Below are positions 1 to 64,000 of a DNA stretch of 64,000 nt, piece by piece. The stretch comes from a bacterium. Lineage in GTDB: Bacteria; Zhuqueibacterota; Zhuqueibacteria; Zhuqueibacterales; Zhuqueibacteraceae. Where the stretch lies: contig JBIOXB010000239.1 in assembly GCA_044869275.1 (NCBI GenBank), forward strand, positions 1-64,000, read 5' to 3'. The notes beneath the pieces were generated by a model. The model was not told the origin of the DNA. It saw only the letters and a list, made by a program, of their open reading frames with translations, and did not search any database. The position numbers were made by a program, and so were the translations under genes. Numbering within the stretch: the stretch's first letter is position 1; the number at the start of each line of letters is the position of its first letter.

Positions 1-1
1 T

Positions 2-1660
2 ACTGTACGAGGCGGTTTTGGTCAGGATCTGCAAATAAAGACAGATGAAGCGCTTATTGTGAGCGGTGAACTCGAATTTGTTGGTACCGTTGGAGGAGAA
101 AGTTCATATAATCCGCTTCGTTTTGCGTTGACTTATCACCAGAATGATACTCTGCGGTATGCGTTAACTGACACGGCTCGATGGATCAGAGGACCTGGTT
201 ACGGCTATAATTGGTGCCCAAGAACGGGTGCAGGTACCGTAGCCAATGGTGCTTGGGGCAGTGGTACGGTCGGGATAGTTAATAATGGCAATTGGAACAG
301 TACCAATAGCAATGGCGGACCGGCTCTGGCGACCATACTCCAAGCTCCGCGCAATGCCCAAATGGTACCGGGAACCTACAGCTGGGCCATTTCGGTTCAG
401 GCCGTCAATGATACGACCAATGAAATCAGATGGTATCTGATTGAAAAAGATACCAAATACTGGTTTGGCGGCATTGTCACTGGTCGTGCAGTAACGCATA
501 AACTCAACGCTATTAATTTCGGCCTGAATACTGGTGACTGGACTGCATTTAATATTCTCGCAGCTCAGGTAGATTATGGCGATCCGATTGTTGTTCCTCC
601 TGCCCCGTTTGAAGCATACTATGCGGAAAACTTTGGTGTTATTGGCAACAGATTTGGCGGCTGGAAATTTACGCCGGGAGCTGTATCGGGCAACGCGACC
701 ATCTCGGGTAACGCCCCCAACACCAGTTTGGCGGCCCTTCGTGTCGGTTTTTTTGAGCCTATTACGCCGCCGAAGGACAAGGCTTTGGTGATAACCGGCC
801 AAGTAGAATTTGTCGGCGGTGGTTTCCAAGCCGCGAATAGCTTGCGCTTCGGGGTCTTCCACAGTGATAGCGCGGGAACAATCATCAGCACACCGCAAGA
901 TTCCACGCGCTGGTCAGGAACTGAAAGAGCGCATTCCGGATATCTGTTCTTGCCGCAAAGCGGCAGCAATGGCTTGACGAACTGGCAGGGAGTCGGCCAG
1001 CAAGGAAGCTACGGCGCCGTGGCAAACGGAACTTGGTGGAGCACTGACGGTGCGAACAACTATGTGCTCGGCACTGACCTTCATCGTCCTGCAAATGCCG
1101 TAGGCGGGGCGGGGACTTACAATTTCGCCATATCAGTCCAATCCTTGGGTAACGGCAGCAGCGAGGTCAGATTCTCGCTGAGCAAGAATGACAACAGTTA
1201 TTCTTTCTCGGGGAAAGCAGTTGATAACCACAGCCCGCTGGTGACCAGTAAATTCAACTGTGTTGCTTTCGCGCTGAACACTGGAAATTCGACGACAGCG
1301 ATGAATCTGGTTGACGTGCACATTGACTTGGGAGATCCCATTCCGGTGAGTGTTGAAGAATCTCCCAAGACCGGCATACCAACGGAGTATGCCCTGGTAC
1401 AGAATCATCCCAACCCGTTCAATCCGTCCACGACGATCAAATATCAACTGCCGAAGAATTCCCAGGTGCGGTTGACGATCTTCAACTCGCTTGGCCAGGA
1501 AGTGCGCACGCTGGTCAATAACAAATTGGAAGCGGGCTACCATTACATCTTGTGGGATGCCCGGGACAATGCCGGCCGCCAGGTGGTTTCCGGCGTTTAT
1601 GTGTATCTCTTGGAAGCCGATGACTTTGTGCAGAGCCAGAAGATGGTGCTGCTGAAATAA
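2..1660 (+). CDS. 5'-truncated secreted protein with at least two copies of an unassigned ~245-aa beta-rich domain and a C-terminal FlgD-Ig/T9SS-like sorting domain
   Basis: Frame is open from base 2 (TVRGGFGQDLQIKTDEALIVSG...), so the true start lies upstream of the window. Internal repeat: ALIVSGELEFVG / ALVITGQVEFVG, GTYSWAISVQ / GTYNFAISVQ, VDYGDPIVV / IDLGDPIPV. C-terminal QNHPNPFNPSTTI...SGVYVY...KMVLLK. Confidence 0.85.
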   Translation, partial: TVRGGFGQDLQIKTDEALIVSGELEFVGTVGGESSYNPLRFALTYHQNDTLRYALTDTARWIRGPGYGYNWCPRTGAGTVANGAWGSGTVGIVNNGNWNSTNSNGGPALATILQAPRNAQMVPGTYSWAISVQAVNDTTNEIRWYLIEKDTKYWFGGIVTGRAVTHKLNAINFGLNTGDWTAFNILAAQVDYGDPIVVPPAPFEAYYAENFGVIGNRFGGWKFTPGAVSGNATISGNAPNTSLAALRVGFFEPITPPKDKALVITGQVEFVGGGFQAANSLRFGVFHSDSAGTIISTPQDSTRWSGTERAHSGYLFLPQSGSNGLTNWQGVGQQGSYGAVANGTWWSTDGANNYVLGTDLHRPANAVGGAGTYNFAISVQSLGNGSSEVRFSLSKNDNSYSFSGKAVDNHSPLVTSKFNCVAFALNTGNSTTAMNLVDVHIDLGDPIPVSVEESPKTGIPTEYALVQNHPNPFNPSTTIKYQLPKNSQVRLTIFNSLGQEVRTLVNNKLEAGYHYILWDARDNAGRQVVSGVYVYLLEADDFVQSQKMVLLK

Positions 1661-1671
1661 GGTCAATAAAA

Positions 1672-1733
1672 AAAACGTAATGCGTCATGCGTGAGCCGCT
1701 GGTTTATACTTTACGCATTGCGCATTACGTTTT
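1672..1733. repeat. heptamer-periodic inverted repeat (CGTAATG-type units)
   Basis: AAAACGTAATGCGTCATGCGTGA ... TTACGCATTGCGCATTACGTTTT; related units at 25301-25380. Confidence 0.75.
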
Positions 1734-1776
1734 ATACACAAAGACGGAGCCTGCTCTTGCAAACAGAAGCCGTCAT

Positions 1777-1818
1777 AAAAAGCAGCCTGTTCGTGGTTCA
1801 TGGACAGGCTGTTTTTTC
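1777..1818. terminator. intrinsic terminator, probably bidirectional
   Basis: AAAAAGCAGCCTGTTCGTG-GTT-CATGGACAGGCTGTTTTTT: long stem with an A-tract before and a T-tract after. Confidence 0.8.
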
Positions 1819-1834
1819 ATGATCTGTCAAGGAA

Positions 1835-3595
1835 ATGGCGCTGCAAACGAGGATCATGATGAGCAAGAATCGGACTAATTACGGAAGAAATAACAGGAGC
1901 TGGATTGTTGCCATTGCGCTGTTCATAATGTCTCCGGCCTGTGTCAATGCCCAAACAGATACCGTGCAGACAAATGTTCCGGCCCTGAAAAAGGTCTATG
2001 CCAATGATTTTTACATCGGGTGTCTTCTTTCCTATGCGCATGTGGGTTTTCCAGAGGATCCGCGTGTGCCAGGCCAATCGACAGTAGTCGCTCCCAATGG
2101 CGGGCACTTGATAAAATTCCACATGAACAGCATGTCGCCCGGCAACAATATGAAGCCGCAATATACCGTTGATATTACCGCCAGCGCTGCGGCCTACAAT
2201 GCCGCTGCGCCCGTTGCAGAAAGGGATTCCGTTGACACGCACCCGGTGGTGAGATTTAACGGCAATCTGATCGCGCAACTCAACTGGGCCAGGCGGCAAG
2301 GATTCAATTTTCGCGGACATACGTTGGTGTGGCACAGCCAAACTCCCGGCACTTCTTTCTTCCGCTCGGGTTATACCAATGGCGGCGCGCGCTTGAGCAA
2401 GGATAAAATGACCGCGCGCATGGATAACTACATTAAAGAAGTTATGAGATTGCTCCATGAAGGCTGGCCGGGACTATTGACCGCCATGGACGTGGTCAAT
2501 GAAGCCGTAAACGACAACGGCGCCGATCGCACGACTGAGAGCGAATGGTACGTCACGTTTGGCGACAATAGCTATCTCATGAAGGCCTTCGAGTTCACGC
2601 GCAAGTGGACGGTGGCCTACGGCGAAACCCAAATAAAACTTTATTACAACGATTACGGTACTCACAATCCCAATAAAGCCGATGGGATTGTCAGAATTTG
2701 CACTCCCATTTTTCAAGCAGGATATCTGGACGGCATTGGCATGCAGGAACACGATGCCAACTCCTCTCCCACTGCTGAACAATGGATAGCTTCATATGAT
2801 AAGTTTAATCCGATCTGCATCGAGATGGCGGTGACCGAATTGGACGTCACCACCGGCAGCGCCAGCCCCTCCCCTGCCGTTTTGGCGACGCAGGCCAATC
2901 AATACGGCCAATTGTTCAAATGCTTCGTGGAGCGGAGTTATTTTTCCGGACGCGGAAAAATCATCAGTGTCTCCAAGGACGGCTTGAATGATCAATATAC
3001 ATTCAGGGTCAATCAATCTTCTTCGCTCTGGGATGTCCGGTACCAGTGCAAGCCCGCGTTTTACGCCGTTGTGGAGGTTGGGCTCAATTACAACGCGTTG
3101 GATTCGCTCGTTTCCTATGCAGAAACTTTAGATGAAAACGAATATACAGCCGATTCATGGTCAAATTTTGTTGCTGCATTCACTTCGGCAAGAAACGCAA
3201 TGGCCCGGAACTATTCCGCTTCAGTTTCGGCTGCTGATGCTCTGGGCGCAGCGAAGGACAACCTGAATGCCGCCTTAGCGGGTTTGGTGAGGAATACCAC
3301 TGCCGTGAATGGCGCCGACAATCACCGGCCTGCGGTTTTTGAACTTGCCCAGAATTACCCGAACCCGTGCAATCCCACGACACAAATCAACTACAGTATT
3401 CCGCAAAGTGGCTACATATCATTCAAAGTGTATGACCTTCTTGGGGAAGAGGTGGCGACACTCTTCGCCGGCGTTCAGCGCGCCGGCAATCACGTTGCCA
3501 TATTTGACGGCAGAGGTCTTGCAAGCGGCGTTTACTTGTACCAGTTGAAGGCTGCCGACTTTACGGAGACGAAAAGGCTTTTGGTGTCGAAATAG
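1835..3595 (+). CDS. GH10 endo-1,4-beta-xylanase + FIVAR-like helical module + C-terminal sorting domain
   Basis: Signal peptide; RGHTLVWHSQTP, DVVNEA (acid/base), YYNDY, VTELD (nucleophile); EYTADSWSNF module; QNYPNPCNP tail. Start may be 1856/1859. Confidence 0.9.
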   Translation: MALQTRIMMSKNRTNYGRNNRSWIVAIALFIMSPACVNAQTDTVQTNVPALKKVYANDFYIGCLLSYAHVGFPEDPRVPGQSTVVAPNGGHLIKFHMNSMSPGNNMKPQYTVDITASAAAYNAAAPVAERDSVDTHPVVRFNGNLIAQLNWARRQGFNFRGHTLVWHSQTPGTSFFRSGYTNGGARLSKDKMTARMDNYIKEVMRLLHEGWPGLLTAMDVVNEAVNDNGADRTTESEWYVTFGDNSYLMKAFEFTRKWTVAYGETQIKLYYNDYGTHNPNKADGIVRICTPIFQAGYLDGIGMQEHDANSSPTAEQWIASYDKFNPICIEMAVTELDVTTGSASPSPAVLATQANQYGQLFKCFVERSYFSGRGKIISVSKDGLNDQYTFRVNQSSSLWDVRYQCKPAFYAVVEVGLNYNALDSLVSYAETLDENEYTADSWSNFVAAFTSARNAMARNYSASVSAADALGAAKDNLNAALAGLVRNTTAVNGADNHRPAVFELAQNYPNPCNPTTQINYSIPQSGYISFKVYDLLGEEVATLFAGVQRAGNHVAIFDGRGLASGVYLYQLKAADFTETKRLLVSK

Positions 3596-3681
3596 CAGGA
3601 CAAATAATTCAAGGAAAGTGCACCTGAAAAACCAGAAAAACATGCTGGTGAGGAAACCGAATTATTGTCGCCTCTTCAACT

Positions 3682-3828
3682 TTAACCGAATGCTGAAAAA
3701 CTCTTGTTTCTGTCATGCCCGCGAAAGCGGGCATCCAGAAAACCCAACAAATTCATGGATTCCTCCCGCAGCGGCGGGACGGAAATGACAACTCCCATCA
3801 ATTTGCGGCTCTTTCAGCATCCTGTTAA
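3682..3828. mobile_element. MITE-like element with imperfect terminal inverted repeats, TTAA target duplication and an internal REP-like doublet
   Basis: TTAA(3682-3685) CCGAATGCTGAAAAA ... CTTTCAGCATCCTG TTAA(3825-3828). Inside: TGTCATGCCCGCGAAAGCGGGCATCCA and TGGATTCC...GGAAATGACA. Confidence 0.7.
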
Positions 3829-6682
3829 GGCGCTGAACCCAATTGCCTTCATTGGGTGTCTGGTTCTGCTTGCCTGGATACCGGCACTTGCACAAACCGC
3901 GGCGACCGGCACCACCAATGTCCATCGGCAGCGCATTTCCATCAACGAAGACTGGCGCTTTTATAAGTATGATTCGAGGTCAAAAGCAGACGACCTGATT
4001 TACGATGTGCGTCCGGAGGTCAAAGACAAGCAGGACGACAGACCTGCCGATGCCAAGCCAACAGAGGCGGAGAATGTCGGAGCAGCCCCAATGGGGCTCA
4101 AGCCCTGGATCATGCCGACCGGCAATGATTTCATTAAAGATCCTGCCAGGCGCTATGTCCGTCCCAAAGGCAATCACGGCGGTGATTTCCCTTTTGTGCA
4201 GAGAGATTTCGATGACAGCTCCTGGGAGCGAGTGAATCTGCCGCACGACTGGGCGATCCAAGGGCCTTTTTTAATGGGCCCGGAGGCTGAAGTAGGCGGC
4301 GGCATGGGGCGTTTGCCTAGTCCCGGCGTGGCCTGGTACCGTAAGAAGCTCGACATTCCGGCTTCGGACGCCGGCAAGTCCATCTTCCTGGAGGTGGACG
4401 GCGCGATGTCATATGCCATAGTTTGGTTAAACGGCAACCTGGTCGGCGGCTGGCCATATGGTTATGCCTCATGGCGCGTGAATTTAACGCCTTATATCGC
4501 GCCGAGTGGCGAAAACCAACTGGCGATCCGTTTGGACAATCCAAACCATTCGGCGCGCTGGTATCCCGGCGGCGGAATCTACCGCAATGTGTGGTTGAGC
4601 AAGACCAGTACGGTTCATGTCGGTCAGTGGGGCACCTTTGTGACGACGCGCGATGTTTCCGACGCCTCGGCCACGATAAACCTGGAAGTCACTATCGACA
4701 ATGACTCCAGAGATGACGCTACCGTTACAACGGTTACCCAAATCTTCGCTTTGAATACGGGTGGTAACACGTTCGTAGTTGCGCCTTCAGGCGCCGGTCT
4801 TGCGGAACAAACAAGAGCCTCAAGTGATCCGCGCAGTTTGTTCCATCCACAGGGTTCGATGCCTGAAGGCATCACTACAAACAAGGCAGGCAATGCGGTT
4901 GCAACTTTCGCCCCCTTGAAAATGTCGGTTGCGGCAGGCGGGAGCGCTAAGGTCGAAAGCTATGTTACGCTCAAGAGCCCCAGACTGTGGGGACCACCAC
5001 CCACGCAGGCGCCTCACCGTTACGTGGCGGTGACTACCTTATTACGGAATGACAAACCGATCGATCAATACGAGACACGCTTCGGCATCCGCTCACTGCG
5101 TTTCGACCCGGACTCAGGTGTCTTCGTCAATGGCGAGCACCTCAAGATCAAAGGCGTCAACCAGCACCACGACCTCGGCGCCCTAGGCGCGGCATTTAAC
5201 AGCCGCGCAGCCGAGCGCCAGCTTGAGATACTCCGTGAGATGGGCTGCAATGCGATCCGCACGGCCCATAACCCGCCGGCTCCTGAGTTACTCGAGCTGA
5301 CGGACCGAATGGGGTTCCTTGTGATGGACGAGGGCTTCGATGTGTGGGAACGAAATAAGACGCCCCTCGACTTCCACCTTATCTTTCCGGACTGGCATGA
5401 ACAAGACTTACGTGCATTCGTTCGACGAGACCGGAATAACCCATCTGTGATTATGTGGAGCATTGGTAATGAAGTTGGTGAGCAGTACACCGGTGAGGAA
5501 GGCGCAGCACTGGCGAAGCGGCTGTATGATATTGTAAAGGAAGAGGATTCAACTCGTCCTCTCACCAGTGCAATGAATTGGGCCAAGCCAGATATGCCTT
5601 TGCCGGCGGTCCTGGACGTCATCAGCCTGAACTATCAGGGCGAGGGGATCCGCCAATCGCCGGAATTTGCAGGGACGAACCGCATCCGTACTCCGCCGCA
5701 ATACGATGCAAACCATGCAAAATTCCCTGAAAAGGTGATTCTCAGCAGTGAAACCGCTTCAGCTTTCAGCAGCCGCGGCATCTATCTTTTCCCCGTCGTG
5801 CAAAAGCACAGCGATATTGTGCGGGATGGCAGAGGCGGCGACTCGAAGATTCGCCATGTAACGTCCTATGAACTCCACGCCGTCGATTTTGGCTCATCTG
5901 CCGAAATGGTATTCGGTTCCATTGCGCGGCATCCTTTTGTCGCCGGTGAATTTGTCTGGACCGGTTGGGATTACATCGGCGAACCGACGCCATATTATGA
6001 GTCCCGCAGCTCGTATTGCGGCATCATCGATCTGGCGGGATTCAAGAAGGATCGCTTCTATCTTTACCAATCATATTGGCGCCCGGAACTGCCCATGGCG
6101 CACATCCTGCCGCACTGGAACTGGACGGAACGCGTCGGCGAGGTTACCCCGGTGCATGTTTTCACCTCGGGCGACGAGGCGGAGTTGTTCCTCAACGGTA
6201 AGTCGCTCGGTCGAAAGAAAAAAATGCAGTATGAATACCGCCTGCGTTGGGACGAGGTAAAATACGAACCAGGCGAATTGAAAGTGGTGGCATACAAGAA
6301 CGGAGAAAAGTGGGCCGAGAACGTTGTCAGAACTACGGGCGAGCCGGCCAGGTTGGAGGCATCAGCAGACCGCGATAAGATTCGCGCCGACGGAAAGGAC
6401 TTGGCCTTCATTACAGTAAGGGTGACCGATAACAATGGTCTCACGGTGCCAATTGCAAAGAACCCAATCACGTTCTGGATCGAGGGTAGCGGCGAGATCG
6501 TCGCAACAGATAACGGCGATCCGACGAACCTCGTGCCGTTCTCGTCACGCGAACGCGAGGCATTCAATGGTTTGGCTTTGGTTATCATTCGCTCGAAGCC
6601 GGGGGAGTCAGGTGCGATGACGGTTACAGCGAAATCACCCGGGTTAAAAGAAGCTCAAGTGGTTGTCAGGCATACAAAATGA
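3785..6682 (+). CDS. GH2 glycoside hydrolase (beta-galactosidase-like, DUF4982/Ig C-terminus)
   Basis: VNLPHDWAI, RWYPGGGIYRNV, GVNQHHDLG, NAIRTAHNPP, WSIGNE, GEFVWTGWDYIGEPTP; hydrophobic signal ending ALA-Q. Start placed at ATG 3785 rather than TTG 3704. Confidence 0.92.
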   Translation: MTTPINLRLFQHPVKALNPIAFIGCLVLLAWIPALAQTAATGTTNVHRQRISINEDWRFYKYDSRSKADDLIYDVRPEVKDKQDDRPADAKPTEAENVGAAPMGLKPWIMPTGNDFIKDPARRYVRPKGNHGGDFPFVQRDFDDSSWERVNLPHDWAIQGPFLMGPEAEVGGGMGRLPSPGVAWYRKKLDIPASDAGKSIFLEVDGAMSYAIVWLNGNLVGGWPYGYASWRVNLTPYIAPSGENQLAIRLDNPNHSARWYPGGGIYRNVWLSKTSTVHVGQWGTFVTTRDVSDASATINLEVTIDNDSRDDATVTTVTQIFALNTGGNTFVVAPSGAGLAEQTRASSDPRSLFHPQGSMPEGITTNKAGNAVATFAPLKMSVAAGGSAKVESYVTLKSPRLWGPPPTQAPHRYVAVTTLLRNDKPIDQYETRFGIRSLRFDPDSGVFVNGEHLKIKGVNQHHDLGALGAAFNSRAAERQLEILREMGCNAIRTAHNPPAPELLELTDRMGFLVMDEGFDVWERNKTPLDFHLIFPDWHEQDLRAFVRRDRNNPSVIMWSIGNEVGEQYTGEEGAALAKRLYDIVKEEDSTRPLTSAMNWAKPDMPLPAVLDVISLNYQGEGIRQSPEFAGTNRIRTPPQYDANHAKFPEKVILSSETASAFSSRGIYLFPVVQKHSDIVRDGRGGDSKIRHVTSYELHAVDFGSSAEMVFGSIARHPFVAGEFVWTGWDYIGEPTPYYESRSSYCGIIDLAGFKKDRFYLYQSYWRPELPMAHILPHWNWTERVGEVTPVHVFTSGDEAELFLNGKSLGRKKKMQYEYRLRWDEVKYEPGELKVVAYKNGEKWAENVVRTTGEPARLEASADRDKIRADGKDLAFITVRVTDNNGLTVPIAKNPITFWIEGSGEIVATDNGDPTNLVPFSSREREAFNGLALVIIRSKPGESGAMTVTAKSPGLKEAQVVVRHTK
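4770..4883. repeat. GTAG-type REP-like palindrome inserted in frame within the GH2 gene
   Basis: Arms GTTCGTAGTTGCGCCTTCAGGC (4771-4792) and GCCTGAAGGCATCACTACAAAC (4861-4882), inner arms GGAACAAAC/GTTTGTTCC; related copies at 41141 and 58160. Confidence 0.75.
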
Positions 6683-6764
6683 AACCCAGCATAAATGGCG
6701 CGTTTGACGGAAAAATATGAAAAAACCTCTACTCCTCAAAAAGCCTGATGACTTTTGATCGCCT

Positions 6765-7982
6765 ATGACTGGATTACTCTTTTCTCTTCTTTTATGCGCT
6801 TCATACAATTCAGAACCGGCAGGCTTCTCCCACCCTACCGGAGAGTGGGTCGGAACCTGGACAACGGCACCACAGCTTGTCGAACCGCGCAATATGCCGC
6901 CGGAACCCGGGTTGAGTCACAACACACTGCGTCAAGTGGTTCGCGTCTCGCTTGGCGGAGACAGCTTGCGGGTGCGTTTCTCTAACCAATTTAGCACGAG
7001 TCCTGTAACACTGCATGCAGTGCATATTGCGGTCTCGGCTGAGAGCAGTACAATTGTCCCGGACACTGACCAGGCACTGAGATTCGATGGAGAGCCGGAA
7101 GTTACCATTGCGCCAGGTGCTGCGATTATGTCAGACCCGTTCAAGTTTGCCTTGGCGCCACGAACCAATTTAGCAATCACGATTCACTTTGGCGATACCT
7201 CACTAGATGTAACCGGCCATCCGGGATCGCGAACTACCTCATACCTGCTTCCCGGAAATGAGGTTTCCGCAGTGTACTTCCCTGATGCTGTGCAGACGGA
7301 TCACTGGTACATGATCAACGGCATCGATGTCGTGGCGGACAAGTCTGCGGCTGCTGTTGTTGTGCTGGGCAACTCCATCACGGATGGGCGCGGTTCGGGC
7401 ACAAACAAACAAAATCGCTGGCCGGATGAATTGGCGCGCCGCCTTCATGAGAATGCCGACACCCGACTCGTGGCCGTTCTGAACCAGGGAATTGGAGGAA
7501 ATTGTGTCCTTCGTGATTGTCTAGGCCCGGCTGCTCTGAGCCGCTTTGAGCGCGACGTGCTTGGGGCAACGAGAGTGCGCTGGCTTATTATTTTTGAGGG
7601 GATAAACGACATTGGCCAGACACAAAGCGCTGAGGCCGCGGCCAAAGTAACGGACGATCTCATCGCTGCGTACGAACAGATGATCGATGGTGCCCACGCC
7701 CGGGGCCTCAGGGTCTATGGAGCAACGCTGCTTCCCTTCGGCGGCTCTTTTTACGATACGGCGTATCGTGCAACGGCGCGGAATACGGTCAACGCATGGA
7801 TTCGGAGTAGCGGACGCTTTGACGCCGTCATCGATCTTGATGCGGCTCTGCGTGATCCGGCAGATCCGCTGCGCTTATTGCCTGCGGCAGACACGGGCGA
7901 TCATCTCCATCCCAATGAAACGGGTCACAGGATGATGGCAGAGGCGGTTGATCTGGCGCTCTTTAAAGGAGTATCAAAATGA
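6765..7982 (+). CDS. SGNH/GDSL hydrolase (probable carbohydrate acetyl esterase)
   Basis: Block motifs VVLGNSITDG, NQGIGGN, EGINDIG, DHLHPN. Confidence 0.88.
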   Translation: MTGLLFSLLLCASYNSEPAGFSHPTGEWVGTWTTAPQLVEPRNMPPEPGLSHNTLRQVVRVSLGGDSLRVRFSNQFSTSPVTLHAVHIAVSAESSTIVPDTDQALRFDGEPEVTIAPGAAIMSDPFKFALAPRTNLAITIHFGDTSLDVTGHPGSRTTSYLLPGNEVSAVYFPDAVQTDHWYMINGIDVVADKSAAAVVVLGNSITDGRGSGTNKQNRWPDELARRLHENADTRLVAVLNQGIGGNCVLRDCLGPAALSRFERDVLGATRVRWLIIFEGINDIGQTQSAEAAAKVTDDLIAAYEQMIDGAHARGLRVYGATLLPFGGSFYDTAYRATARNTVNAWIRSSGRFDAVIDLDAALRDPADPLRLLPAADTGDHLHPNETGHRMMAEAVDLALFKGVSK

Positions 7983-9502
7983 CAACAAGAATATTCCTAT
8001 TAATGCTTCTATTGAGCCCATGTATGTGCTTTGATTCATTAGCTCAGGAAATGCCTCTCGTTTATGAAGTTGAGAACACGGGCGCGGACTGCGCGGAGCC
8101 GCCTCTACCCTCGTTCAACGCACTCCCGGCCATCAAGTCCCTGCCCGACCCGTTTGAGTGGTCTGATGGTAGAGGCCGCATCACGAGCCGCGCCGACTGG
8201 CGGTGCCGGCGCGCCGAGATTGGCGCTGAGATCCAACGTTACGAGCTTGGGAGGAAGCCAGCTCCTCCGAGCAACCTAGAAGCCAGCTTTTCTAATGACA
8301 CACTCAAGGTGACCTTAGTAGAGGGAGGAAAATCGCTCACGTTGACTGCTCCGATCACCATGCCTGAAGGCGACGGCCCCTTCCCTGCCGTGATCGGTGT
8401 GGGATTTTTCCCGACAGGTAGTCTCCCGCCCGACATCTTTACCAGTCGCGGGATCGCGACCATCCATTACATGGAATCGCAAATAACGAACGCTTGGTCA
8501 AACGTTCGCGGCGATGGGCCATTCTTTAATCTTTATCCGGATAAAACCAGGAGCAAATTTATCGCCTGGGCCTGGGGCGTCAGCCGCATCATCGATGGGT
8601 TGGAGAAGTGCCCTGAGGCCAACATCGATCTCTCGCATCTGGCCGTGACCGGTTGCTCCTATGCCGGCAAGATCGCGCTTTTTTCCGGGGCCTTCGACGA
8701 GCGCATCGCGCTCACTATTTCGCAAGAGTCTGGTGGCGGTGGGTACACAGCCTGGCGCGTCACGGAGACTCTGAGCGGGAGCAGGGAAACCCTGAGGAAC
8801 GCCCAGGGTCAGGCCTGGTACCTCCAGAGCCTCTCTCAATTCAACAACGCCGTAACGAAACTACCTTACGATCATCACGAATTGATGGCCATGGTGGCGC
8901 CCCGCGCGTTGTTCGTGACCGGCAACCCCGATTATGAATGGCTGGCAGATGAGTCCGGGCACCTCGGCAGTAAGGCTGCACACGAAGTCTGGAAAGCTCT
9001 TGGCGTGCCCGACAGGTTCGGCGTTTCTATTGTCGCTGGACATCAGCACTGCCTGCTTCCGAACAGCCAAAGACCGGAAGTGGAGGCATTTGTGGAAAAA
9101 TTCCTCCTTGGGGACACGACCGCGAACACAGACATCTCGACCAGTCCGTACAATACCAACCTTTCCCCCTGGATGACGTGGGAAACACCGGAGCTTGCAG
9201 AAACACCAACTTCTGTGGGTAATTCTGGAAAAATGATTGACCGATTCAATCTTATGCAAAATTATCCCAACCCTTTTAATCCGATGACTAAAATAAGTTA
9301 TTCAGTTCCGGCCAGTAGTTATGTGATACTGAAAGTATATAACCTTCTCGGGGAAGAAGTCAGAACGTTGTTTGAAGGTTTTCGTATGCCCGGAAATTAT
9401 GAAGTGGAGTTTGATGGCACCGGATTGACCTCAGGTATTTATTTGTACCGGCTAAAATCGAATAATCTTGAACAAAGAAGGAAACTACTGTTGACCAAAT
9501 AA
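7979..9502 (+). CDS. CE15-like glucuronoyl esterase + C-terminal sorting domain
   Basis: LPDPF, AWAWGVSRIIDGL, VTGCSYAGK, QESGGGG, DHHELMAMVAPR, GHQHC; QNYPNPFNP tail. Confidence 0.85.
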   Translation: MTTRIFLLMLLLSPCMCFDSLAQEMPLVYEVENTGADCAEPPLPSFNALPAIKSLPDPFEWSDGRGRITSRADWRCRRAEIGAEIQRYELGRKPAPPSNLEASFSNDTLKVTLVEGGKSLTLTAPITMPEGDGPFPAVIGVGFFPTGSLPPDIFTSRGIATIHYMESQITNAWSNVRGDGPFFNLYPDKTRSKFIAWAWGVSRIIDGLEKCPEANIDLSHLAVTGCSYAGKIALFSGAFDERIALTISQESGGGGYTAWRVTETLSGSRETLRNAQGQAWYLQSLSQFNNAVTKLPYDHHELMAMVAPRALFVTGNPDYEWLADESGHLGSKAAHEVWKALGVPDRFGVSIVAGHQHCLLPNSQRPEVEAFVEKFLLGDTTANTDISTSPYNTNLSPWMTWETPELAETPTSVGNSGKMIDRFNLMQNYPNPFNPMTKISYSVPASSYVILKVYNLLGEEVRTLFEGFRMPGNYEVEFDGTGLTSGIYLYRLKSNNLEQRRKLLLTK

Positions 9503-9523
9503 GGCTGCGGAAGGGAGAAAAGA

Positions 9524-11116
9524 ATGCACACTGGTTTCAGCAACAGGTTATCCCGGCCGTCCGGGATGATCGGCAGTGGAGTGGTTATTCTCATTTCGAT
9601 GGCGCTGCCGTCCAGCACTATTGCGCTGTCTGCCGCCGACGGCCCCAACAAACTGATTATCAATGCGGATCAGGGCAAGGCGACCATCAACCGCCATATC
9701 TATGGACATTTTTCGGAGCACTTGGGGCGTTGCATTTATGGCGGCTACTGGGTCGGTGAAGATTCGCCCATACCCAATACGCGAGGGATAAGGAACGACG
9801 TCGTTGCCGCATTGAAAAAAACCAACATTCCCAATCTGCGCTGGCCCGGCGGCTGCTTCGCAGATGAGTACCACTGGCGAGACGGCATTGGACCGCGCAG
9901 TGAACGTCCGAAGATGATCAACACCCATTGGGGCGGAGTCACTGAGGACAACAGCTTCGGCACGCACGAGTTTATGGACTTGTGCGAGCAGCTGGGGACC
10001 GAGGCATACATTTGCGGGAACCTCGGCAGCGGCACGGTCGAAGAAATGTCGAAATGGGTTGAATACCTGAATTTCGACGGCGTGAGCCCCATGGCCGAAG
10101 CACGAAGGAAAAACGGCCGCGAAAAAGCCTGGAGCGTCAAATTCTGGGGAGTCGGAAATGAAAACTGGGGTTGTGGTGGAAATATGACTGCGGAGTTCTA
10201 TGCCGATCAATATCTCAGATATGCCACTTACTGCAGAAACTATGGTGACAACCGGCTCTTGAAAGTGGCCGGCGGATCCTATGGTGACAATTATGAATGG
10301 ACCGAGGTTTTGATGAAAAAAGTGGGCCCCCGGCACATGTGGGGTCTCTCCCTGCACCATTACACGACGGATTGGTCGAATAAGGGATCGGCAACGGCAT
10401 TTGATGAAAAGAAGTATTTTGAGGTGTTGGAGCGGTGCGTGAAAATATCGCCTATCCTCGACAAACACCTCATCATCATGGACAAGTACGATCCGGAAAA
10501 AAAGGTTGCCCTGGTCCTCGACGAATGGGGTACCTGGTACGACGTGGAGCCGGGCACCAATCCCGGCTTTCTGTTCCAGCAGAATACCATTCGCGACGCC
10601 CTGGTCGCCGGCATTCACTTGAACGAATTCAACAAGAGATGCGATCGCATTCGCATGGCCAACCTTGCCCAGACCATCAACGTGCTCCAGGCGTTGATCT
10701 TGACGCAGAATGAGAAGATATTGTTGACGCCAACGTATCACGTGTTTGAGATGTATAAGGTTCATCACGAGGCCACGCTGCTGCCCATCAACCTGGTGAC
10801 CGTGGACTATGTCTTTGGTGAAAACAAGCTTCCGGCCTTGAATGCCTCGGCTTCGAAGGATAAGTCAGGGAAGATCCACGTTTCAATCTGCAATTTGGAT
10901 CCCAACAAGTCCAACAAAATTGAATGTGAATTGCGTGGTGTCGAGGTGAAAAAGGCCTCCGGCCGGGTGTTGACCGCGCCGGCGATGAATTCGCACAATA
11001 CTTTTGACAGTCCGAACGTCGTCAAGCCTGAAATTTTCAAGGACGTTTCCTTGAGCGGTGGGAAGCTGATCGCGACGCTCCCGGCAAAGTCGGTTGTGGT
11101 TTTGGAAATTGAGTGA
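9524..11116 (+). CDS. GH51 alpha-L-arabinofuranosidase
   Basis: [60 protein letters not shown]. Confidence 0.93.
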
Positions 11117-11148
11117 GACGCTACACCGACAAGCCGCATCCAAGAAAG

Positions 11149-11216
11149 CCACACACGGATCAAAAAACCACACTGAACCCATTGGAACTATCAGCGTGGT
11201 CTTTTGATCCGCGTGG
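11149..11216. repeat. intergenic inverted repeat (CACGGATCAAA-type)
   Basis: CACACGGATCAAAAAACCACACTGA ... TCAGCGTGGTCTTTTGATCCGCGTGG. Confidence 0.65.
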
Positions 11217-11244
11217 AAATTCTTGTAGCTGAGATAAAATAACC

Positions 11245-13233
11245 GTGACCAACACGCAAAGCCAAAAATACAAAATGAAGAGAGTGAAGTACATCGTTCT
11301 GTTGCTCGTGGCGATTACGCTTTCTTGTGAATCTGAAAAAGCCGCAGGCGATTATCCCATTACGCCTGTGCCTTTTACCGGCGTTGCCTTAACGGATAAT
11401 TTCTGGTCCAAAAGAATCGAAACCAATCGAACCGTTACCATCCCGTTTGGCTTTAACAAATGTGAGGAGGAAGGCCGGATCCGAAATTTTGCCAAAGCCG
11501 GCGGCCTCATGGAGGGTGGATACGAAGGTAAAATGCCTTTCGATGATACCGATGTGTATAAAATCATCGAAGGCGCCTCGTATTCCCTGAAGGTTCACCC
11601 CGATGAAAAGCTGGAGCAATACCTCGATGATATTGTCACCCAAATTGCAGCCGCCCAGGAGGATGACGGTTATTTGTGTACCTGGAAGACTCTTGACCCG
11701 GATACCACACCCGCTCCCTGGGTAAAACCCGGTCCGCGCTGGCACCACCTGGCCGCCAGCCATGAGCTGTACAATGCGGGACATATGTACGAAGCTGCCT
11801 TTGCGCATTACCAGGCAACCGGCAAAAGGAATTTCCTCGACATTGCACTAAAAAACGCGGACCTGATTGCCGAGACCTTCGGTCCCGGCAAACGGCTTTC
11901 ACCGCCCGGTCACCAGATTATTGAAACCGGCCTGGTAAAACTGTACCGCGCCACGCATAACAAGAAATATCTCGATCTGGCAAAGTTCTTTCTGAATCAG
12001 CGCGGCAACGCGGAAGGCCATGAGCTTTACGGCGCTTACAGCCAGGATCACATTCCGGTGGTGCAGCAGGATGAAGCCGTCGGGCATGCGGTGCGCGCCG
12101 TCTATATGTATGCCAGCATGGCGGATATCGCCAGCATTGAAAAGGATTCTGCCTATTTGAATGCTATCGACAAAATCTGGGACAATGTGGTTTCCAAAAA
12201 AATATACATTACCGGCGGAATCGGCGCCCGGCACAAAGGCGAATCATTTGGTGACAATTACGAGCTTCCCAATCTGACTTCCTACAATGAAACTTGCGCG
12301 GCCATCGGCAATATCTACTGGAACCATCGCATGTTCTTGCTGCATGGCCATGCCAAGTATATCGATGTGCTCGAATGCACGCTTTATAACGGCATGATTT
12401 CCGGAGTGTCATTGGCGGGCGACTCTTTCTTCTATCCCAATGCGCTGGAGTCTGATGGCAAATATGAGTTCAATATCGGCAAGCTGGGCAGGCAACCCTG
12501 GTTCGACTGCTCCTGCTGCCCGTCAAACGTCATCCGTTTTGTTCCTTCGGTTACCAATTATGTTTACGCCCACGGTGATGAAAACTTGTACGTTAATCTT
12601 TTCATTGCCGGCAAAGCCGATGTTGTGTTGAATAAAACGCCCGTGCAAATCAGCCAGAAAACAAGCTATCCGTGGGACGGCAAAGTCGTGATAGCAGTAA
12701 ACCCGCAAGCCAGCAAGACATTTGCGTTGAACCTGCGCATCCCGGGTTGGGCGACCGGTCAACCGCTGCCGAGCGACTTGTACCATTATTTGGATGAAAG
12801 CCGGGAAAGCGTTACGCTTAAATTAAACGGTGAACCGCTTGACTTGAATCTGAAGAATGGATTCGCCGTGATCGAGCGGCGATGGTCACAAGGTGATGTG
12901 GTTGAACTCAACTTGCCCATGCAGGTTCGGCGTGTGGTTGCCAATGAGAATGTGAAAGATGACCGGAACAAGGTCGCGTTGACACGCGGCCCCCTCGTTT
13001 ACTGCGCCGAAGGTGTTGACAACGGCGGCAAAGTGTTGGATCTCATTGTTCCTGATAAATCCGAATTTCAGGCGGAGTACAAAAGTGATTTGTTGAACGG
13101 CGTCACCGTGATAAAAGGCAAAGCCGTGAATAAATCTGGTGAACAGCGGGAATTGACGTCGATTCCGTACTATGCCTGGGCGCATCGCGGTAATGGCGAA
13201 ATGGCGGTTTGGCTGCCTCGCAAAAAGCTGTGA
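11245..13233 (+). CDS. GH127 beta-L-arabinofuranosidase, probable lipoprotein
   Basis: FDDTDVYK, HELYNAGH, GHAVRAVY, YNETCA, CSCCPSN; lipobox-like TLS-C. Start likely ATG 11275. Confidence 0.92.
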   Translation: MTNTQSQKYKMKRVKYIVLLLVAITLSCESEKAAGDYPITPVPFTGVALTDNFWSKRIETNRTVTIPFGFNKCEEEGRIRNFAKAGGLMEGGYEGKMPFDDTDVYKIIEGASYSLKVHPDEKLEQYLDDIVTQIAAAQEDDGYLCTWKTLDPDTTPAPWVKPGPRWHHLAASHELYNAGHMYEAAFAHYQATGKRNFLDIALKNADLIAETFGPGKRLSPPGHQIIETGLVKLYRATHNKKYLDLAKFFLNQRGNAEGHELYGAYSQDHIPVVQQDEAVGHAVRAVYMYASMADIASIEKDSAYLNAIDKIWDNVVSKKIYITGGIGARHKGESFGDNYELPNLTSYNETCAAIGNIYWNHRMFLLHGHAKYIDVLECTLYNGMISGVSLAGDSFFYPNALESDGKYEFNIGKLGRQPWFDCSCCPSNVIRFVPSVTNYVYAHGDENLYVNLFIAGKADVVLNKTPVQISQKTSYPWDGKVVIAVNPQASKTFALNLRIPGWATGQPLPSDLYHYLDESRESVTLKLNGEPLDLNLKNGFAVIERRWSQGDVVELNLPMQVRRVVANENVKDDRNKVALTRGPLVYCAEGVDNGGKVLDLIVPDKSEFQAEYKSDLLNGVTVIKGKAVNKSGEQRELTSIPYYAWAHRGNGEMAVWLPRKKL

Positions 13234-13262
13234 GACAAGCCCGCAAGGGCCTTTAGTGGCCG

Positions 13263-13330
13263 GAAACCCAAAATTCAAAGCACAAAATCCAAAAGTGAGT
13301 TTGAATTTTGTGCTTTGGATTTTGAGTTTC
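13263..13330. repeat. heptamer-periodic 31-bp inverted repeat (AAATCCA/AAGCACA units)
   Basis: GAAACCCAAAATTCAAAGCACAAAATCCAAA-AGTGAG-TTTGAATTTTGTGCTTTGGATTTTGAGTTTC; second copy at 47419-47493. Confidence 0.85.
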
Positions 13331-13345
13331 TTTTAAAGGGAGTCC

Positions 13346-15298
13346 ATGATGCTAGGACAACACAACCAGTATGGAAGCAAAAAGCCCCAATTTATTTTTG
13401 TTGCCCTTTGTTCGATCCAGATGGTGTTCTTTTCACCATCAAATGCTCAGACATTATCCGTACAAGGAAGAGTTACTGCCTCCAGGTTTGCGGTGCAAGA
13501 TGCCGCTGTGACCTTTATCGACAACGCCGACACCACAAGAAAATTTTCGGCTTTGACAGATGCTGCTGGGTTTTATCGGGTCGGCCTGATATCTTCGGTG
13601 GAATCCAATACAAATTACCTCCCGGATAAATTTGAGTTAGGGCAGAGCTATCCAAATCCGTTTTCTTCCTCGGCTGCTATACCATATCAGCTCAAAAAGG
13701 GCTCCGAGGTTCGAGTGACAATATATGACATGCTCGGAAAGGAGGCCAGAAAATTTGTTGTTGGTAGTCAAACTGCCGGTTCACATAACGTACTCTGGGA
13801 TGGCCGAAATAACCTTGGCAAAAGAGTAGCCAGCGGAATTTACTTTTACAAGCTTCAGGCCGGAGATGAATCTCAGGTAAGAAAAATGGTTTTTGATTCC
13901 GGCGGTAGAGGTTCGTTATCACTTCCGCCAACGTTTTCTTCACCAATAGCGAAAGCGAATAAGGTTGAAGCGCAACATATTCAAGGTGGGAATTATTCGG
14001 TTCGGATCGAAAATACAGGCAATACTTTCCCAATAATCATTTCTGAACAAGTTGATAACGTTCCGGTACAGAATGACACAACCATTAATTTCAGGGTAAA
14101 TTACCTCGCGTCAACTATTGTCAATTTAGACAGTGTCCATCAGATCATTAGAGGCTTCGGTGCAGCCAACATTCTGCAATGGCGGCCTGATATGACAGAT
14201 TCTGAAATTGCGACCGCTTTCGGTACCGGGGAGGGACAGCTTGGGTTTACGATTCTGCGCCTGCGTGTTCCACCTGAGAGTAATCAATGGAGCGTTAACG
14301 TACGGACAGCAAAGAAAGCCCATGACATGGGTGTAATTATTATTGCTTCACCCTGGTCTCCTCCTGCATCTATGAAGACCAATAATAATTCAGTGGGTGG
14401 CGAACTTAGAGAAGATGCTTATGATGACTTTGCAGCCCATTTGAAATCTTTTGCAGATTTTATGTCAGCCAACGGGGTACCCATATATGCCGTATCTGTT
14501 CAAAATGAACCCGATGTTACTGTTACGTATGAATCATGTGACTGGAGTCCGGAGCAGATGGCAAAGTTTATGAGGGAAAATGCACATACTATTGGAACCC
14601 GGGTGATGGCTCCCGAATCTTTTCAGTTCAGGCGTGGAATGTCTGACCCGATACTAAATGATTCCGATGCTTGCGCGAATTTAGATATTGTTGCAGGGCA
14701 TATCTACGGCGGTGGTTTAGCGCGCTATCCATTGGCGGAAGAAAAAGAAAAAGAAGTTTGGATGACGGAGCATTTAACCGAAAGCTTGCATTCTGCAAAT
14801 ATTTGGTCTTTAGCCTTGGATGTCGGCGTGGAAATGCAAGAAGTTATGCAGGCCAATATGAGCGCCTACGTATGGTGGTATATTGTGAGGTATTATGGAC
14901 CAATAGGTGACGGGGAAAGTAGCGTTTCTTTTCCAAATGAAGAATTTGCGAAAAAAGGTGAAGTTACAAAAAAAGGGTACGCTATGTCTCAATACTCGCG
15001 ATTTATTCGTCCGGGATATTACCGCGTCGACTCGAAGAGTTGGCCGCTTGCTGGAAATCATTATATCACTGCATATAAGGATAGTCTATCCTCTCAGGTT
15101 GTTCTTGTTGCCATAAATGCAGGATCATCACCCCTGGAGGTGGCCTTCAGAATACAGAATGGTACCGTAAATAGTTTTTCTACTTACACTACTTCCCAAA
15201 CCAAGAATGTTGTGCGAGGCGATGAGGTCGAGGTCATCGAGAATAGATTTACTTTTAATTTAGAGGCATCAAGCATAACGACATTTGTATCAAACTAA
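13346..15298 (+). CDS. GH30 (XynC-like) glucuronoxylanase with N-terminal accessory domains, including an internal FlgD-Ig/sorting-like domain
   Basis: QIIRGFGAA, IIASPWSPPASMKTN, SVQNEPD, VWMTEH, AYVWWYIVRYYG, QYSRFIRPGY; QSYPNPF...SGIYFYKL within roughly residues 95-185. Confidence 0.88.
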   Translation: MMLGQHNQYGSKKPQFIFVALCSIQMVFFSPSNAQTLSVQGRVTASRFAVQDAAVTFIDNADTTRKFSALTDAAGFYRVGLISSVESNTNYLPDKFELGQSYPNPFSSSAAIPYQLKKGSEVRVTIYDMLGKEARKFVVGSQTAGSHNVLWDGRNNLGKRVASGIYFYKLQAGDESQVRKMVFDSGGRGSLSLPPTFSSPIAKANKVEAQHIQGGNYSVRIENTGNTFPIIISEQVDNVPVQNDTTINFRVNYLASTIVNLDSVHQIIRGFGAANILQWRPDMTDSEIATAFGTGEGQLGFTILRLRVPPESNQWSVNVRTAKKAHDMGVIIIASPWSPPASMKTNNNSVGGELREDAYDDFAAHLKSFADFMSANGVPIYAVSVQNEPDVTVTYESCDWSPEQMAKFMRENAHTIGTRVMAPESFQFRRGMSDPILNDSDACANLDIVAGHIYGGGLARYPLAEEKEKEVWMTEHLTESLHSANIWSLALDVGVEMQEVMQANMSAYVWWYIVRYYGPIGDGESSVSFPNEEFAKKGEVTKKGYAMSQYSRFIRPGYYRVDSKSWPLAGNHYITAYKDSLSSQVVLVAINAGSSPLEVAFRIQNGTVNSFSTYTTSQTKNVVRGDEVEVIENRFTFNLEASSITTFVSN

Positions 15299-15424
15299 AT
15301 TTGGATTTCATAATCCGAAAGAACCCCGTTGATAGGGATGTGCTTTCTTAATAACGATTACGCCTGTTTCTTTTTGGAGAAGATGACGGCTGCGAGCCGA
15401 GACAACAAAAGAAAGAGAGTGCCT

Positions 15425-15547
15425 ATGCGTTTTTATGTTGGCTGTTTATTTCTTGGTTTATGCTCGATCGTAGCGGCGCAACCCTTCGGCGGTCCTTATG
15501 GCCCGATCCGGCAAACGTATAAGTTGTCCACGTTCTTGCGAAACTGA
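15425..15547 (+). pseudogene. truncated duplicate of the 5' end of the beta-helix gene at 17903
   Basis: MRFYVGCLFLGLCSIVAAQPFGGPYGPIRQTYKLS versus MRFYIGCFLFCLISTAAAQPSGGPYGPMRQTYKLP. Confidence 0.85.
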
Positions 15548-15657
15548 GCCGTGCCGTAAGCTATATTCTGTATCACTGTGAGCGCTCCTGTCATGCTGTT
15601 TCGACTAGTTCGCGCTTCATCTTTGTTACTTCAACTCCATTACTTGGATCAAAACTT

Positions 15658-17832
15658 GTGAAAAGCTGTTTTGTATTTCTTGTCATGGGGCTGAACTTTG
15701 TGTTCACGCCGATTACCGATGCCCAAGATTTTTGGGAGCCGGCTAATGGACCATTTAATGGGAGCGTTTTTTCCCTCGCTATTAACTCCAGCGGACATGT
15801 TTTTGCAGGTGCAGGCGGTTCCGTCTATCGATCAACAAACAACGGGGAGAGTTGGTCTCCAGCCTATACTGGATTGGCGAATCTAAATGTCCTTTCCCTC
15901 GCCCTCAATTCCAGCGGGCATATTTTTGCGGGTACATTTGGTGGTGGAGTCTATAGGTCAACGGACAACGGGAATAGTTGGGCTCAAGTCAACACTGGGC
16001 TGGCGAATCTAAGTGTCCGTTCCCTCGCCATTAACTCCAGCGGACATATTTTTGCAGGGACTTATGATGGTGGGGTCTATCGGTCAATGAACAATGGGGA
16101 GAGTTGGACTCAAGTCAACACTGGCCTGACAACTCTGCAAATCCTTTCCCTGGCGATCAACTCCAGCGGACATATTTTTGCAGGAACCTATGGTGGGATA
16201 TATCGGTCAACAAATAACGGTGATAATTGGACTCAAATCAACAATGGATTTCAGTATCCCGAATTTGACTTCGTCATTTCTATTGCGATCAACTCGAACG
16301 GGCACATTTTCGCAGGGATATATGGCGGTGCGGATGGTGGGATCTATCGGTCAATGAATAACGGGGATAGTTGGACGCAAGTCAACACAGGTCTGACGGA
16401 TCCAGATATCCGTTCCTTCGCCATCAACTCCAGTGGGCATATTTTTGCCGGAACGGATGGTGGCGGGGTCTTTCGGTCGATGGATAACGGGGATAGTTGG
16501 ACTCAAGTCAATACTGGGATGACGGGCCCTTTTATTCATATCAATACTCTTGCCATCACCTTAAGTGGTCATGTTTTTACAGGGACATATTATGGTGAGG
16601 TCTATCGGTCAACGAACAACGGAGATAGTTGGACTCAAATCAGTACGGGTCTGACGGCTCGTCCAGTCTTTTCTCTCGCCATCAACTCCAGCGGTCAAAT
16701 TTTTGTTGGGACAACAGGTAGTAAGGTCTATCGGTCAACGGATAACGGGGATAATTGGACACTGGTCAACAATGATATGGTACACCCTTTCAGCCAAGTT
16801 CTTTCCTTTGCTATCAACTCGGACGGACATATTTTTGCAGGGATAATGGGTAGCGGGGTATATTGGTCAACCGATAACGGGGATAGTTGGACTCAACTCA
16901 ACACGGCTATGGCGGACACTGAATATGTCCGTGCCCTTGCTATCAACTCGAGCGGCCATGTTTTCGCAGGGATAGGTACAATTTATAATAATGGCATCGT
17001 TTATCGGTCAACAAATAATGGGAGTCATTGGACTCAGGTCATGGCTGGTCTGACCGGTGGCGCTGTTTATGCACTTGCCATTAGCTCCAACGGACATGTT
17101 TTTGCAGGGACAGATAATGGTGGCGTCTATCGGTCAACGAATAACGGGGACAGTTGGTCGCCTGTCATGACTGGTCAAAGCGGACTTCATATCCGATCTC
17201 TCGCCATCAACGCAAGCGGGCATGTTTTTGTAGGGACAAGTCGCGGGATCTTGCGCTCAACGAATAACGGAGATAGTTGGACAGATCATAATACGAATAC
17301 TGGTGTCCAATCTCTCGCCATCAACTCCAGAGGACATATTTTTGCAGGGACAAATGGTAGCGGGGTCTTTCTCTCAACGAATAACGGAGATAGTTGGACG
17401 TCTATCAACACTGGTGTAAGAAATCTTTTCCCCAGTGTCTTTTCCCTTGCCATCAACTCCAGCGGCCATGTTTTTGCAGGGACGCAAGACGGTCTCTATC
17501 GAAGTGTGCAAACGACTACAGAAGTTCGGGATGCGAACATGAATAAACCGCCGCTGTCGCTTGTACTAGAACAAAACTACCCAAACCCGTTTAATCCAGA
17601 AACCCATATTCGGTATCAGTTGCCCCATCAGTCGATGGTTAAACTGGAGATTTTCAATCTTCAAGGAGAGTTGGTGACAACCTTGGTGAATAAAATGCAA
17701 ACCGCAGGTGAGCACGCAGTTGTTTGGAACGGCACGAACAGCAATAGCAATGTAGTTTCAAGCGGCGTGTACATATACCGTATTACCACGGGAGATGTTA
17801 TGGAAACTAAAAAAATGCTCTTTGTAAATTAG
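15658..17832 (+). CDS. secreted 14-repeat beta-propeller (BNR/Asp-box-like) protein + C-terminal sorting domain
   Basis: Fourteen ~41-aa repeats of consensus SLAINSSGHIFAGTxGGGVYRSTNNGDSWTQVNTGL; signal peptide; QNYPNPFNP tail. Confidence 0.9.
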   Translation: MKSCFVFLVMGLNFVFTPITDAQDFWEPANGPFNGSVFSLAINSSGHVFAGAGGSVYRSTNNGESWSPAYTGLANLNVLSLALNSSGHIFAGTFGGGVYRSTDNGNSWAQVNTGLANLSVRSLAINSSGHIFAGTYDGGVYRSMNNGESWTQVNTGLTTLQILSLAINSSGHIFAGTYGGIYRSTNNGDNWTQINNGFQYPEFDFVISIAINSNGHIFAGIYGGADGGIYRSMNNGDSWTQVNTGLTDPDIRSFAINSSGHIFAGTDGGGVFRSMDNGDSWTQVNTGMTGPFIHINTLAITLSGHVFTGTYYGEVYRSTNNGDSWTQISTGLTARPVFSLAINSSGQIFVGTTGSKVYRSTDNGDNWTLVNNDMVHPFSQVLSFAINSDGHIFAGIMGSGVYWSTDNGDSWTQLNTAMADTEYVRALAINSSGHVFAGIGTIYNNGIVYRSTNNGSHWTQVMAGLTGGAVYALAISSNGHVFAGTDNGGVYRSTNNGDSWSPVMTGQSGLHIRSLAINASGHVFVGTSRGILRSTNNGDSWTDHNTNTGVQSLAINSRGHIFAGTNGSGVFLSTNNGDSWTSINTGVRNLFPSVFSLAINSSGHVFAGTQDGLYRSVQTTTEVRDANMNKPPLSLVLEQNYPNPFNPETHIRYQLPHQSMVKLEIFNLQGELVTTLVNKMQTAGEHAVVWNGTNSNSNVVSSGVYIYRITTGDVMETKKMLFVN

Positions 17833-17902
17833 AAATATCCTACTTGTTCCAAGCATGTATAAGAACTGTTGCAAATTCATAATGAGAAGAAAAAGAGGCC
17901 TT

Positions 17903-19738
17903 ATGCGCTTTTACATCGGCTGTTTTCTTTTCTGTTTAATCTCAACGGCAGCGGCGCAACCCTCCGGCGGGCCGTATGGTCCGATGCGGCAAACGTATAA
18001 GCTGCCAACAGGCGCGGGCAAAATCTACTACGTCGCGCCCGACGGGAAGGCCGAACAAACCGGCGAGTCATTGAGCACGCCGACGACACTCGAAGCAGCC
18101 CTCGAACGCGTTCGCACCGGCGATGCCATTATACTGCGCGGCGGAACGTATCGCACCGGCAATCTGATTTTGAATCAAGGCATCACCATTCAACCGTATG
18201 CCGATGAACAAGCCGTTCTAAAAGGAACCTTCGTCGCCTCCGAGCGGAAGAAGCAGGACAACGGGTTATGGGTCACCAAATGGCCGCGCTTATTTCCTTC
18301 CAAACCACAAGATTGGTGGCGGCGGCATCGAGAAGGCAAAAAAACCCCGCAGCATCGCTTCAACAACGACATGGTGTTCGTGGACGGCAGGTTCTTGCAA
18401 TCCGCCGGCTGGGAAGGTGAAGTGGAGGAGAACACTTTTTTCATCGACTACGAAACGGGGTTGGTTTATCTCGCCGTTGATCCGACGGACAAGTTGGTGG
18501 AGATCACCGCGTTTGAGCTCGCCCTCTTGAGAACGACGAAGGAAGTTCACGGCAAAACTTCTGATCGCAAAGGATACACCATTCGCGGAATCACGTTCAC
18601 GCAATATGCCTATCGTGCGCTTGAAATAGAAGGCACAGAGCCGGAAGGTTTATCCGACGAATCGAAGCATGGCAAGGAAGTGGTGGGCACAACACTGGAG
18701 CATTGTACGATTTCCTATTGCTCGCGCGTCGCAGGTTATCTTCGCGGCGATCGCATGACGATCCGGCATTGCAAGGTGAGCGATACCAGCACGGAAGGCA
18801 TCTACATCATTGCCTCGAACGACGTGCTGATGGAAAAGAATATTTTCATGCGCAATAATATCGAAAACATTACCGGGTACTATCCGGCGGCAGTGAAGAT
18901 CTTCAATCAATCTTACCGGGTAACGTGCAATGATAATTTGGTGATCGATCAGCCGAATTCCAACGGCATCTGGTATGACGTCGGCAACGTGGACGGGGTC
19001 TTTATTAATAATTGGATCGAAGGCGTAGGCCGTGTTGGCAAAACCATCAACACCGATCAACTCTGGCCGAGCGATAACGGCTTTTTCTTTGAAATCTCCA
19101 AAGGCGCCATCTGTGCCGGCAACGTATTCGTCAATTGTGATCATGGCCTCATGGTACTCAATGCCTCCAACGTTCAAATCTGCCAGAACACGTTCATCAA
19201 CAGCATGGCCTGCATCGGCCGCAACTCGCGCAGCGCCCAGGGTGACCATTTCGGCTGGCATCCCAGCACCGGACCGGATATTGACGCGCGCGAGGGCCAC
19301 GTCTTTGCCAACAATTTGCTGGTTGGCGATGAGGGCTTTAACCGGCCCCTGTTGTTCGTTTGGCAGCAGGCAACATTGTGTCAGCAGCTTACGCAATCAC
19401 AACTGAAACAACTCGATCATAATGTGTACGTGCGCGGCGCAGACAATACTTCTTATCCGTTGATCCTCTGGAGTCCTGCATCAAACGAGAAATGTCAAGT
19501 GGGAATTGGGTCATTGGAGGATTTGCGAAAACTGTATCCGGGATTCTCGGCCAGCAGCCGCAGTTATTTCAACTATGATGGCCCCTTGTTCAAGGGCGTG
19601 GAATTGGGCAATTACCAATTAATGTCAGGCTTTCCAGGATCAAAAACAGGAATGCAGCTCCCAGCGGCGATCAGCAAGTTTCTTGGCCAATCCGGGAAGG
19701 AGGGGCGATACGTTGGAGCGTACCCGCCAATGCCTTGA
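17903..19738 (+). CDS. secreted right-handed parallel beta-helix protein, probable carbohydrate-active enzyme
   Basis: YYVAPDG..G.S...P, GDAIILRGGTY, Asn-ladder repeats (GIWYD, FINNWI, NTFIN); AAGAGG RBS before ATG 17903. Confidence 0.8.
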   Translation: MRFYIGCFLFCLISTAAAQPSGGPYGPMRQTYKLPTGAGKIYYVAPDGKAEQTGESLSTPTTLEAALERVRTGDAIILRGGTYRTGNLILNQGITIQPYADEQAVLKGTFVASERKKQDNGLWVTKWPRLFPSKPQDWWRRHREGKKTPQHRFNNDMVFVDGRFLQSAGWEGEVEENTFFIDYETGLVYLAVDPTDKLVEITAFELALLRTTKEVHGKTSDRKGYTIRGITFTQYAYRALEIEGTEPEGLSDESKHGKEVVGTTLEHCTISYCSRVAGYLRGDRMTIRHCKVSDTSTEGIYIIASNDVLMEKNIFMRNNIENITGYYPAAVKIFNQSYRVTCNDNLVIDQPNSNGIWYDVGNVDGVFINNWIEGVGRVGKTINTDQLWPSDNGFFFEISKGAICAGNVFVNCDHGLMVLNASNVQICQNTFINSMACIGRNSRSAQGDHFGWHPSTGPDIDAREGHVFANNLLVGDEGFNRPLLFVWQQATLCQQLTQSQLKQLDHNVYVRGADNTSYPLILWSPASNEKCQVGIGSLEDLRKLYPGFSASSRSYFNYDGPLFKGVELGNYQLMSGFPGSKTGMQLPAAISKFLGQSGKEGRYVGAYPPMP

Positions 19739-19752
19739 GGGAGCTGCAATTA

Positions 19753-19856
19753 GCCCAACGGATAAAAGAGCGGCCAACGAATGAAGCGCACTGCCAAATC
19801 ATAAAACTTCGAAAGAGAGTTTTTGAATCCGTTGGTCGTGGTTTGATCCGTTGGCC
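19753..19856. repeat. intergenic imperfect inverted repeat (CCAACGGAT units)
   Basis: CCAACGGATAAAAGAGCGGCCAACGAAT ... ATCCGTTGGTCGTGGTTTGATCCGTTGG. Confidence 0.55.
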
Positions 19857-19914
19857 CTGCTGTATTCGAAAGCGGAACAAAATTCCGGAAATTCCTCTTG
19901 GAAGGGATTAGCAA

Positions 19915-21498
19915 TTGAAACATAAATTCTGTCATTCACCTTATATGACCGCGAGCTTCACCCTTAAGCGTCGCCATGGAGCGGTGCTTGTTTTGCTCGT
20001 CGGTATGATAGTACTGCTGCCCATCCATTCGTTCGCCCAACTTGCCGCCAACAAAAGCAAGTTTGTGGGCAACATTATTGGCAACGGAAATAACCTCCGT
20101 GCCGCGAATTTTAAGAAATATTGGAATCAGGTCACCGCCGAAAATGCCGGCAAGTGGGGCAGCGTCGAATTCAGCCCGGGCATATACAACTGGACGCAGC
20201 TCGACAACATCTACAATTTTGCGAAGACCAACGGTCTTCCTTACAAGCATCATACTCTCATTTGGGGAAATCAACAGCCTGGTTTCATCGCCGGTCTTGA
20301 TTCGGCGAGTCAGTATCAAGAAATTGAAAACTGGATCATGGCGGTCGGCCAGCGATATCCTGAGATGGATTTCTGCGACGTTGTCAACGAGCCTCTTCAC
20401 GCTCCTCCATCCTACAAAAACGCGTTGGGAGGTGATGGCGCCACGGGCTGGGATTGGGTCATCAAGGCGTTCGAATTGGCGAGGCAATATCTGTCCGCGA
20501 ACACAGAACTGCATTTAAATGAGTACAGTGTCATTAATGACGGTTCGGCAAATGCCCGCTTCCTTGAGATCATTAACTTGCTAAAAGATCGGGGATTGAT
20601 CGACGGTATCGGCGTGCAGGGTCATTATTTCGAAGTGGATGGCGGCGCTTCCATGATCACCTTGCATAACAATTTGAACAATCTCGCCGCCACTGGACTA
20701 CCCATCTACATTACCGAATTTGACATCAACCAACAAAACGACGACACGCAATTGCAGAGATACCAGACCATATTCCCCGTACTTTATGAACACCCGGGAG
20801 TTTATGGGATAACGTTGTGGGGATATGTACAGTACGAAACATGGCGACCCTACACGTATTTGGTTACGGATCGCCTCGCCGAACGCCCCGCGCTCCAATG
20901 GCTGCGCACGTATCTCGCCAGTCCGCTGCGGCCTGTGCTTCTTTCTCCCGTTGGAACAACGGGAGAGCCGCGTAATCCCGTTTTGAGTTGGCATGCTTCG
21001 GCGTCCGCAACCTCATACCAGCTCCAGGTTGCAGGCAATAGCACGTTCTCAACTGTTGTCGTTGACACCACCGTCGCTGACACGCTCCTGCAATTGCGCC
21101 CTCTTGAGGCGAACACGAGATACTACTGGCGTGTGCGCGCGGCGAACGAACACGGGACGAGTGCATACTCGGTTGCGGCAAGTTTCATGACCGGAGATCA
21201 AATCACAGCTGTCGACGAATTCGCAGAATTACCAACAGAGTTCGGGTTGTCTGAAAATTACCCAAACCCATTTAACCCCACAACCAGTCTGCAGTATTTT
21301 GTGGGGAGCCCTCGACATGTTAGCTTAAAAGTTTATGACGCATTGGGACACGTAATCGCAACGCTGGTGGATGAAAGAAAGCCCGCGGGCCACTACCGCG
21401 CCACTTTTGAGGCAAGAGGATTTGCAAGTGGTGTCTATTTCATGAGATTATCTGCAGGTGAATTTGTCGCCATGAGAAAGGCGATTCTGATGCGATAA
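19915..21498 (+). CDS. GH10 endo-xylanase + Fn3-like domain + C-terminal sorting domain
   Basis: VTAENAGKWGSVE, HHTLIWGNQQP, DVVNEP, GVQGH, ITEFD; YYWRVRA Fn3 motif; ENYPNPFNP tail. Exact start uncertain. Confidence 0.92.
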   Translation: MKHKFCHSPYMTASFTLKRRHGAVLVLLVGMIVLLPIHSFAQLAANKSKFVGNIIGNGNNLRAANFKKYWNQVTAENAGKWGSVEFSPGIYNWTQLDNIYNFAKTNGLPYKHHTLIWGNQQPGFIAGLDSASQYQEIENWIMAVGQRYPEMDFCDVVNEPLHAPPSYKNALGGDGATGWDWVIKAFELARQYLSANTELHLNEYSVINDGSANARFLEIINLLKDRGLIDGIGVQGHYFEVDGGASMITLHNNLNNLAATGLPIYITEFDINQQNDDTQLQRYQTIFPVLYEHPGVYGITLWGYVQYETWRPYTYLVTDRLAERPALQWLRTYLASPLRPVLLSPVGTTGEPRNPVLSWHASASATSYQLQVAGNSTFSTVVVDTTVADTLLQLRPLEANTRYYWRVRAANEHGTSAYSVAASFMTGDQITAVDEFAELPTEFGLSENYPNPFNPTTSLQYFVGSPRHVSLKVYDALGHVIATLVDERKPAGHYRATFEARGFASGVYFMRLSAGEFVAMRKAILMR

Positions 21499-21576
21499 GG
21501 ACAAGCTGGTGCACTGTTACCTTAAAAAATATAACCTCAGGTATGATATTCTGAAAGAATCAAGGAGGATGCAAAC

Positions 21577-22740
21577 ATGCCCATCAGAGATTTGACCGCA
21601 CAAGCAAGGCGCCGCACGCCGGAGGAACTCATCGCGCATCTGAAGAGTTTTCAGCTGGACCTGAAATTCTCCGCAGGTGTTTGGTTCTTCTCCCCTCCTG
21701 CCAGCCGCTTTCACGACAAGTACAAAGCTGATCTCAATCTGGAGCAAAGGCTCGAGATCGCCGCAAGTTTGAAGGATTACGGACTCGCGGGCTTGGAAGC
21801 GCATTATCCCAACGAAGTCAATGAAGACAACCTTCCGCTTTGGAAGAAGTTCGTCAAAGACACGGGTATCAAACTCATTACCGCCATTCCGCTGTTGTTT
21901 TATGATAAACAATTTGAGTTCGGCTCGCTTTCGAACCCGATAGCTGAAAAGCGCCAGTTGGCGGTGGAGCGCACGAAGAAATGTTTTCAGCTTGCCAAAG
22001 AAATCGACGTGGATTTCTCCATTATTTGGGCCGGCATCGACGGCTACGAAAATCCTTTCGGCATCGATTTTATCGCCATGCGCCAGCGTTTTGCCGAAGG
22101 CATTGCCGAAGCGCTGGAGGCTGTGCCGGGGGTTCGAGTGGCCTTTGAACCCAAACCTTATGAGCCGCGAGGCCGCATCCTTTATGGGTTGACTCCAGAG
22201 GGTGTCCTGCTGGGCCAGCAAGTCGAGGCCCTGTTGAAGCATGAAAAAAACCGCGCGCTCTTGCAGCAAGGGCACAAGCTGGTTTGTATGAATCCGGAAA
22301 TCGGCCATTTGCTCATGGGCTTCGAAGATTTGCCCTACGCTTTGAGCTGGCCATTGTCCGAAGGCCGTTTGGCGCACACGCACTGGAACAGCCAGCCCTT
22401 GGGCAATTACGACCAGGACTTGAACGTGGGCGTTATCTCTCCGGAACAACTGGAAGCAGGTTTATACGTCCTGAAAATGCACAGCTACAACGGCTATTTC
22501 GGCATCGATGTAAACCCGGAGCGCATGCCGGTGGACGTGGCCTTGAAAAACTCGATGGATGCTCTGCGCGCTGCCAATGATCGCATCAACGGTTTGGATC
22601 ATGAGCGCATGATTGAGGCGGCTATGAAACCCGATCAAAAACGCGGCTGGATCGAAGCCTACTTGACGCGCGCGCGCGCCTCCCATCCGGAAAAGTTGCC
22701 GCCGCTGGAGCAAGCGGTGCATTCAAATTTTGCTTCCTAG
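21577..22740 (+). CDS. xylA: xylose isomerase-like TIM-barrel sugar isomerase (class I-like motifs)
   Basis: EPKPYEPR, NPEIGH, YDQDL metal-binding motifs; AAGGAGG RBS; xylan context. Confidence 0.75.
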   Translation: MPIRDLTAQARRRTPEELIAHLKSFQLDLKFSAGVWFFSPPASRFHDKYKADLNLEQRLEIAASLKDYGLAGLEAHYPNEVNEDNLPLWKKFVKDTGIKLITAIPLLFYDKQFEFGSLSNPIAEKRQLAVERTKKCFQLAKEIDVDFSIIWAGIDGYENPFGIDFIAMRQRFAEGIAEALEAVPGVRVAFEPKPYEPRGRILYGLTPEGVLLGQQVEALLKHEKNRALLQQGHKLVCMNPEIGHLLMGFEDLPYALSWPLSEGRLAHTHWNSQPLGNYDQDLNVGVISPEQLEAGLYVLKMHSYNGYFGIDVNPERMPVDVALKNSMDALRAANDRINGLDHERMIEAAMKPDQKRGWIEAYLTRARASHPEKLPPLEQAVHSNFAS

Positions 22741-22758
22741 TAGTATGTCATGTTTTGG

Positions 22759-22827
22759 AACCGCTAATTAACGCGAATGTACGCTAATATGTGCTCAATT
22801 CGCGTTTATTAGCGTCTATTCGCGGTT
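22759..22827. repeat. short-period inverted repeat (ACGCGAAT/ACGCTAAT units)
   Basis: AACCGCTAATTAACGCGAATGTACGCTAAT ... ATTCGCGTTTATTAGCGTCTATTCGCGGTT. Confidence 0.75.
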
Positions 22828-22833
22828 TGAGAA

Positions 22834-25296
22834 ATGGGAAAGTTGCTTGATTCCCAATCTTTAGCGTTTCAGCCTCAAATCAGAAGGCATCCCATGTTTA
22901 CTGCCTTGCTGCTTCTTATGCTGGCGCTCTCAGACCAACCAGCTTTCGTCAAAACACCGAAGGCGCGGTCTCTTCCTGAGCCTGGAGCGCCACAATTTTC
23001 TCGCGCCTTCAAAGCGCTGGTATTCAGCAAAACCGCGGGCTTTCGCCATGCCTCCATACCACACGGGATTGCAGCCATTCAGAAATTGGGAATGGAGAAT
23101 GGCTTCGAGGTGAGTGCCACGGAAGATGCTGGACTATTTACCGACGCCATTTTGGCACAATACCAAGTCGTCATTCTTTTGAGCACCACAGGTGACGTGC
23201 TGAACAGTACTCAGCAGGCTGCTTTTGAGAGATACGTGCAGGCCGGCGGCGGATATGCTGGCATTCACGCGGCGGCAGACACGGAATACGGTTGGGCATG
23301 GTATGGCAATCTCGTCGGCGCATACTTTCAAAGCCATCCCAATATTCAGCCGGCGACCATCGTCGTAGCCGACCGGAGTCATCCCTCCACAAAACCTCTG
23401 CCTGAACGCTGGCCGCGCACGGATGAATGGTATAATTTTCAAATCAACCCGCGTGGGAAAGTGCACGTGTTGGCAACACTGGATGAACGCACTTATTCCG
23501 GCGGCGCCGATGGCTACGACCATCCCCTCGCCTGGTGCCAGGAGTATGACGGCGGCCGCGCTTGGTACACGGCGCTGGGCCACACCGAAGCCAGCTTCAC
23601 CGAGCCGCTGTTTCTGCAACATCTCCTGGGCGGCATTCTGTTTGCCGCAGGAGTTGTCGCTGCAGATGCCGGCGCCACAATCGACGCGAGCTTTGAAAAA
23701 ATCGTTTTGGACGACAATACTCTCGATCCTATGTCTTTGGCCGTCGCGCCCGATGGCAGAGTGTTTTATGTCCAGCGCGCCGGGGCCGTGAAGATCTACA
23801 ATCCCGCGGATTCGACCATTAAAATAGCAGGCAACCTCGCCGTGACGACGATGCATGAAGACGGACTGCTGGGCCTGGCGCTCGATCCTGATTTCGCGGT
23901 GAATAATTGGATTTACTTGTTCTATTCCCCCACGGGAATCGTAGCGAAACAGAATGTCTCGCGTTTTACGCTGGCCGGTGATCGGCTCGACATGGGGTCA
24001 GAAAAAGTATTGCTCGAGATTCCCACGCAGCGTGAGCAGTGTTGCCATTCCGCCGGTTCGTTGGCGTTCGGACCCGAGGGCAACCTATATATCTCCACCG
24101 GCGACAACACCAATCCGTTCGAATCGAGCGGCTATGCCCCCATCGATGAGCGCACGGGGCGCGCGGCATGGGATGCACAAAAGTCATCATCCAACACGCA
24201 GGACTTGCGCGGCAAAATTTTGCGCATCACGCCGCAAGCGAATGGCGGCTACACCATTCCCGCCGGCAACCTCTTTCCGCCCGATGGCTCGGCGGGCCGG
24301 CCGGAAATTTACGTGATGGGTTGCCGCAATCCGTTTCGGATTTCCGTGGATCGGAAAACCGGGTGGCTGTATTGGGGTGAAGTCGGTCCGGATGCCCAAA
24401 ACCCGACTCCGGCGCGCGGGCCACGAGGCTATGACGAGTGGAATCAAGCGCGCGCCGCCGGCAATTTTGGCTGGCCCTACTGCATCGGCGATAATCAGGC
24501 GTATGTCGAATATAACTTTGCCAGCGGCCTTTCCGGTGCAGCTTTCGATTGCGATAATCCCGTAAACAATTCGCCCAACAATACCGGCGTGAGTGCGCTG
24601 CCGCCGGCAAAGCCGGCCTGGATTTGGTATCCCTACGCCCTGTCGCCAGAATTTCCCGAGCTCGAAACCGGCGGCAGAACCGCCATGGCCGGCCCAATTT
24701 ATCATTATGATGCGAATCTCGATTCAATCGTCAAGCTGCCTGAATATTATGACCAAACGCTTTTCATTTACGAATGGTCGCGCAGCTGGATCAAAGAGGT
24801 CAAGCTGGATGCGGATGGAAACGTTCTAAAGATCAATCCCTTTCTCGACAGCTTCGAATTCAGGCGTCCAATGGATATGGAGCTCGGGCCCGACGGCGCC
24901 CTTTACATGCTGGAGTGGGGAAGCGGTTTTGCCGGCGGCAATAGTGATTCAAAGCTGATCCGCGTGCAGTATAAGGGAAGCCAGTTGCCGCCCGTCGGAG
25001 TTGAAGCTCGGCCCGAAATCAACTCCCCTCCTGCTTTCGCTCTGGCGCAGAACTATCCGAACCCCTTCAATCCCACGACCACGATTTACTACGAGCTGCC
25101 GGTTTCCAGCAAAGTGGATTTGAGTATTTACAATTTGCTCGGGCAAAAGGTGGCAGCACTTGTCTCCACCCGCCAGGTTGCCGGCAGCCATACAGTTGAA
25201 TGGGATGCCGCCGCTTTTCCGGGCGGCGTGTATATCTACAGATTGGAAACGAACACGGGTTTCGTTCAAACCAAGAAACTGATTCTGCTGAAATGA
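22834..25296 (+). CDS. ThuA-like domain + PQQ-dependent (GSDH-type) sugar dehydrogenase domain + C-terminal sorting domain
   Basis: VFSKTAGFRHASI, GIHAAADTEY, DEWYNF, WYTALGH; CCHSAG, DLRGKILRI, MGCRNPFR, GPDGALY; QNYPNPFNP tail. Start may be ATG 22894. Confidence 0.88.
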   Translation: MGKLLDSQSLAFQPQIRRHPMFTALLLLMLALSDQPAFVKTPKARSLPEPGAPQFSRAFKALVFSKTAGFRHASIPHGIAAIQKLGMENGFEVSATEDAGLFTDAILAQYQVVILLSTTGDVLNSTQQAAFERYVQAGGGYAGIHAAADTEYGWAWYGNLVGAYFQSHPNIQPATIVVADRSHPSTKPLPERWPRTDEWYNFQINPRGKVHVLATLDERTYSGGADGYDHPLAWCQEYDGGRAWYTALGHTEASFTEPLFLQHLLGGILFAAGVVAADAGATIDASFEKIVLDDNTLDPMSLAVAPDGRVFYVQRAGAVKIYNPADSTIKIAGNLAVTTMHEDGLLGLALDPDFAVNNWIYLFYSPTGIVAKQNVSRFTLAGDRLDMGSEKVLLEIPTQREQCCHSAGSLAFGPEGNLYISTGDNTNPFESSGYAPIDERTGRAAWDAQKSSSNTQDLRGKILRITPQANGGYTIPAGNLFPPDGSAGRPEIYVMGCRNPFRISVDRKTGWLYWGEVGPDAQNPTPARGPRGYDEWNQARAAGNFGWPYCIGDNQAYVEYNFASGLSGAAFDCDNPVNNSPNNTGVSALPPAKPAWIWYPYALSPEFPELETGGRTAMAGPIYHYDANLDSIVKLPEYYDQTLFIYEWSRSWIKEVKLDADGNVLKINPFLDSFEFRRPMDMELGPDGALYMLEWGSGFAGGNSDSKLIRVQYKGSQLPPVGVEARPEINSPPAFALAQNYPNPFNPTTTIYYELPVSSKVDLSIYNLLGQKVAALVSTRQVAGSHTVEWDAAAFPGGVYIYRLETNTGFVQTKKLILLK

Positions 25297-25300
25297 AAAG

Positions 25301-25380
25301 TAAAGCGTAATACGTGATGCGTGGTCGGCTTTTACACTGTACATTTTACGTTTCACGTCTTACGACTCACGTCTTACGAG
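25301..25380. repeat. heptamer-periodic imperfect inverted repeat
   Basis: GCGTAATACGTGATGCGTG ... TTTTACG TTTCACG TCTTACG ACTCACG TCTTACG. Confidence 0.65.
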
Positions 25381-25416
25381 CAACCTCACTCCTGAAACGA
25401 AGAAAGGTGATCCTCC

Positions 25417-26811
25417 ATGCCGCTGGAATCACAAAAGCTCTCGCTTAAAGAAAAGATCGGTTACAGTTTGGGCGACACGGCCTCGAATTTGTTTTTTCAA
25501 TCCTTCATTTTATTTCTACCTATTTTTTACACGGATGTGTTCGGGTTGCCTGCTGCTGCGATGGGGACGCTGTTTCTGTTTACCAGAATTTTCGACGCGG
25601 CGAACGATCCGATCATGGGCACGATTGCCGACCGAACGAACACGCGCTGGGGAAAATTTCGACCGTATATACTTTGCTTTGCCATCCCCTTTGGCATCGC
25701 GGGCGTGTTGACGTTTACCACTCCCGGGTTCGACGCGACGGGCAAACTCATCTATGCGTATCTCACTTACAATTTGCTGATGGTAATGTACACCATCGTG
25801 AACGTTCCCTATTCTGCGCTCATGGGGGTGATTACGCCAAATTCCATGGAACGCACGGAAGTGTCATCCTATCGCTTTGTCGCAGCCTTTGTCGGTGCTT
25901 TAATCGTGCAGGCCTCCACCATCAACCTGGTAAAATATTTTGGCCAGGGCAATGACGCCGTGGGCTGGCAATGGGCGATGGGATGCCTCGCCGCCTTGGC
26001 GGCCGTGTTATTCTTCGTTACTTTTATGACGACCAAAGAAAGGGTTCATCCTCCTAAAGAACAGAAGAGCGAATTCAAAAAAGACATAAAGGATTTATTC
26101 ACCAACAAACCCTGGCTGCTCATTGCCGGCGCGACGGTTTTTCAGCTCACCTACATCGTCATGCGCGGCTCTTCCATTGCATATTATTTCAAATACTATG
26201 TCGGCGATCAACGGCTCAATCTCTTCGGCAAGGTCATCGCGCTTTCGCAAGAAACGTTTACTTCTTCGTTCTTCTTGTCGGGCAGCATCGCGACCATCAT
26301 CGGCGTCGTTCTCACCAAATGGTTCTCGAAGATTCTTGACAAGAAAAACACGTACGCGGGATTTTTGATCGCCAGTGCCGCGATCAATGCCGCGTTTTAT
26401 TTTGCGCGTCCTCAGGATGTTGTTCTCATCTATGTTCTCAACCTTTTGGTCTCGTTCCTTTTCGGGCCCGTGTCGGTGCTGCAATGGGCCATGTACACCG
26501 ATACCGCTGATTATTCCGAATGGAAAAACCGGCGGCGCGCCACCGCTCTGCTCATGGCAGCATCTCTATTTGCGCTCAAATTGGGACTGGCTTTGGGCGG
26601 CACCCTCGTTGGCTGGATACTCGCTTTTTATGGATTTGTCGCCAATCAAACCCAAACGCCGGAAGCGATGACCGGCATTGTATTGCTCTTGAGTCTTTTC
26701 CCCTCGATTTTCGGAATTGCCGGCGGCTTGTTGATGCTGCGATATCCGCTGACGAATAAAATGATGGTGACGATAGAGGAAGACTTAACCGCCAGAAGAA
26801 GGGCAGCATAA
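25417..26811 (+). CDS. glycoside-pentoside-hexuronide (GPH) MFS symporter, probable xyloside importer
   Basis: EKIGYSLGD, RIFDAANDPIMGTIADRT..RWGKFRPY, NVPYSAL, DTADYSEWK; about 12 hydrophobic segments. Confidence 0.92.
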   Translation: MPLESQKLSLKEKIGYSLGDTASNLFFQSFILFLPIFYTDVFGLPAAAMGTLFLFTRIFDAANDPIMGTIADRTNTRWGKFRPYILCFAIPFGIAGVLTFTTPGFDATGKLIYAYLTYNLLMVMYTIVNVPYSALMGVITPNSMERTEVSSYRFVAAFVGALIVQASTINLVKYFGQGNDAVGWQWAMGCLAALAAVLFFVTFMTTKERVHPPKEQKSEFKKDIKDLFTNKPWLLIAGATVFQLTYIVMRGSSIAYYFKYYVGDQRLNLFGKVIALSQETFTSSFFLSGSIATIIGVVLTKWFSKILDKKNTYAGFLIASAAINAAFYFARPQDVVLIYVLNLLVSFLFGPVSVLQWAMYTDTADYSEWKNRRRATALLMAASLFALKLGLALGGTLVGWILAFYGFVANQTQTPEAMTGIVLLLSLFPSIFGIAGGLLMLRYPLTNKMMVTIEEDLTARRRAA

Positions 26812-26894
26812 ACTTCCGGCGTTGGCGAGGGTGAAAGCAAGGTTGCGCTATCGGGAGATGCTTCTGTACTTTGCGGGGCTGGCCTTGGGCCGGA

Positions 26895-27428
26895 TCACTC
26901 TTGCTTTCGCGCATGCCGTGGGGAAGACACGTGAACGATCAAGTCATAACGTTGTTCTCGTAAAGGTTTGCCAAAAGCAGAGGATTCTTTTTCTTCTGTT
27001 AGTTTGAAGCCGTGCCGGCGGTAGAGAGCAGCAGCGGCGGACAGCTCGTGTGTGGTCCAGAGATAGGCCGATCGAAAATCACCAAGATGCAGGAACTCCA
27101 TGAATTGCTGCATCAACTTTTTGCCCAGACCAAGGCCTCTATATTCCGGGCGAATGATGAAATACCGCAGTTGTGCCGCGCGGTTTTCCTTGTGCATTAA
27201 CAACAGGAATCCGATCATGGTTTCGTGGTGTTCACAAATCCAGACGCGATCTTTCTTGGGATCGTAGTTTTTGTAGAATTCATGCAGGCCCAGCGCCACA
27301 TAGGCCTCGAATTCGATGCCATAGCCATACTCGCTTCCGTACAGCAGGCCATGGAGATGGATGACATAACCCAAATCACCCGGGATCAAAGTGTTTCTGA
27401 TGCGAATGTCTTCAAGTTTGATCTCCAT
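26895..27428 (-). CDS. GNAT family N-acetyltransferase
   Basis: AQLRYFIIRPEYRGLGLGKKL, AAALYRRHGF; AAGGAGG RBS. Confidence 0.9.
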   Translation of the reverse strand: MEIKLEDIRIRNTLIPGDLGYVIHLHGLLYGSEYGYGIEFEAYVALGLHEFYKNYDPKKDRVWICEHHETMIGFLLLMHKENRAAQLRYFIIRPEYRGLGLGKKLMQQFMEFLHLGDFRSAYLWTTHELSAAAALYRRHGFKLTEEKESSAFGKPLREQRYDLIVHVSSPRHARKQE

Positions 27429-27867
27429 GGTTCTCCTCCTTTTTTCTCAGGAGCTCTTGGAGCCGGCGCATGAGTGACATGATTTCATTCTTTTCCTCCG
27501 GTGTAAGGTGCTCGAGGATTGCGGCCACCGATGCTTCCGACTGTTCATTAAGCTTGAGGAACGTTGCTTCCCCCTTTTTGCTGAGCGACAAGACGAACAC
27601 CCTGCCGTCGCTGGGCGATTGTTTTCTGGTGATCAAGCCTCGCTTGATCAGCTTATCAATGGTGCGGCTGAGATAGCCTTCATCGACTTGCAGGATTTTC
27701 TTGATTTTTCTGGCGGTGCAGATCGGATCATGGAAGATCTCATACAGGATGCGAACTTCGGTCAAGGAATACGGGCTGTGCAAAATATGTCGATCAACTA
27801 CGCCGATGATGTTGGTGTAGAAACGGTTGAATGCGCGCATGGCTTTGATGGCTTTCGAGTTTCGCAT
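27412..27867 (-). CDS. MarR family transcriptional regulator
   Basis: RAFNRFYT, YSLTEVRILYEI, DEGYLSR, SPSDGR...LSKKG. Start re-assigned to ATG 27867 because the longer ORF overlaps the divergent GH10. Confidence 0.88.
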   Translation of the reverse strand: MRNSKAIKAMRAFNRFYTNIIGVVDRHILHSPYSLTEVRILYEIFHDPICTARKIKKILQVDEGYLSRTIDKLIKRGLITRKQSPSDGRVFVLSLSKKGEATFLKLNEQSEASVAAILEHLTPEEKNEIMSLMRRLQELLRKKEENHGDQT

Positions 27868-27886
27868 ATGACCGCAGGATAAGAAA

Positions 27887-27909
27887 AATACTTGCCAAAA
27901 GCAAGTATT
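27887..27909. promoter_or_regulatory. perfect palindrome, candidate MarR operator
   Basis: AATACTTGC-CAAAA-GCAAGTATT in the short divergent gap between marR and the GH10 gene. Confidence 0.65.
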
Positions 27910-27925
27910 AAATATGGAGCCGTGA

Positions 27926-29062
27926 ATGAGAACGCGACCGCTAAATCCAATAACCGTGACCATGGCGATAACCTCGACGCTGGCCCTCCTGGCCCTTGCT
28001 TTCATGGACCGGCCCGCGCTCAAGCAGGTCTTTGAAAAGCACTTTTACATTGGTGCAGCCTTAAGTTACGATCAAATCATGGGCAAGGACGCCGCGGCCA
28101 TGGCGCTCGTCAAAGAACAATTCAACAGTATCACCTCCGAAAATATTTTGAAATGGGAACGCGTTCATCCCGAGCCGGAGCGCTATGACTTCGAACCGGC
28201 AGATCGGTTCGTCGAATTTGGTGAAAAGCACAAAATGTTCATCGTCGGCCATACCCTGCTTTGGCATCAGCAGACGCCGGGCTGGGTATTTGAAAACGGC
28301 GCAGGAAAACCGTCGGACCGTGAAATGTTGCTGCAACGATTGCGCGACCATATCTTTGCCGTGGCCGGCCGCTATAAAGGCCGCATTCATGGCTGGGACG
28401 TAGTGAACGAAGCCGTTGAAGATGATGGCAGGCTGCGCAAATCCAAATGGCTGGAGATCATCGGACCGGATTACGTTCAAAAAGCCTTCGAGTTTGCGCG
28501 CGAGGCCGATCCGAAGGCCGAGCTGTACTACAATGATTTTAATCTATGGAAAAAAGAAAAAGCTGACGCCGTGGTTCGGCTGGTTCGCGATCTACAAGCC
28601 AAAGGCATTCGCGTTGACGGCATCGGCGAGCAAGGACATTGGGGCCTCGATTATCCCGCCCTCAACGAAGCTGAAGCCGCCCTTCAGGCTCTCGCCGCGC
28701 TGGGCGTGAAGGTGATGATCACGGAGTTGGATATTACCGCCTTGCCCAATCCCGAGGACTGGAGCGGCGCGGCGGATATTTCGCGGAACGATGAATTGCG
28801 AAAGCATCTCAATCCATACCCGCAAGCGCTACCTGATTCCATGCAGCAGGTTTTGGCCAAACGTTACGCCGAGTGTTTTGTGCTTTTCCACAAACACCGC
28901 GACAACATCAGCCGCGTGACTTTTTGGGGCGTGAACGACGGCCAGTCGTGGCTCAACAACTGGCCCGTGAGAGGACGAACCAATTACCCTCTGTTGTTCG
29001 ATCGTGACTATCAGCCCAAGCCGGCTTTTGAAGCGGTAATGCAAACCATGCAAGCGCAGTGA
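27926..29062 (+). CDS. GH10 endo-1,4-beta-xylanase (single domain)
   Basis: ENILKW, GHTLLWHQQTP, WDVVNEA, YYNDF, QGHW, ITELD, RVTFWG, RTNYPLLFD. Confidence 0.94.
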   Translation: MRTRPLNPITVTMAITSTLALLALAFMDRPALKQVFEKHFYIGAALSYDQIMGKDAAAMALVKEQFNSITSENILKWERVHPEPERYDFEPADRFVEFGEKHKMFIVGHTLLWHQQTPGWVFENGAGKPSDREMLLQRLRDHIFAVAGRYKGRIHGWDVVNEAVEDDGRLRKSKWLEIIGPDYVQKAFEFAREADPKAELYYNDFNLWKKEKADAVVRLVRDLQAKGIRVDGIGEQGHWGLDYPALNEAEAALQALAALGVKVMITELDITALPNPEDWSGAADISRNDELRKHLNPYPQALPDSMQQVLAKRYAECFVLFHKHRDNISRVTFWGVNDGQSWLNNWPVRGRTNYPLLFDRDYQPKPAFEAVMQTMQAQ

Positions 29063-29166
29063 CGCGACATTCATGTCGCCATGCGCTGATGTAATATTTG
29101 AATGAACCTGGCTTGAACGAAAGCCATCTCATGTCCTCTGAATATTTCTATGGAATGAAAGACTCT

Positions 29167-31458
29167 ATGCAAAACAAAGCGCCTTACACAGCCCCTAACC
29201 TACCGCTAGAAGAGCGCGCCGCCGATTTGCTTTCGCGCATGACGCTCGAAGAAAAAGCTGCCCAGATGGTTGGCGTTTGGCAGGGCAAGAGCACGACCTT
29301 GGTGGATGAGACGGGCGACTTCGATTTCGAAAAAGCCAGAGCGCATTACAAAGACGGGCATGGCCTGGGCCAGGTCGGCCGGCCCAGCGACGCGGGCGGC
29401 GGAAGAAATGCGAGACAGCAAGCCGAGCTGACCAACGCCATACAGAAGTTTTTTATTGAAAACAGCCGGCTCGGAATCCCCGTCATCTTTCATGAAGAGT
29501 GTTTGCATGGGCAAGCGGCGCCGGAAGGCACGAGTTTTCCGCAGCCCATCGGTCTCGGCGCCACGTTCGATCCCGACCTGGTGCGCCGGCTGTTTGAAAT
29601 GACGGCGGAAGAAGCCCGGGCACGCGGAACGCATCAAGCCTTGACGCCGGTGGTGGACGTTGCCCGCGAGCCGCGCTGGGGACGCGTGGAAGAAACTTAT
29701 GGCGAAGACCCTTATTTGGTTTCGCGCCTGGGCATTGCCGCGGTGCAAGGCTTTCAAGGCGACGGCACTTTCAAGAATAAGAAAAGCGTCATCGCCTGCC
29801 TTAAACATTTCGCGGCGCACGGGCAACCGGAATCGGGCACTAATTGCGCGCCGGCAAATGTTTCCGAACGCCTGCTGCGTGAGGTCTTTCTCTATCCCTT
29901 CGAGCAGGCTATACAAAAAGGCGGGGCCTTGAGCGTGATGGCTTCATACAATGAGATCGACGGCGTTCCCTCCCACGCCAATCGCTGGCTGTTGCGCAAG
30001 ATGCTGCGCGAAGAGTGGGGGTTCAAAGGATTCGTGGTTTCTGATTACTATGCCATTCGCGAGCTGAACGAGCGGCCGGATTTTTTCGGCCACCACCTCG
30101 CTCAAAATGGAAAAGAGGCCGCACTCCTGGCCGTGCGCGCGGGCGTGAACATCGAATTGCCGGAGCCGGATTGCTACACGCATCTCGTCGAATTGGTGCG
30201 TGAAGGCCGTTTGGATGAAGCGATACTCGATGAGCTTGTCGAAAGCATGCTCATCTGTAAACTCAGGCTCGGCCTGTTCGACGATCCCTACGTTGATCCT
30301 GAAGCCGCGGAAAGAATTGTCGGAAGCGAGATCAATCGCAAGTTGGCGCTACAAGCGGCGCGCAAGACTATCACTCTCCTTAAAAACGAGCAAAATATAG
30401 CGCCGCTCGACCTCAGAAAAATCAAGACGCTCGCCGTCATCGGCCCGAACGCCGATCGCGAGCTTTTGGGTGGATACAGCGGCAAGCCGAAACATGTTTC
30501 GACTGTGCTCAGCGGTATTCGCGAGCACGCCGGCAATGCAGTAAAAGTTCTATATCACGAAGGATGCAAAATCACTATCGGCGGATCGTGGCAACAAGAT
30601 GAGGTGGTACCGAGCGACCCCGAATCCGATCGCCAGAGCATCGCGGAAGCAGTAAAAGTCGCACAGCAAGCGGATGCCATCGTGCTGGCGCTCGGTGGCA
30701 ACGAGCAAACCTCACGCGAGGCCTGGGCTCTGAATCACCTGGGCGATCGCGCGGATCTGGAGATGGTGGGCCGGCAAGATGAGCTCGTCAATGCCCTCGC
30801 GGCGCTGGGCAGACCAATGATCGCTTTTCTCTTCAACGGCAGGCCGCTCGCGGTGCGCAATCTCTGCGAAAAAGTGCCGGTGCTTTTTGAATGCTGGTAT
30901 TTAGGTCAGGAAACCGGCAAGGCCGTGGCCGAGGTGCTGTTCGGGGATGCCAACCCCGGCGGCAAGCTGCCCATCACGATTCCACGCTCGGTCGGGCATA
31001 TTCCAGCCTATTACAACTACAAACCCTCGGCGCGCCGTGGTTATCTCTTCGAATCGGTTGAGCCTCTCTTTGCATTCGGTTACGGCCTGAGTTATACGCA
31101 GTTTCGGTTCGGCGCACCTCGTTTGGAGAAGTCAGTGATGCGGTCGGATGAATCCACCCGCGTGCTCGTGGAGGTCACGAACATGGGTCATGTTTCCGGC
31201 GATGAAGTCGTGCAAATGTATATTCGTGACCGCGTGAGCTCAGTGACGCGTCCGGTCAAAGAGTTGAAGGGATTTCAGCGCATCACCCTGGCACCGGGCG
31301 AAACGAAAACCGTAGCGCTGGAAATTGCGCCGGAGCATTTGGCGTTTTATGATATCGACATGAATTATGTCGTGGAGCCGGGCGAGTTCGACATCATGGT
31401 GGGAAATTCATCCAGAGACAGAGATTTGCGGAGAATCGTGCTGAGCATCGAGGCGTAA
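29167..31458 (+). CDS. GH3 beta-glucosidase/beta-xylosidase, no evident signal peptide
   Basis: SRLGIP, EECLHG, REPRWGRVEETYGEDP, KHFA, VVSDY, FGYGLSYT, Fn3-like C-terminus. Start uncertain between 29098 and 29167. Confidence 0.93.
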   Translation: MQNKAPYTAPNLPLEERAADLLSRMTLEEKAAQMVGVWQGKSTTLVDETGDFDFEKARAHYKDGHGLGQVGRPSDAGGGRNARQQAELTNAIQKFFIENSRLGIPVIFHEECLHGQAAPEGTSFPQPIGLGATFDPDLVRRLFEMTAEEARARGTHQALTPVVDVAREPRWGRVEETYGEDPYLVSRLGIAAVQGFQGDGTFKNKKSVIACLKHFAAHGQPESGTNCAPANVSERLLREVFLYPFEQAIQKGGALSVMASYNEIDGVPSHANRWLLRKMLREEWGFKGFVVSDYYAIRELNERPDFFGHHLAQNGKEAALLAVRAGVNIELPEPDCYTHLVELVREGRLDEAILDELVESMLICKLRLGLFDDPYVDPEAAERIVGSEINRKLALQAARKTITLLKNEQNIAPLDLRKIKTLAVIGPNADRELLGGYSGKPKHVSTVLSGIREHAGNAVKVLYHEGCKITIGGSWQQDEVVPSDPESDRQSIAEAVKVAQQADAIVLALGGNEQTSREAWALNHLGDRADLEMVGRQDELVNALAALGRPMIAFLFNGRPLAVRNLCEKVPVLFECWYLGQETGKAVAEVLFGDANPGGKLPITIPRSVGHIPAYYNYKPSARRGYLFESVEPLFAFGYGLSYTQFRFGAPRLEKSVMRSDESTRVLVEVTNMGHVSGDEVVQMYIRDRVSSVTRPVKELKGFQRITLAPGETKTVALEIAPEHLAFYDIDMNYVVEPGEFDIMVGNSSRDRDLRRIVLSIEA

Positions 31459-31551
31459 TGCGACTTTCAAGTCGCATGCGAAAAAGGCAAAACAATTGAT
31501 GGCACAAATGATGAGTATGCGCCTTTTCCTTTCAAAAATGTCATTCTGGAA

Positions 31552-31677
31552 GAATCATGTTGTGTGAAAACTTGGGAATGCCGTACCCTGAGCTTGTCGA
31601 AGGGTGCTAAGTTCAAAAATCCGGCTTCGACAAGCTCAGCCGGCGTTGGAACCAAGCGTTTTCACACAGTCTGAATC
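31552..31677. mobile_element. MITE-like element: terminal inverted repeats enclosing a REP-like doublet
   Basis: TGTGTGAAAAC ... GTTTTCACACA outer arms; inner CTGAGCTTGTCGAAG / CTTCGACAAGCTCAG; GAATC at 31552-31556 and 31673-31677. Confidence 0.65.
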
Positions 31678-31720
31678 TTTTTCAGTACCTGGCGCACAGC
31701 CCGAATCGGCCGAAACCTAT

Positions 31721-34627
31721 TTGCCGAAAAAAATCGTAGGTAACGACATGCTTGAGTTTTTCGCTGTGGCATTCTTCTTTTCAGCCTCACAAACTGCGGT
31801 AGCCGTTAACCGCGACTCCTATATCTCCACCACAAACGGCAAGGGCCGCTTTACCCTCTCCGCTTCAGGCAATTCTGCGCCGTTGTGTGCCAGTGCCCAA
31901 GACTATCCGGGCGTCATACGGGTATTGCAGCACCTGCAGACCGACATTGGCAGAGTGACGAATTTCAAACCTGAGATTTATATTGACAAGATCCCCGCAG
32001 CAAAAGAGATCATATTGGCGGGCACGCTGGGCAAAAGTCCGGTGATCGACAAGCTGGTGCAATCGAAGAAACTCGACGTGGCGAGCATTGCAGGGCGTTG
32101 GGAAACGTTTTTGCTGCAGGTGGTGGAAAAGCCGCAGCCTGGAATCGATCGCGCATTGGTCATCGCCGGCAGCGACAAACGCGGCACAATCTTCGGCATT
32201 TATGATCTCGCGGCACAGATCGGCGTTTCGCCCTGGTATTGGTGGGCAGATGTGCCGGTTAAGAAAAAGTCCAGTATATATGTATTGCCCGGCCGGTACA
32301 CGACCGGCGAACCTGCCGTGAAGTATCGCGGGATATTTATCAATGACGAGAATCCGGCGCTGCTGGGATGGGTCAACAAGACCTTCGGCGGCTTCAATCA
32401 TCATTTTTATGAGCGCGTGTTCGAGCTCATTTTGCGCATGAAGGGCAATTTTCTCTGGCCCGCGATGTGGGGCAAAGCGTTTTATGATGACGACTCGCTC
32501 AACGCGCCGCTGGCAGATGAATACGGCGTGGTGATGAGCACCTCCCATCACGAGCCAATGATGCGTGCGCACGTCGAATGGCAGCGTTACGGCTCCGGGC
32601 CGTGGAATTATGAGAAAAACGCAGCGAAACTGCGCGAGTATTGGACGGCAGGCATCAAGCGCATGAAAAATTACGAGAGCATCGTCACGCTTGCCATGCG
32701 CGGCGATGGCGACGAGCCGATGACGGAAGCAGCGAATATCGCGTTGTTGCAGAGCATCGTTAAGGACCAGCGTGAAATCCTTGCGGAAGTCACTCGTAAA
32801 GAAGTGACGAGTATTCCGCAAGTTTGGGCGCTCTACAAAGAAGTGCAGGAGTATTATGATAAAGGCATGCGCGTGCCCGATGAGGTCACGCTGTTATTGT
32901 GCGACGACAATTGGGGGAACATTCGCAAGCTTCCCCAACGCGAGGAAAAGCTACGCCCCGGCGGTTACGGCATTTACTACCACTATGACTACGTCGGCGG
33001 ACCCAGAAACTATAAATGGCTGAACACGAATCAAATTTCCCGCGTGTGGGAGCAGATGCACCTCGCCTACCGCTATGGCGCGAACCGCATCTGGATCGTC
33101 AACGTCGGCGATATCAAGCCCATGGAGTTTCCAATCGAATTCTTTTTGGATTATGCGTGGAATCCCGAACAATGGCCGGCCGAGCGATTGCCCGAGTACA
33201 CTCAGCTTTGGGCGGAACGGCAATTCGGCTCTGAACACGCGAAAGATATTGCCGATATTTTAACCCAATACACAAGATATAATTCGCGTCGCAAGCCCGA
33301 GCTGCTCGCGCCGGACACCTACAGCTTGGTTGATTACCGTGAAGCTGAAACCGTGGTTGCTGAATACAACGAGTTGGCCGGGCGCGCACAGCGCATCAGT
33401 GATGGACTGCCTGCCGAATCCAAAGATGCTTTTTATCAGCTCGTTCTGCATCCTGTGCAGGCCTGTGCGAATTTGAATGAGCTTTATGTCACAGTTGGCA
33501 AGAATCGCTTATACGCGCAACAAGGAAGAGCCGCCACAAACACGCTTGCCGAGAGAGCGAAGACTTTATTTAAAGAAGATGAAGACCTCACGCATTACTA
33601 CAATAACGTGATGGCCAGCGGCAAGTGGGCTCACATGATGGATCAGACGCACATCGGTTACACCTATTGGCAGCAACCGGAAAAGAATGCAATGCCCGAA
33701 ATCAAGGAGATTGCTGTTCCCGCAGCGGGAGAATTGGGCGTTGCGATCGAAGGCTCCGCGCAATGGTGGCCAAATGAAAAAAGCGAAGCCGTGCTGCCTG
33801 AATTCGATCCGTATCAACAACAGATCTATTACCTCGAGATATTCAATCGCGGACAAACGCCTTTTGAGTATTCGGTGCAGACCGGCGAGCCGTGGGTCAA
33901 GATTGATCTTGCAAAGGGAAGAATCGAAACAGAGAAACGTTTGTGGATAAGTATTGATTGGAAGCAGGCGCCAAGCGGCAAGCATCGCGTTCCAATTGCG
34001 ATTGCCGGCCCCGAGAATAGCCGCGTCGTGGTGCAGGCGATGATCAATAATCCTTCATCTCCTAAAAAGGACGAGATCACCGGCTTTGTTGAGAGCAATG
34101 GCTACGTTTCAATTGAAGCGGAACATTTTACTCGTGCGGTGGCACCTTCGCCCATCAAGTGGCAACGCATTCCGGATCTGGGGCGCACGCTCTCGGCGAT
34201 GTCGCCTGTCCCCGTAACTTCTACGCCTCAAACGCCGAAAGAAAACGGCGCGCGATTGGAATATCAGTTATATTTCTTTGAGGACGGCGAAGTATCGATC
34301 AAAGCATACCTCTCCCCTACCCTGAATTTTCATAATACCCAAGGGCTACGTTACGCCGTTTCATTCGACGAGGAATCGCCGCAAATCGTGAATATGCACG
34401 CGAACAAGACTTTTCAGGACTGGGAAGAGTCCGTGCGCAACAATGTCACCGTTGCGGTTTCGAAGCATAAGCTCAATGAACGAGCGAAACATGTTTTGAA
34501 ATTCTGGATGGTCGATCCCGGCGTGGTGTTGCAAAAGCTGGTGATCGAAACCGGGGAGGTCAAGCCGAGTTATTTGGGACCGCCGGAGAGTTATTATGGC
34601 GCTGGGAAAACCCAGGCAGAGAAATAG
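31721..34627 (+). CDS. GH115 xylan alpha-1,2-glucuronidase
   Basis: GSDKRGTIFG, GVSPWYWWAD, KYRGIFINDE, LWPAMW, TSHHEPM, MRGDGD, ALYKEV, DDNWG, YYHYDYVGGPRNYKW, NVGDIKP. Start likely 31721 or 31748; the 31604 start lies inside the repeat element. Confidence 0.93.
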   Translation: MPKKIVGNDMLEFFAVAFFFSASQTAVAVNRDSYISTTNGKGRFTLSASGNSAPLCASAQDYPGVIRVLQHLQTDIGRVTNFKPEIYIDKIPAAKEIILAGTLGKSPVIDKLVQSKKLDVASIAGRWETFLLQVVEKPQPGIDRALVIAGSDKRGTIFGIYDLAAQIGVSPWYWWADVPVKKKSSIYVLPGRYTTGEPAVKYRGIFINDENPALLGWVNKTFGGFNHHFYERVFELILRMKGNFLWPAMWGKAFYDDDSLNAPLADEYGVVMSTSHHEPMMRAHVEWQRYGSGPWNYEKNAAKLREYWTAGIKRMKNYESIVTLAMRGDGDEPMTEAANIALLQSIVKDQREILAEVTRKEVTSIPQVWALYKEVQEYYDKGMRVPDEVTLLLCDDNWGNIRKLPQREEKLRPGGYGIYYHYDYVGGPRNYKWLNTNQISRVWEQMHLAYRYGANRIWIVNVGDIKPMEFPIEFFLDYAWNPEQWPAERLPEYTQLWAERQFGSEHAKDIADILTQYTRYNSRRKPELLAPDTYSLVDYREAETVVAEYNELAGRAQRISDGLPAESKDAFYQLVLHPVQACANLNELYVTVGKNRLYAQQGRAATNTLAERAKTLFKEDEDLTHYYNNVMASGKWAHMMDQTHIGYTYWQQPEKNAMPEIKEIAVPAAGELGVAIEGSAQWWPNEKSEAVLPEFDPYQQQIYYLEIFNRGQTPFEYSVQTGEPWVKIDLAKGRIETEKRLWISIDWKQAPSGKHRVPIAIAGPENSRVVVQAMINNPSSPKKDEITGFVESNGYVSIEAEHFTRAVAPSPIKWQRIPDLGRTLSAMSPVPVTSTPQTPKENGARLEYQLYFFEDGEVSIKAYLSPTLNFHNTQGLRYAVSFDEESPQIVNMHANKTFQDWEESVRNNVTVAVSKHKLNERAKHVLKFWMVDPGVVLQKLVIETGEVKPSYLGPPESYYGAGKTQAEK

Positions 34628-34660
34628 AATCTTCTGATGACGCCGGTGAAGAATACAAAA

Positions 34661-35941
34661 ATGAGCGAGACGCAAGGAAACTGGGCAGGCAATTACACCT
34701 ACAACGCCGCGAGATGGCATCGTCCCAAAACCATCGAGCAGGTGCAGGAGCTGGCCATGCGCTGCCGCAAACTGAAGGTGATCGGCACACGGCACGCCTT
34801 CAATAGCATTGCAGACACGCCCGAGGACGTCATCTCGCTGGAGCATTTCGACCGCGTGGTGGGTTTAGACCGCAAGCGCCGCACGGTGACGGTGGAAGCG
34901 GGCATTCGGTATGGGCAACTTTGCCGCTATCTTCAGGAACAAGGCTATGCGCTTCACAACCTGGCGTCGTTGCCGCATATTTCCGTCGCCGGCGCCTGTG
35001 CGACGGCAACGCACGGCTCCGGAGATCACAATGGCAATCTCGCGACGATCGTAGCGGCGATGGAAATGGTTACGGCCAACGGCGAGGTGGCGCTGTTATC
35101 ACGCGAACGCGACGGCGAGCGATTTCAGGGCGCGGTCGTCGGGCTTGGCGGACTCGGCGTGGTCACGAAACTTACGCTTGATATTCTTCCAACGTTTGAT
35201 ATGCGCCAGTGCGTGTACGAGAATTTGCCGCTCGCGCGTCTGGAAAATGATTTCGATGCGATTCTCTCCAGCGCATACAGCGTTAGTCTTTTCACGGATT
35301 GGCAGAGCGGCCGGATCAACCAAGTCTGGTTGAAGCGCCGTATTGCAGAGAACGCGCCGTTTGTGCCGGAGTCGGAATTTTTCGGAGCCCAGCTCGCCCC
35401 ACGCCGGCTTCATCCCATCGCAGGTCATCCCGCAGAGAATTGCACCGAGCAGATGAGCGTCCCTGGTCCCTGGCATGAACGGCTGCCACACTTTCGCATG
35501 GATTTTACGCCAAGCAGCGGTGAAGAATTGCAAACGGAGTACTTTGTGCCGCGCCAACATGCACTCGCAGCGCTGGGTGCGATCTCTCGTTTGCGAGACC
35601 AAGTGGCGCCGCTCCTGCAAATTTCTGAAGTGCGCACCATTGCCGCGGACAGTTTGTGGATGAGCCCCTGTTACCAGCAAGCCTGTATCGGCATCCACTT
35701 TACTTGGAAGAAAAATTGGGAGGCGGTCAGAAATCTGCTCCCGCTGATCGAAGAACAACTCGCGCCGTTCCATGCCCGCCCGCATTGGGGCAAGTTGTTC
35801 ACGATGTCACCGGCACACCTGCAATCGCTCTACGAGAAATTGCCGGGCTTTCAAGACTTGCTCCGGTTCTACGATCCAGAAGGCAAATTCCGGAATGCGT
35901 TTCTTGACACGTACATTTTAGAGACGATGCGGACTACGTAA
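34661..35941 (+). CDS. FAD-linked alditol (xylitol) oxidase-like oxidoreductase
   Basis: NWAGN, GTRHAFN, NLASLPHISVAGA.ATATHGSG, YSVSLFTDW, GEELQTEYF, HFTW, RPHWGK. Confidence 0.85.
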   Translation: MSETQGNWAGNYTYNAARWHRPKTIEQVQELAMRCRKLKVIGTRHAFNSIADTPEDVISLEHFDRVVGLDRKRRTVTVEAGIRYGQLCRYLQEQGYALHNLASLPHISVAGACATATHGSGDHNGNLATIVAAMEMVTANGEVALLSRERDGERFQGAVVGLGGLGVVTKLTLDILPTFDMRQCVYENLPLARLENDFDAILSSAYSVSLFTDWQSGRINQVWLKRRIAENAPFVPESEFFGAQLAPRRLHPIAGHPAENCTEQMSVPGPWHERLPHFRMDFTPSSGEELQTEYFVPRQHALAALGAISRLRDQVAPLLQISEVRTIAADSLWMSPCYQQACIGIHFTWKKNWEAVRNLLPLIEEQLAPFHARPHWGKLFTMSPAHLQSLYEKLPGFQDLLRFYDPEGKFRNAFLDTYILETMRTT

Positions 35942-36104
35942 TATTGTATAGAGTACTACGGTGCCGGTTCCATCGCGGCGCATGTGCAAAAGCATGGTCA
36001 TTAAGAAGGATTGATGAAACCTCATGCGAAGTAAGAGATGCACTGATTCCTTGACTGCCAGGGCAGGAAGACAACGAGTTTTTTCCTTATGCCTTGGTGT
36101 CTTC

Positions 36105-36923
36105 ATGGTAAAATTTGGCCGCGGCTCGGCTGGATTGAGCTTATTTATCTTTTTATTGGCATTTGGATCTACAGTAAACGCACAAGAGAAAGGCCTGTGG
36201 CATGGGAAAAAGTGCGCAGTTTCCCTCACATATGATGACGCTCTCAATGTGCATTTGGATCATGTCGTCCCGATTTTGGATTCCCTGGGTTTGAAGGGCA
36301 CATTTTATTTGTCCGGATATTTCCCGGCCTTTCGAGAACGCATGACGGAATGGAAAGCGGTGGCAAGCCACGGACATGAGCTGGGCAATCATACCTTATT
36401 TCATCCGTGCACGGGAAAGTTGCCGGGCAGAGAATGGGTGAAGCCCGATTATGATCTGGAAAATTACACGATGTCACGATTGCTCGATGAAATCAAAATG
36501 GCCAACACCTTGCTCGAAGCCATCGACGGCAAAACGAAAAGGTCATTTGCCTACCCTTGCGGCGATACCAAGGTTGGGGATTCCTCGTATGTGGAAAAAA
36601 TCAAAGAGGAGTTCGTCGCTGCGCGAGGCGTGAAAGGAGAGATGCCCCAAATACACGAAATTGATTTGTACAATGTCGGGGCCTATGTCGTAAGCGGGCA
36701 ATCGGGCGAAGAACTCATGGGTTCGGTAAAGCAAGCAATGGAAAGAAATGCTCTGATCGTTTTTCTTTTTCATGGCGTCGGCGGAGAGCATGCTCTCGAT
36801 GTCTCGTTAAGTGATCATCGGAAACTTTTGCATTTTCTAAAGCAATATGAAAAGGATATTTGGATTGCTCCTTTTATAGACATAGCTGAACATGTTAAGG
36901 AACAAAATGACATGAAAAAGTGA
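36105..36923 (+). CDS. polysaccharide deacetylase (NodB/CE4-like)
   Basis: LTYDD, HELGNHTLFH, FAYPCG, FLFHGV; signal peptide ending VNA-Q. Start uncertain. Confidence 0.85.
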   Translation: MVKFGRGSAGLSLFIFLLAFGSTVNAQEKGLWHGKKCAVSLTYDDALNVHLDHVVPILDSLGLKGTFYLSGYFPAFRERMTEWKAVASHGHELGNHTLFHPCTGKLPGREWVKPDYDLENYTMSRLLDEIKMANTLLEAIDGKTKRSFAYPCGDTKVGDSSYVEKIKEEFVAARGVKGEMPQIHEIDLYNVGAYVVSGQSGEELMGSVKQAMERNALIVFLFHGVGGEHALDVSLSDHRKLLHFLKQYEKDIWIAPFIDIAEHVKEQNDMKK

Positions 36924-36966
36924 AGGCTCTTCACTCAAACAAAAACCGCTATCAGGAGAATATGCT

Positions 36967-39381
36967 TTGAATAGAATTTCACCGATCATCTTGCCCTTTA
37001 TAGGGTTGTTGGTCACTTGTGTGCTCGATCATACTTCGGGGCAAAATAACCATAGCTTCACCAACCCCATCCTGGCCGGCTTCTATCCCGATCCCAGCAT
37101 TTGCCGGGTGGGCAGTGACTACTATTTGGTGACCTCTTCGTTTTCCTATTTCCCCGGCATCCCGATTTTTCACAGCAAGGATTTGGCAAATTGGAAGCAG
37201 ATTGGGCACATCATGGATCGGCCGGAGCAATTGGATTTGGACGGACTCGGGGTTTCACGCGGCATCTTTGCACCGGCAATCCGATACAATAATGGCGTGT
37301 ATTATGTGACCTGCACCTTGGTCGATAAGGGCGGCAACTTCGTGGTCACTTCCAAAAGAGCCGAAGGGCCGTGGTCAAATCCGGTTTGGATACCTCAGAT
37401 CAACGGCATTGATCCTTCGATGTTCTTTGATGACAATGGCAAAGCTTACATCATTTACAATAGCGTTGCTCCAGATGACAAGCCGCGGTATGAGGGCCAT
37501 CGCACGCTGAGAATGTATCAATTCGATGTCGCCAATCTTAAAGTGATGGGCGACGAAATCCTGCTCGTCAATGGCGGCGTCGATCTTGCCAAAAAACCTA
37601 TTTGGATCGAAGCCCCCCATATTTTTCAAAAGGACGGGTTCTATTATTTGATCGCTGCGGAAGGTGGCACCGCTGATCGACACTCCGAAGTCGTATTCAG
37701 AAGCAAGAATGCCGCCGGGCCCTATGCTCCCTACGAGCGCAATCCTATTCTCACGCAAAGACATTTGGATCCGAAAAGAAAGTATGCCATTACCTCCACC
37801 GGGCATGCGGATTTTGTTGAGACCGAGAGCGGCGATTGGTGGGCGGTGTTTTTAGGATGCCGGCCATATCCGCCGTATGAAGAGAATTATTACAATACCG
37901 GGAGAGAAACCTTTTTGGCACCGGTGAAATGGCAAAACGGCTGGCCGGTGATCAATTCAGATCATGAAGTAGTGCAATATCATTATCCGCTGCCGCTCAA
38001 ACCGGCGCAAGCATCCGGGGCAGTTCCGCATAGTGAAAATTTTCAATTCAGAGATGAATTTGATGCGGAAGCGTTGAATTACAACTGGGTATTCTTGCGA
38101 ACGCCGCGCGCGAAATGGTACGACCTGCAAACTCGAAAAGGCATTTTAACCATGCAGTTGCGGCCGGAAGTGTGCTCGGGAAATCTGAATCCAAGTTTTC
38201 TGGGACATCGCCAGCAACATTCGCAGGGCTCTGCCAGCGTTGCAATTGACTTTTCCCCGAAAGCAGAAAATGAGAAAGCCGGTTTGTTGATCTTTCAAAA
38301 CGAGAAGCATTTCTATTTCTTGTGCAAATCGTTGGACCGCAATGTCGCAACCATTCAGCTTTACAAGTCGGGCGATCAGCACATGGAGCAGTTGGCTGCG
38401 CAAGCACTCACGAATGAGCAAAGGGAAAGAACATTGCATTTAAGAATTGCGGCTCGCGGCGATACTTACTCGTTTTCGTTTGCCGTCGATCCCACCCAAT
38501 GGCTGCTGCTGCGAGAAAATGTGGATGGACGCTTCTTAAGCACCAGAGTCGCGGGCGGATTTGTGGGGTGCGTGTACGCTTTGTATGCGACTTCGCTCGG
38601 CGAGCCGAGCGAAAACAATGCGCACTTCGATTGGTTTGAGTATTCCGGCAATGCCTTGATCGCCCAGAGCGATTCTTTGGAATCCAATGTTTACCGGTGG
38701 CGTGGCTTGCAGGTCGAAAAATCGGAAGCGCGCGACCGGCGGCAGATTCTCAAAGGAAGCACGACCGATCTTGAATATTTGGAGATCCATGCCACAACCG
38801 TTGCTCCGAAGAAATCGCCGCACGCCAGCCATATTCATAATGATACCGAAGAGCTTATCATTGTCAAAGAAGGTCAGCTGAAGGTCATGGTCACAGGGGA
38901 AAGCCAGGTACTCGGGCCGGGAAGCATCGCCCTGGCCATGCCGGGAGAACAACACGGCCTGGAAGATGCCGGTGACACCCCCGTTACCTATTACGTGTTT
39001 CGATACCGGTCCAAGCTTCCCGTTAATATCGAACGGGGAAAGAATGCCGGCGGCTCTTTCATGGTCAATTGGAATGAGGTCGCGATGCGGGAAACTCCTA
39101 CGGGCGGTAGAAGACAACACTTCGATCGCGCCACCTCAATGTTTGACCGGTTCGAGATGCACGTCTCAACCCTCAACGCGGGATTGACGAATCACAAAAC
39201 GCACACGCATCGCGCGGAAGAATTTGTTTTGATTATCAAAGGCGAAGTCGAGATGCAGATCGGCGATTCTTTTCAGCAAGCCTCCGCCGGCGATGTGATT
39301 TTTCTCGCTTCCGGAATCCCGCATGCGCTGCGCAATATTGGCAGCGAGCAGACTGAATATTTCGCTTTTCAATGGCAATAA
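36967..39381 (+). CDS. GH43 beta-xylosidase/arabinofuranosidase fused to a C-terminal bicupin
   Basis: NPILAGFYPDPSI, FAPAIRY, GIDPS, WIEAPH, TGHAD, GRETFL, beta-sandwich ending FDWFEY; then two cupin motifs HASHIH..EE...H and HKTHTH..EE...H. Confidence 0.88.
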   Translation: MNRISPIILPFIGLLVTCVLDHTSGQNNHSFTNPILAGFYPDPSICRVGSDYYLVTSSFSYFPGIPIFHSKDLANWKQIGHIMDRPEQLDLDGLGVSRGIFAPAIRYNNGVYYVTCTLVDKGGNFVVTSKRAEGPWSNPVWIPQINGIDPSMFFDDNGKAYIIYNSVAPDDKPRYEGHRTLRMYQFDVANLKVMGDEILLVNGGVDLAKKPIWIEAPHIFQKDGFYYLIAAEGGTADRHSEVVFRSKNAAGPYAPYERNPILTQRHLDPKRKYAITSTGHADFVETESGDWWAVFLGCRPYPPYEENYYNTGRETFLAPVKWQNGWPVINSDHEVVQYHYPLPLKPAQASGAVPHSENFQFRDEFDAEALNYNWVFLRTPRAKWYDLQTRKGILTMQLRPEVCSGNLNPSFLGHRQQHSQGSASVAIDFSPKAENEKAGLLIFQNEKHFYFLCKSLDRNVATIQLYKSGDQHMEQLAAQALTNEQRERTLHLRIAARGDTYSFSFAVDPTQWLLLRENVDGRFLSTRVAGGFVGCVYALYATSLGEPSENNAHFDWFEYSGNALIAQSDSLESNVYRWRGLQVEKSEARDRRQILKGSTTDLEYLEIHATTVAPKKSPHASHIHNDTEELIIVKEGQLKVMVTGESQVLGPGSIALAMPGEQHGLEDAGDTPVTYYVFRYRSKLPVNIERGKNAGGSFMVNWNEVAMRETPTGGRRQHFDRATSMFDRFEMHVSTLNAGLTNHKTHTHRAEEFVLIIKGEVEMQIGDSFQQASAGDVIFLASGIPHALRNIGSEQTEYFAFQWQ

Positions 39382-39397
39382 AAATTATGGCAGAAAT

Positions 39398-41116
39398 ATG
39401 AACGAAAAAAAACTCAGAAGCCAAGAATGGTTCGGCGGGAATGATAAGATGGGTTTCGTCCATCGTTCCTGGCTGCGGAACCAGGGCTATCCCGACGATC
39501 ATTTTCGCGGCCGGCCGGTCATTGGAATTTGCAATACCTGGTCGGAGCTGACGCCGTGCAACGGCCACTTGCGGGATTTTGCCGAGATCGTGAAAAAGGG
39601 CGTGCTGGAAGCGGGCGGATTTCCATTGGAATTTCCGGTGACCTCCTTGGGCGAAACCATCATGCGCCCCACGACCATGTTGTTCCGCAATCTTGTCAGC
39701 ATGGACGTGGAAGAGTCGATACGCGCCAACCCGCTGGATGGCGTCGTGCTTTTAACGGGTTGTGACAAGACCACGCCGTCGACCTTGATGGGTGCATGCA
39801 GCGTCGATTTGCCCACGCTCGTCGTGCCAGGCGGCCCGATGCTCAATGGCCGCTTCAGGGGAGATTGTATCGGCTCCGGTTCGTTTAGCTGGATGATCAA
39901 GACGAAGCAAAAGACGGAAGGATTCTCCGCGGAAGATTTGTTGGAAGCCGAAATCTGCGCGGCGCGCAGCAACGGGCATTGCAACACCATGGGAACCGCT
40001 TCAACCATGGCCACAATGGTGGAAGCCTTGGGATTGACTCTTCCCGGCGCCTCGGCCATTCCAGCGGTGGACGCGAGGAAGAAGGTCATCGCGCAACTTT
40101 CGGGCCGTCGCATCGTGGAGATGGTTCGTGACGATTTAAGATTGTCCCACATTCTGACCAGAAACGCGTTTGAGAATGCGATTGTCGTCAATGCGGCAGT
40201 GGGCGGCTCCACCAACTTGATCATTCACTTGTTGGCAATTGCAGGCAGGATTGGGGTAAAACTAAACCTCGAAGATTTCGACAAAATCGGCAGCAAAATT
40301 CCGTTATTGGTCAACTTGATGCCCTCGGGAAAATTCCTGATGGAGGATTTCTTTTATGCCGGTGGTTTGCCGGTGGTGATCAAAGAGCTGGGAGAGCGTC
40401 TGCATCAGGAGGCGATAACCGTTAACGGAAAAACGCTGGGGGAGAACAATGCCGGTGCCAAATGTTTCAACCGCGAGGTCATCGCCAGCATCGACAAACC
40501 GCTGCAGCCGGAAGCGGGCATTGCCGTGCTCAAGGGAAATCTGTGCGAAAATGGCGCCGTGATTAAGCCCTCGGCAGCAACGCCGGCATTGATGAAACAC
40601 CGTGGCCGCGCCGTGGTGTTTGAAAGCATGGAGGATTATCACGCACGCATCGATGACGCTGATTTGGACATCGACGAATCGTGCGTCATCGTGCTCAAAG
40701 GAGTCGGCCCGAAAGGTTATCCCGGCATGCCGGAAGTGGGCAATGTCGATCTTCCCGAGAAATTGCTGGTAAAAGGTGTGAAGGATATGGTCCGCATCTC
40801 GGACGGGAGAATGAGCGGCACGGCCTATGGAACTGTGGTATTACACATTTCGCCGGAATCCTCCATAGGTGGCGTGCTTGCCTTGGTAAGAAATGGCGAC
40901 TTCATCGAATTGGACGTCGCCAATCGCAAGCTGCATCTCGAGGTCTCGGATGAAGAGCTGCATAGACGCAAAGCTTCATGGTTGCCTCCCGCGCCGCATG
41001 CGAACCGAGGTTATGTGCGCATCTACCTGGAACACGTGCAGCAAGCCGACCAAGGAGCTGACCTGGAGGTATTGATAGGAAAATCAGGCGCTGTGGTGAA
41101 AGGGGATTTGCACTGA
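39398..41116 (+). CDS. IlvD/Edd family sugar-acid dehydratase (probable L-arabinonate/D-xylonate dehydratase)
   Basis: NTWSELTPCN, GCDKT, GHCNTMGTASTM, GGSTN, GPKGYPGMPE, SDGRMSGT. Confidence 0.9.
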   Translation: MNEKKLRSQEWFGGNDKMGFVHRSWLRNQGYPDDHFRGRPVIGICNTWSELTPCNGHLRDFAEIVKKGVLEAGGFPLEFPVTSLGETIMRPTTMLFRNLVSMDVEESIRANPLDGVVLLTGCDKTTPSTLMGACSVDLPTLVVPGGPMLNGRFRGDCIGSGSFSWMIKTKQKTEGFSAEDLLEAEICAARSNGHCNTMGTASTMATMVEALGLTLPGASAIPAVDARKKVIAQLSGRRIVEMVRDDLRLSHILTRNAFENAIVVNAAVGGSTNLIIHLLAIAGRIGVKLNLEDFDKIGSKIPLLVNLMPSGKFLMEDFFYAGGLPVVIKELGERLHQEAITVNGKTLGENNAGAKCFNREVIASIDKPLQPEAGIAVLKGNLCENGAVIKPSAATPALMKHRGRAVVFESMEDYHARIDDADLDIDESCVIVLKGVGPKGYPGMPEVGNVDLPEKLLVKGVKDMVRISDGRMSGTAYGTVVLHISPESSIGGVLALVRNGDFIELDVANRKLHLEVSDEELHRRKASWLPPAPHANRGYVRIYLEHVQQADQGADLEVLIGKSGAVVKGDLH

Positions 41117-41140
41117 TTCGTCAGCCCGATCGAAAAAACC

Positions 41141-41203
41141 GTCGTGGTGCCTTTAGGCACAAACCGTCTTGAGCATCGTGACCCTAAAGGGTCCACTACA
41201 AAC
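41141..41203. repeat. GTAG-type REP-like doublet
   Basis: GTCGTGGTGCCTTTAGGCAC ... GACCCTAAAGGGTCCACTACAAAC; each arm is itself a hairpin. Confidence 0.7.
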
Positions 41204-41215
41204 GCGATTTTGAGA

Positions 41216-42052
41216 TTGAAGCTCTACAAGATAAAAAACGGCGTCGTCATTGAAAAAGATCACGGTTTTCACCTGTTGCAAGGCGAAAATTGGGATGACT
41301 TCGTCAATGATGACCATCTCCTTGGCAAACTCGCCGAAATCACGCGAGCGGTTGACCCGATACGCAATGGCCGGCAACTCTTGAGCTCACTTTTGGAAGC
41401 GCCCATCCAGTCGCAAGAACTATGGGCAAGCGGCGTAACCTATTTCCGCAGCAAGCAAGGCCGACAAAAGGAGTCCAAGGAAGCCGGAGGCGGTGAGTTC
41501 TATGCGCGCGTCTATGAAGCCGAACGCCCGGAGTTGTTTTTCAAAGCAACGCCTCATCGCGTCGTGGGTTCCGGCGGCAAAGTAAGAATCCGCCAGGACT
41601 CCACCTGGAATGTTCCGGAACCCGAGCTCACTTTCATGATCACCTCGAGCGGCAAAATTGTCGGTTATACCATCGGCAATGACATGAGCTCGAGAAGTAT
41701 CGAGGGTGAGAATCCGCTTTATTTGCCGCAAGCGAAAACGTATGACGGCTGTGCCGCCCTAGGCCCTTGCATTTACGTCAGCGAGGAACCCGTATCCGCA
41801 AACACCGTGGTGCACATGGAAATCCGAAGAAACGGTGCACAAGTTTTTGTGGGCAGCGTGGAGATAAAGCAAATGAAAAGGAAGCCGGAGGAATTAATCT
41901 CCTATCTGTACCGCGAGTGTTCTTTTCCCCACGGCAGCTTGTTAATGACCGGAACCGGCATCGTGCCGCAGAATGACTTCACTCTGGAAAGCGGTGACGA
42001 AATTTGCATTACCATCTCGCCGATCGGCACACTGGTGAATATTGTAGGGTGA
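41216..42052 (+). CDS. fumarylacetoacetate hydrolase family protein (probable 2-keto-3-deoxy-pentonate dehydratase)
   Basis: WASGVTY.RS, RPELFFK, WNVPEPEL, GNDMSSRSIEGENPLYLPQAK, LMTGTG. Start re-assigned to TTG 41216, after the REP. Confidence 0.85.
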   Translation: MKLYKIKNGVVIEKDHGFHLLQGENWDDFVNDDHLLGKLAEITRAVDPIRNGRQLLSSLLEAPIQSQELWASGVTYFRSKQGRQKESKEAGGGEFYARVYEAERPELFFKATPHRVVGSGGKVRIRQDSTWNVPEPELTFMITSSGKIVGYTIGNDMSSRSIEGENPLYLPQAKTYDGCAALGPCIYVSEEPVSANTVVHMEIRRNGAQVFVGSVEIKQMKRKPEELISYLYRECSFPHGSLLMTGTGIVPQNDFTLESGDEICITISPIGTLVNIVG

Positions 42053-42067
42053 AGCGCAGGAGCAGTC

Positions 42068-44620
42068 ATGAAAAGGCGTGGGTTCATCAAGTACACTGCT
42101 GTCACCGCAGGCGCTATGAACTTCACTTGGAATGTGTCCAGATTGATTCTTCTCATTCTACTGAGTGTTTCATTGACTGGCTTCAGCCAACCACTGGAGG
42201 CTAAGGCCGATCTCAGGCTGAATGACCTCGATTACTTTGAAACGCGCGGGCTCAATATGCTGGTTTTCAGCAATTGGTACAATGGCCTGTTCAGCGATTC
42301 CAAAATGAGCGGCATCGAAATTATTCATCACGAAGTGCGAACGGCAACCAACGGCGACGTGCGTCTAAACTCAACGCCCGAGCAATGGGATCCCATTCCT
42401 GAGTTCGTAGAACGCAAAGTGGATAAGGAGAACAACAGTATTGCAGCTTTTTTGAAATACCCTGCTTATGATTTCAATTACATGATAAAAGCCGAAGCGG
42501 ACGACGGCGGGCTGCTTCTGAGTGTCAATCTCGAAAAGCCGCTCCCTCGGGAACTCGAGGGCCGTGCCGGATTTAATCTGGAATTCTTGCCCTCGGCCTA
42601 TTTCAAGAAAGCATACCTGATGGACGGTAGTAGCGGCATCTTTCCGCTCTACCCCGGCGGGCCAATGGCAGTGGATAAATCGGGTATGGTTGAGCCAAAG
42701 CCGATGGCGACCGGCAAGACGCTCGTGCTCGCGCCTGAAGATCCGGCGCGACTTGTTACGATCAAAGCCAGCGATGGCGAGCTATTGTTATTTGATGGAC
42801 GCAACAAGGCGCAGAATGGCTGGTATGTCGTGCGCAGCCTTATTCCCTCCGGTAGATCCGGAAAAGTTGTTGAATGGTTTCTCGCCGCCAACACGATTTC
42901 CAATTGGACGCGGCCGCCGATGATCGCGCATTCGCAACTCGGGTATCATCCCCTTCAAAAGAAAATCGCGGTCATCGAGCTCGACAAGAATGATCATCCG
43001 CCCAAAACGGCTCGCCTCCTGCAAGTGGCCGAGAATGGCGCGTTTGTTGAAAAATATCATGGGGAGATAAAGCATTGGGGCAAGTACCTTCGGTACAATT
43101 ATTCGACTTTTGATTTCACCTCGGTAAACGAAGCTGGGATGTACCTTATTGAATATGGCGAGCAGCGCACCAAACCGTTCAGAATTGCAGTAGACGTTTA
43201 TGCAAATGCCTGGCACCCGACACTCGATGTGTTTTTCCCGGTGCAAATGGATCACGTCTTCGTCAATGAAGCTTATCGGGTCTGGCATGGCGCGTCGCAT
43301 CTGGATGATGCTTTGCAGGCACCGGTGAATCATGAGCATTTCGACTTGTATGCTCAAGGTCCCACCACCGACTCGCCTTACCAGCCGGGAGAGCACATTC
43401 CGGGTCTGGAGGTCGGCGGCTGGTTCGATGCCGGCGATTTTGATATTCGTACTCAAACGCACTATGCCGCCGTCCTGAGCATGGTCCAAACTTGGGAGAG
43501 CTTTCGCCCGGACAGAGACGAGACGAGCATTGCTCAGAAAACACGTTATGTGGATATTCATCACCCGGATGGCAAGCCCGACTTGCTTCAGCAAATTGAG
43601 CACGGCACGCTCGCGCTCATCGCTCAGCACCGGGCTGTGGGGCACGCCATTCCCGGCATCGTTGAGGCTCATCTCTCACAGTACACCCATCTTGGTGATG
43701 CATTAACCAAGACTGATAATCTGGTTTACAATTCCAAGCTCGACAGCCTAGAATCCAATGGCTCCTATAGCGGCACATTCGACGATAGATGGGCATTCAC
43801 CAGCAAATCAACTCCATTGAATTATGGTTCTATTGCTGCACTAGCTGCGGCCAGCCGGGCTTTGCGCGGGTACAATGATGTGCTGGCTGATGAATGTCTG
43901 GTCACTGCGAAAAAAACATGGGAGGAAGAACACAGCCATGCACCGGATTTATTTCATCACGGCAATACCACCGGAGGGCAACTGGAAGATGAGGAGCTAA
44001 AGGCGGCGGTGGAATTGTTGATTTGCACCAAAGAGGTCAAATATGCAAAAAGGATAAATGCGTTGTGGCCGCACATTGAAAAACAATTCAGCCGTTTGGC
44101 TGCTCTTGCCGTGCGCGCCATGCCTTATATGGAGGCAGCATACTCAAGAAAAATGGAGACTCTGGTGAAGGCATACAAAAATGAACTCGACCAGTATCCT
44201 AAACAGAATCCTTTTGGCGTCCCCATCTCAACCGGCGGCTGGGCTGGAAGCGGCTGGGTGGTTGGGTTTGCCAATACCAATTACCTTTTGCACAAAGCTT
44301 TTCCCAATATCATTGATCCTGACTACACTCTGCGCGGGTTGAATTATATTTATGGCTGCCATCCGGGTTCGAATGTTTCTTTCGTGTCGGCGGTTGGCAC
44401 CGATTCAAAAATGGTAGCCTACGGGAACAACCGGGCGGATTATTCATTTATCGCCGGTGGTGTCGTTCCCGGGGTTCTTATTTTAGCACCGAATTTTCCC
44501 GAAAACAAAGAGGACTGGCCCTTTTTGTGGGGAGAGAATGAATACGTTATCGGGCTGGCGGCGAATTACATTTTTCTGGCAAATGCGGTGAACGATTTGC
44601 TGAATGAAACATCGAGATGA
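42068..44620 (+). CDS. GH9-like glycoside hydrolase with N-terminal beta domains
   Basis: SQLGYHP, GGWFDAGDFD, YIYGCHP, WGENEY; helical catalytic region. Confidence 0.8.
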   Translation: MKRRGFIKYTAVTAGAMNFTWNVSRLILLILLSVSLTGFSQPLEAKADLRLNDLDYFETRGLNMLVFSNWYNGLFSDSKMSGIEIIHHEVRTATNGDVRLNSTPEQWDPIPEFVERKVDKENNSIAAFLKYPAYDFNYMIKAEADDGGLLLSVNLEKPLPRELEGRAGFNLEFLPSAYFKKAYLMDGSSGIFPLYPGGPMAVDKSGMVEPKPMATGKTLVLAPEDPARLVTIKASDGELLLFDGRNKAQNGWYVVRSLIPSGRSGKVVEWFLAANTISNWTRPPMIAHSQLGYHPLQKKIAVIELDKNDHPPKTARLLQVAENGAFVEKYHGEIKHWGKYLRYNYSTFDFTSVNEAGMYLIEYGEQRTKPFRIAVDVYANAWHPTLDVFFPVQMDHVFVNEAYRVWHGASHLDDALQAPVNHEHFDLYAQGPTTDSPYQPGEHIPGLEVGGWFDAGDFDIRTQTHYAAVLSMVQTWESFRPDRDETSIAQKTRYVDIHHPDGKPDLLQQIEHGTLALIAQHRAVGHAIPGIVEAHLSQYTHLGDALTKTDNLVYNSKLDSLESNGSYSGTFDDRWAFTSKSTPLNYGSIAALAAASRALRGYNDVLADECLVTAKKTWEEEHSHAPDLFHHGNTTGGQLEDEELKAAVELLICTKEVKYAKRINALWPHIEKQFSRLAALAVRAMPYMEAAYSRKMETLVKAYKNELDQYPKQNPFGVPISTGGWAGSGWVVGFANTNYLLHKAFPNIIDPDYTLRGLNYIYGCHPGSNVSFVSAVGTDSKMVAYGNNRADYSFIAGGVVPGVLILAPNFPENKEDWPFLWGENEYVIGLAANYIFLANAVNDLLNETSR

Positions 44621-44673
44621 ATCGGCGCTTTTTATTCACACTTATTTTATACGGTAAGCTGAGAGTCACGATA

Positions 44674-44774
44674 GCGGCAGAAGACAACACTTCGATCGCG
44701 CCACTTCGATGTTTGAGCGGTTTGAGAAACGTTGGCAGCAGGCAAACTGAATATTTTGCTTTTCAATGATAATA
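44674..44774 (+). pseudogene. degenerate, internally deleted copy of the 3' end of the bicupin coding region (39104-39381)
   Basis: AGAAGACAACACTTCGATCGCGCCAC matches 39109-39134; ACTGAATATTTTGCTTTTCAATG matches 39352-39374 with one mismatch; the intervening ~175 bp is absent. Confidence 0.85.
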
Positions 44775-44880
44775 ATTTCTGGCAATAGCAGCCAGTGATT
44801 CGTTGCATAAGAACAGTTTGCCTTTCAAAGCATGACGTAATACGTAAGCAACGTTGATGAAACAGTCATCTGGATTGAAT

Positions 44881-45864
44881 ATGGAATATCGTGAACTCGG
44901 ACGCACCGGATGGCAGGTATCCACAATCAGCTTCGGCGCGTGGGCAATTGGCGGCACCTGGGGCACTGTGGATGATGGCGAGTCAATGGCGGCGCTGCAT
45001 CGTGCCCTTGATGGAGGCGTGAACTTCTTCGACACCGCTGATGTGTATGGCGACGGGCGGAGCGAGCGCTTGCTGGCGAGGCTTCGCCGGGAACGGCCAG
45101 AAAAGTTCTACCTCGCCACAAAAGCTGGGCGCCGGCTCGCCCCCCATATTGCCGGAGGATACACCCGTCAGAATCTTGTCGCATTTGTCGAACGCAGCCT
45201 GAAGAACTTGGAGGCGGAGGCCATTGATCTATTGCAGCTGCACTGTCCTCCCACTGAGGTTTATTACATGCCTGAAGTGTTTGGTGTGCTGGATGATCTG
45301 GCAACCGCCGGCAAGCTGCGTCACTACGGGGTGAGCGTGGAGAAAGTCGAAGAAGCCCTGAAAGCCCTCGAGTATCCGGGCGTACAGTCGGTGCAAATCA
45401 TCTTCAATATCTTTCGGCAACGGCCGGCGGATCTCTTCTTCCAAGAGGCGCAACGCCGCCGCGTCGGGATTCTGGCGAGATTGCCGCTCTCCTCGGGTCT
45501 ATTGAGCGGCAAATTCACACATACCAGCACTTTTGCTCCGGATGATCATCGCGCCTTCAACCGGCATGGGGAATCGTTTGATCGCGGCGAGACATTTTCC
45601 GGGCTGGGTTATGAAGTGGGCCTGCGGGCGGTCGAAGCATTGCGCGCGCTGGTGCCGCCCGAGGGGACAATGGCGCAGATGGCACTTCGCTGGATCTTAA
45701 TGTTTTCTGCGGTAACGTGCGCCATTCCGGGAGCCAAACGTCCGGCGCAGGTGGAAGAGAACCTCAAGGCTGCCAACTTGCCGCCGCTTTCAGAGGCAAC
45801 GATGGCAGGAATAGGTGAGGTCTACAATCAATATGCACGCCCGCATGTACATCAATATTGGTAA
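44881..45864 (+). CDS. aldo/keto reductase
   Basis: MEYRELGRTG, FFDTADVYG, YLATK, DLLQLH, GVS, AIPGAK. Confidence 0.92.
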   Translation: MEYRELGRTGWQVSTISFGAWAIGGTWGTVDDGESMAALHRALDGGVNFFDTADVYGDGRSERLLARLRRERPEKFYLATKAGRRLAPHIAGGYTRQNLVAFVERSLKNLEAEAIDLLQLHCPPTEVYYMPEVFGVLDDLATAGKLRHYGVSVEKVEEALKALEYPGVQSVQIIFNIFRQRPADLFFQEAQRRRVGILARLPLSSGLLSGKFTHTSTFAPDDHRAFNRHGESFDRGETFSGLGYEVGLRAVEALRALVPPEGTMAQMALRWILMFSAVTCAIPGAKRPAQVEENLKAANLPPLSEATMAGIGEVYNQYARPHVHQYW

Positions 45865-45944
45865 TGATGCGTGCAAAGCGTCACAAAACGTTTCCCGATC
45901 AAATAGAAACAAAAGTATCCAACACACTTTCAATGTATCTCATC

Positions 45945-46607
45945 ATGAAATCAACTTCTCGAATGGTTTACTGTCATGCTGGTGGGCTTGGCAAAACGAC
46001 CGTCCTACTTCTGCTCTTCGTTCTTTGTTCAGATACGACTTATGCGCAGGGAAATAGCAGCAGGAACGTTGCCACACCTCCGCAACGAGTGGAAATTCCG
46101 AACACGCAATTGCTGAAGATTACTTCCGCCATGGTCGCGCAGGAGTATGATCTTTATATCCCTCTGCCGCGAGGCTACGGCAGTAGCAAGGATTCATACC
46201 CCGTGGTTTATCTTCTGGATGCGCAATGGGATTTTCCCTTAGTCACCGCCATTTTCGGCCAGCAATTCTACGATGGAGTTTCCGGTTTTCAGAAATTCGC
46301 GGATCATTTGAAAGCACGGAATTACCAGGGACTATCGCTGCAAACCAGGGTATTGGAAAACACCGGACATTCCGGAACAAAAGCCGAAGGCTATACCAGA
46401 GGGCTGCAGGCCGTATTCGCACGGCCTTCTTTAAACCTTGCTCCCGCAATCCTGGCGCAATACGTTGGCGCCTACCAACTCAACCCTGAGGTCAAAATCA
46501 ACGTTGCGATGGAAAACGATCATCTTGTCGCACAGGGCCCAGACAACATGAGATTTGTGCTGCACACCGAGACTGAAACGGGACGATTCACACGAGAGAG
46601 GAGTTAA
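45945..46607 (+). pseudogene. IroE-like alpha/beta-hydrolase with an apparent in-frame internal deletion of the catalytic core
   Basis: QEYDLYIPLP..Y...YPVVYLLDAQW start and VLENTGHS end of the fold are only ~45 aa apart; no GxSxG motif. Confidence 0.65.
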
Positions 46608-46614
46608 GCCACAT

Positions 46615-47376
46615 ATGGCAGATTTGTATAAAGACCTAAATGATAAGAATGTCCTGGTGACGGGGGGTGCCAGCGGGCTCGGTTACGCCATCGCGAGCGC
46701 ATTCGCAATGCAGCAAGCCAACGTTGTCATCGTCGGCAGAAACAGGCAAAAACTCACGCTCGTCAAGAACGAATTGGGCGAGAAAGTGAGCGCCATTGTC
46801 TTTGATCTCAACGAGATCGCCAAGCTGCCCGAGTTGATGGGCCAGATTGCGGAAGCCGTGGGCACGATTGACATTCTGGTCAATAATGCTGGCATCAATT
46901 CAAAGAAGGACGCTTTGCATGTTTCGAATCAAGAGTATCAGGATATCATACAAACGAACCAGACGGCCGTGTTTGCGCTCACGCGCGAAGTCGCAAAATC
47001 CATGATGGCGCGGGGCGCCGGCAGCATCATCATGATCAGCTCCATGGCCTCGCAATATGGCATCCCCAAAGTCATCAGTTACACCGCCTCCAAATCCGCG
47101 GTCGAAGGCATGACGCGGGCGCTGGCGGTGGAATGGGCAGCTAACGGGATTCGGGTCAATTGCATCGCGCCTGGTTTTATTAAGACAGCGATGTCCTCGA
47201 AGGCTCTGAATGACGATCCGGAGAGAAAAAAAAGAGTGCTGGCTCGCACGCCCATGGGGAAATTGGGTGAGCCCGACGACGTGGCCAATGCCGCGTTGTT
47301 TTTAGCTTCGGCACAGGCAAAATATGTCACGGGCATCGTGCTGCCCGTCGATGGCGGCAATTCGATCGGATTCTAA
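46615..47376 (+). CDS. SDR family oxidoreductase (sugar/sugar-acid dehydrogenase-like)
   Basis: TGGASGLG, NNAG, YTASK, IRVNCIAPG; GAGGAG RBS. Confidence 0.92.
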   Translation: MADLYKDLNDKNVLVTGGASGLGYAIASAFAMQQANVVIVGRNRQKLTLVKNELGEKVSAIVFDLNEIAKLPELMGQIAEAVGTIDILVNNAGINSKKDALHVSNQEYQDIIQTNQTAVFALTREVAKSMMARGAGSIIMISSMASQYGIPKVISYTASKSAVEGMTRALAVEWAANGIRVNCIAPGFIKTAMSSKALNDDPERKKRVLARTPMGKLGEPDDVANAALFLASAQAKYVTGIVLPVDGGNSIGF

Positions 47377-47418
47377 CATAACCCGAACAAGCCAGAAACC
47401 CATCCCGGCTTATTCGCG

Positions 47419-47493
47419 ACAAAGCCCAAAATCCAAAGCACAAAATCCAAAGGTAGTTTTGTGCTTTGTGCTTTGGACTTTGAATTTCTTTGT
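47419..47493. repeat. heptamer-periodic inverted repeat, same family as 13263-13330
   Basis: ACAAAGCCCAAAATCCAAAGCACAAAATCCAAA ... TTTTGTGCTTTGTGCTTTGGACTTTGAATTTCTTTGT. Confidence 0.8.
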
Positions 47494-47538
47494 CAAGAAA
47501 GCCCAGATTTAACTTTTAACGCAATAACGGATCAAACT

Positions 47539-49107
47539 ATGAGCTTACTTTTTGCCGGACTCGATGTTTCCACGCAAAGCTGCAAATTAGTCGTGATCGA
47601 CACCACCTCGAACAAGGTTGTTTTTGTCGCGTCGATAAATTACGACGACGATCTGCCGCACTACGGCACTTTGAACGGCGTTAAGCAGGGATTGCCGAAA
47701 GGCGTCTCGGAATCAGATCCGAGAATGTGGATCGAGGCCGTGGAAGGGGTTTTTGCGAAATTGCAGACCTCCGGCGTTCCGACGGCAGACCTGAAGTGCA
47801 TTTCCATTTCAGGCCAACAGCACGGCTTGGTTAGCCTGGATAAGCAAGGCCTGCTCACGCGCCCCAGCAGCAAACTCTGGAATGATTATTCAACTTTGGA
47901 AGAATGCGAGGTTTTGACAGAGAAGATCGGCGGCCTCAGTGCCATGATCCAAGAAGTGGGAAACAGCCAGCGCACCGGCTACACCGCGGCCAAGATTTTT
48001 CATATGGTGCGGCATGAGCCGGAGATCTACGCCAAATCCTCCACCTTTTTTCTGGTGCACAATTACATCAACTTCTATCTTACCGGGGGCGTGCGTGTGA
48101 TGGAGCCCGGCGATTTGTCCGGCATGGCGCTATGGAATCCCAAAACGGCGCAGTGGTCGCAGCGGGTACTGCAGGCTATTGCACCGGAACTGCATCAAAA
48201 ACTTCCGGAAGTGAAACCTGCTGACGCCACGATCGGCAACATCTCTGCGGATTTGGCAGCGCGCTTCGGATTCTCACCAGACTGTAAAATAGACGCCGGC
48301 AGCGGCGACAATATGTACGGGGCGATTGGCACCGGCAATGTGCGCGAAGGCCTCGTCACCATCAGTCTCGGCACCAGCGGCACGGCTTACTGTTTTATGC
48401 CGAAACCCTTTATCGATCCGACTGGCGAAATTGCGGCTTTCTGCGACAGCACCGGCCATTACTTGCCCCTGCTTTGCGTCTCCAATCTGGCCAATGGCTA
48501 CGATGCGCTGCTCGCGCAATACGGGATGAGCCACAGTACATTCAACGCCATTATCAAACAGACTAAGCCCGGCAATGATGGCCGCTTGCTCGTGCCCTGG
48601 TACGTCGGAGAAAGGACGCCGGATGTCCCTCTCGCCGCTCCGGTTTATTTCGGTTTCGCGCTGGAAGATTTCACCAAAGAGCATCTTAGCCGGGCAGTGT
48701 TGGAAGGTCACATTCTGAATCTTTATGATGGATTTCGCCGCATGCCGGTTGCGGCGAAAGAAATCCGCCTCACGGGCGGACTCGCAAAATCCGAGGCGTG
48801 GTGTCAAACCATTGCCGATATCTTTGAAGCCGAAACAATTCCGGTCGAGGGCGAAGGCGCGGCCCTGGGCGCGGCGGTGCACGCCGCATGGGTCTGGAAA
48901 AGGGAAAACGAAGAAACAGAAGTTTCTCTGGCAGAGCTAGCCAAAGCTTTTGTCGTTTTACAAGAAGACCGGCGCCGGAGACCTATTCCTGCACATGTCG
49001 AAGTTCATCGTCTGCAAAAACGCCTATTCACTTCCCTTAGCGCGCGTGTGCGAGGCGCCGACACAGCGGATGATCCATTCGCTTTGAGAATGAAGTTGCT
49101 GGCTTAA
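47539..49107 (+). CDS. xylB: FGGY family carbohydrate kinase, probable xylulokinase
   Basis: GLDVSTQS, SGQQHG, GSGDNM, SLGTSGT, GERTP, LTGG. Confidence 0.8.
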   Translation: MSLLFAGLDVSTQSCKLVVIDTTSNKVVFVASINYDDDLPHYGTLNGVKQGLPKGVSESDPRMWIEAVEGVFAKLQTSGVPTADLKCISISGQQHGLVSLDKQGLLTRPSSKLWNDYSTLEECEVLTEKIGGLSAMIQEVGNSQRTGYTAAKIFHMVRHEPEIYAKSSTFFLVHNYINFYLTGGVRVMEPGDLSGMALWNPKTAQWSQRVLQAIAPELHQKLPEVKPADATIGNISADLAARFGFSPDCKIDAGSGDNMYGAIGTGNVREGLVTISLGTSGTAYCFMPKPFIDPTGEIAAFCDSTGHYLPLLCVSNLANGYDALLAQYGMSHSTFNAIIKQTKPGNDGRLLVPWYVGERTPDVPLAAPVYFGFALEDFTKEHLSRAVLEGHILNLYDGFRRMPVAAKEIRLTGGLAKSEAWCQTIADIFEAETIPVEGEGAALGAAVHAAWVWKRENEETEVSLAELAKAFVVLQEDRRRRPIPAHVEVHRLQKRLFTSLSARVRGADTADDPFALRMKLLA

Positions 49108-49237
49108 TGTTACAACAATTTAATCAAATTTCAGGCTAAATCCCGGCGATCTTGCTTGACTTTTCGATTAATTGTTCGGACTTAATGGCGATTTATCATT
49201 GCTATAAGAACACCTTAAACTAAGATGGGTATCTTTT

Positions 49238-51550
49238 ATGGGGCAATACTGGGTTAAACTGTGGGAGCGACTCGGCAGCAGGCGACCACCAGGGTCGCTG
49301 TTGTCAGAAGTGGAAACACCAATCCGGTTTGCCACGCATGCGACGCACACGACGATCATTACCCATTCGCCTGAGGCCCAGAACGGTGCAGCCGGCGTGG
49401 CCATTGATGCCGGCATCACCATTAATTTCAGTGAGGCGGTGAACGTTGCCGGCAGCTGGTTCTCGATTGTCGGATCCTCCAGCGGTTCACATACGGCAAC
49501 AGTCAGTGGCGGCCCGCAAAACTTTCTTCTGAACCCGGACGTGGATTTTTCCGACAATGAAACCATAACCATCACCATTTTTGCCGCCAATGTGACGGAT
49601 CAAGACGCCAATGATCTTCCGGACAATATGACGGAGGACTATACATTTAGTTTTAGCACGATCACGGTGGCAAGCAACGTGGTAATCAACGAGCTTGATT
49701 CTGATACACCTGGCGCCGATGTCCTGGAGTTTGTTGAACTATATGACGGTGGTGCGGGCAATACCGCCCTTGATGGCCTGGTGGTTGTCTTCTACAACGG
49801 CCTCGGTGACGTCTCCTACAGCGCGTTTAATCTTGACGGCTTCAACACGGACGCCAACGGCTATTTCCTTTTGGGCAATAGCGGCGTCGCCCCGACTCCT
49901 AGTATTATTTTTGGCAACGGTGTTTTGCAAAATGGAGCGGATGCCGTAGCCCTCTATGTCGCGAACGCCTCGAGTTTTCCCAGCGGCGCTGCTGTAACCA
50001 CCACGAATTTGGTCGATGCTGTTGTGTACGACACCGATGATGCGGACGATCCGGGCTTGCTGGTGCTGTTGAATGCCGGCCAGCCGCAAGTCAACGAGAA
50101 CGGTGCTGGTGACGTTGTCAACCATTCAAGCCAGCGCATTCCCAATGGATCCGGCGGAGCACGCAACACCGATACGTATGCGCAATTCCCGCCAACGCCT
50201 GGAGCAGAAAACGTCGGCCCGCCGCCGCCAGTCATGGCCGAAATCTTTGAGATCCAGGGTTCAGGGTTCATCTCACCCCTCGCCAACCAAACCGTCATCA
50301 CCGCAAACAACGTGGTCACTGCCGTCGCTTCGAACGGTTTCGCCATGCAGACGCCCGAGGCGAGAGCTGACGCTGATGTCGAAACCTCCAATGGCATTTT
50401 TGTTTTCACCGGCAGCGCGCCAACGGTCTCTGTCGGCGACTTCAATGCTTATCAGTTCACTGATGGTTACGTGGATGCAGTGGGCCAGATCGCCGGCAGT
50501 TTCACACCGAGCGACAACTTGTTGTCCGGTCCGGATCTCGTGTCTCCAGATTTGACGAAACAGGTGCTGAGCCTGCCGGCAGAAGAGCAGTATTCCTTTA
50601 TATTCGACGGCAGTGCGCAAGTGCTGGATCACATGCTCACTTCGCAGGCGGTCAAACCAACCGGACTGCAGTATGGAAGGGGCAACTCAGATGCCGCCGA
50701 AACTCTAATCGAAGATGACGCCACACCGCTGCGTTCGTCCGACCATGACGGGCTGGTGTTGTATCTAGATGTCGTGCCACCCGCAATTACCATCACCGGA
50801 AGTCCGAGCAAGCTATGGCCACCGCATCACGCGTATCAGACATACGACATCACTGATTTCGTTACCGCCGTAACGGATGGCGGCACCTCCGGCCTCTCGC
50901 CCGCTGACGTCTTCATCGTCGCGGCGACCAGCGATGAGGCGGAAAATGCGCCGGGCAACGTCGATGGCAATACCACGGGCGATATTGTGATTGTCGATTG
51001 CCAAACGATCAAATTGAGAGCGGAACGCGCCGACAATGGCAACGGGCGGGTTTATACCGTAAACGTCGCGGCTGAAGATGCTTCCGGCAACCTTGGAAGC
51101 GCATCATTCCAAGTTCATGTTCCCCTAAGTCAATCGGGAACAGTTGCAGCTGACGACGGATCAGCGTATGCAGTCCCAAGCGCTTGCAGTGCGCCAGCGT
51201 TGAGTGTTGCGCCACCGGCTGCAACTGCGCGGTCCGACGCTCATGCCTCCGAGGAGTTTTCAGAAATTCCGGTTGATTTCGGGTTAGAGCAGAATTTTCC
51301 CAATCCCTTCAATCCAGAAACCGCTATTCGTTTCCAGCTCCCAGAGGCCAGCCACGTGGTCATTCAGATCTACAACACGCTGGGTCGCGAGATCGTCACG
51401 CTGGTCGACGGCCAGTACAGTGCTGGCTCTCATCGCGTGCGCTGGAATGGCAGAAACAGTTCCGGCGAAGTGCTGGCAAGTGGCGTGTATTTTTATCAGC
51501 TTCGGGCAGGCAGTTTTAATCAAGTACGGCGGATGAATTTGTTGCGGTGA
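49238..51550 (+). pseudogene. ExeM/NucH-like extracellular nuclease (Ig-like, lamin-tail-like, partial OB and EEP domains, Ig, sorting domain) with a large in-frame deletion
   Basis: ITINFSEAV, VVINELDSD..EFVEL, IFEIQG, TSNGIFV..VSVGD joined directly to FNAY; YSFIFDG..LDH, SSDHD; QNFPNPFNP tail; no signal peptide. Confidence 0.7.
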
Positions 51551-51583
51551 TTTAGTGCTGCGGTGGGAGGGCGGAGGCTTCTA

Positions 51584-51638
51584 CATGGCATAAAATACCT
51601 GTGCCGCTTTCATCGTCTTAGTGATGGAAGCGGCACAA
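51584..51638. repeat. left copy of a 55-bp hairpin-containing direct repeat (possible terminator)
   Basis: CATGGCATAAAATACCTGTGCCGCTTTCATC-GTCTTAGT-GATGGAAGCGGCACAA. Confidence 0.9.
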
Positions 51639-51970
51639 GCGTTGCGCGCCGCACGGGAAACTGCATCAAGCAAAGAGTTTTCTACGGGGTATTGGGATGA
51701 GTTCGGGCAACTCAATTTCTCAATCTCGTGTGTCAGTTCGTGGTCGCGGACGGATTTATGCTATTTCCCCTGTAGCAACCATTCTTTTACAGCAAAAAAA
51801 TCCTCAAACACTCCCCTAGCGTACAGAATCCGCTCCAGCAACTGGGTTCAAAAACTACCTATAGTGACAAAGCACCGGGGACCATCACCTTGCGCCTGGA
51901 AGGCTCTGTCTTCTTATCTTGCCAAAGTGCTGGCTAGCCAAGACCTCTTTTAAATCAATGGGAGCGACTT

Positions 51971-53773
51971 ATGAGCTTGCGCAAAATCCTGGAGACAAAC
52001 TCCGCTTGTAGTCTGGCCGCTCAGCAAATTACTGAGCATGTGACGCAACTTTGTTCCAGACTTACCCCTCTGCCTTTCTTCACCCTGCACAATGAGGTCC
52101 ATCTAAAAAACGTTGAGCTCAACTTGGACAAAATGCTTTTTCCTCATGGGCTCGCCTGTGTCATCCCGCAAATGAACGAAACAGAAGCATTGTTGCTGTT
52201 GGCAGGAACTTGGCTGCATGATATCGGAATGCTGCGGGGACTGTTTGAAGATGATGGGCAATGCAGTGATGACCAGATTCGAGACCAGCATGAAAAACGG
52301 GCAGCAAAATACATCAGTGAATACTGGCCACCTGCAATCTATTTGGGGCCGGATTTGCAATGGTTCAAGCTCGGGATCAGCAATATCGTCTTGTACCACC
52401 GCAAGCGCCACAATATTGGCGAATGCCCGTCTGAAATACATGTGGACGGCCAGCGCGTTCGTCTCCAGCTTCTCGCTGCACTGCTGCGCCTGGCCGATGC
52501 TGCCGAGCTAAATGGCGAGCGTACGCCTGATTTTCTCCGGCGGCTCTATTTCGCCATGGGCATGTCCGCTCACCACCTCGAGCATTGGGCAAAATATCAA
52601 TTGGTCAACACCGTCGCGTTTGAGCCTCAAAACCGCGAAATCCTGATTCATGCTCTGATTCCCAAAACCGCGAGCTTAAACGACTTCGACTTCAAGGTCA
52701 TCGTTGAAATTCTTGCATGGGAAGTACAGGAAGAGTTGGACACGGTTCATAGCGTTCTTGCTTCCTATGAAGAGCTGGCCTATCGCACCGTAACCCCGAA
52801 GTGTCGCGAAGTGAAATACTTCCCTAATCGCGAGGAGCTTGTCCTCGCCTTCTCGCCCTATATCGTCATGGAACAGCCCAGCGCCGGCACCATGGCGGCC
52901 AGATTCGCCGAGGTCTTGCTGGAAGCATGCGCCATCCATGGCCACTCTCCTGAGCGGCTGCGGGAATTCGCCGAGGAATTGTACAAAAGGATCGACGAAC
53001 GGCGACCGGACAACGTCGCGCTTACCAATGTTTGGCGGGAACTGCAAAACGCATGGAGCCAGAATGCTGCTATCAACGTCCGAAACAGTGTGGAGCAGGT
53101 CGCTCAACTTTGGGTGCGCCAGCGCCAGGAGGCGGTCGAATCAATCAACACAACGGCGAAGCTGGACATCCAACCTGGCGATCTGCTGATTGTGCTAGGG
53201 TACAGCGCGTGCGTGCGCGCTTTGCTCGCCGGCATCACCAATCATTCGGATATCCACATCTATGTTGCCGAGCTTCGCGGACGCACCTTGCTGCCGTGGC
53301 GCAACGAGCCCGAAGCCAGCGAGGGCATCCGAATGGCGCTCGAGGCCAAACACCTCGGTTACGACACCTCGTTCGTGGAAGCAACGTGGGTTCCAACCTT
53401 TTTCGAGCTCAATAGGGAACTCCCATTATGTAACAGTGGCAGGATCTTGGTGTTGTGCGGCGCGCGCGGCATCCGCCAGGATGGCAGCATGCTGAATACT
53501 CCCGGCCATCTCAGCATCGCCAGCGCTGCCAAGACCTACGGTATCCCATTCTATCCGGTGACTGAGTTGAGCAAATTCTCACGCGAGGCCATTGCGCCGC
53601 CGCGAGAGGTTACTCCCTCCCGGGAATTCGCAGATATCCCGCACTCCCAGAAACTGAGGGAAGCGAACATCAGAATTCGACGCCCATACCTCGACTTGGT
53701 TCCGGCTGAACTGATTACAGGATTCGTCACCGAACGGGGTATATTGAAACCGGAAAAAATCTCGCAGAATTAG
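51971..53773 (+). CDS. HD-CE-type HD phosphohydrolase fused to an eIF2B-alpha/MtnA/R15Pi-like domain
   Basis: N-half FTLHNEVH, WLHDIGM, RDQH, LYHR, LLRLAD, RTP, EHW. C-half RRPDNVAL, PGDLLIVLGYS, IYVAELR, EGIRMA, VLCGARGIRQDGSMLN..G, AAKTYGIPFY..E.SKF, DLVPAELITGFVTERG. GGAG RBS. Confidence 0.8.
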   Translation: MSLRKILETNSACSLAAQQITEHVTQLCSRLTPLPFFTLHNEVHLKNVELNLDKMLFPHGLACVIPQMNETEALLLLAGTWLHDIGMLRGLFEDDGQCSDDQIRDQHEKRAAKYISEYWPPAIYLGPDLQWFKLGISNIVLYHRKRHNIGECPSEIHVDGQRVRLQLLAALLRLADAAELNGERTPDFLRRLYFAMGMSAHHLEHWAKYQLVNTVAFEPQNREILIHALIPKTASLNDFDFKVIVEILAWEVQEELDTVHSVLASYEELAYRTVTPKCREVKYFPNREELVLAFSPYIVMEQPSAGTMAARFAEVLLEACAIHGHSPERLREFAEELYKRIDERRPDNVALTNVWRELQNAWSQNAAINVRNSVEQVAQLWVRQRQEAVESINTTAKLDIQPGDLLIVLGYSACVRALLAGITNHSDIHIYVAELRGRTLLPWRNEPEASEGIRMALEAKHLGYDTSFVEATWVPTFFELNRELPLCNSGRILVLCGARGIRQDGSMLNTPGHLSIASAAKTYGIPFYPVTELSKFSREAIAPPREVTPSREFADIPHSQKLREANIRIRRPYLDLVPAELITGFVTERGILKPEKISQN

Positions 53774-53789
53774 CTGGCGCCGATTTCCG

Positions 53790-53845
53790 CATGGCATAAA
53801 ATACCTGTGCCGCTTTCATCCTTTTGAGAGATGGAAGCGGCACAA
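53790..53845. repeat. right copy of the 55-bp direct repeat
   Basis: CATGGCATAAAATACCTGTGCCGCTTTCATC-CTTTTGAGA-GATGGAAGCGGCACAA; differs from the left copy only in the loop. Confidence 0.9.
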
Positions 53846-53890
53846 ATGTTTGGCTCAGATCCCGGGATTGCAAAAAAGACAAACAACTTC

Positions 53891-53955
53891 CAGCGGATGG
53901 AAACAACCCAACGGATAAATCAGCTTTATATCAGTTGGGTTGTTTCTATCCGCTG
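53891..53955. repeat. 27-bp near-perfect inverted repeat
   Basis: CAGCGGATGGAAACAACCCAACGGATA ... TATCAGTTGGGTTGTTTCTATCCGCTG. Confidence 0.8.
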
Positions 53956-54001
53956 AGGAATGTTTTTGGGTTGCGGTTCTTCCGCGCCGGTGATCAAACT
54001 C

Positions 54002-55249
54002 TTATTCATAACTCAACGCCTTGACCGGTTCGAGCTTGGAGGCGACGATAGCAGGCCACATGCCAAAGGTCAGGCCGACCATCGTGCAGAAGATTAATCC
54101 ACCAACGGCCCATTCCATCGGCACAGAAACAGCAAAATCGGTAAACAGCGTGACGATATTGCCCAACCCGAAACCGACGAATACCCCCAGAATCCCGCCG
54201 ACATTGCACAGCACAATCGCTTCGATCAAAAACTGCGTGAGAATACTCTTTCTTTTGGCGCCGAGCGCCTTTCTGAGCCCGATTTCCTTGGTCCGCTCCG
54301 TCACCGACACCAGCATGATGTTCATGATGCCGATGCCGGCGACGACTAACGCCACGATGCCCACGACGAACGCACCGAGCTTTACACCTGCCGTGGCTTG
54401 GTTGAACGACTTGATCATGCTGTCATTGCTGAAGATGGTGAAATCATCCTCCTCGCGCGGCGGAACTTTGCGTGCGGCGCGCAGCACCAGCCGCGTTTCT
54501 TCGATGGCATCTTGCACCAGCTCCGGCCGCCTCGCCCGCACCGTGACGTTGACCGAGCGCGCCTCGCCACGTTGGTCCCTCATGCCGTAAACTTGTTGGA
54601 AAGTCGTGATGGGGATGATGTTGTAATTGTCGTAATTGCCGCCCATCGCAGAGTTTTTCTCTTCCATCACACCGATCACGCGATATTTTCTGTCATCCAG
54701 CCTGATGGTCTTGCCGATGGGATCGGTGAAAGGAAACAGGGTCTCCGCAATACCATGTCCGATCAAGACGACAAAGCTGCTGGTCATGATATCTTGATTG
54801 GACAAATTGCGTCCCAGCCGCACGAAGTGGGTGTTGTTGGGACCATACTCCGGAGTGCCGCCGCAGATCGTCAAATTCTTGTTGGTGATCTCATTGCGAT
54901 ATCGCGCGATGTGGCCGAAGCTCCACAATTCGGAACCCACCAAATCGACAGTCGCGACATTTTCCCGGATGGCGTCGGCATTGGCCACGGTCACAGGTTT
55001 GCGCCGCTGAATCTTGCGCCAGTCAACGTCATGGTTAAAGCCGCCAGCGGGCATTTTTTGCACCTGGAAAGTGGTCGTACCCAGCACGCTCATTTCTTTT
55101 TCCATGGTGTTTTGAATGACGGAAATGCCCGTCATCACCGCGATGATGGAAGCGACACCGGCGATAATGCCGATCAACGTCAGCATCGAACGCAACTTCT
55201 GCGCGCGGATCGCCGCCAGCGCCATTTTTACTGCTTCGGTTAAGTTCAT
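54002..55249 (-). CDS. MacB/FtsX-like ABC transporter permease
   Basis: LRSMLTLIGIIAGV, GIGIMNIMLVSVTERTKEIGLRKALGA, ASKLEPVKALSYE. Confidence 0.93.
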   Translation of the reverse strand: MNLTEAVKMALAAIRAQKLRSMLTLIGIIAGVASIIAVMTGISVIQNTMEKEMSVLGTTTFQVQKMPAGGFNHDVDWRKIQRRKPVTVANADAIRENVATVDLVGSELWSFGHIARYRNEITNKNLTICGGTPEYGPNNTHFVRLGRNLSNQDIMTSSFVVLIGHGIAETLFPFTDPIGKTIRLDDRKYRVIGVMEEKNSAMGGNYDNYNIIPITTFQQVYGMRDQRGEARSVNVTVRARRPELVQDAIEETRLVLRAARKVPPREEDDFTIFSNDSMIKSFNQATAGVKLGAFVVGIVALVVAGIGIMNIMLVSVTERTKEIGLRKALGAKRKSILTQFLIEAIVLCNVGGILGVFVGFGLGNIVTLFTDFAVSVPMEWAVGGLIFCTMVGLTFGMWPAIVASKLEPVKALSYE

Positions 55250-55308
55250 TTATTGGCTCATCTGAATTTAGTGATTGAACTTGATCACTCACGCACAAAA
55301 TCGTCACC

Positions 55309-55334
55309 GTCATTCCCGCGCAAGCGGGAATCCA
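55309..55334. repeat. REP-like hairpin
   Basis: GTCATTCCCGCGCAAGCGGGAATCCA; same family as 3712-3737. Confidence 0.8.
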
Positions 55335-55354
55335 TTTTACTCATGTCAGTTGAG

Positions 55355-55519
55355 TTAAAGCTTGTCATAAAGATCTTCCCACTCGGGATTCAACTTTTCT
55401 ATCAGTTCCATTTTCCATGCTCGATTCCATTTCTTAAGTCGCTTTTCTCATAGGATTGCCCGATAGGGATCATCAATTCTTTCAAAATACACCAGTCGAT
55501 GAACTTGATATTCCTTTAC
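55355..55519 (-). pseudogene. C-terminal remnant of a small GIY-YIG nuclease
   Basis: Manual translation VKEYQVHRLVYFERIDDPYRAIL*EKRLKKWNRAWKMELIEKLNPEWEDLYDKL*; internal TGA at 55448-55450; N-terminal half missing. Confidence 0.85.
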
Positions 55520-55540
55520 AGGCAATTCTGATGAACTTAT

Positions 55541-56779
55541 CTATTCATACCTCAATGCCTCTATAGGATCCAAACGCGCCGCTTTGAAGGCCGGGACAAT
55601 GCCCGACAACACACCGACGATTATGGATACAATCAAAGCGACGATCACGATGGCAACGGAGATACTGGCGGGCATCAAAAACGCATTGATCACCTGGGCG
55701 ACGCCGACGGCCAGCAGCAATCCCACCAGCCCGCCCAGCAGGCAGATCACCGAGGATTCAAACAGAAACTGCGTCAGAATCGTGCGCCGCTTGGCGCCGA
55801 TGGCTTTGCGAATGCCGATCTCCCGCGTCCGCTCGGTGACCGAAACGAACATGATGTTCATCACTCCGATTCCGCCGACGAAGAGTGACACGCCGGTAAT
55901 GAGCAAGCCGATCAAGACGATCACGCCCATGACGTTGTTATAGGCCGCCATAATCGTATCCAACTTGTTGATGGAGAAATCGTCCTTTTCAATGGGCTTG
56001 AGACCTCTGATCTTGCGCATCTCTCCGATCAAGGTATATTCGAAATCAGACATCGCCTCAGTGCTGGGCGCCTTCACGGCAATGTCGAAATTGCGATCCG
56101 CGCTGGTGCCGAACGATCGCACAAAAGAGGTGATGGGGATATAAATCTGACTGTCAAAATTCGGCCCGCCGAAAAACCCGGCACTGCCCTGCTTTTCCAT
56201 GACGCCGACGACGCGGTAAGTATCCCGGCCGATGCGCAGTCTCTTGTTGATCGGATCGACATTATCAAAAGCGCGCTGTTTGATGTCACTGCCGATTACG
56301 CAGACTTTTTTCTTGTATTGCACGTCGAGTCCGGTCATGAATCTGCCAAATTCCGGCAGCGAGCTCGACACCACGATGTGCTTGTCCGTGGTGCCGATGA
56401 TCCTGACGTCTTGCAGCGTGTTGGATTCGTACTTGACGTTCTTATTGGTGCTGGTGGTCGGGTTGACGGCAACCGCGTCTTGCAGGCGACGTTCCAGCTC
56501 CTTCGCGTATTGCAGTTGCAGGTTGTTCCGGTTCCGGAATTCGAACCAATTGCCGCGCATCACCCAGGGCATGCGCGAAACGTAGAGTACGTCCGAGCCG
56601 ATGGCCGAAATACTCTCTTTGAAAGAATTGCCCAGGCCGTTGGCGGCGGTCATGGTGGTCACGACCGCGACGATGCCGATGATGATGCCCAGCGTGGTGA
56701 GCAAGCCGCGCGACTTATTGGCGCGAATCGCGGTCAACGCGATGCTGAGCGTCTCACTCAATTCTGTGAACGTTCTCAT
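55541..56779 (-). CDS. MacB/FtsX-like ABC transporter permease
   Basis: RGLLTTLGIIIGI, GGIGVMNIMFVSVTERTREIGIRKAIGA, AARLDPIEALRYE. Confidence 0.93.
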   Translation of the reverse strand: MRTFTELSETLSIALTAIRANKSRGLLTTLGIIIGIVAVVTTMTAANGLGNSFKESISAIGSDVLYVSRMPWVMRGNWFEFRNRNNLQLQYAKELERRLQDAVAVNPTTSTNKNVKYESNTLQDVRIIGTTDKHIVVSSSLPEFGRFMTGLDVQYKKKVCVIGSDIKQRAFDNVDPINKRLRIGRDTYRVVGVMEKQGSAGFFGGPNFDSQIYIPITSFVRSFGTSADRNFDIAVKAPSTEAMSDFEYTLIGEMRKIRGLKPIEKDDFSINKLDTIMAAYNNVMGVIVLIGLLITGVSLFVGGIGVMNIMFVSVTERTREIGIRKAIGAKRRTILTQFLFESSVICLLGGLVGLLLAVGVAQVINAFLMPASISVAIVIVALIVSIIVGVLSGIVPAFKAARLDPIEALRYE

Positions 56780-58122
56780 GTCCGGGGGTCTTTTTTGGCG
56801 TCGTTATTGACCTTAACCTCTAATCCGTTCTGCAAATCCTTGCTGATAGCGCGGAAGCTGCCGACCACCACTTCATCATCCTGCGTCAGGCCGTCGAGGA
56901 TTTCGATATGCGTATCACTCTGAATTCCGCTCTTCACTTGCCGGGCTTGAACCTCTCCATTTTTTACTACGAAGACCACTTCCACGAAACCATCCTTGTC
57001 CGGCACATATGTCGTTGCAGACGGCTCGTCAGCAATCGCCTCGCCCTTTTTCTGGGGTTTTGTCTTTTGCTGTAGCTGATCCATCGTGCGGACCGTCACG
57101 CTCTGAATCGGAACCGCGATCACGCTGTCGTGCGTGGCAGTGACGATGTCGCAACTGGCGGTCATTCCCGGCCGCAGATCCGCTGTCGATCGTCTCGCAT
57201 CTTGCCGCACTTCGATGGTCTTGGCCACGCCATTCGTCCCTGCCCCGGCCATAGTGCCAATAATCGCGACTTTGACTTCGAATTCGGTTTTCTGGTCGGC
57301 AGTGCCGGTGCCGCTGACCTTGGCGGTGTTGGCGATTTCTGAGACAAAACCTCGAAAGATCGTGCCCGGCACGGCATCCACCTCGATATGCGCGGTGTCA
57401 TCCAGTGCAATGCCCACGACGTCGTTTTCGTCCACATCTACGAGCGCCTCCATGCCCACCAGATCGGCGACCACTAAAATGACGTCCTCCTGAAATTGCG
57501 AGCCGAGCGCAATTTCACCGACTTCTTTGTTGAGTTGGCTGATCGTGCCGGCCATGGGCGCGTAGATTCTGGTCTTGGACAAGTCGTCCTTGGCCTGTTT
57601 CAAAAGGGCTTTGGCCTGTTCCACGTTGTTGAGCGCCGACTCGTATCGCGCTTTCTCAACCTGATAAGTTGCCGTGATCGCGTCGAAAGTGGCCGAGGAC
57701 TCGAGCTGCTTTTCAAAAAGCTCTTTCGTGCGTTTGTAATCTTTTTCCGCTTTCAGCATGCTTTCTTTGGCGAGCACCGCGTCGGACGCGCTCGACCTCT
57801 GGCTCGCTTCGGCGCGCTCGGCGGCTGCCACATAACGCTCGCGATCCAGCTCGACCAGAAAATCGCCCTTCTCCACCCAGTCCCCCTCATTGACCGCCAG
57901 CTTGGTGATCTTGGCGCTGACGTCGGCGCTGATGTTGACCTGAATGTGCGGCTGGACTTTGCCGGTGGCAGTCACGGTTTCAATCACTTGCTGTCTTTTG
58001 ACCGGTGCAGTTTGCACTTCAAGCGCTTCGCTGCGGTTCTTTTTCATAATGCCCGCTACCACCGCAGCAATGACGACTGCAGCCACGCCCGCAATGATCA
58101 GTAACTTTTTTTTCTTTGACAT
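56776..58122 (-). CDS. MacA-like periplasmic adaptor (membrane fusion protein)
   Basis: N-terminal anchor, VTATGKV, VNEGDWVEKGD, IYAPMAGTI, VDVDENDV, LRPGMTA, EILDGL. Start ATG 58122 with GGAG RBS. Confidence 0.92.
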   Translation of the reverse strand: MSKKKKLLIIAGVAAVVIAAVVAGIMKKNRSEALEVQTAPVKRQQVIETVTATGKVQPHIQVNISADVSAKITKLAVNEGDWVEKGDFLVELDRERYVAAAERAEASQRSSASDAVLAKESMLKAEKDYKRTKELFEKQLESSATFDAITATYQVEKARYESALNNVEQAKALLKQAKDDLSKTRIYAPMAGTISQLNKEVGEIALGSQFQEDVILVVADLVGMEALVDVDENDVVGIALDDTAHIEVDAVPGTIFRGFVSEIANTAKVSGTGTADQKTEFEVKVAIIGTMAGAGTNGVAKTIEVRQDARRSTADLRPGMTASCDIVTATHDSVIAVPIQSVTVRTMDQLQQKTKPQKKGEAIADEPSATTYVPDKDGFVEVVFVVKNGEVQARQVKSGIQSDTHIEILDGLTQDDEVVVGSFRAISKDLQNGLEVKVNNDAKKDPRT

Positions 58123-58159
58123 TTTCTCCGCATCTCCGGTTATGTTGAAAACAAGATGA

Positions 58160-58218
58160 TGTAGTAGTGCCTTTAAGCACGGACTGAACAAACGGCTCCC
58201 CAAGGAGCTACTACGAAC
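58160..58218. repeat. GTAG-type REP-like doublet
   Basis: TGTAGTAGTGCCTTTAAGCAC ... GCTCCCCAAGGAGCTACTACGAAC. Confidence 0.7.
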
Positions 58219-58420
58219 AGCAATTTCGTGCTAATCCTGTAACGCAAAAACAACGTGTCAATTCTACCAAAATGCCCGCAAGCGTGTCGGGTTTTCAGAT
58301 TGATATGGGCTGGGAAGGTTAAGGCAATACAACAACATAGACGATAAGTGAGGAGAAATGTTTCAGGCAATTATGCCAATGGCAATCCAGCCGGTGGCAC
58401 ATTCATCTTGATTTTCTTTC

Positions 58421-58773
58421 GCGGTCATTAGTAAGGCGAAGACCGCTTGCGAGGTATCGGGCCACGCCACTCCAGACCATTTTGTTGAAGTCAACAAAAT
58501 GGTTGACCTCGGCTCTGGTAGTCAGCGTGAAGTGGATGATCTCATGCTCACACGGAGATTACCATCTTCAATGCCAAACAATGGCAAATGAATGCCGAAA
58601 GTGTAATTTCTAATGAGCATATCACCAACAACAAAGCCGTTCGCAAAACGCTGCTCGAACGTGGTATCCGCCCGGAAAGCCTGCCGGCGGCAGAAGACGT
58701 AAAAAAGGTCGAGCGCCGCCTTGCCTCAGAAGAGAAGAAATCCTTGAAGAATCCCGACGCTCTGGACTCCTAA
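58421..58773 (+). pseudogene. dinD: DNA-damage-inducible protein D remnant (5' truncated, internal deletion with frameshift)
   Basis: One frame reads AVISKAKTACEVSGHATPDHFVEVNKMVDLGSGSQREVDDLMLTR; it switches at ~58552 to TEITIFNAK...EHITNNKAVRKTLLERGIRPESLPAAEDVKKVERRL. Confidence 0.8.
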
Positions 58774-58840
58774 GATTGCTTCAGCGCTATCGTTCCTCGT
58801 CAGGAGGTGTACCTTAGCCGAACATGAATGCCAGTATTTT

Positions 58841-61800
58841 TTAGATTTCATCTGCGCCCAAAGCACGCATGGCGATAATATTCACACTCACCGCCCCGTA
58901 CTCTTCCTCCACCCTGCCGCCGATGACCAAGGGTCTGATCTTCGCCAGCAGGCGGCAGAATTTGTCATAGGCACGCGGGAACAAAGTGGCGTGAAAAATT
59001 CCGGTTTCATCTTCAAACGCCCAAAATTGCATGGACTCGTCCGTCTTGGTGGTGACGTCTTTGCTGGCAATGGGCCAGCCGGCGAGCTGAACGAATTTGC
59101 CCACGTGTTGAAACAAATCGACCGCTTGCACGCGTTTGATTTTTGCGATGGCGGCGCGGTATTCATCCAAAGGATGGCGCGAGATCAATGTGCCAAATGC
59201 GGTAATTTCACGCTGCAGGCATTCTTGCTTGCTATGCGGCCGGCAGCAGTGCTGGGCGCGCGCTTTCTGCTCGTCATAGCAATCGTCGAAATCACGCGGC
59301 CGGCCCAAGCCGGTCCAATAAGAATAAAGATAATGCAAGGCCGCTTGTGACAATTCCGGCTCCAGTTGGTCAAACACGCCGGCCATGATCAGCCTTTCCA
59401 TGTCTGCGTCTTGAATGGGGACACGCTTTAAAAAATCCTGAAATGATCTGAATCGCCCGCGTTGCTGGCGTTCGTCCACGATCCGGTCCTTGGCCTCAGC
59501 GTGCACCCCCTGTATCCACATCAAGCCAATCCTAACTTGCTGGCCTTCGCCGGTGCATTTGACCTCGCTTGCGTTGATGTCCGGCAGCAAGACTTGCAAG
59601 CCTGTTCTTTGGCATTCGCTGACATATGCGCGAAATCCCCAAAATCCGCCGTGATAGGACAAGCGCGCAGCCATGAACTCAGCAGGATAATGCGCTTTGA
59701 GATAAACACAGGTCAACGCTAGAATCACATACGAAGCGCTGTGCGCTTTGAGAAAGCTGTAATGCACGAATTGCAGAATTTGCTCGGCCGTTTGCCGGGC
59801 AACTTGTTCTGGAACGCCGTTCCTCCGGCAGCCTGCGAGGTATTTGCGCATCAGGGCGCGCAGGCGCTGCTCGGATTTTTTAGCGGTCAGGGCTTTGCGC
59901 AGGGCATCGGCTTCCACTTCGGAGAAGCCGGCCAATTCCATGGCCACCAAGTTGACATGCTCTTGATACACCAGAATGCCATAGGTTTCACCCAAGATTG
60001 GAGCAAGCTTGGGGTGCAAATACTCAAATTTTCCGCCATAAAACCGCCGCAGAAATTCCTGCATGCTCTTGTTGCTGGCGGGTCGAATGATGGACGACAG
60101 AATCACCAAGACCTCAAAGATGCGCTGCGGGCCGGTTTTTTTAAGCGCCGGTCCGATTTTCTGCAAGAGCTGCAAAAAAGACGCAGACTCAATATGAAAA
60201 CAGGCCATGGTTTTGGCCTGGACGATGAGCTCGCAGGTTTTGCGGTCAGAGGCAAAACGCTGCCAATCGCGGTAGTCGAGGTCAACGCCGTATTTCTCCT
60301 TGATCGCCGCCAGTGCATCGCGAATCACACACAGTGAGGTATTCCCCAGAATATCCACTTTGACCAAGCGCAGAACGTTTTCGGTTTGATCTTTTTCAGT
60401 TTGAATGGCGATGATGCCGTTTTTTGAGCGCTGGCGCGGGAGGTAATGATCGATGCCCTCGGGCGCAATCACGATGCCGCCGGGATGAAGCGACAGATGC
60501 GAAGGAACGCCCACCAGTTTCTCAGCATCCTGCAAAATCTGCGGCCATTTGTCCGAGAGCTTCACCCCGCGAAACATGGGGTGGGTTTTGTAGAAAGATG
60601 CGATGCTGCCGCCCCAGCCGGAAAAGTAACGCGTCACTTGCGCAATCTCAGCCTGGGGCAGGCCCTCCAATTCCGCCAAGCGCCGGATCGCCTGGCGCAT
60701 GCCCATGCAATTGTGATTCGCCACCATGGCCACGTGCTTTTCACCGTAATCGGCAAAGATGGAATCGATGATGCCGCGGCGCTCGTCCTGGCAATAGTCC
60801 ATGTCGATGTCCGGCGGATCGGTGCGCGCTTCATTGAGAAAGCGGCCGAAGTAGAGATCGCAAGAGATGGGATCGACCGCGGTAATGTCGAGCAGATGGC
60901 TGATCAAACTGGCGGCGGCTGAGCCGCGACCGCAAGTGTATTTCGCCTTTTGTACGATCTCCCGCATCACTAAAAAAGTATCGGCAAAACCTTTGCGAAT
61001 GACCAGATCGAGCTCCTTGTCCAAACGCGCCATCACTTCCGGCGAGGCCAGGTATTTTTTCTGCGCGGCAGCAATGGTGAGCTCGCGCAAAACTTCTGCA
61101 GAGGATTTGCCGGAAGGAAGTGTGGCGGCCGGGAAGATCATGCGGTCAAAACGCAAACGAAACGCCGCGCATTTTTCCGCAATGGTCACGGTGTTTCTGA
61201 GCGCTTCAGGATAGGCAGAAAACTCTTCTGCCATCTGCGCCGCGCTTTTGAACCAGGCTTCGGGGTGGGCGAGTTCAGCAGGCGGAACGGTTTTGAGAGT
61301 CTTTTTCAGATTGATTGCGCGCAATTTGACATGCAATTCATAATCCTCGCGCGCGAGAAAGTGAACGTCATTGGTAACCACCGCGGGAATGCCGGTGGCG
61401 CGGCTAAACGCCATGGCCGCACTGCGATTTTGGCCGGGACGAAGCTCGGCATACAAATCTGCCGTGCCGCCCTGCGCCCGCAAGTGTTCGAGCAGTGAAA
61501 AACAATCGGTGATAATGACCAAGCCTTCATTTCTCTGGGTGAGAGCTTCCGGCAGCGCAAAGGCCGGATCGAGATGGCGTTGTGAAATGAGATGGCAAAG
61601 GTGAGAGTAACCCGTGCGCGTAAAGGGCAAAAGCACGGCTCGGCCCGTGGCATGACGAATCTCCGCACCCACGATCGGCGTGAGCTGATATTCCGAACAC
61701 GCTTCTAAAAACCAGCCCAGGCCATAAAGGCCGTTGACCTCGGTGAGCGCGAGGGCACTGCAGCCCAGCTGTCGGGCGTGGCGGCAAAGATTTTCGATGG

Positions 61801-61855
61801 AGGCCGTGCCCACGCCCATGGAATAAAACGAGCGCACGGAAAGATGTGTGAACAT
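58841..61855 (-). CDS. dnaE2: error-prone DNA polymerase III alpha subunit (DnaE2/ImuC-like)
   Basis: PHP start FTHLSVRSFYS, GRGSAAAS, PPDIDMD, HPGG, KVDILG, YSFLKAHS, OB fold FEDETG; short (1004 aa); adjacent to an ImuB-like gene. Confidence 0.88.
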   Translation of the reverse strand: MFTHLSVRSFYSMGVGTASIENLCRHARQLGCSALALTEVNGLYGLGWFLEACSEYQLTPIVGAEIRHATGRAVLLPFTRTGYSHLCHLISQRHLDPAFALPEALTQRNEGLVIITDCFSLLEHLRAQGGTADLYAELRPGQNRSAAMAFSRATGIPAVVTNDVHFLAREDYELHVKLRAINLKKTLKTVPPAELAHPEAWFKSAAQMAEEFSAYPEALRNTVTIAEKCAAFRLRFDRMIFPAATLPSGKSSAEVLRELTIAAAQKKYLASPEVMARLDKELDLVIRKGFADTFLVMREIVQKAKYTCGRGSAAASLISHLLDITAVDPISCDLYFGRFLNEARTDPPDIDMDYCQDERRGIIDSIFADYGEKHVAMVANHNCMGMRQAIRRLAELEGLPQAEIAQVTRYFSGWGGSIASFYKTHPMFRGVKLSDKWPQILQDAEKLVGVPSHLSLHPGGIVIAPEGIDHYLPRQRSKNGIIAIQTEKDQTENVLRLVKVDILGNTSLCVIRDALAAIKEKYGVDLDYRDWQRFASDRKTCELIVQAKTMACFHIESASFLQLLQKIGPALKKTGPQRIFEVLVILSSIIRPASNKSMQEFLRRFYGGKFEYLHPKLAPILGETYGILVYQEHVNLVAMELAGFSEVEADALRKALTAKKSEQRLRALMRKYLAGCRRNGVPEQVARQTAEQILQFVHYSFLKAHSASYVILALTCVYLKAHYPAEFMAARLSYHGGFWGFRAYVSECQRTGLQVLLPDINASEVKCTGEGQQVRIGLMWIQGVHAEAKDRIVDERQQRGRFRSFQDFLKRVPIQDADMERLIMAGVFDQLEPELSQAALHYLYSYWTGLGRPRDFDDCYDEQKARAQHCCRPHSKQECLQREITAFGTLISRHPLDEYRAAIAKIKRVQAVDLFQHVGKFVQLAGWPIASKDVTTKTDESMQFWAFEDETGIFHATLFPRAYDKFCRLLAKIRPLVIGGRVEEEYGAVSVNIIAMRALGADEI

Positions 61856-61901
61856 GAATCATGGCAATATGGTTTCTTCGTGCCGCTTAATTTTTCGCCG
61901 C

Positions 61902-63053
61902 TCACAGCGCGCGTGCATAGCCAACCTTTTCGCCAAACCTACCCTTGATCGCGTCCAAGGCCGCCTCCAGCGTGTGACGCTTTTCTTCCTGCGTGTTTTC
62001 AAATAAAGAAAGCTGTGCCGAGAACGGAACGATTTGTGGAAGGCGCAGCATGAGCGTGCGCACACCGACGCGGCGTTGCAGGGCTTTGCGGAGCAAATGT
62101 TCCGCTGCTTGTTTGAGTGCAAAGTCATCACTCGCCGCCTGGCGCAATTTGATTTGCGCCTGCGCCGAGCGCCGATCCGAGTGCTCTATTTCCAGCACCA
62201 GACTCATGGCCGCCAGACGCTCGGCGCGCAGCTTCATCCCGGCTTCTTCAACCAGCCGCAACAACTGGTGGCGCAAAATTTCGACATCATTGGTATCCGG
62301 CGAAAGCACCACGCCAAACACCTGCTCCTGGCGTTCTTTTTCCGATATAACGGGCGAGAGATCAATGCCGTGCGCTTGTTCATTCAGCTTGCGGCCGAGC
62401 CGGCCAAACAGCACCGCCAAGTCCTCGCCTGCCAAACTGGCCACCCAACCAATGCGCCGCAGGTTCATAAGCTCGAGCTGGTGCCACATTTTACCCTCCA
62501 CCACCGGCAATAGCTGCGCCGGATGCGGGGCCAGAAACGTGCTTTCCTCACCGGCTTTCACCCAGCGCAGTTCATGGCGTTCCGGCATGGTCTGCGCCGC
62601 AATCATGCTCACCAGTTTGTTGCTCGCCAGAGCCGCCACGGCGTTCATGCCCATCTGGCGAATATCCTTCACCGTGTGATAGCAAATATGCGACAGGCGT
62701 GCGGGATTTTTTGAGATATAAGACAAATCCGCATAACCTCGGCCCAGGGGCGCATGCTCGGCCAGGGGACTTATCTTGCGCATGAGATGGAACATGGCCA
62801 CGCTGCCGCTGTGATAGTAGTGTGCATCATAGGGCAGAATCAGCAAGTCCCGGCACAGGCCTTTCGCGGCAGATAAGAGCATGCCTTGTTGAATGCCACA
62901 CGCGCCGGCTTCACGCGAAGCGGCGCGCACCAGCGCCCGCGTCTTGCCCGTTTGCACCACGGCCAGCGGCCGACCTTTGAGCTGGGGCACGCGCAGGCAT
63001 TCCATCTGCACGTGAAATTCCGGTACGGCGAAGTGTGCAACATGTCGCTCCAT
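61902..63053 (-). CDS. catalytically inactive Y-family polymerase (ImuB-like)
   Basis: P.LKGRPLAV, AASREA..CGIQQGM, ASNKLVS; catalytic acidic residues absent; QLSLF clamp motif; LEAALDAIKGRFG tail. Confidence 0.85.
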   Translation of the reverse strand: MERHVAHFAVPEFHVQMECLRVPQLKGRPLAVVQTGKTRALVRAASREAGACGIQQGMLLSAAKGLCRDLLILPYDAHYYHSGSVAMFHLMRKISPLAEHAPLGRGYADLSYISKNPARLSHICYHTVKDIRQMGMNAVAALASNKLVSMIAAQTMPERHELRWVKAGEESTFLAPHPAQLLPVVEGKMWHQLELMNLRRIGWVASLAGEDLAVLFGRLGRKLNEQAHGIDLSPVISEKERQEQVFGVVLSPDTNDVEILRHQLLRLVEEAGMKLRAERLAAMSLVLEIEHSDRRSAQAQIKLRQAASDDFALKQAAEHLLRKALQRRVGVRTLMLRLPQIVPFSAQLSLFENTQEEKRHTLEAALDAIKGRFGEKVGYARAL

Positions 63054-63055
63054 TT

Positions 63056-63310
63056 TTAATGCACCAGACTCATGCGTGCCAAGCGGCAGGACAAATCCGC
63101 GGGATCGATCACGATTTCCATGGCGGTATCTTCCTGCGTCATACAGGCGACATGAATCTTATAACCCTGCCCAAATTTTTGCCGCCACGTATTGTTGACG
63201 GCCTGCACGTGATATACCGTTTGGCCCCAAAAAATTTGCTCCGGCACGATCTTGCCGCCCCCCACTCGCAACACCACCTCCACGGCTTCGTCGATCTCCT
63301 GAAATTGCAT
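63056..63310 (-). CDS. small 84-aa protein, DUF6504/ImuB-C-like
   Basis: IDEAVEV...VPEQIFWGQTVYHVQAVNNTW; GGAGG RBS; ends 2 bp before the imuB-like start. Confidence 0.7.
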   Translation of the reverse strand: MQFQEIDEAVEVVLRVGGGKIVPEQIFWGQTVYHVQAVNNTWRQKFGQGYKIHVACMTQEDTAMEIVIDPADLSCRLARMSLVH

Positions 63311-63378
63311 AAAGCACCTCCTGTTCTTTGTCGTCCGTTCATGATGAAAATGCTCCCAGGAATGGCGCTCCCCACCCT

Positions 63379-63633
63379 TCAGCCATTGAGCTCAATCTCT
63401 AACAGTGTCCACGTTCTTTTGCCATGATGATATTCCACCACCATTTCTTTCCACACCACTGCGCTGAGCGTAATTTTTTCCACCCGGCCGTCTTTGGTTT
63501 TCCCCGTGCGGCGTTTGATCACCTTGGCCACGGCATACTGCTTCTTGTTCCACCTCACTTGCATCGGAAGTAGCTGGCCATCTTGTGTGCGGCTGATCAC
63601 GTCCACGGTCTGATTGATGGTTTTTCGAGCCAT
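63379..63633 (-). CDS. small 84-aa protein, paralogue of 63056-63310
   Basis: INQTVDV...LPMQVRWNKKQYAVAKVIKR...WTLLEI; AAGGA RBS before ATG 63633. Confidence 0.7.
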   Translation of the reverse strand: MARKTINQTVDVISRTQDGQLLPMQVRWNKKQYAVAKVIKRRTGKTKDGRVEKITLSAVVWKEMVVEYHHGKRTWTLLEIELNG

Positions 63634-63682
63634 GGGTACCGTCCTTTGATTGGTGAACAAAATTACTCATTTTGTGATGGCT

Positions 63683-63711
63683 AATATAGTGTACTTACGT
63701 ATCCCATGCAA
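63683..63711 (-). promoter_or_regulatory. sigma70-type promoter for the mutagenesis cassette
   Basis: Minus strand TTGCAT-N17-TATATT in an AT-rich intergenic region. Confidence 0.55.
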
Positions 63712-63783
63712 TGAAGAAAATAAAAAACCCCAAAATTTTTTGGGGTAGAATAGTGCCACAATTATAAACTTTAATTACATATA

Positions 63784-64000
63784 TTACATTAGGTTGCCAC
63801 GAATACGCTCATCCAGTTCTTGAACCGTCATGGGGGCGCAGCCTTCGGTGCGGTTATTCACGAGTATATAAAAAGGAATGTTGAACTCTAGAGCCTTGTC
63901 AACCAGGTCCTCGATGTCATCTCGCATCATGGGAAGCCGGGTTTTGATGGCATCGTATGGCGCGTTCATCTGCACGGCTTTCTCGTACTTCACGCCCAAC
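63784..64000 (-). CDS. 3' end of a probable DUF72 family protein (continues beyond the window)
   Basis: C-terminal YILVNNRTEGCAPMT resembles the DUF72 NN..EG.AP motif; partial sequence only. Confidence 0.6.
   Translation of the reverse strand, partial: LGVKYEKAVQMNAPYDAIKTRLPMMRDDIEDLVDKALEFNIPFYILVNNRTEGCAPMTVQELDERIRGNLM

Follow-up and report, generated by a model that had tools for sequence, protein, structure and literature searches.

The protein of 600 residues encoded near the right end of the window (the whole 64,000-nt stretch of DNA analysed here) joins an HD-CE phosphohydrolase domain to an IF-2B-like module without the isomerase catalytic residues. We consider it somewhat probable that it is a one-gene effector of prokaryotic conflict, most likely of anti-phage defence, which hydrolyses nucleotides under the control of a nucleoside monophosphate (NMP) or ribose-5-phosphate. 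More tentatively, the dead fold of eIF2B and ribose-1,5-bisphosphate isomerase (RBPI) may be a kind of immune sensor so far overlooked in prokaryotes, on a par with CARF, SAVED, and PUA, for which an NMP or a ribose phosphate serves as the danger signal and HD, TIR, caspase, nuclease, and trypsin domains are outputs that can be exchanged.

The fusion gene and its locus

The features of the locus are as follows.

51971..53773, plus strand: HD-CE and IF-2B-like fusion gene, an intact open reading frame of 600 aa (Pfam, AlphaFold2)
52070..52741, plus strand: predicted HD-CE phosphohydrolase domain, approximately residues 34-256 (Pfam, motifs, fold comparison)
52880..53752, plus strand: IF-2B/RBPI-like module, residues 304-594, with a helical subdomain and a Rossmann-like domain
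51584..51638, plus strand: left copy of a 56-nt hairpin direct repeat, 34 nt past the stop codon of the upstream gene (z -2.7)
53790..53845, plus strand: right copy of the 56-nt hairpin direct repeat, 17 nt past the stop codon of the fusion gene (z -2.9)
53891..53955, no strand assigned: REP-like palindrome of a genome-wide family with relatives on 10 other contigs (z -9.9)

Residues 34-256 match the Pfam family HD-CE (PF24391; 108.9 bits against a cut-off of 27, E 4.7e-31) and residues 304-594 match Pfam IF-2B (90.6 bits against a cut-off of 22.4, E 1.3e-25). Both folds are confident in the AlphaFold2 model, which was built from a 103-row alignment (pLDDT 93.1, pTM 0.90) and in which the HD metal site joins the helical subdomain of the C-half without a long linker. 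A preliminary description of this DNA had proposed an intact metal-binding HD set followed by a complete eIF2B-alpha/MtnA/RBPI-like fold. The HD set is present in full (H40-xxx-H44, H83-D84, H107, H143, and R173-L-A-D176), and Pfam, AlphaFold2, and fold matches agree on the second half, which does model as the IF-2B fold in the AlphaFold check that had been suggested for both halves. The RP, GYS, and E-x-R elements are found at R345-P346, 410-412, and E434-x-R436. With regard to the lost THC and GAD catalytic positions, the reading of GAD as GAR (497-499) was correct, whereas that of THC as LGY has to be amended: the cysteine of the isomerase motif THCHS aligns to G410, so that THC corresponds to VLG, and the conclusion that the cysteine is missing stands.

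The gene is not an assembly chimera, because contigs from two studies match across the domain junction. A contig from run X1, which is possibly the source, covers positions 51585-53819 with 0 differences at a depth of 9.96, compared with 10.2 and 12.4 in the flanks, and a contig from run X2, a separate study, covers positions 52721-53323, including the junction, with 0 differences. Three outcomes had been named as speaking against the preliminary description, namely a wrong fold of the C-half, a housekeeping isomerase, and an assembly chimera; none of them was found.

The gene had also been described as lone and repeat-bounded, and the hairpin repeat does lie on both sides of it, in copies that are 93% identical and 2206 nt apart. 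No further copy was found in the genome at E<0.01 or in any of 18 genomes of the family, so the 56-nt repeat, with only two copies, is not a genome-wide REP. Integron attC sites follow the end rule RYYYAAC/GTTRRRY, which the ends of the repeat do not fit by eye, and the repeat is probably not such a site. The 2206-nt unit, inside which no recombinase was found, may be an insertion that duplicated the hairpin site. Among the joints listed for 4 runs, none bypasses the element, which does not prove that an empty site is absent. Neither a sigma-70-like promoter nor a plus-strand terminator match was found for the gene, and no RNA data set was listed as containing it.

The fusion gene is flanked by the gene of a secreted LTD/Big5/FlgD-type protein and by a convergent ABC permease gene. 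Among 10 relatives (2 of them uninformative, and one row being the unpublished G001), the content of the slot downstream of this permease varies, with an IetA defence ATPase in one relative (E 1.6e-92) and a DNA methyltransferase fragment in another. The nearest orthologue, which is 68% identical, occupies a different site near a tRNA-Met gene. Three other parts of the window may be mentioned. The secreted Big5/LTD/FlgD-type protein (49238-51550) resembles a shortened extracellular nuclease in its middle and has a diverged allele in run X2. The open reading frame at 45858-46607 has a weak match to DUF3471 as its only Pfam match, and resembles an alpha/beta-hydrolase (esterase) gene minus its middle. 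On the minus strand, the gene of a DNA polymerase IV-like protein precedes that of a DnaE-type polymerase (58841-63053), an arrangement that resembles an error-prone mutagenesis cassette.

A deep but patchy family

The fusion family is deep but very patchy, and extends across bacteria and archaea (methanogens). A word-indexed search returned 3 close relatives; an exhaustive search returned 1324 representatives at E<=0.001, of which 150 were listed, and the family counts rest on these matches listed. Homologues with the same architecture, whose collection had been recommended, are abundant: both halves are covered in 135 of the 152 proteins examined among the matches listed, the 17 others (fragments or HD-only) being left out of the counts with n=135. 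According to record titles, members occur in Pirellulales, Phycisphaerae, Desulfosporosinus, Thermodesulfobacteriota, Syntrophaceae, Flavobacteriales, Methanothrix, and another euryarchaeon. An HD-CE partner accompanies 46/50 and 14/14 matches of a profile built from the C-half by itself; the four matches without one comprise a protein that is MtnA-like by motifs, two on 1.6-kb contigs, and P0186. The ESM Atlas contains an automatically named cluster of 85 members with the same architecture.

Within the phylum of the query, the gene is present in 2 of 167 genomes, a tally that counts the unpublished G001 and G014 as rows. In a methanogen family, 4 of 105 genomes carry it, one copy being internally deleted. 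This spread, together with a Methanothrix slot that is empty in 17 of 30 cases, agrees with the accessory role previously suggested for the gene. No family match was found among annotated phages. Plasmids gave 15 matches, which are limited to 22% of the query, within its HD part, and viral contigs gave 0 and 1 match, the latter HD-only. Two members have unusual architectures: L143 (G218:C317) is a 1330-aa open frame with a very long insertion within the IF-2B half, and P0109 has a region like the HerA ATPase at its C-terminus (weak PADLOC matches, E ~1e-5).

The HD half

The HD site is highly conserved, with all seven residues retained in 123 of the 135 members (H40 in 129, H44 in 134, H83 in 135, D84 in 132, H107 in 130, H143 in 133, and D176 in 128), the query among those that keep all of them. 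The nearest fold to the N-half is the HD domain of PPX/GppA (Z 13.9, rmsd 3.9, 195 aligned residues), a score that is middling for a helical domain, and cyclic-nucleotide phosphodiesterases are matched at Z ~11 and rmsd ~5 A, a range common for helical domains. From these neighbours and from knowledge of the HD superfamily, the substrate is probably a nucleotide phosphoester. CE in HD-CE stands for conflict effector, and the domain probably comes from a 2023 paper on nucleotide-targeting effectors, which may also list the present fusion.

The pocket and dimer of the IF-2B-like half

The best profile match of the C-half is RBPI (114 bits; Foldseek E 8.6e-16), and it aligns with the aIF2B/eIF2B fold over 270 residues (Z 27.1, rmsd 2.9 A); on the basis of these profile and fold scores, its origin is placed in the RBPI/eIF2B-like fold. 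A housekeeping isomerase is ruled out: the catalytic residues are absent and the NCBIfam models score far below their cut-offs, those for MtnA reaching 44-54 bits against cut-offs of 186-279. Another gene of the IF-2B family lies on contig C63 of the same genome.

Pocket positions were mapped from the residues of PH0208 (PMC5789824) through the profile alignment, on which the pocket geometry rests. The catalytic C135 corresponds to G410 in the query, and cysteine is found at this position in 0 of 135 members. The catalytic D204 corresponds to R499, a position with Asn in 95, His in 15, Arg in 14, and Asp in 4 members (Asp being absent in 131). The non-catalytic character proposed for the query is thus supported for the whole family. 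In the accessible text on PH0208, S137 and K240 bind the 5-phosphate, R22, R65, Q166, and K215 bind the 1-phosphate, and the D204N variant is inactive and still binds the substrate (PMC5789824). The 5-phosphate ligands are retained as S412 (132/135) and K535 (131/135), as is the backbone turn A305-G306, and G512 is invariant (135/135). The 1-phosphate ligands are mostly replaced, R22 by P303 and K215 by T510 in the query, and Q166 could not be mapped with confidence; R65, equivalent to R345 (104/135), is the only one remaining. As judged from the alignment, the family pocket keeps the 5-phosphate site and has a degraded 1-phosphate site, as in eIF2B-alpha, for which the same loss is reported in the accessible text of PMC5789824. 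This loss makes R15P or PRPP less likely ligands than a 5'-monophosphate.

In the parts of the eIF2B papers that were available, eIF2B-alpha holds F6P with the 1' position open, its affinity for F6P is reduced 11-fold when E198 is changed to Lys, eIF2B-beta and -delta have the same fold and have lost ligand binding (PMC8187479), and AMP and GMP are bound by eIF2B-alpha at 10 uM and 2.9 uM, respectively (PMC4787765). The query appears to match this monophosphate pocket at G410, Y411, S412, G497, N509, and K535, with R499 at the position of E198. As an arginine occupies this position, the ligand of the query may differ or be lost. The query sits in a divergent clade of 36 members, whose pocket departs from the family consensus. 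The main clade displays further conserved residues (n=135), namely H348 in 88, N499 in 95, H509 in 91, H513 in 97, and D/E451 in 130 members, of which H348, D/E451, H509, and H513 could read a base. One pocket pattern is shared by 60 of 68 further members, counted from listed rows, which are complete and <90% identical to the first set, many of them coming from one clade.

The C-half is predicted to form a homodimer (residues 286-600) through residues 466-484 and 565-578. The model scored 0.67, with a pLDDT of at least 77 and 88% agreement of contacts, and the highest-scoring of 3 controls 0.00. Of solved pairs, 20 of 30 attain the pass mark, as does 1 of 23 single chains; likeness to the solved RBPI/eIF2B dimers may explain why the C-half passes.

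Fused domains and alteration of the HD site

N-terminal extensions of at least 120 aa are found in 12 of the 135 members and comprise TIR (4), calcineurin-like (2), HTH (2), caspase (1), Mrr (1), DnaA-HTH (1), and unknown (1) regions, and 2 members have long C-terminal extensions. The surveyed loci add TIR fusions (L002, L068) and, at L020, a fusion to trypsin that is preceded by a Trypco1 gene, Trypco1 being a domain defined in conflict systems in the accessible part of PMC7159879. The link to conflict that had been suggested for the HD-CE domain is supported by the fused TIR, caspase, Mrr, calcineurin-like, and trypsin domains, the last with Trypco1.

Altered HD ligands are found in 10 of 14 extended members, compared with 2 of 121 plain ones (Fisher p 1.6e-10); the extension cut-offs were set post hoc, and some of the changes are conservative (D to E). 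When only N-terminal extensions are considered, the HD site is altered in 8/12 against 4/123. S412 and K535 are mostly retained where the HD site is altered, and four TIR fusions keep the HD site intact. On a FastTree tree, extension and HD alteration each change 11 times, and 8 independent pairs change in the same direction in 5.9 cases and in the opposite direction in 0.0 cases on average (median p 0.031, range 0.016-0.22). The association is weak out of sample, with altered sites in 1 of 3 extended members (the trypsin fusion L020) and in 1 of 64 complete plain members, one truncated protein having been dropped from the latter set. The simplest reading takes the HD domain as a default output for which other conflict effectors can be substituted, and the IF-2B half as the input that is retained.

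Genomic neighbourhoods

Neighbourhoods were surveyed at 40 fusion loci (14 from genomes and 26 from metagenomes), which are partly redundant and often short, and no conserved partner gene was found across them. Defence-type neighbours occur at approximately 8 of these 40 partly redundant loci, counted without a background control, and most other neighbours are housekeeping genes or IS elements. The defence-type neighbours include WYL and type I-C CRISPR genes (L007/L048), ApeA-HEPN (L023), an AbiEii-like gene (L068), a PDC-S60-like gene (L066), Tae4-Tai4 (L045), and a dGTPase that is possibly housekeeping (L044); at L052:2-5669, the family gene has a pAgo gene on one side and the gene of an LmuB/SMC-like ATPase on the other. 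No model of PADLOC 2.0 (library of 2023) matches the query, and relatives give weak HD matches.

In Methanothrix, two members that are only 31% identical lie in opposite orientations between RuBisCO and FBP aldolase/phosphatase genes (L012:2902-6318, L020:7147-13055, and L028:3631-5668, the L028 copy being internally deleted). As nothing separates the RuBisCO and FBP aldolase/phosphatase genes at 17 of the 30 loci of relatives, the members in this slot are insertions, arising in two independent events either by a hotspot or by a metabolic link. Another conserved gene is found upstream of RuBisCO in 9 of the 30 relatives.

Proposed function and alternatives

In the mechanism that we favour, the C-halves would dimerise, perhaps as hexamers, as in RBPI. 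Infection would raise the level of a 5'-phosphorylated ribose ligand, for which an NMP or dNMP released as nucleic acids are broken down is the likeliest candidate, and ribose-5-phosphate or an ADP-ribose product the alternative. By closing the pocket, the ligand would move the helical subdomain and switch on the attached HD domain, which would then hydrolyse a nucleotide pool or signal and arrest the cell. The output would have passed, in some lineages, to a TIR, caspase, Mrr, calcineurin-like, or trypsin domain, the HD site decaying and the pocket staying. The lack of a conserved partner gene, the ordinary neighbours at most fusion loci, and R499 in the query speak against the defence reading.

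It is rather unlikely that the protein is a regulator of metabolite stress outside defence, in which the pocket reads a sugar phosphate or NMP and tunes the turnover by the HD domain of a cNMP, an alarmone, or a polyphosphate-linked signal nucleotide. The best evidence for such a regulator is the position of the two divergent Methanothrix members beside RuBisCO, to which the PPX/GppA and phosphodiesterase neighbours of the HD fold and the prevalence of housekeeping genes around the family can be added. However, the distribution is very patchy, the RuBisCO slot is empty in 17 of the 30 relatives' loci, one of its two inserts is the Trypco1-trypsin fusion with an altered HD site, and most fused extras are death or nuclease domains.

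A two-enzyme cascade that destroys nucleotides appears less likely still. Here the C-half would be a new enzyme, for instance an NMP nucleosidase that works on what the HD domain produces, with histidines specific to the family replacing Cys and Asp. The main clade does keep H348, N499, H509, H513, and D/E451, NUDIX/IF-2B fusions place the same fold behind a nucleotide hydrolase (accessible text of PMC8576121 and PMC12210691), and PUA-Cal-HAD is described as a two-enzyme dNTP sink in the available part of 10.64898/2026.01.15.699771. Nevertheless, the histidines vary within the 36-member clade of the query, and the pocket outlasts HD decay when an unrelated effector is fused, so that a sensor fits better than a second enzymatic step. 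The least likely of the alternatives, and an improbable one, is that the C-half, at least in the query, is a ligand-blind scaffold or auto-inhibitory clamp released by a protein trigger such as a phage product. The replacement of a sugar-contacting residue by R499, the off-consensus pocket of the query clade, and the precedent of eIF2B-beta and -delta, which have lost ligand binding (PMC8187479, accessible text), would be consistent with this, whereas both the query and the wider family, at 22-30% identity, retain S412, K535, G512, and R345.

If the dead fold is indeed an immune sensor, prokaryotes would have made a stress sensor out of an isomerase fold in parallel with eukaryotic eIF2B, and the family would offer a single-chain prokaryotic case of a sugar-phosphate isomerase fold turned into an allosteric switch, with a bearing on why eIF2B-alpha retains a metabolite pocket. 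Prokaryotic immunity would gain a ligand-sensing module, and the infection metabolite could be found by a simple ligand screen. The family is large and compact (~600 aa), with obvious mutants in both halves.

Comparison with known systems

No description of the HD-CE and IF-2B fusion was found in the literature searched, in which subscription papers were thinly covered and supplements lay outside the scope, and a term look-up gave no mention of eIF2B or IF-2B in the accessible parts of 10.64898/2026.10.19.760177, PMC7159879, and PMC9503650. As far as was searched, the fusion is undescribed; ligand-gated single-gene effectors are a known kind, and the sensor fold is unusual among them.

By score and motifs, the query is a member of the HD-CE (PF24391) proteins, which include the longer ones at L013 and L014. 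In these, the partner of the HD domain is a visible P-loop or repeat region, whereas in the query it is the IF-2B-like module. The other HD-CE proteins at L013, L014, L017, L022, L025, L026, and L029 have long C-terminal regions with P-loop or TPR-like stretches by eye. Clover CloA and the antiviral dGTPases (PMC12265719, accessible text) are HD enzymes under allosteric nucleotide control in anti-phage defence, as is proposed for the query. The query differs from them by its separate putative sensor domain and by having no PADLOC dGTPase match, and its neighbours are the FlgD-type secreted protein and the ABC permease, with no CloB nucleotidyltransferase at the locus.

The likeness to PUA-Calcineurin-CE-HAD lies in the proposed logic. 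In the available part of 10.64898/2026.01.15.699771, an NMP released when DNA is broken down is sensed by a ligand-binding fold, which gates a phosphoesterase and is also fused to varied effectors such as TIR. In contrast, both the putative sensor and the enzyme of the query are unrelated to these, and a HAD partner is absent. NUDIX/eIF-2B-domain proteins (HVO_1934, PMC8576121; fungal NUDIX subfamily B, PMC12210691; accessible text of both) also place a nucleotide hydrolase ahead of IF-2B, and are set apart by their descriptions, the query having HD instead of NUDIX.

With RBPI (TIGR00511; PH0208, PDB 5yfs/5yft; TkRBPI, 3a11/3vm6), the query shares the fold, the 5-phosphate site, and the dimer, which is predicted here. 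It differs in being accessory and fused to HD-CE, in having no catalytic Cys or Asp, and in its score of 66.6 bits against a cut-off of 314. The resemblance to eIF2B-alpha (PMC8187479, PMC4787765; accessible text) comprises a dead isomerase fold and, as predicted from the alignment, a monophosphate pocket with a lost 1-phosphate site. The query is nevertheless prokaryotic, has its putative enzyme output on the same chain, and lies outside any eIF2/GEF context, and the position of E198 is occupied by Asn in most family members and by Arg in the query, with extra conserved His and Asp residues.
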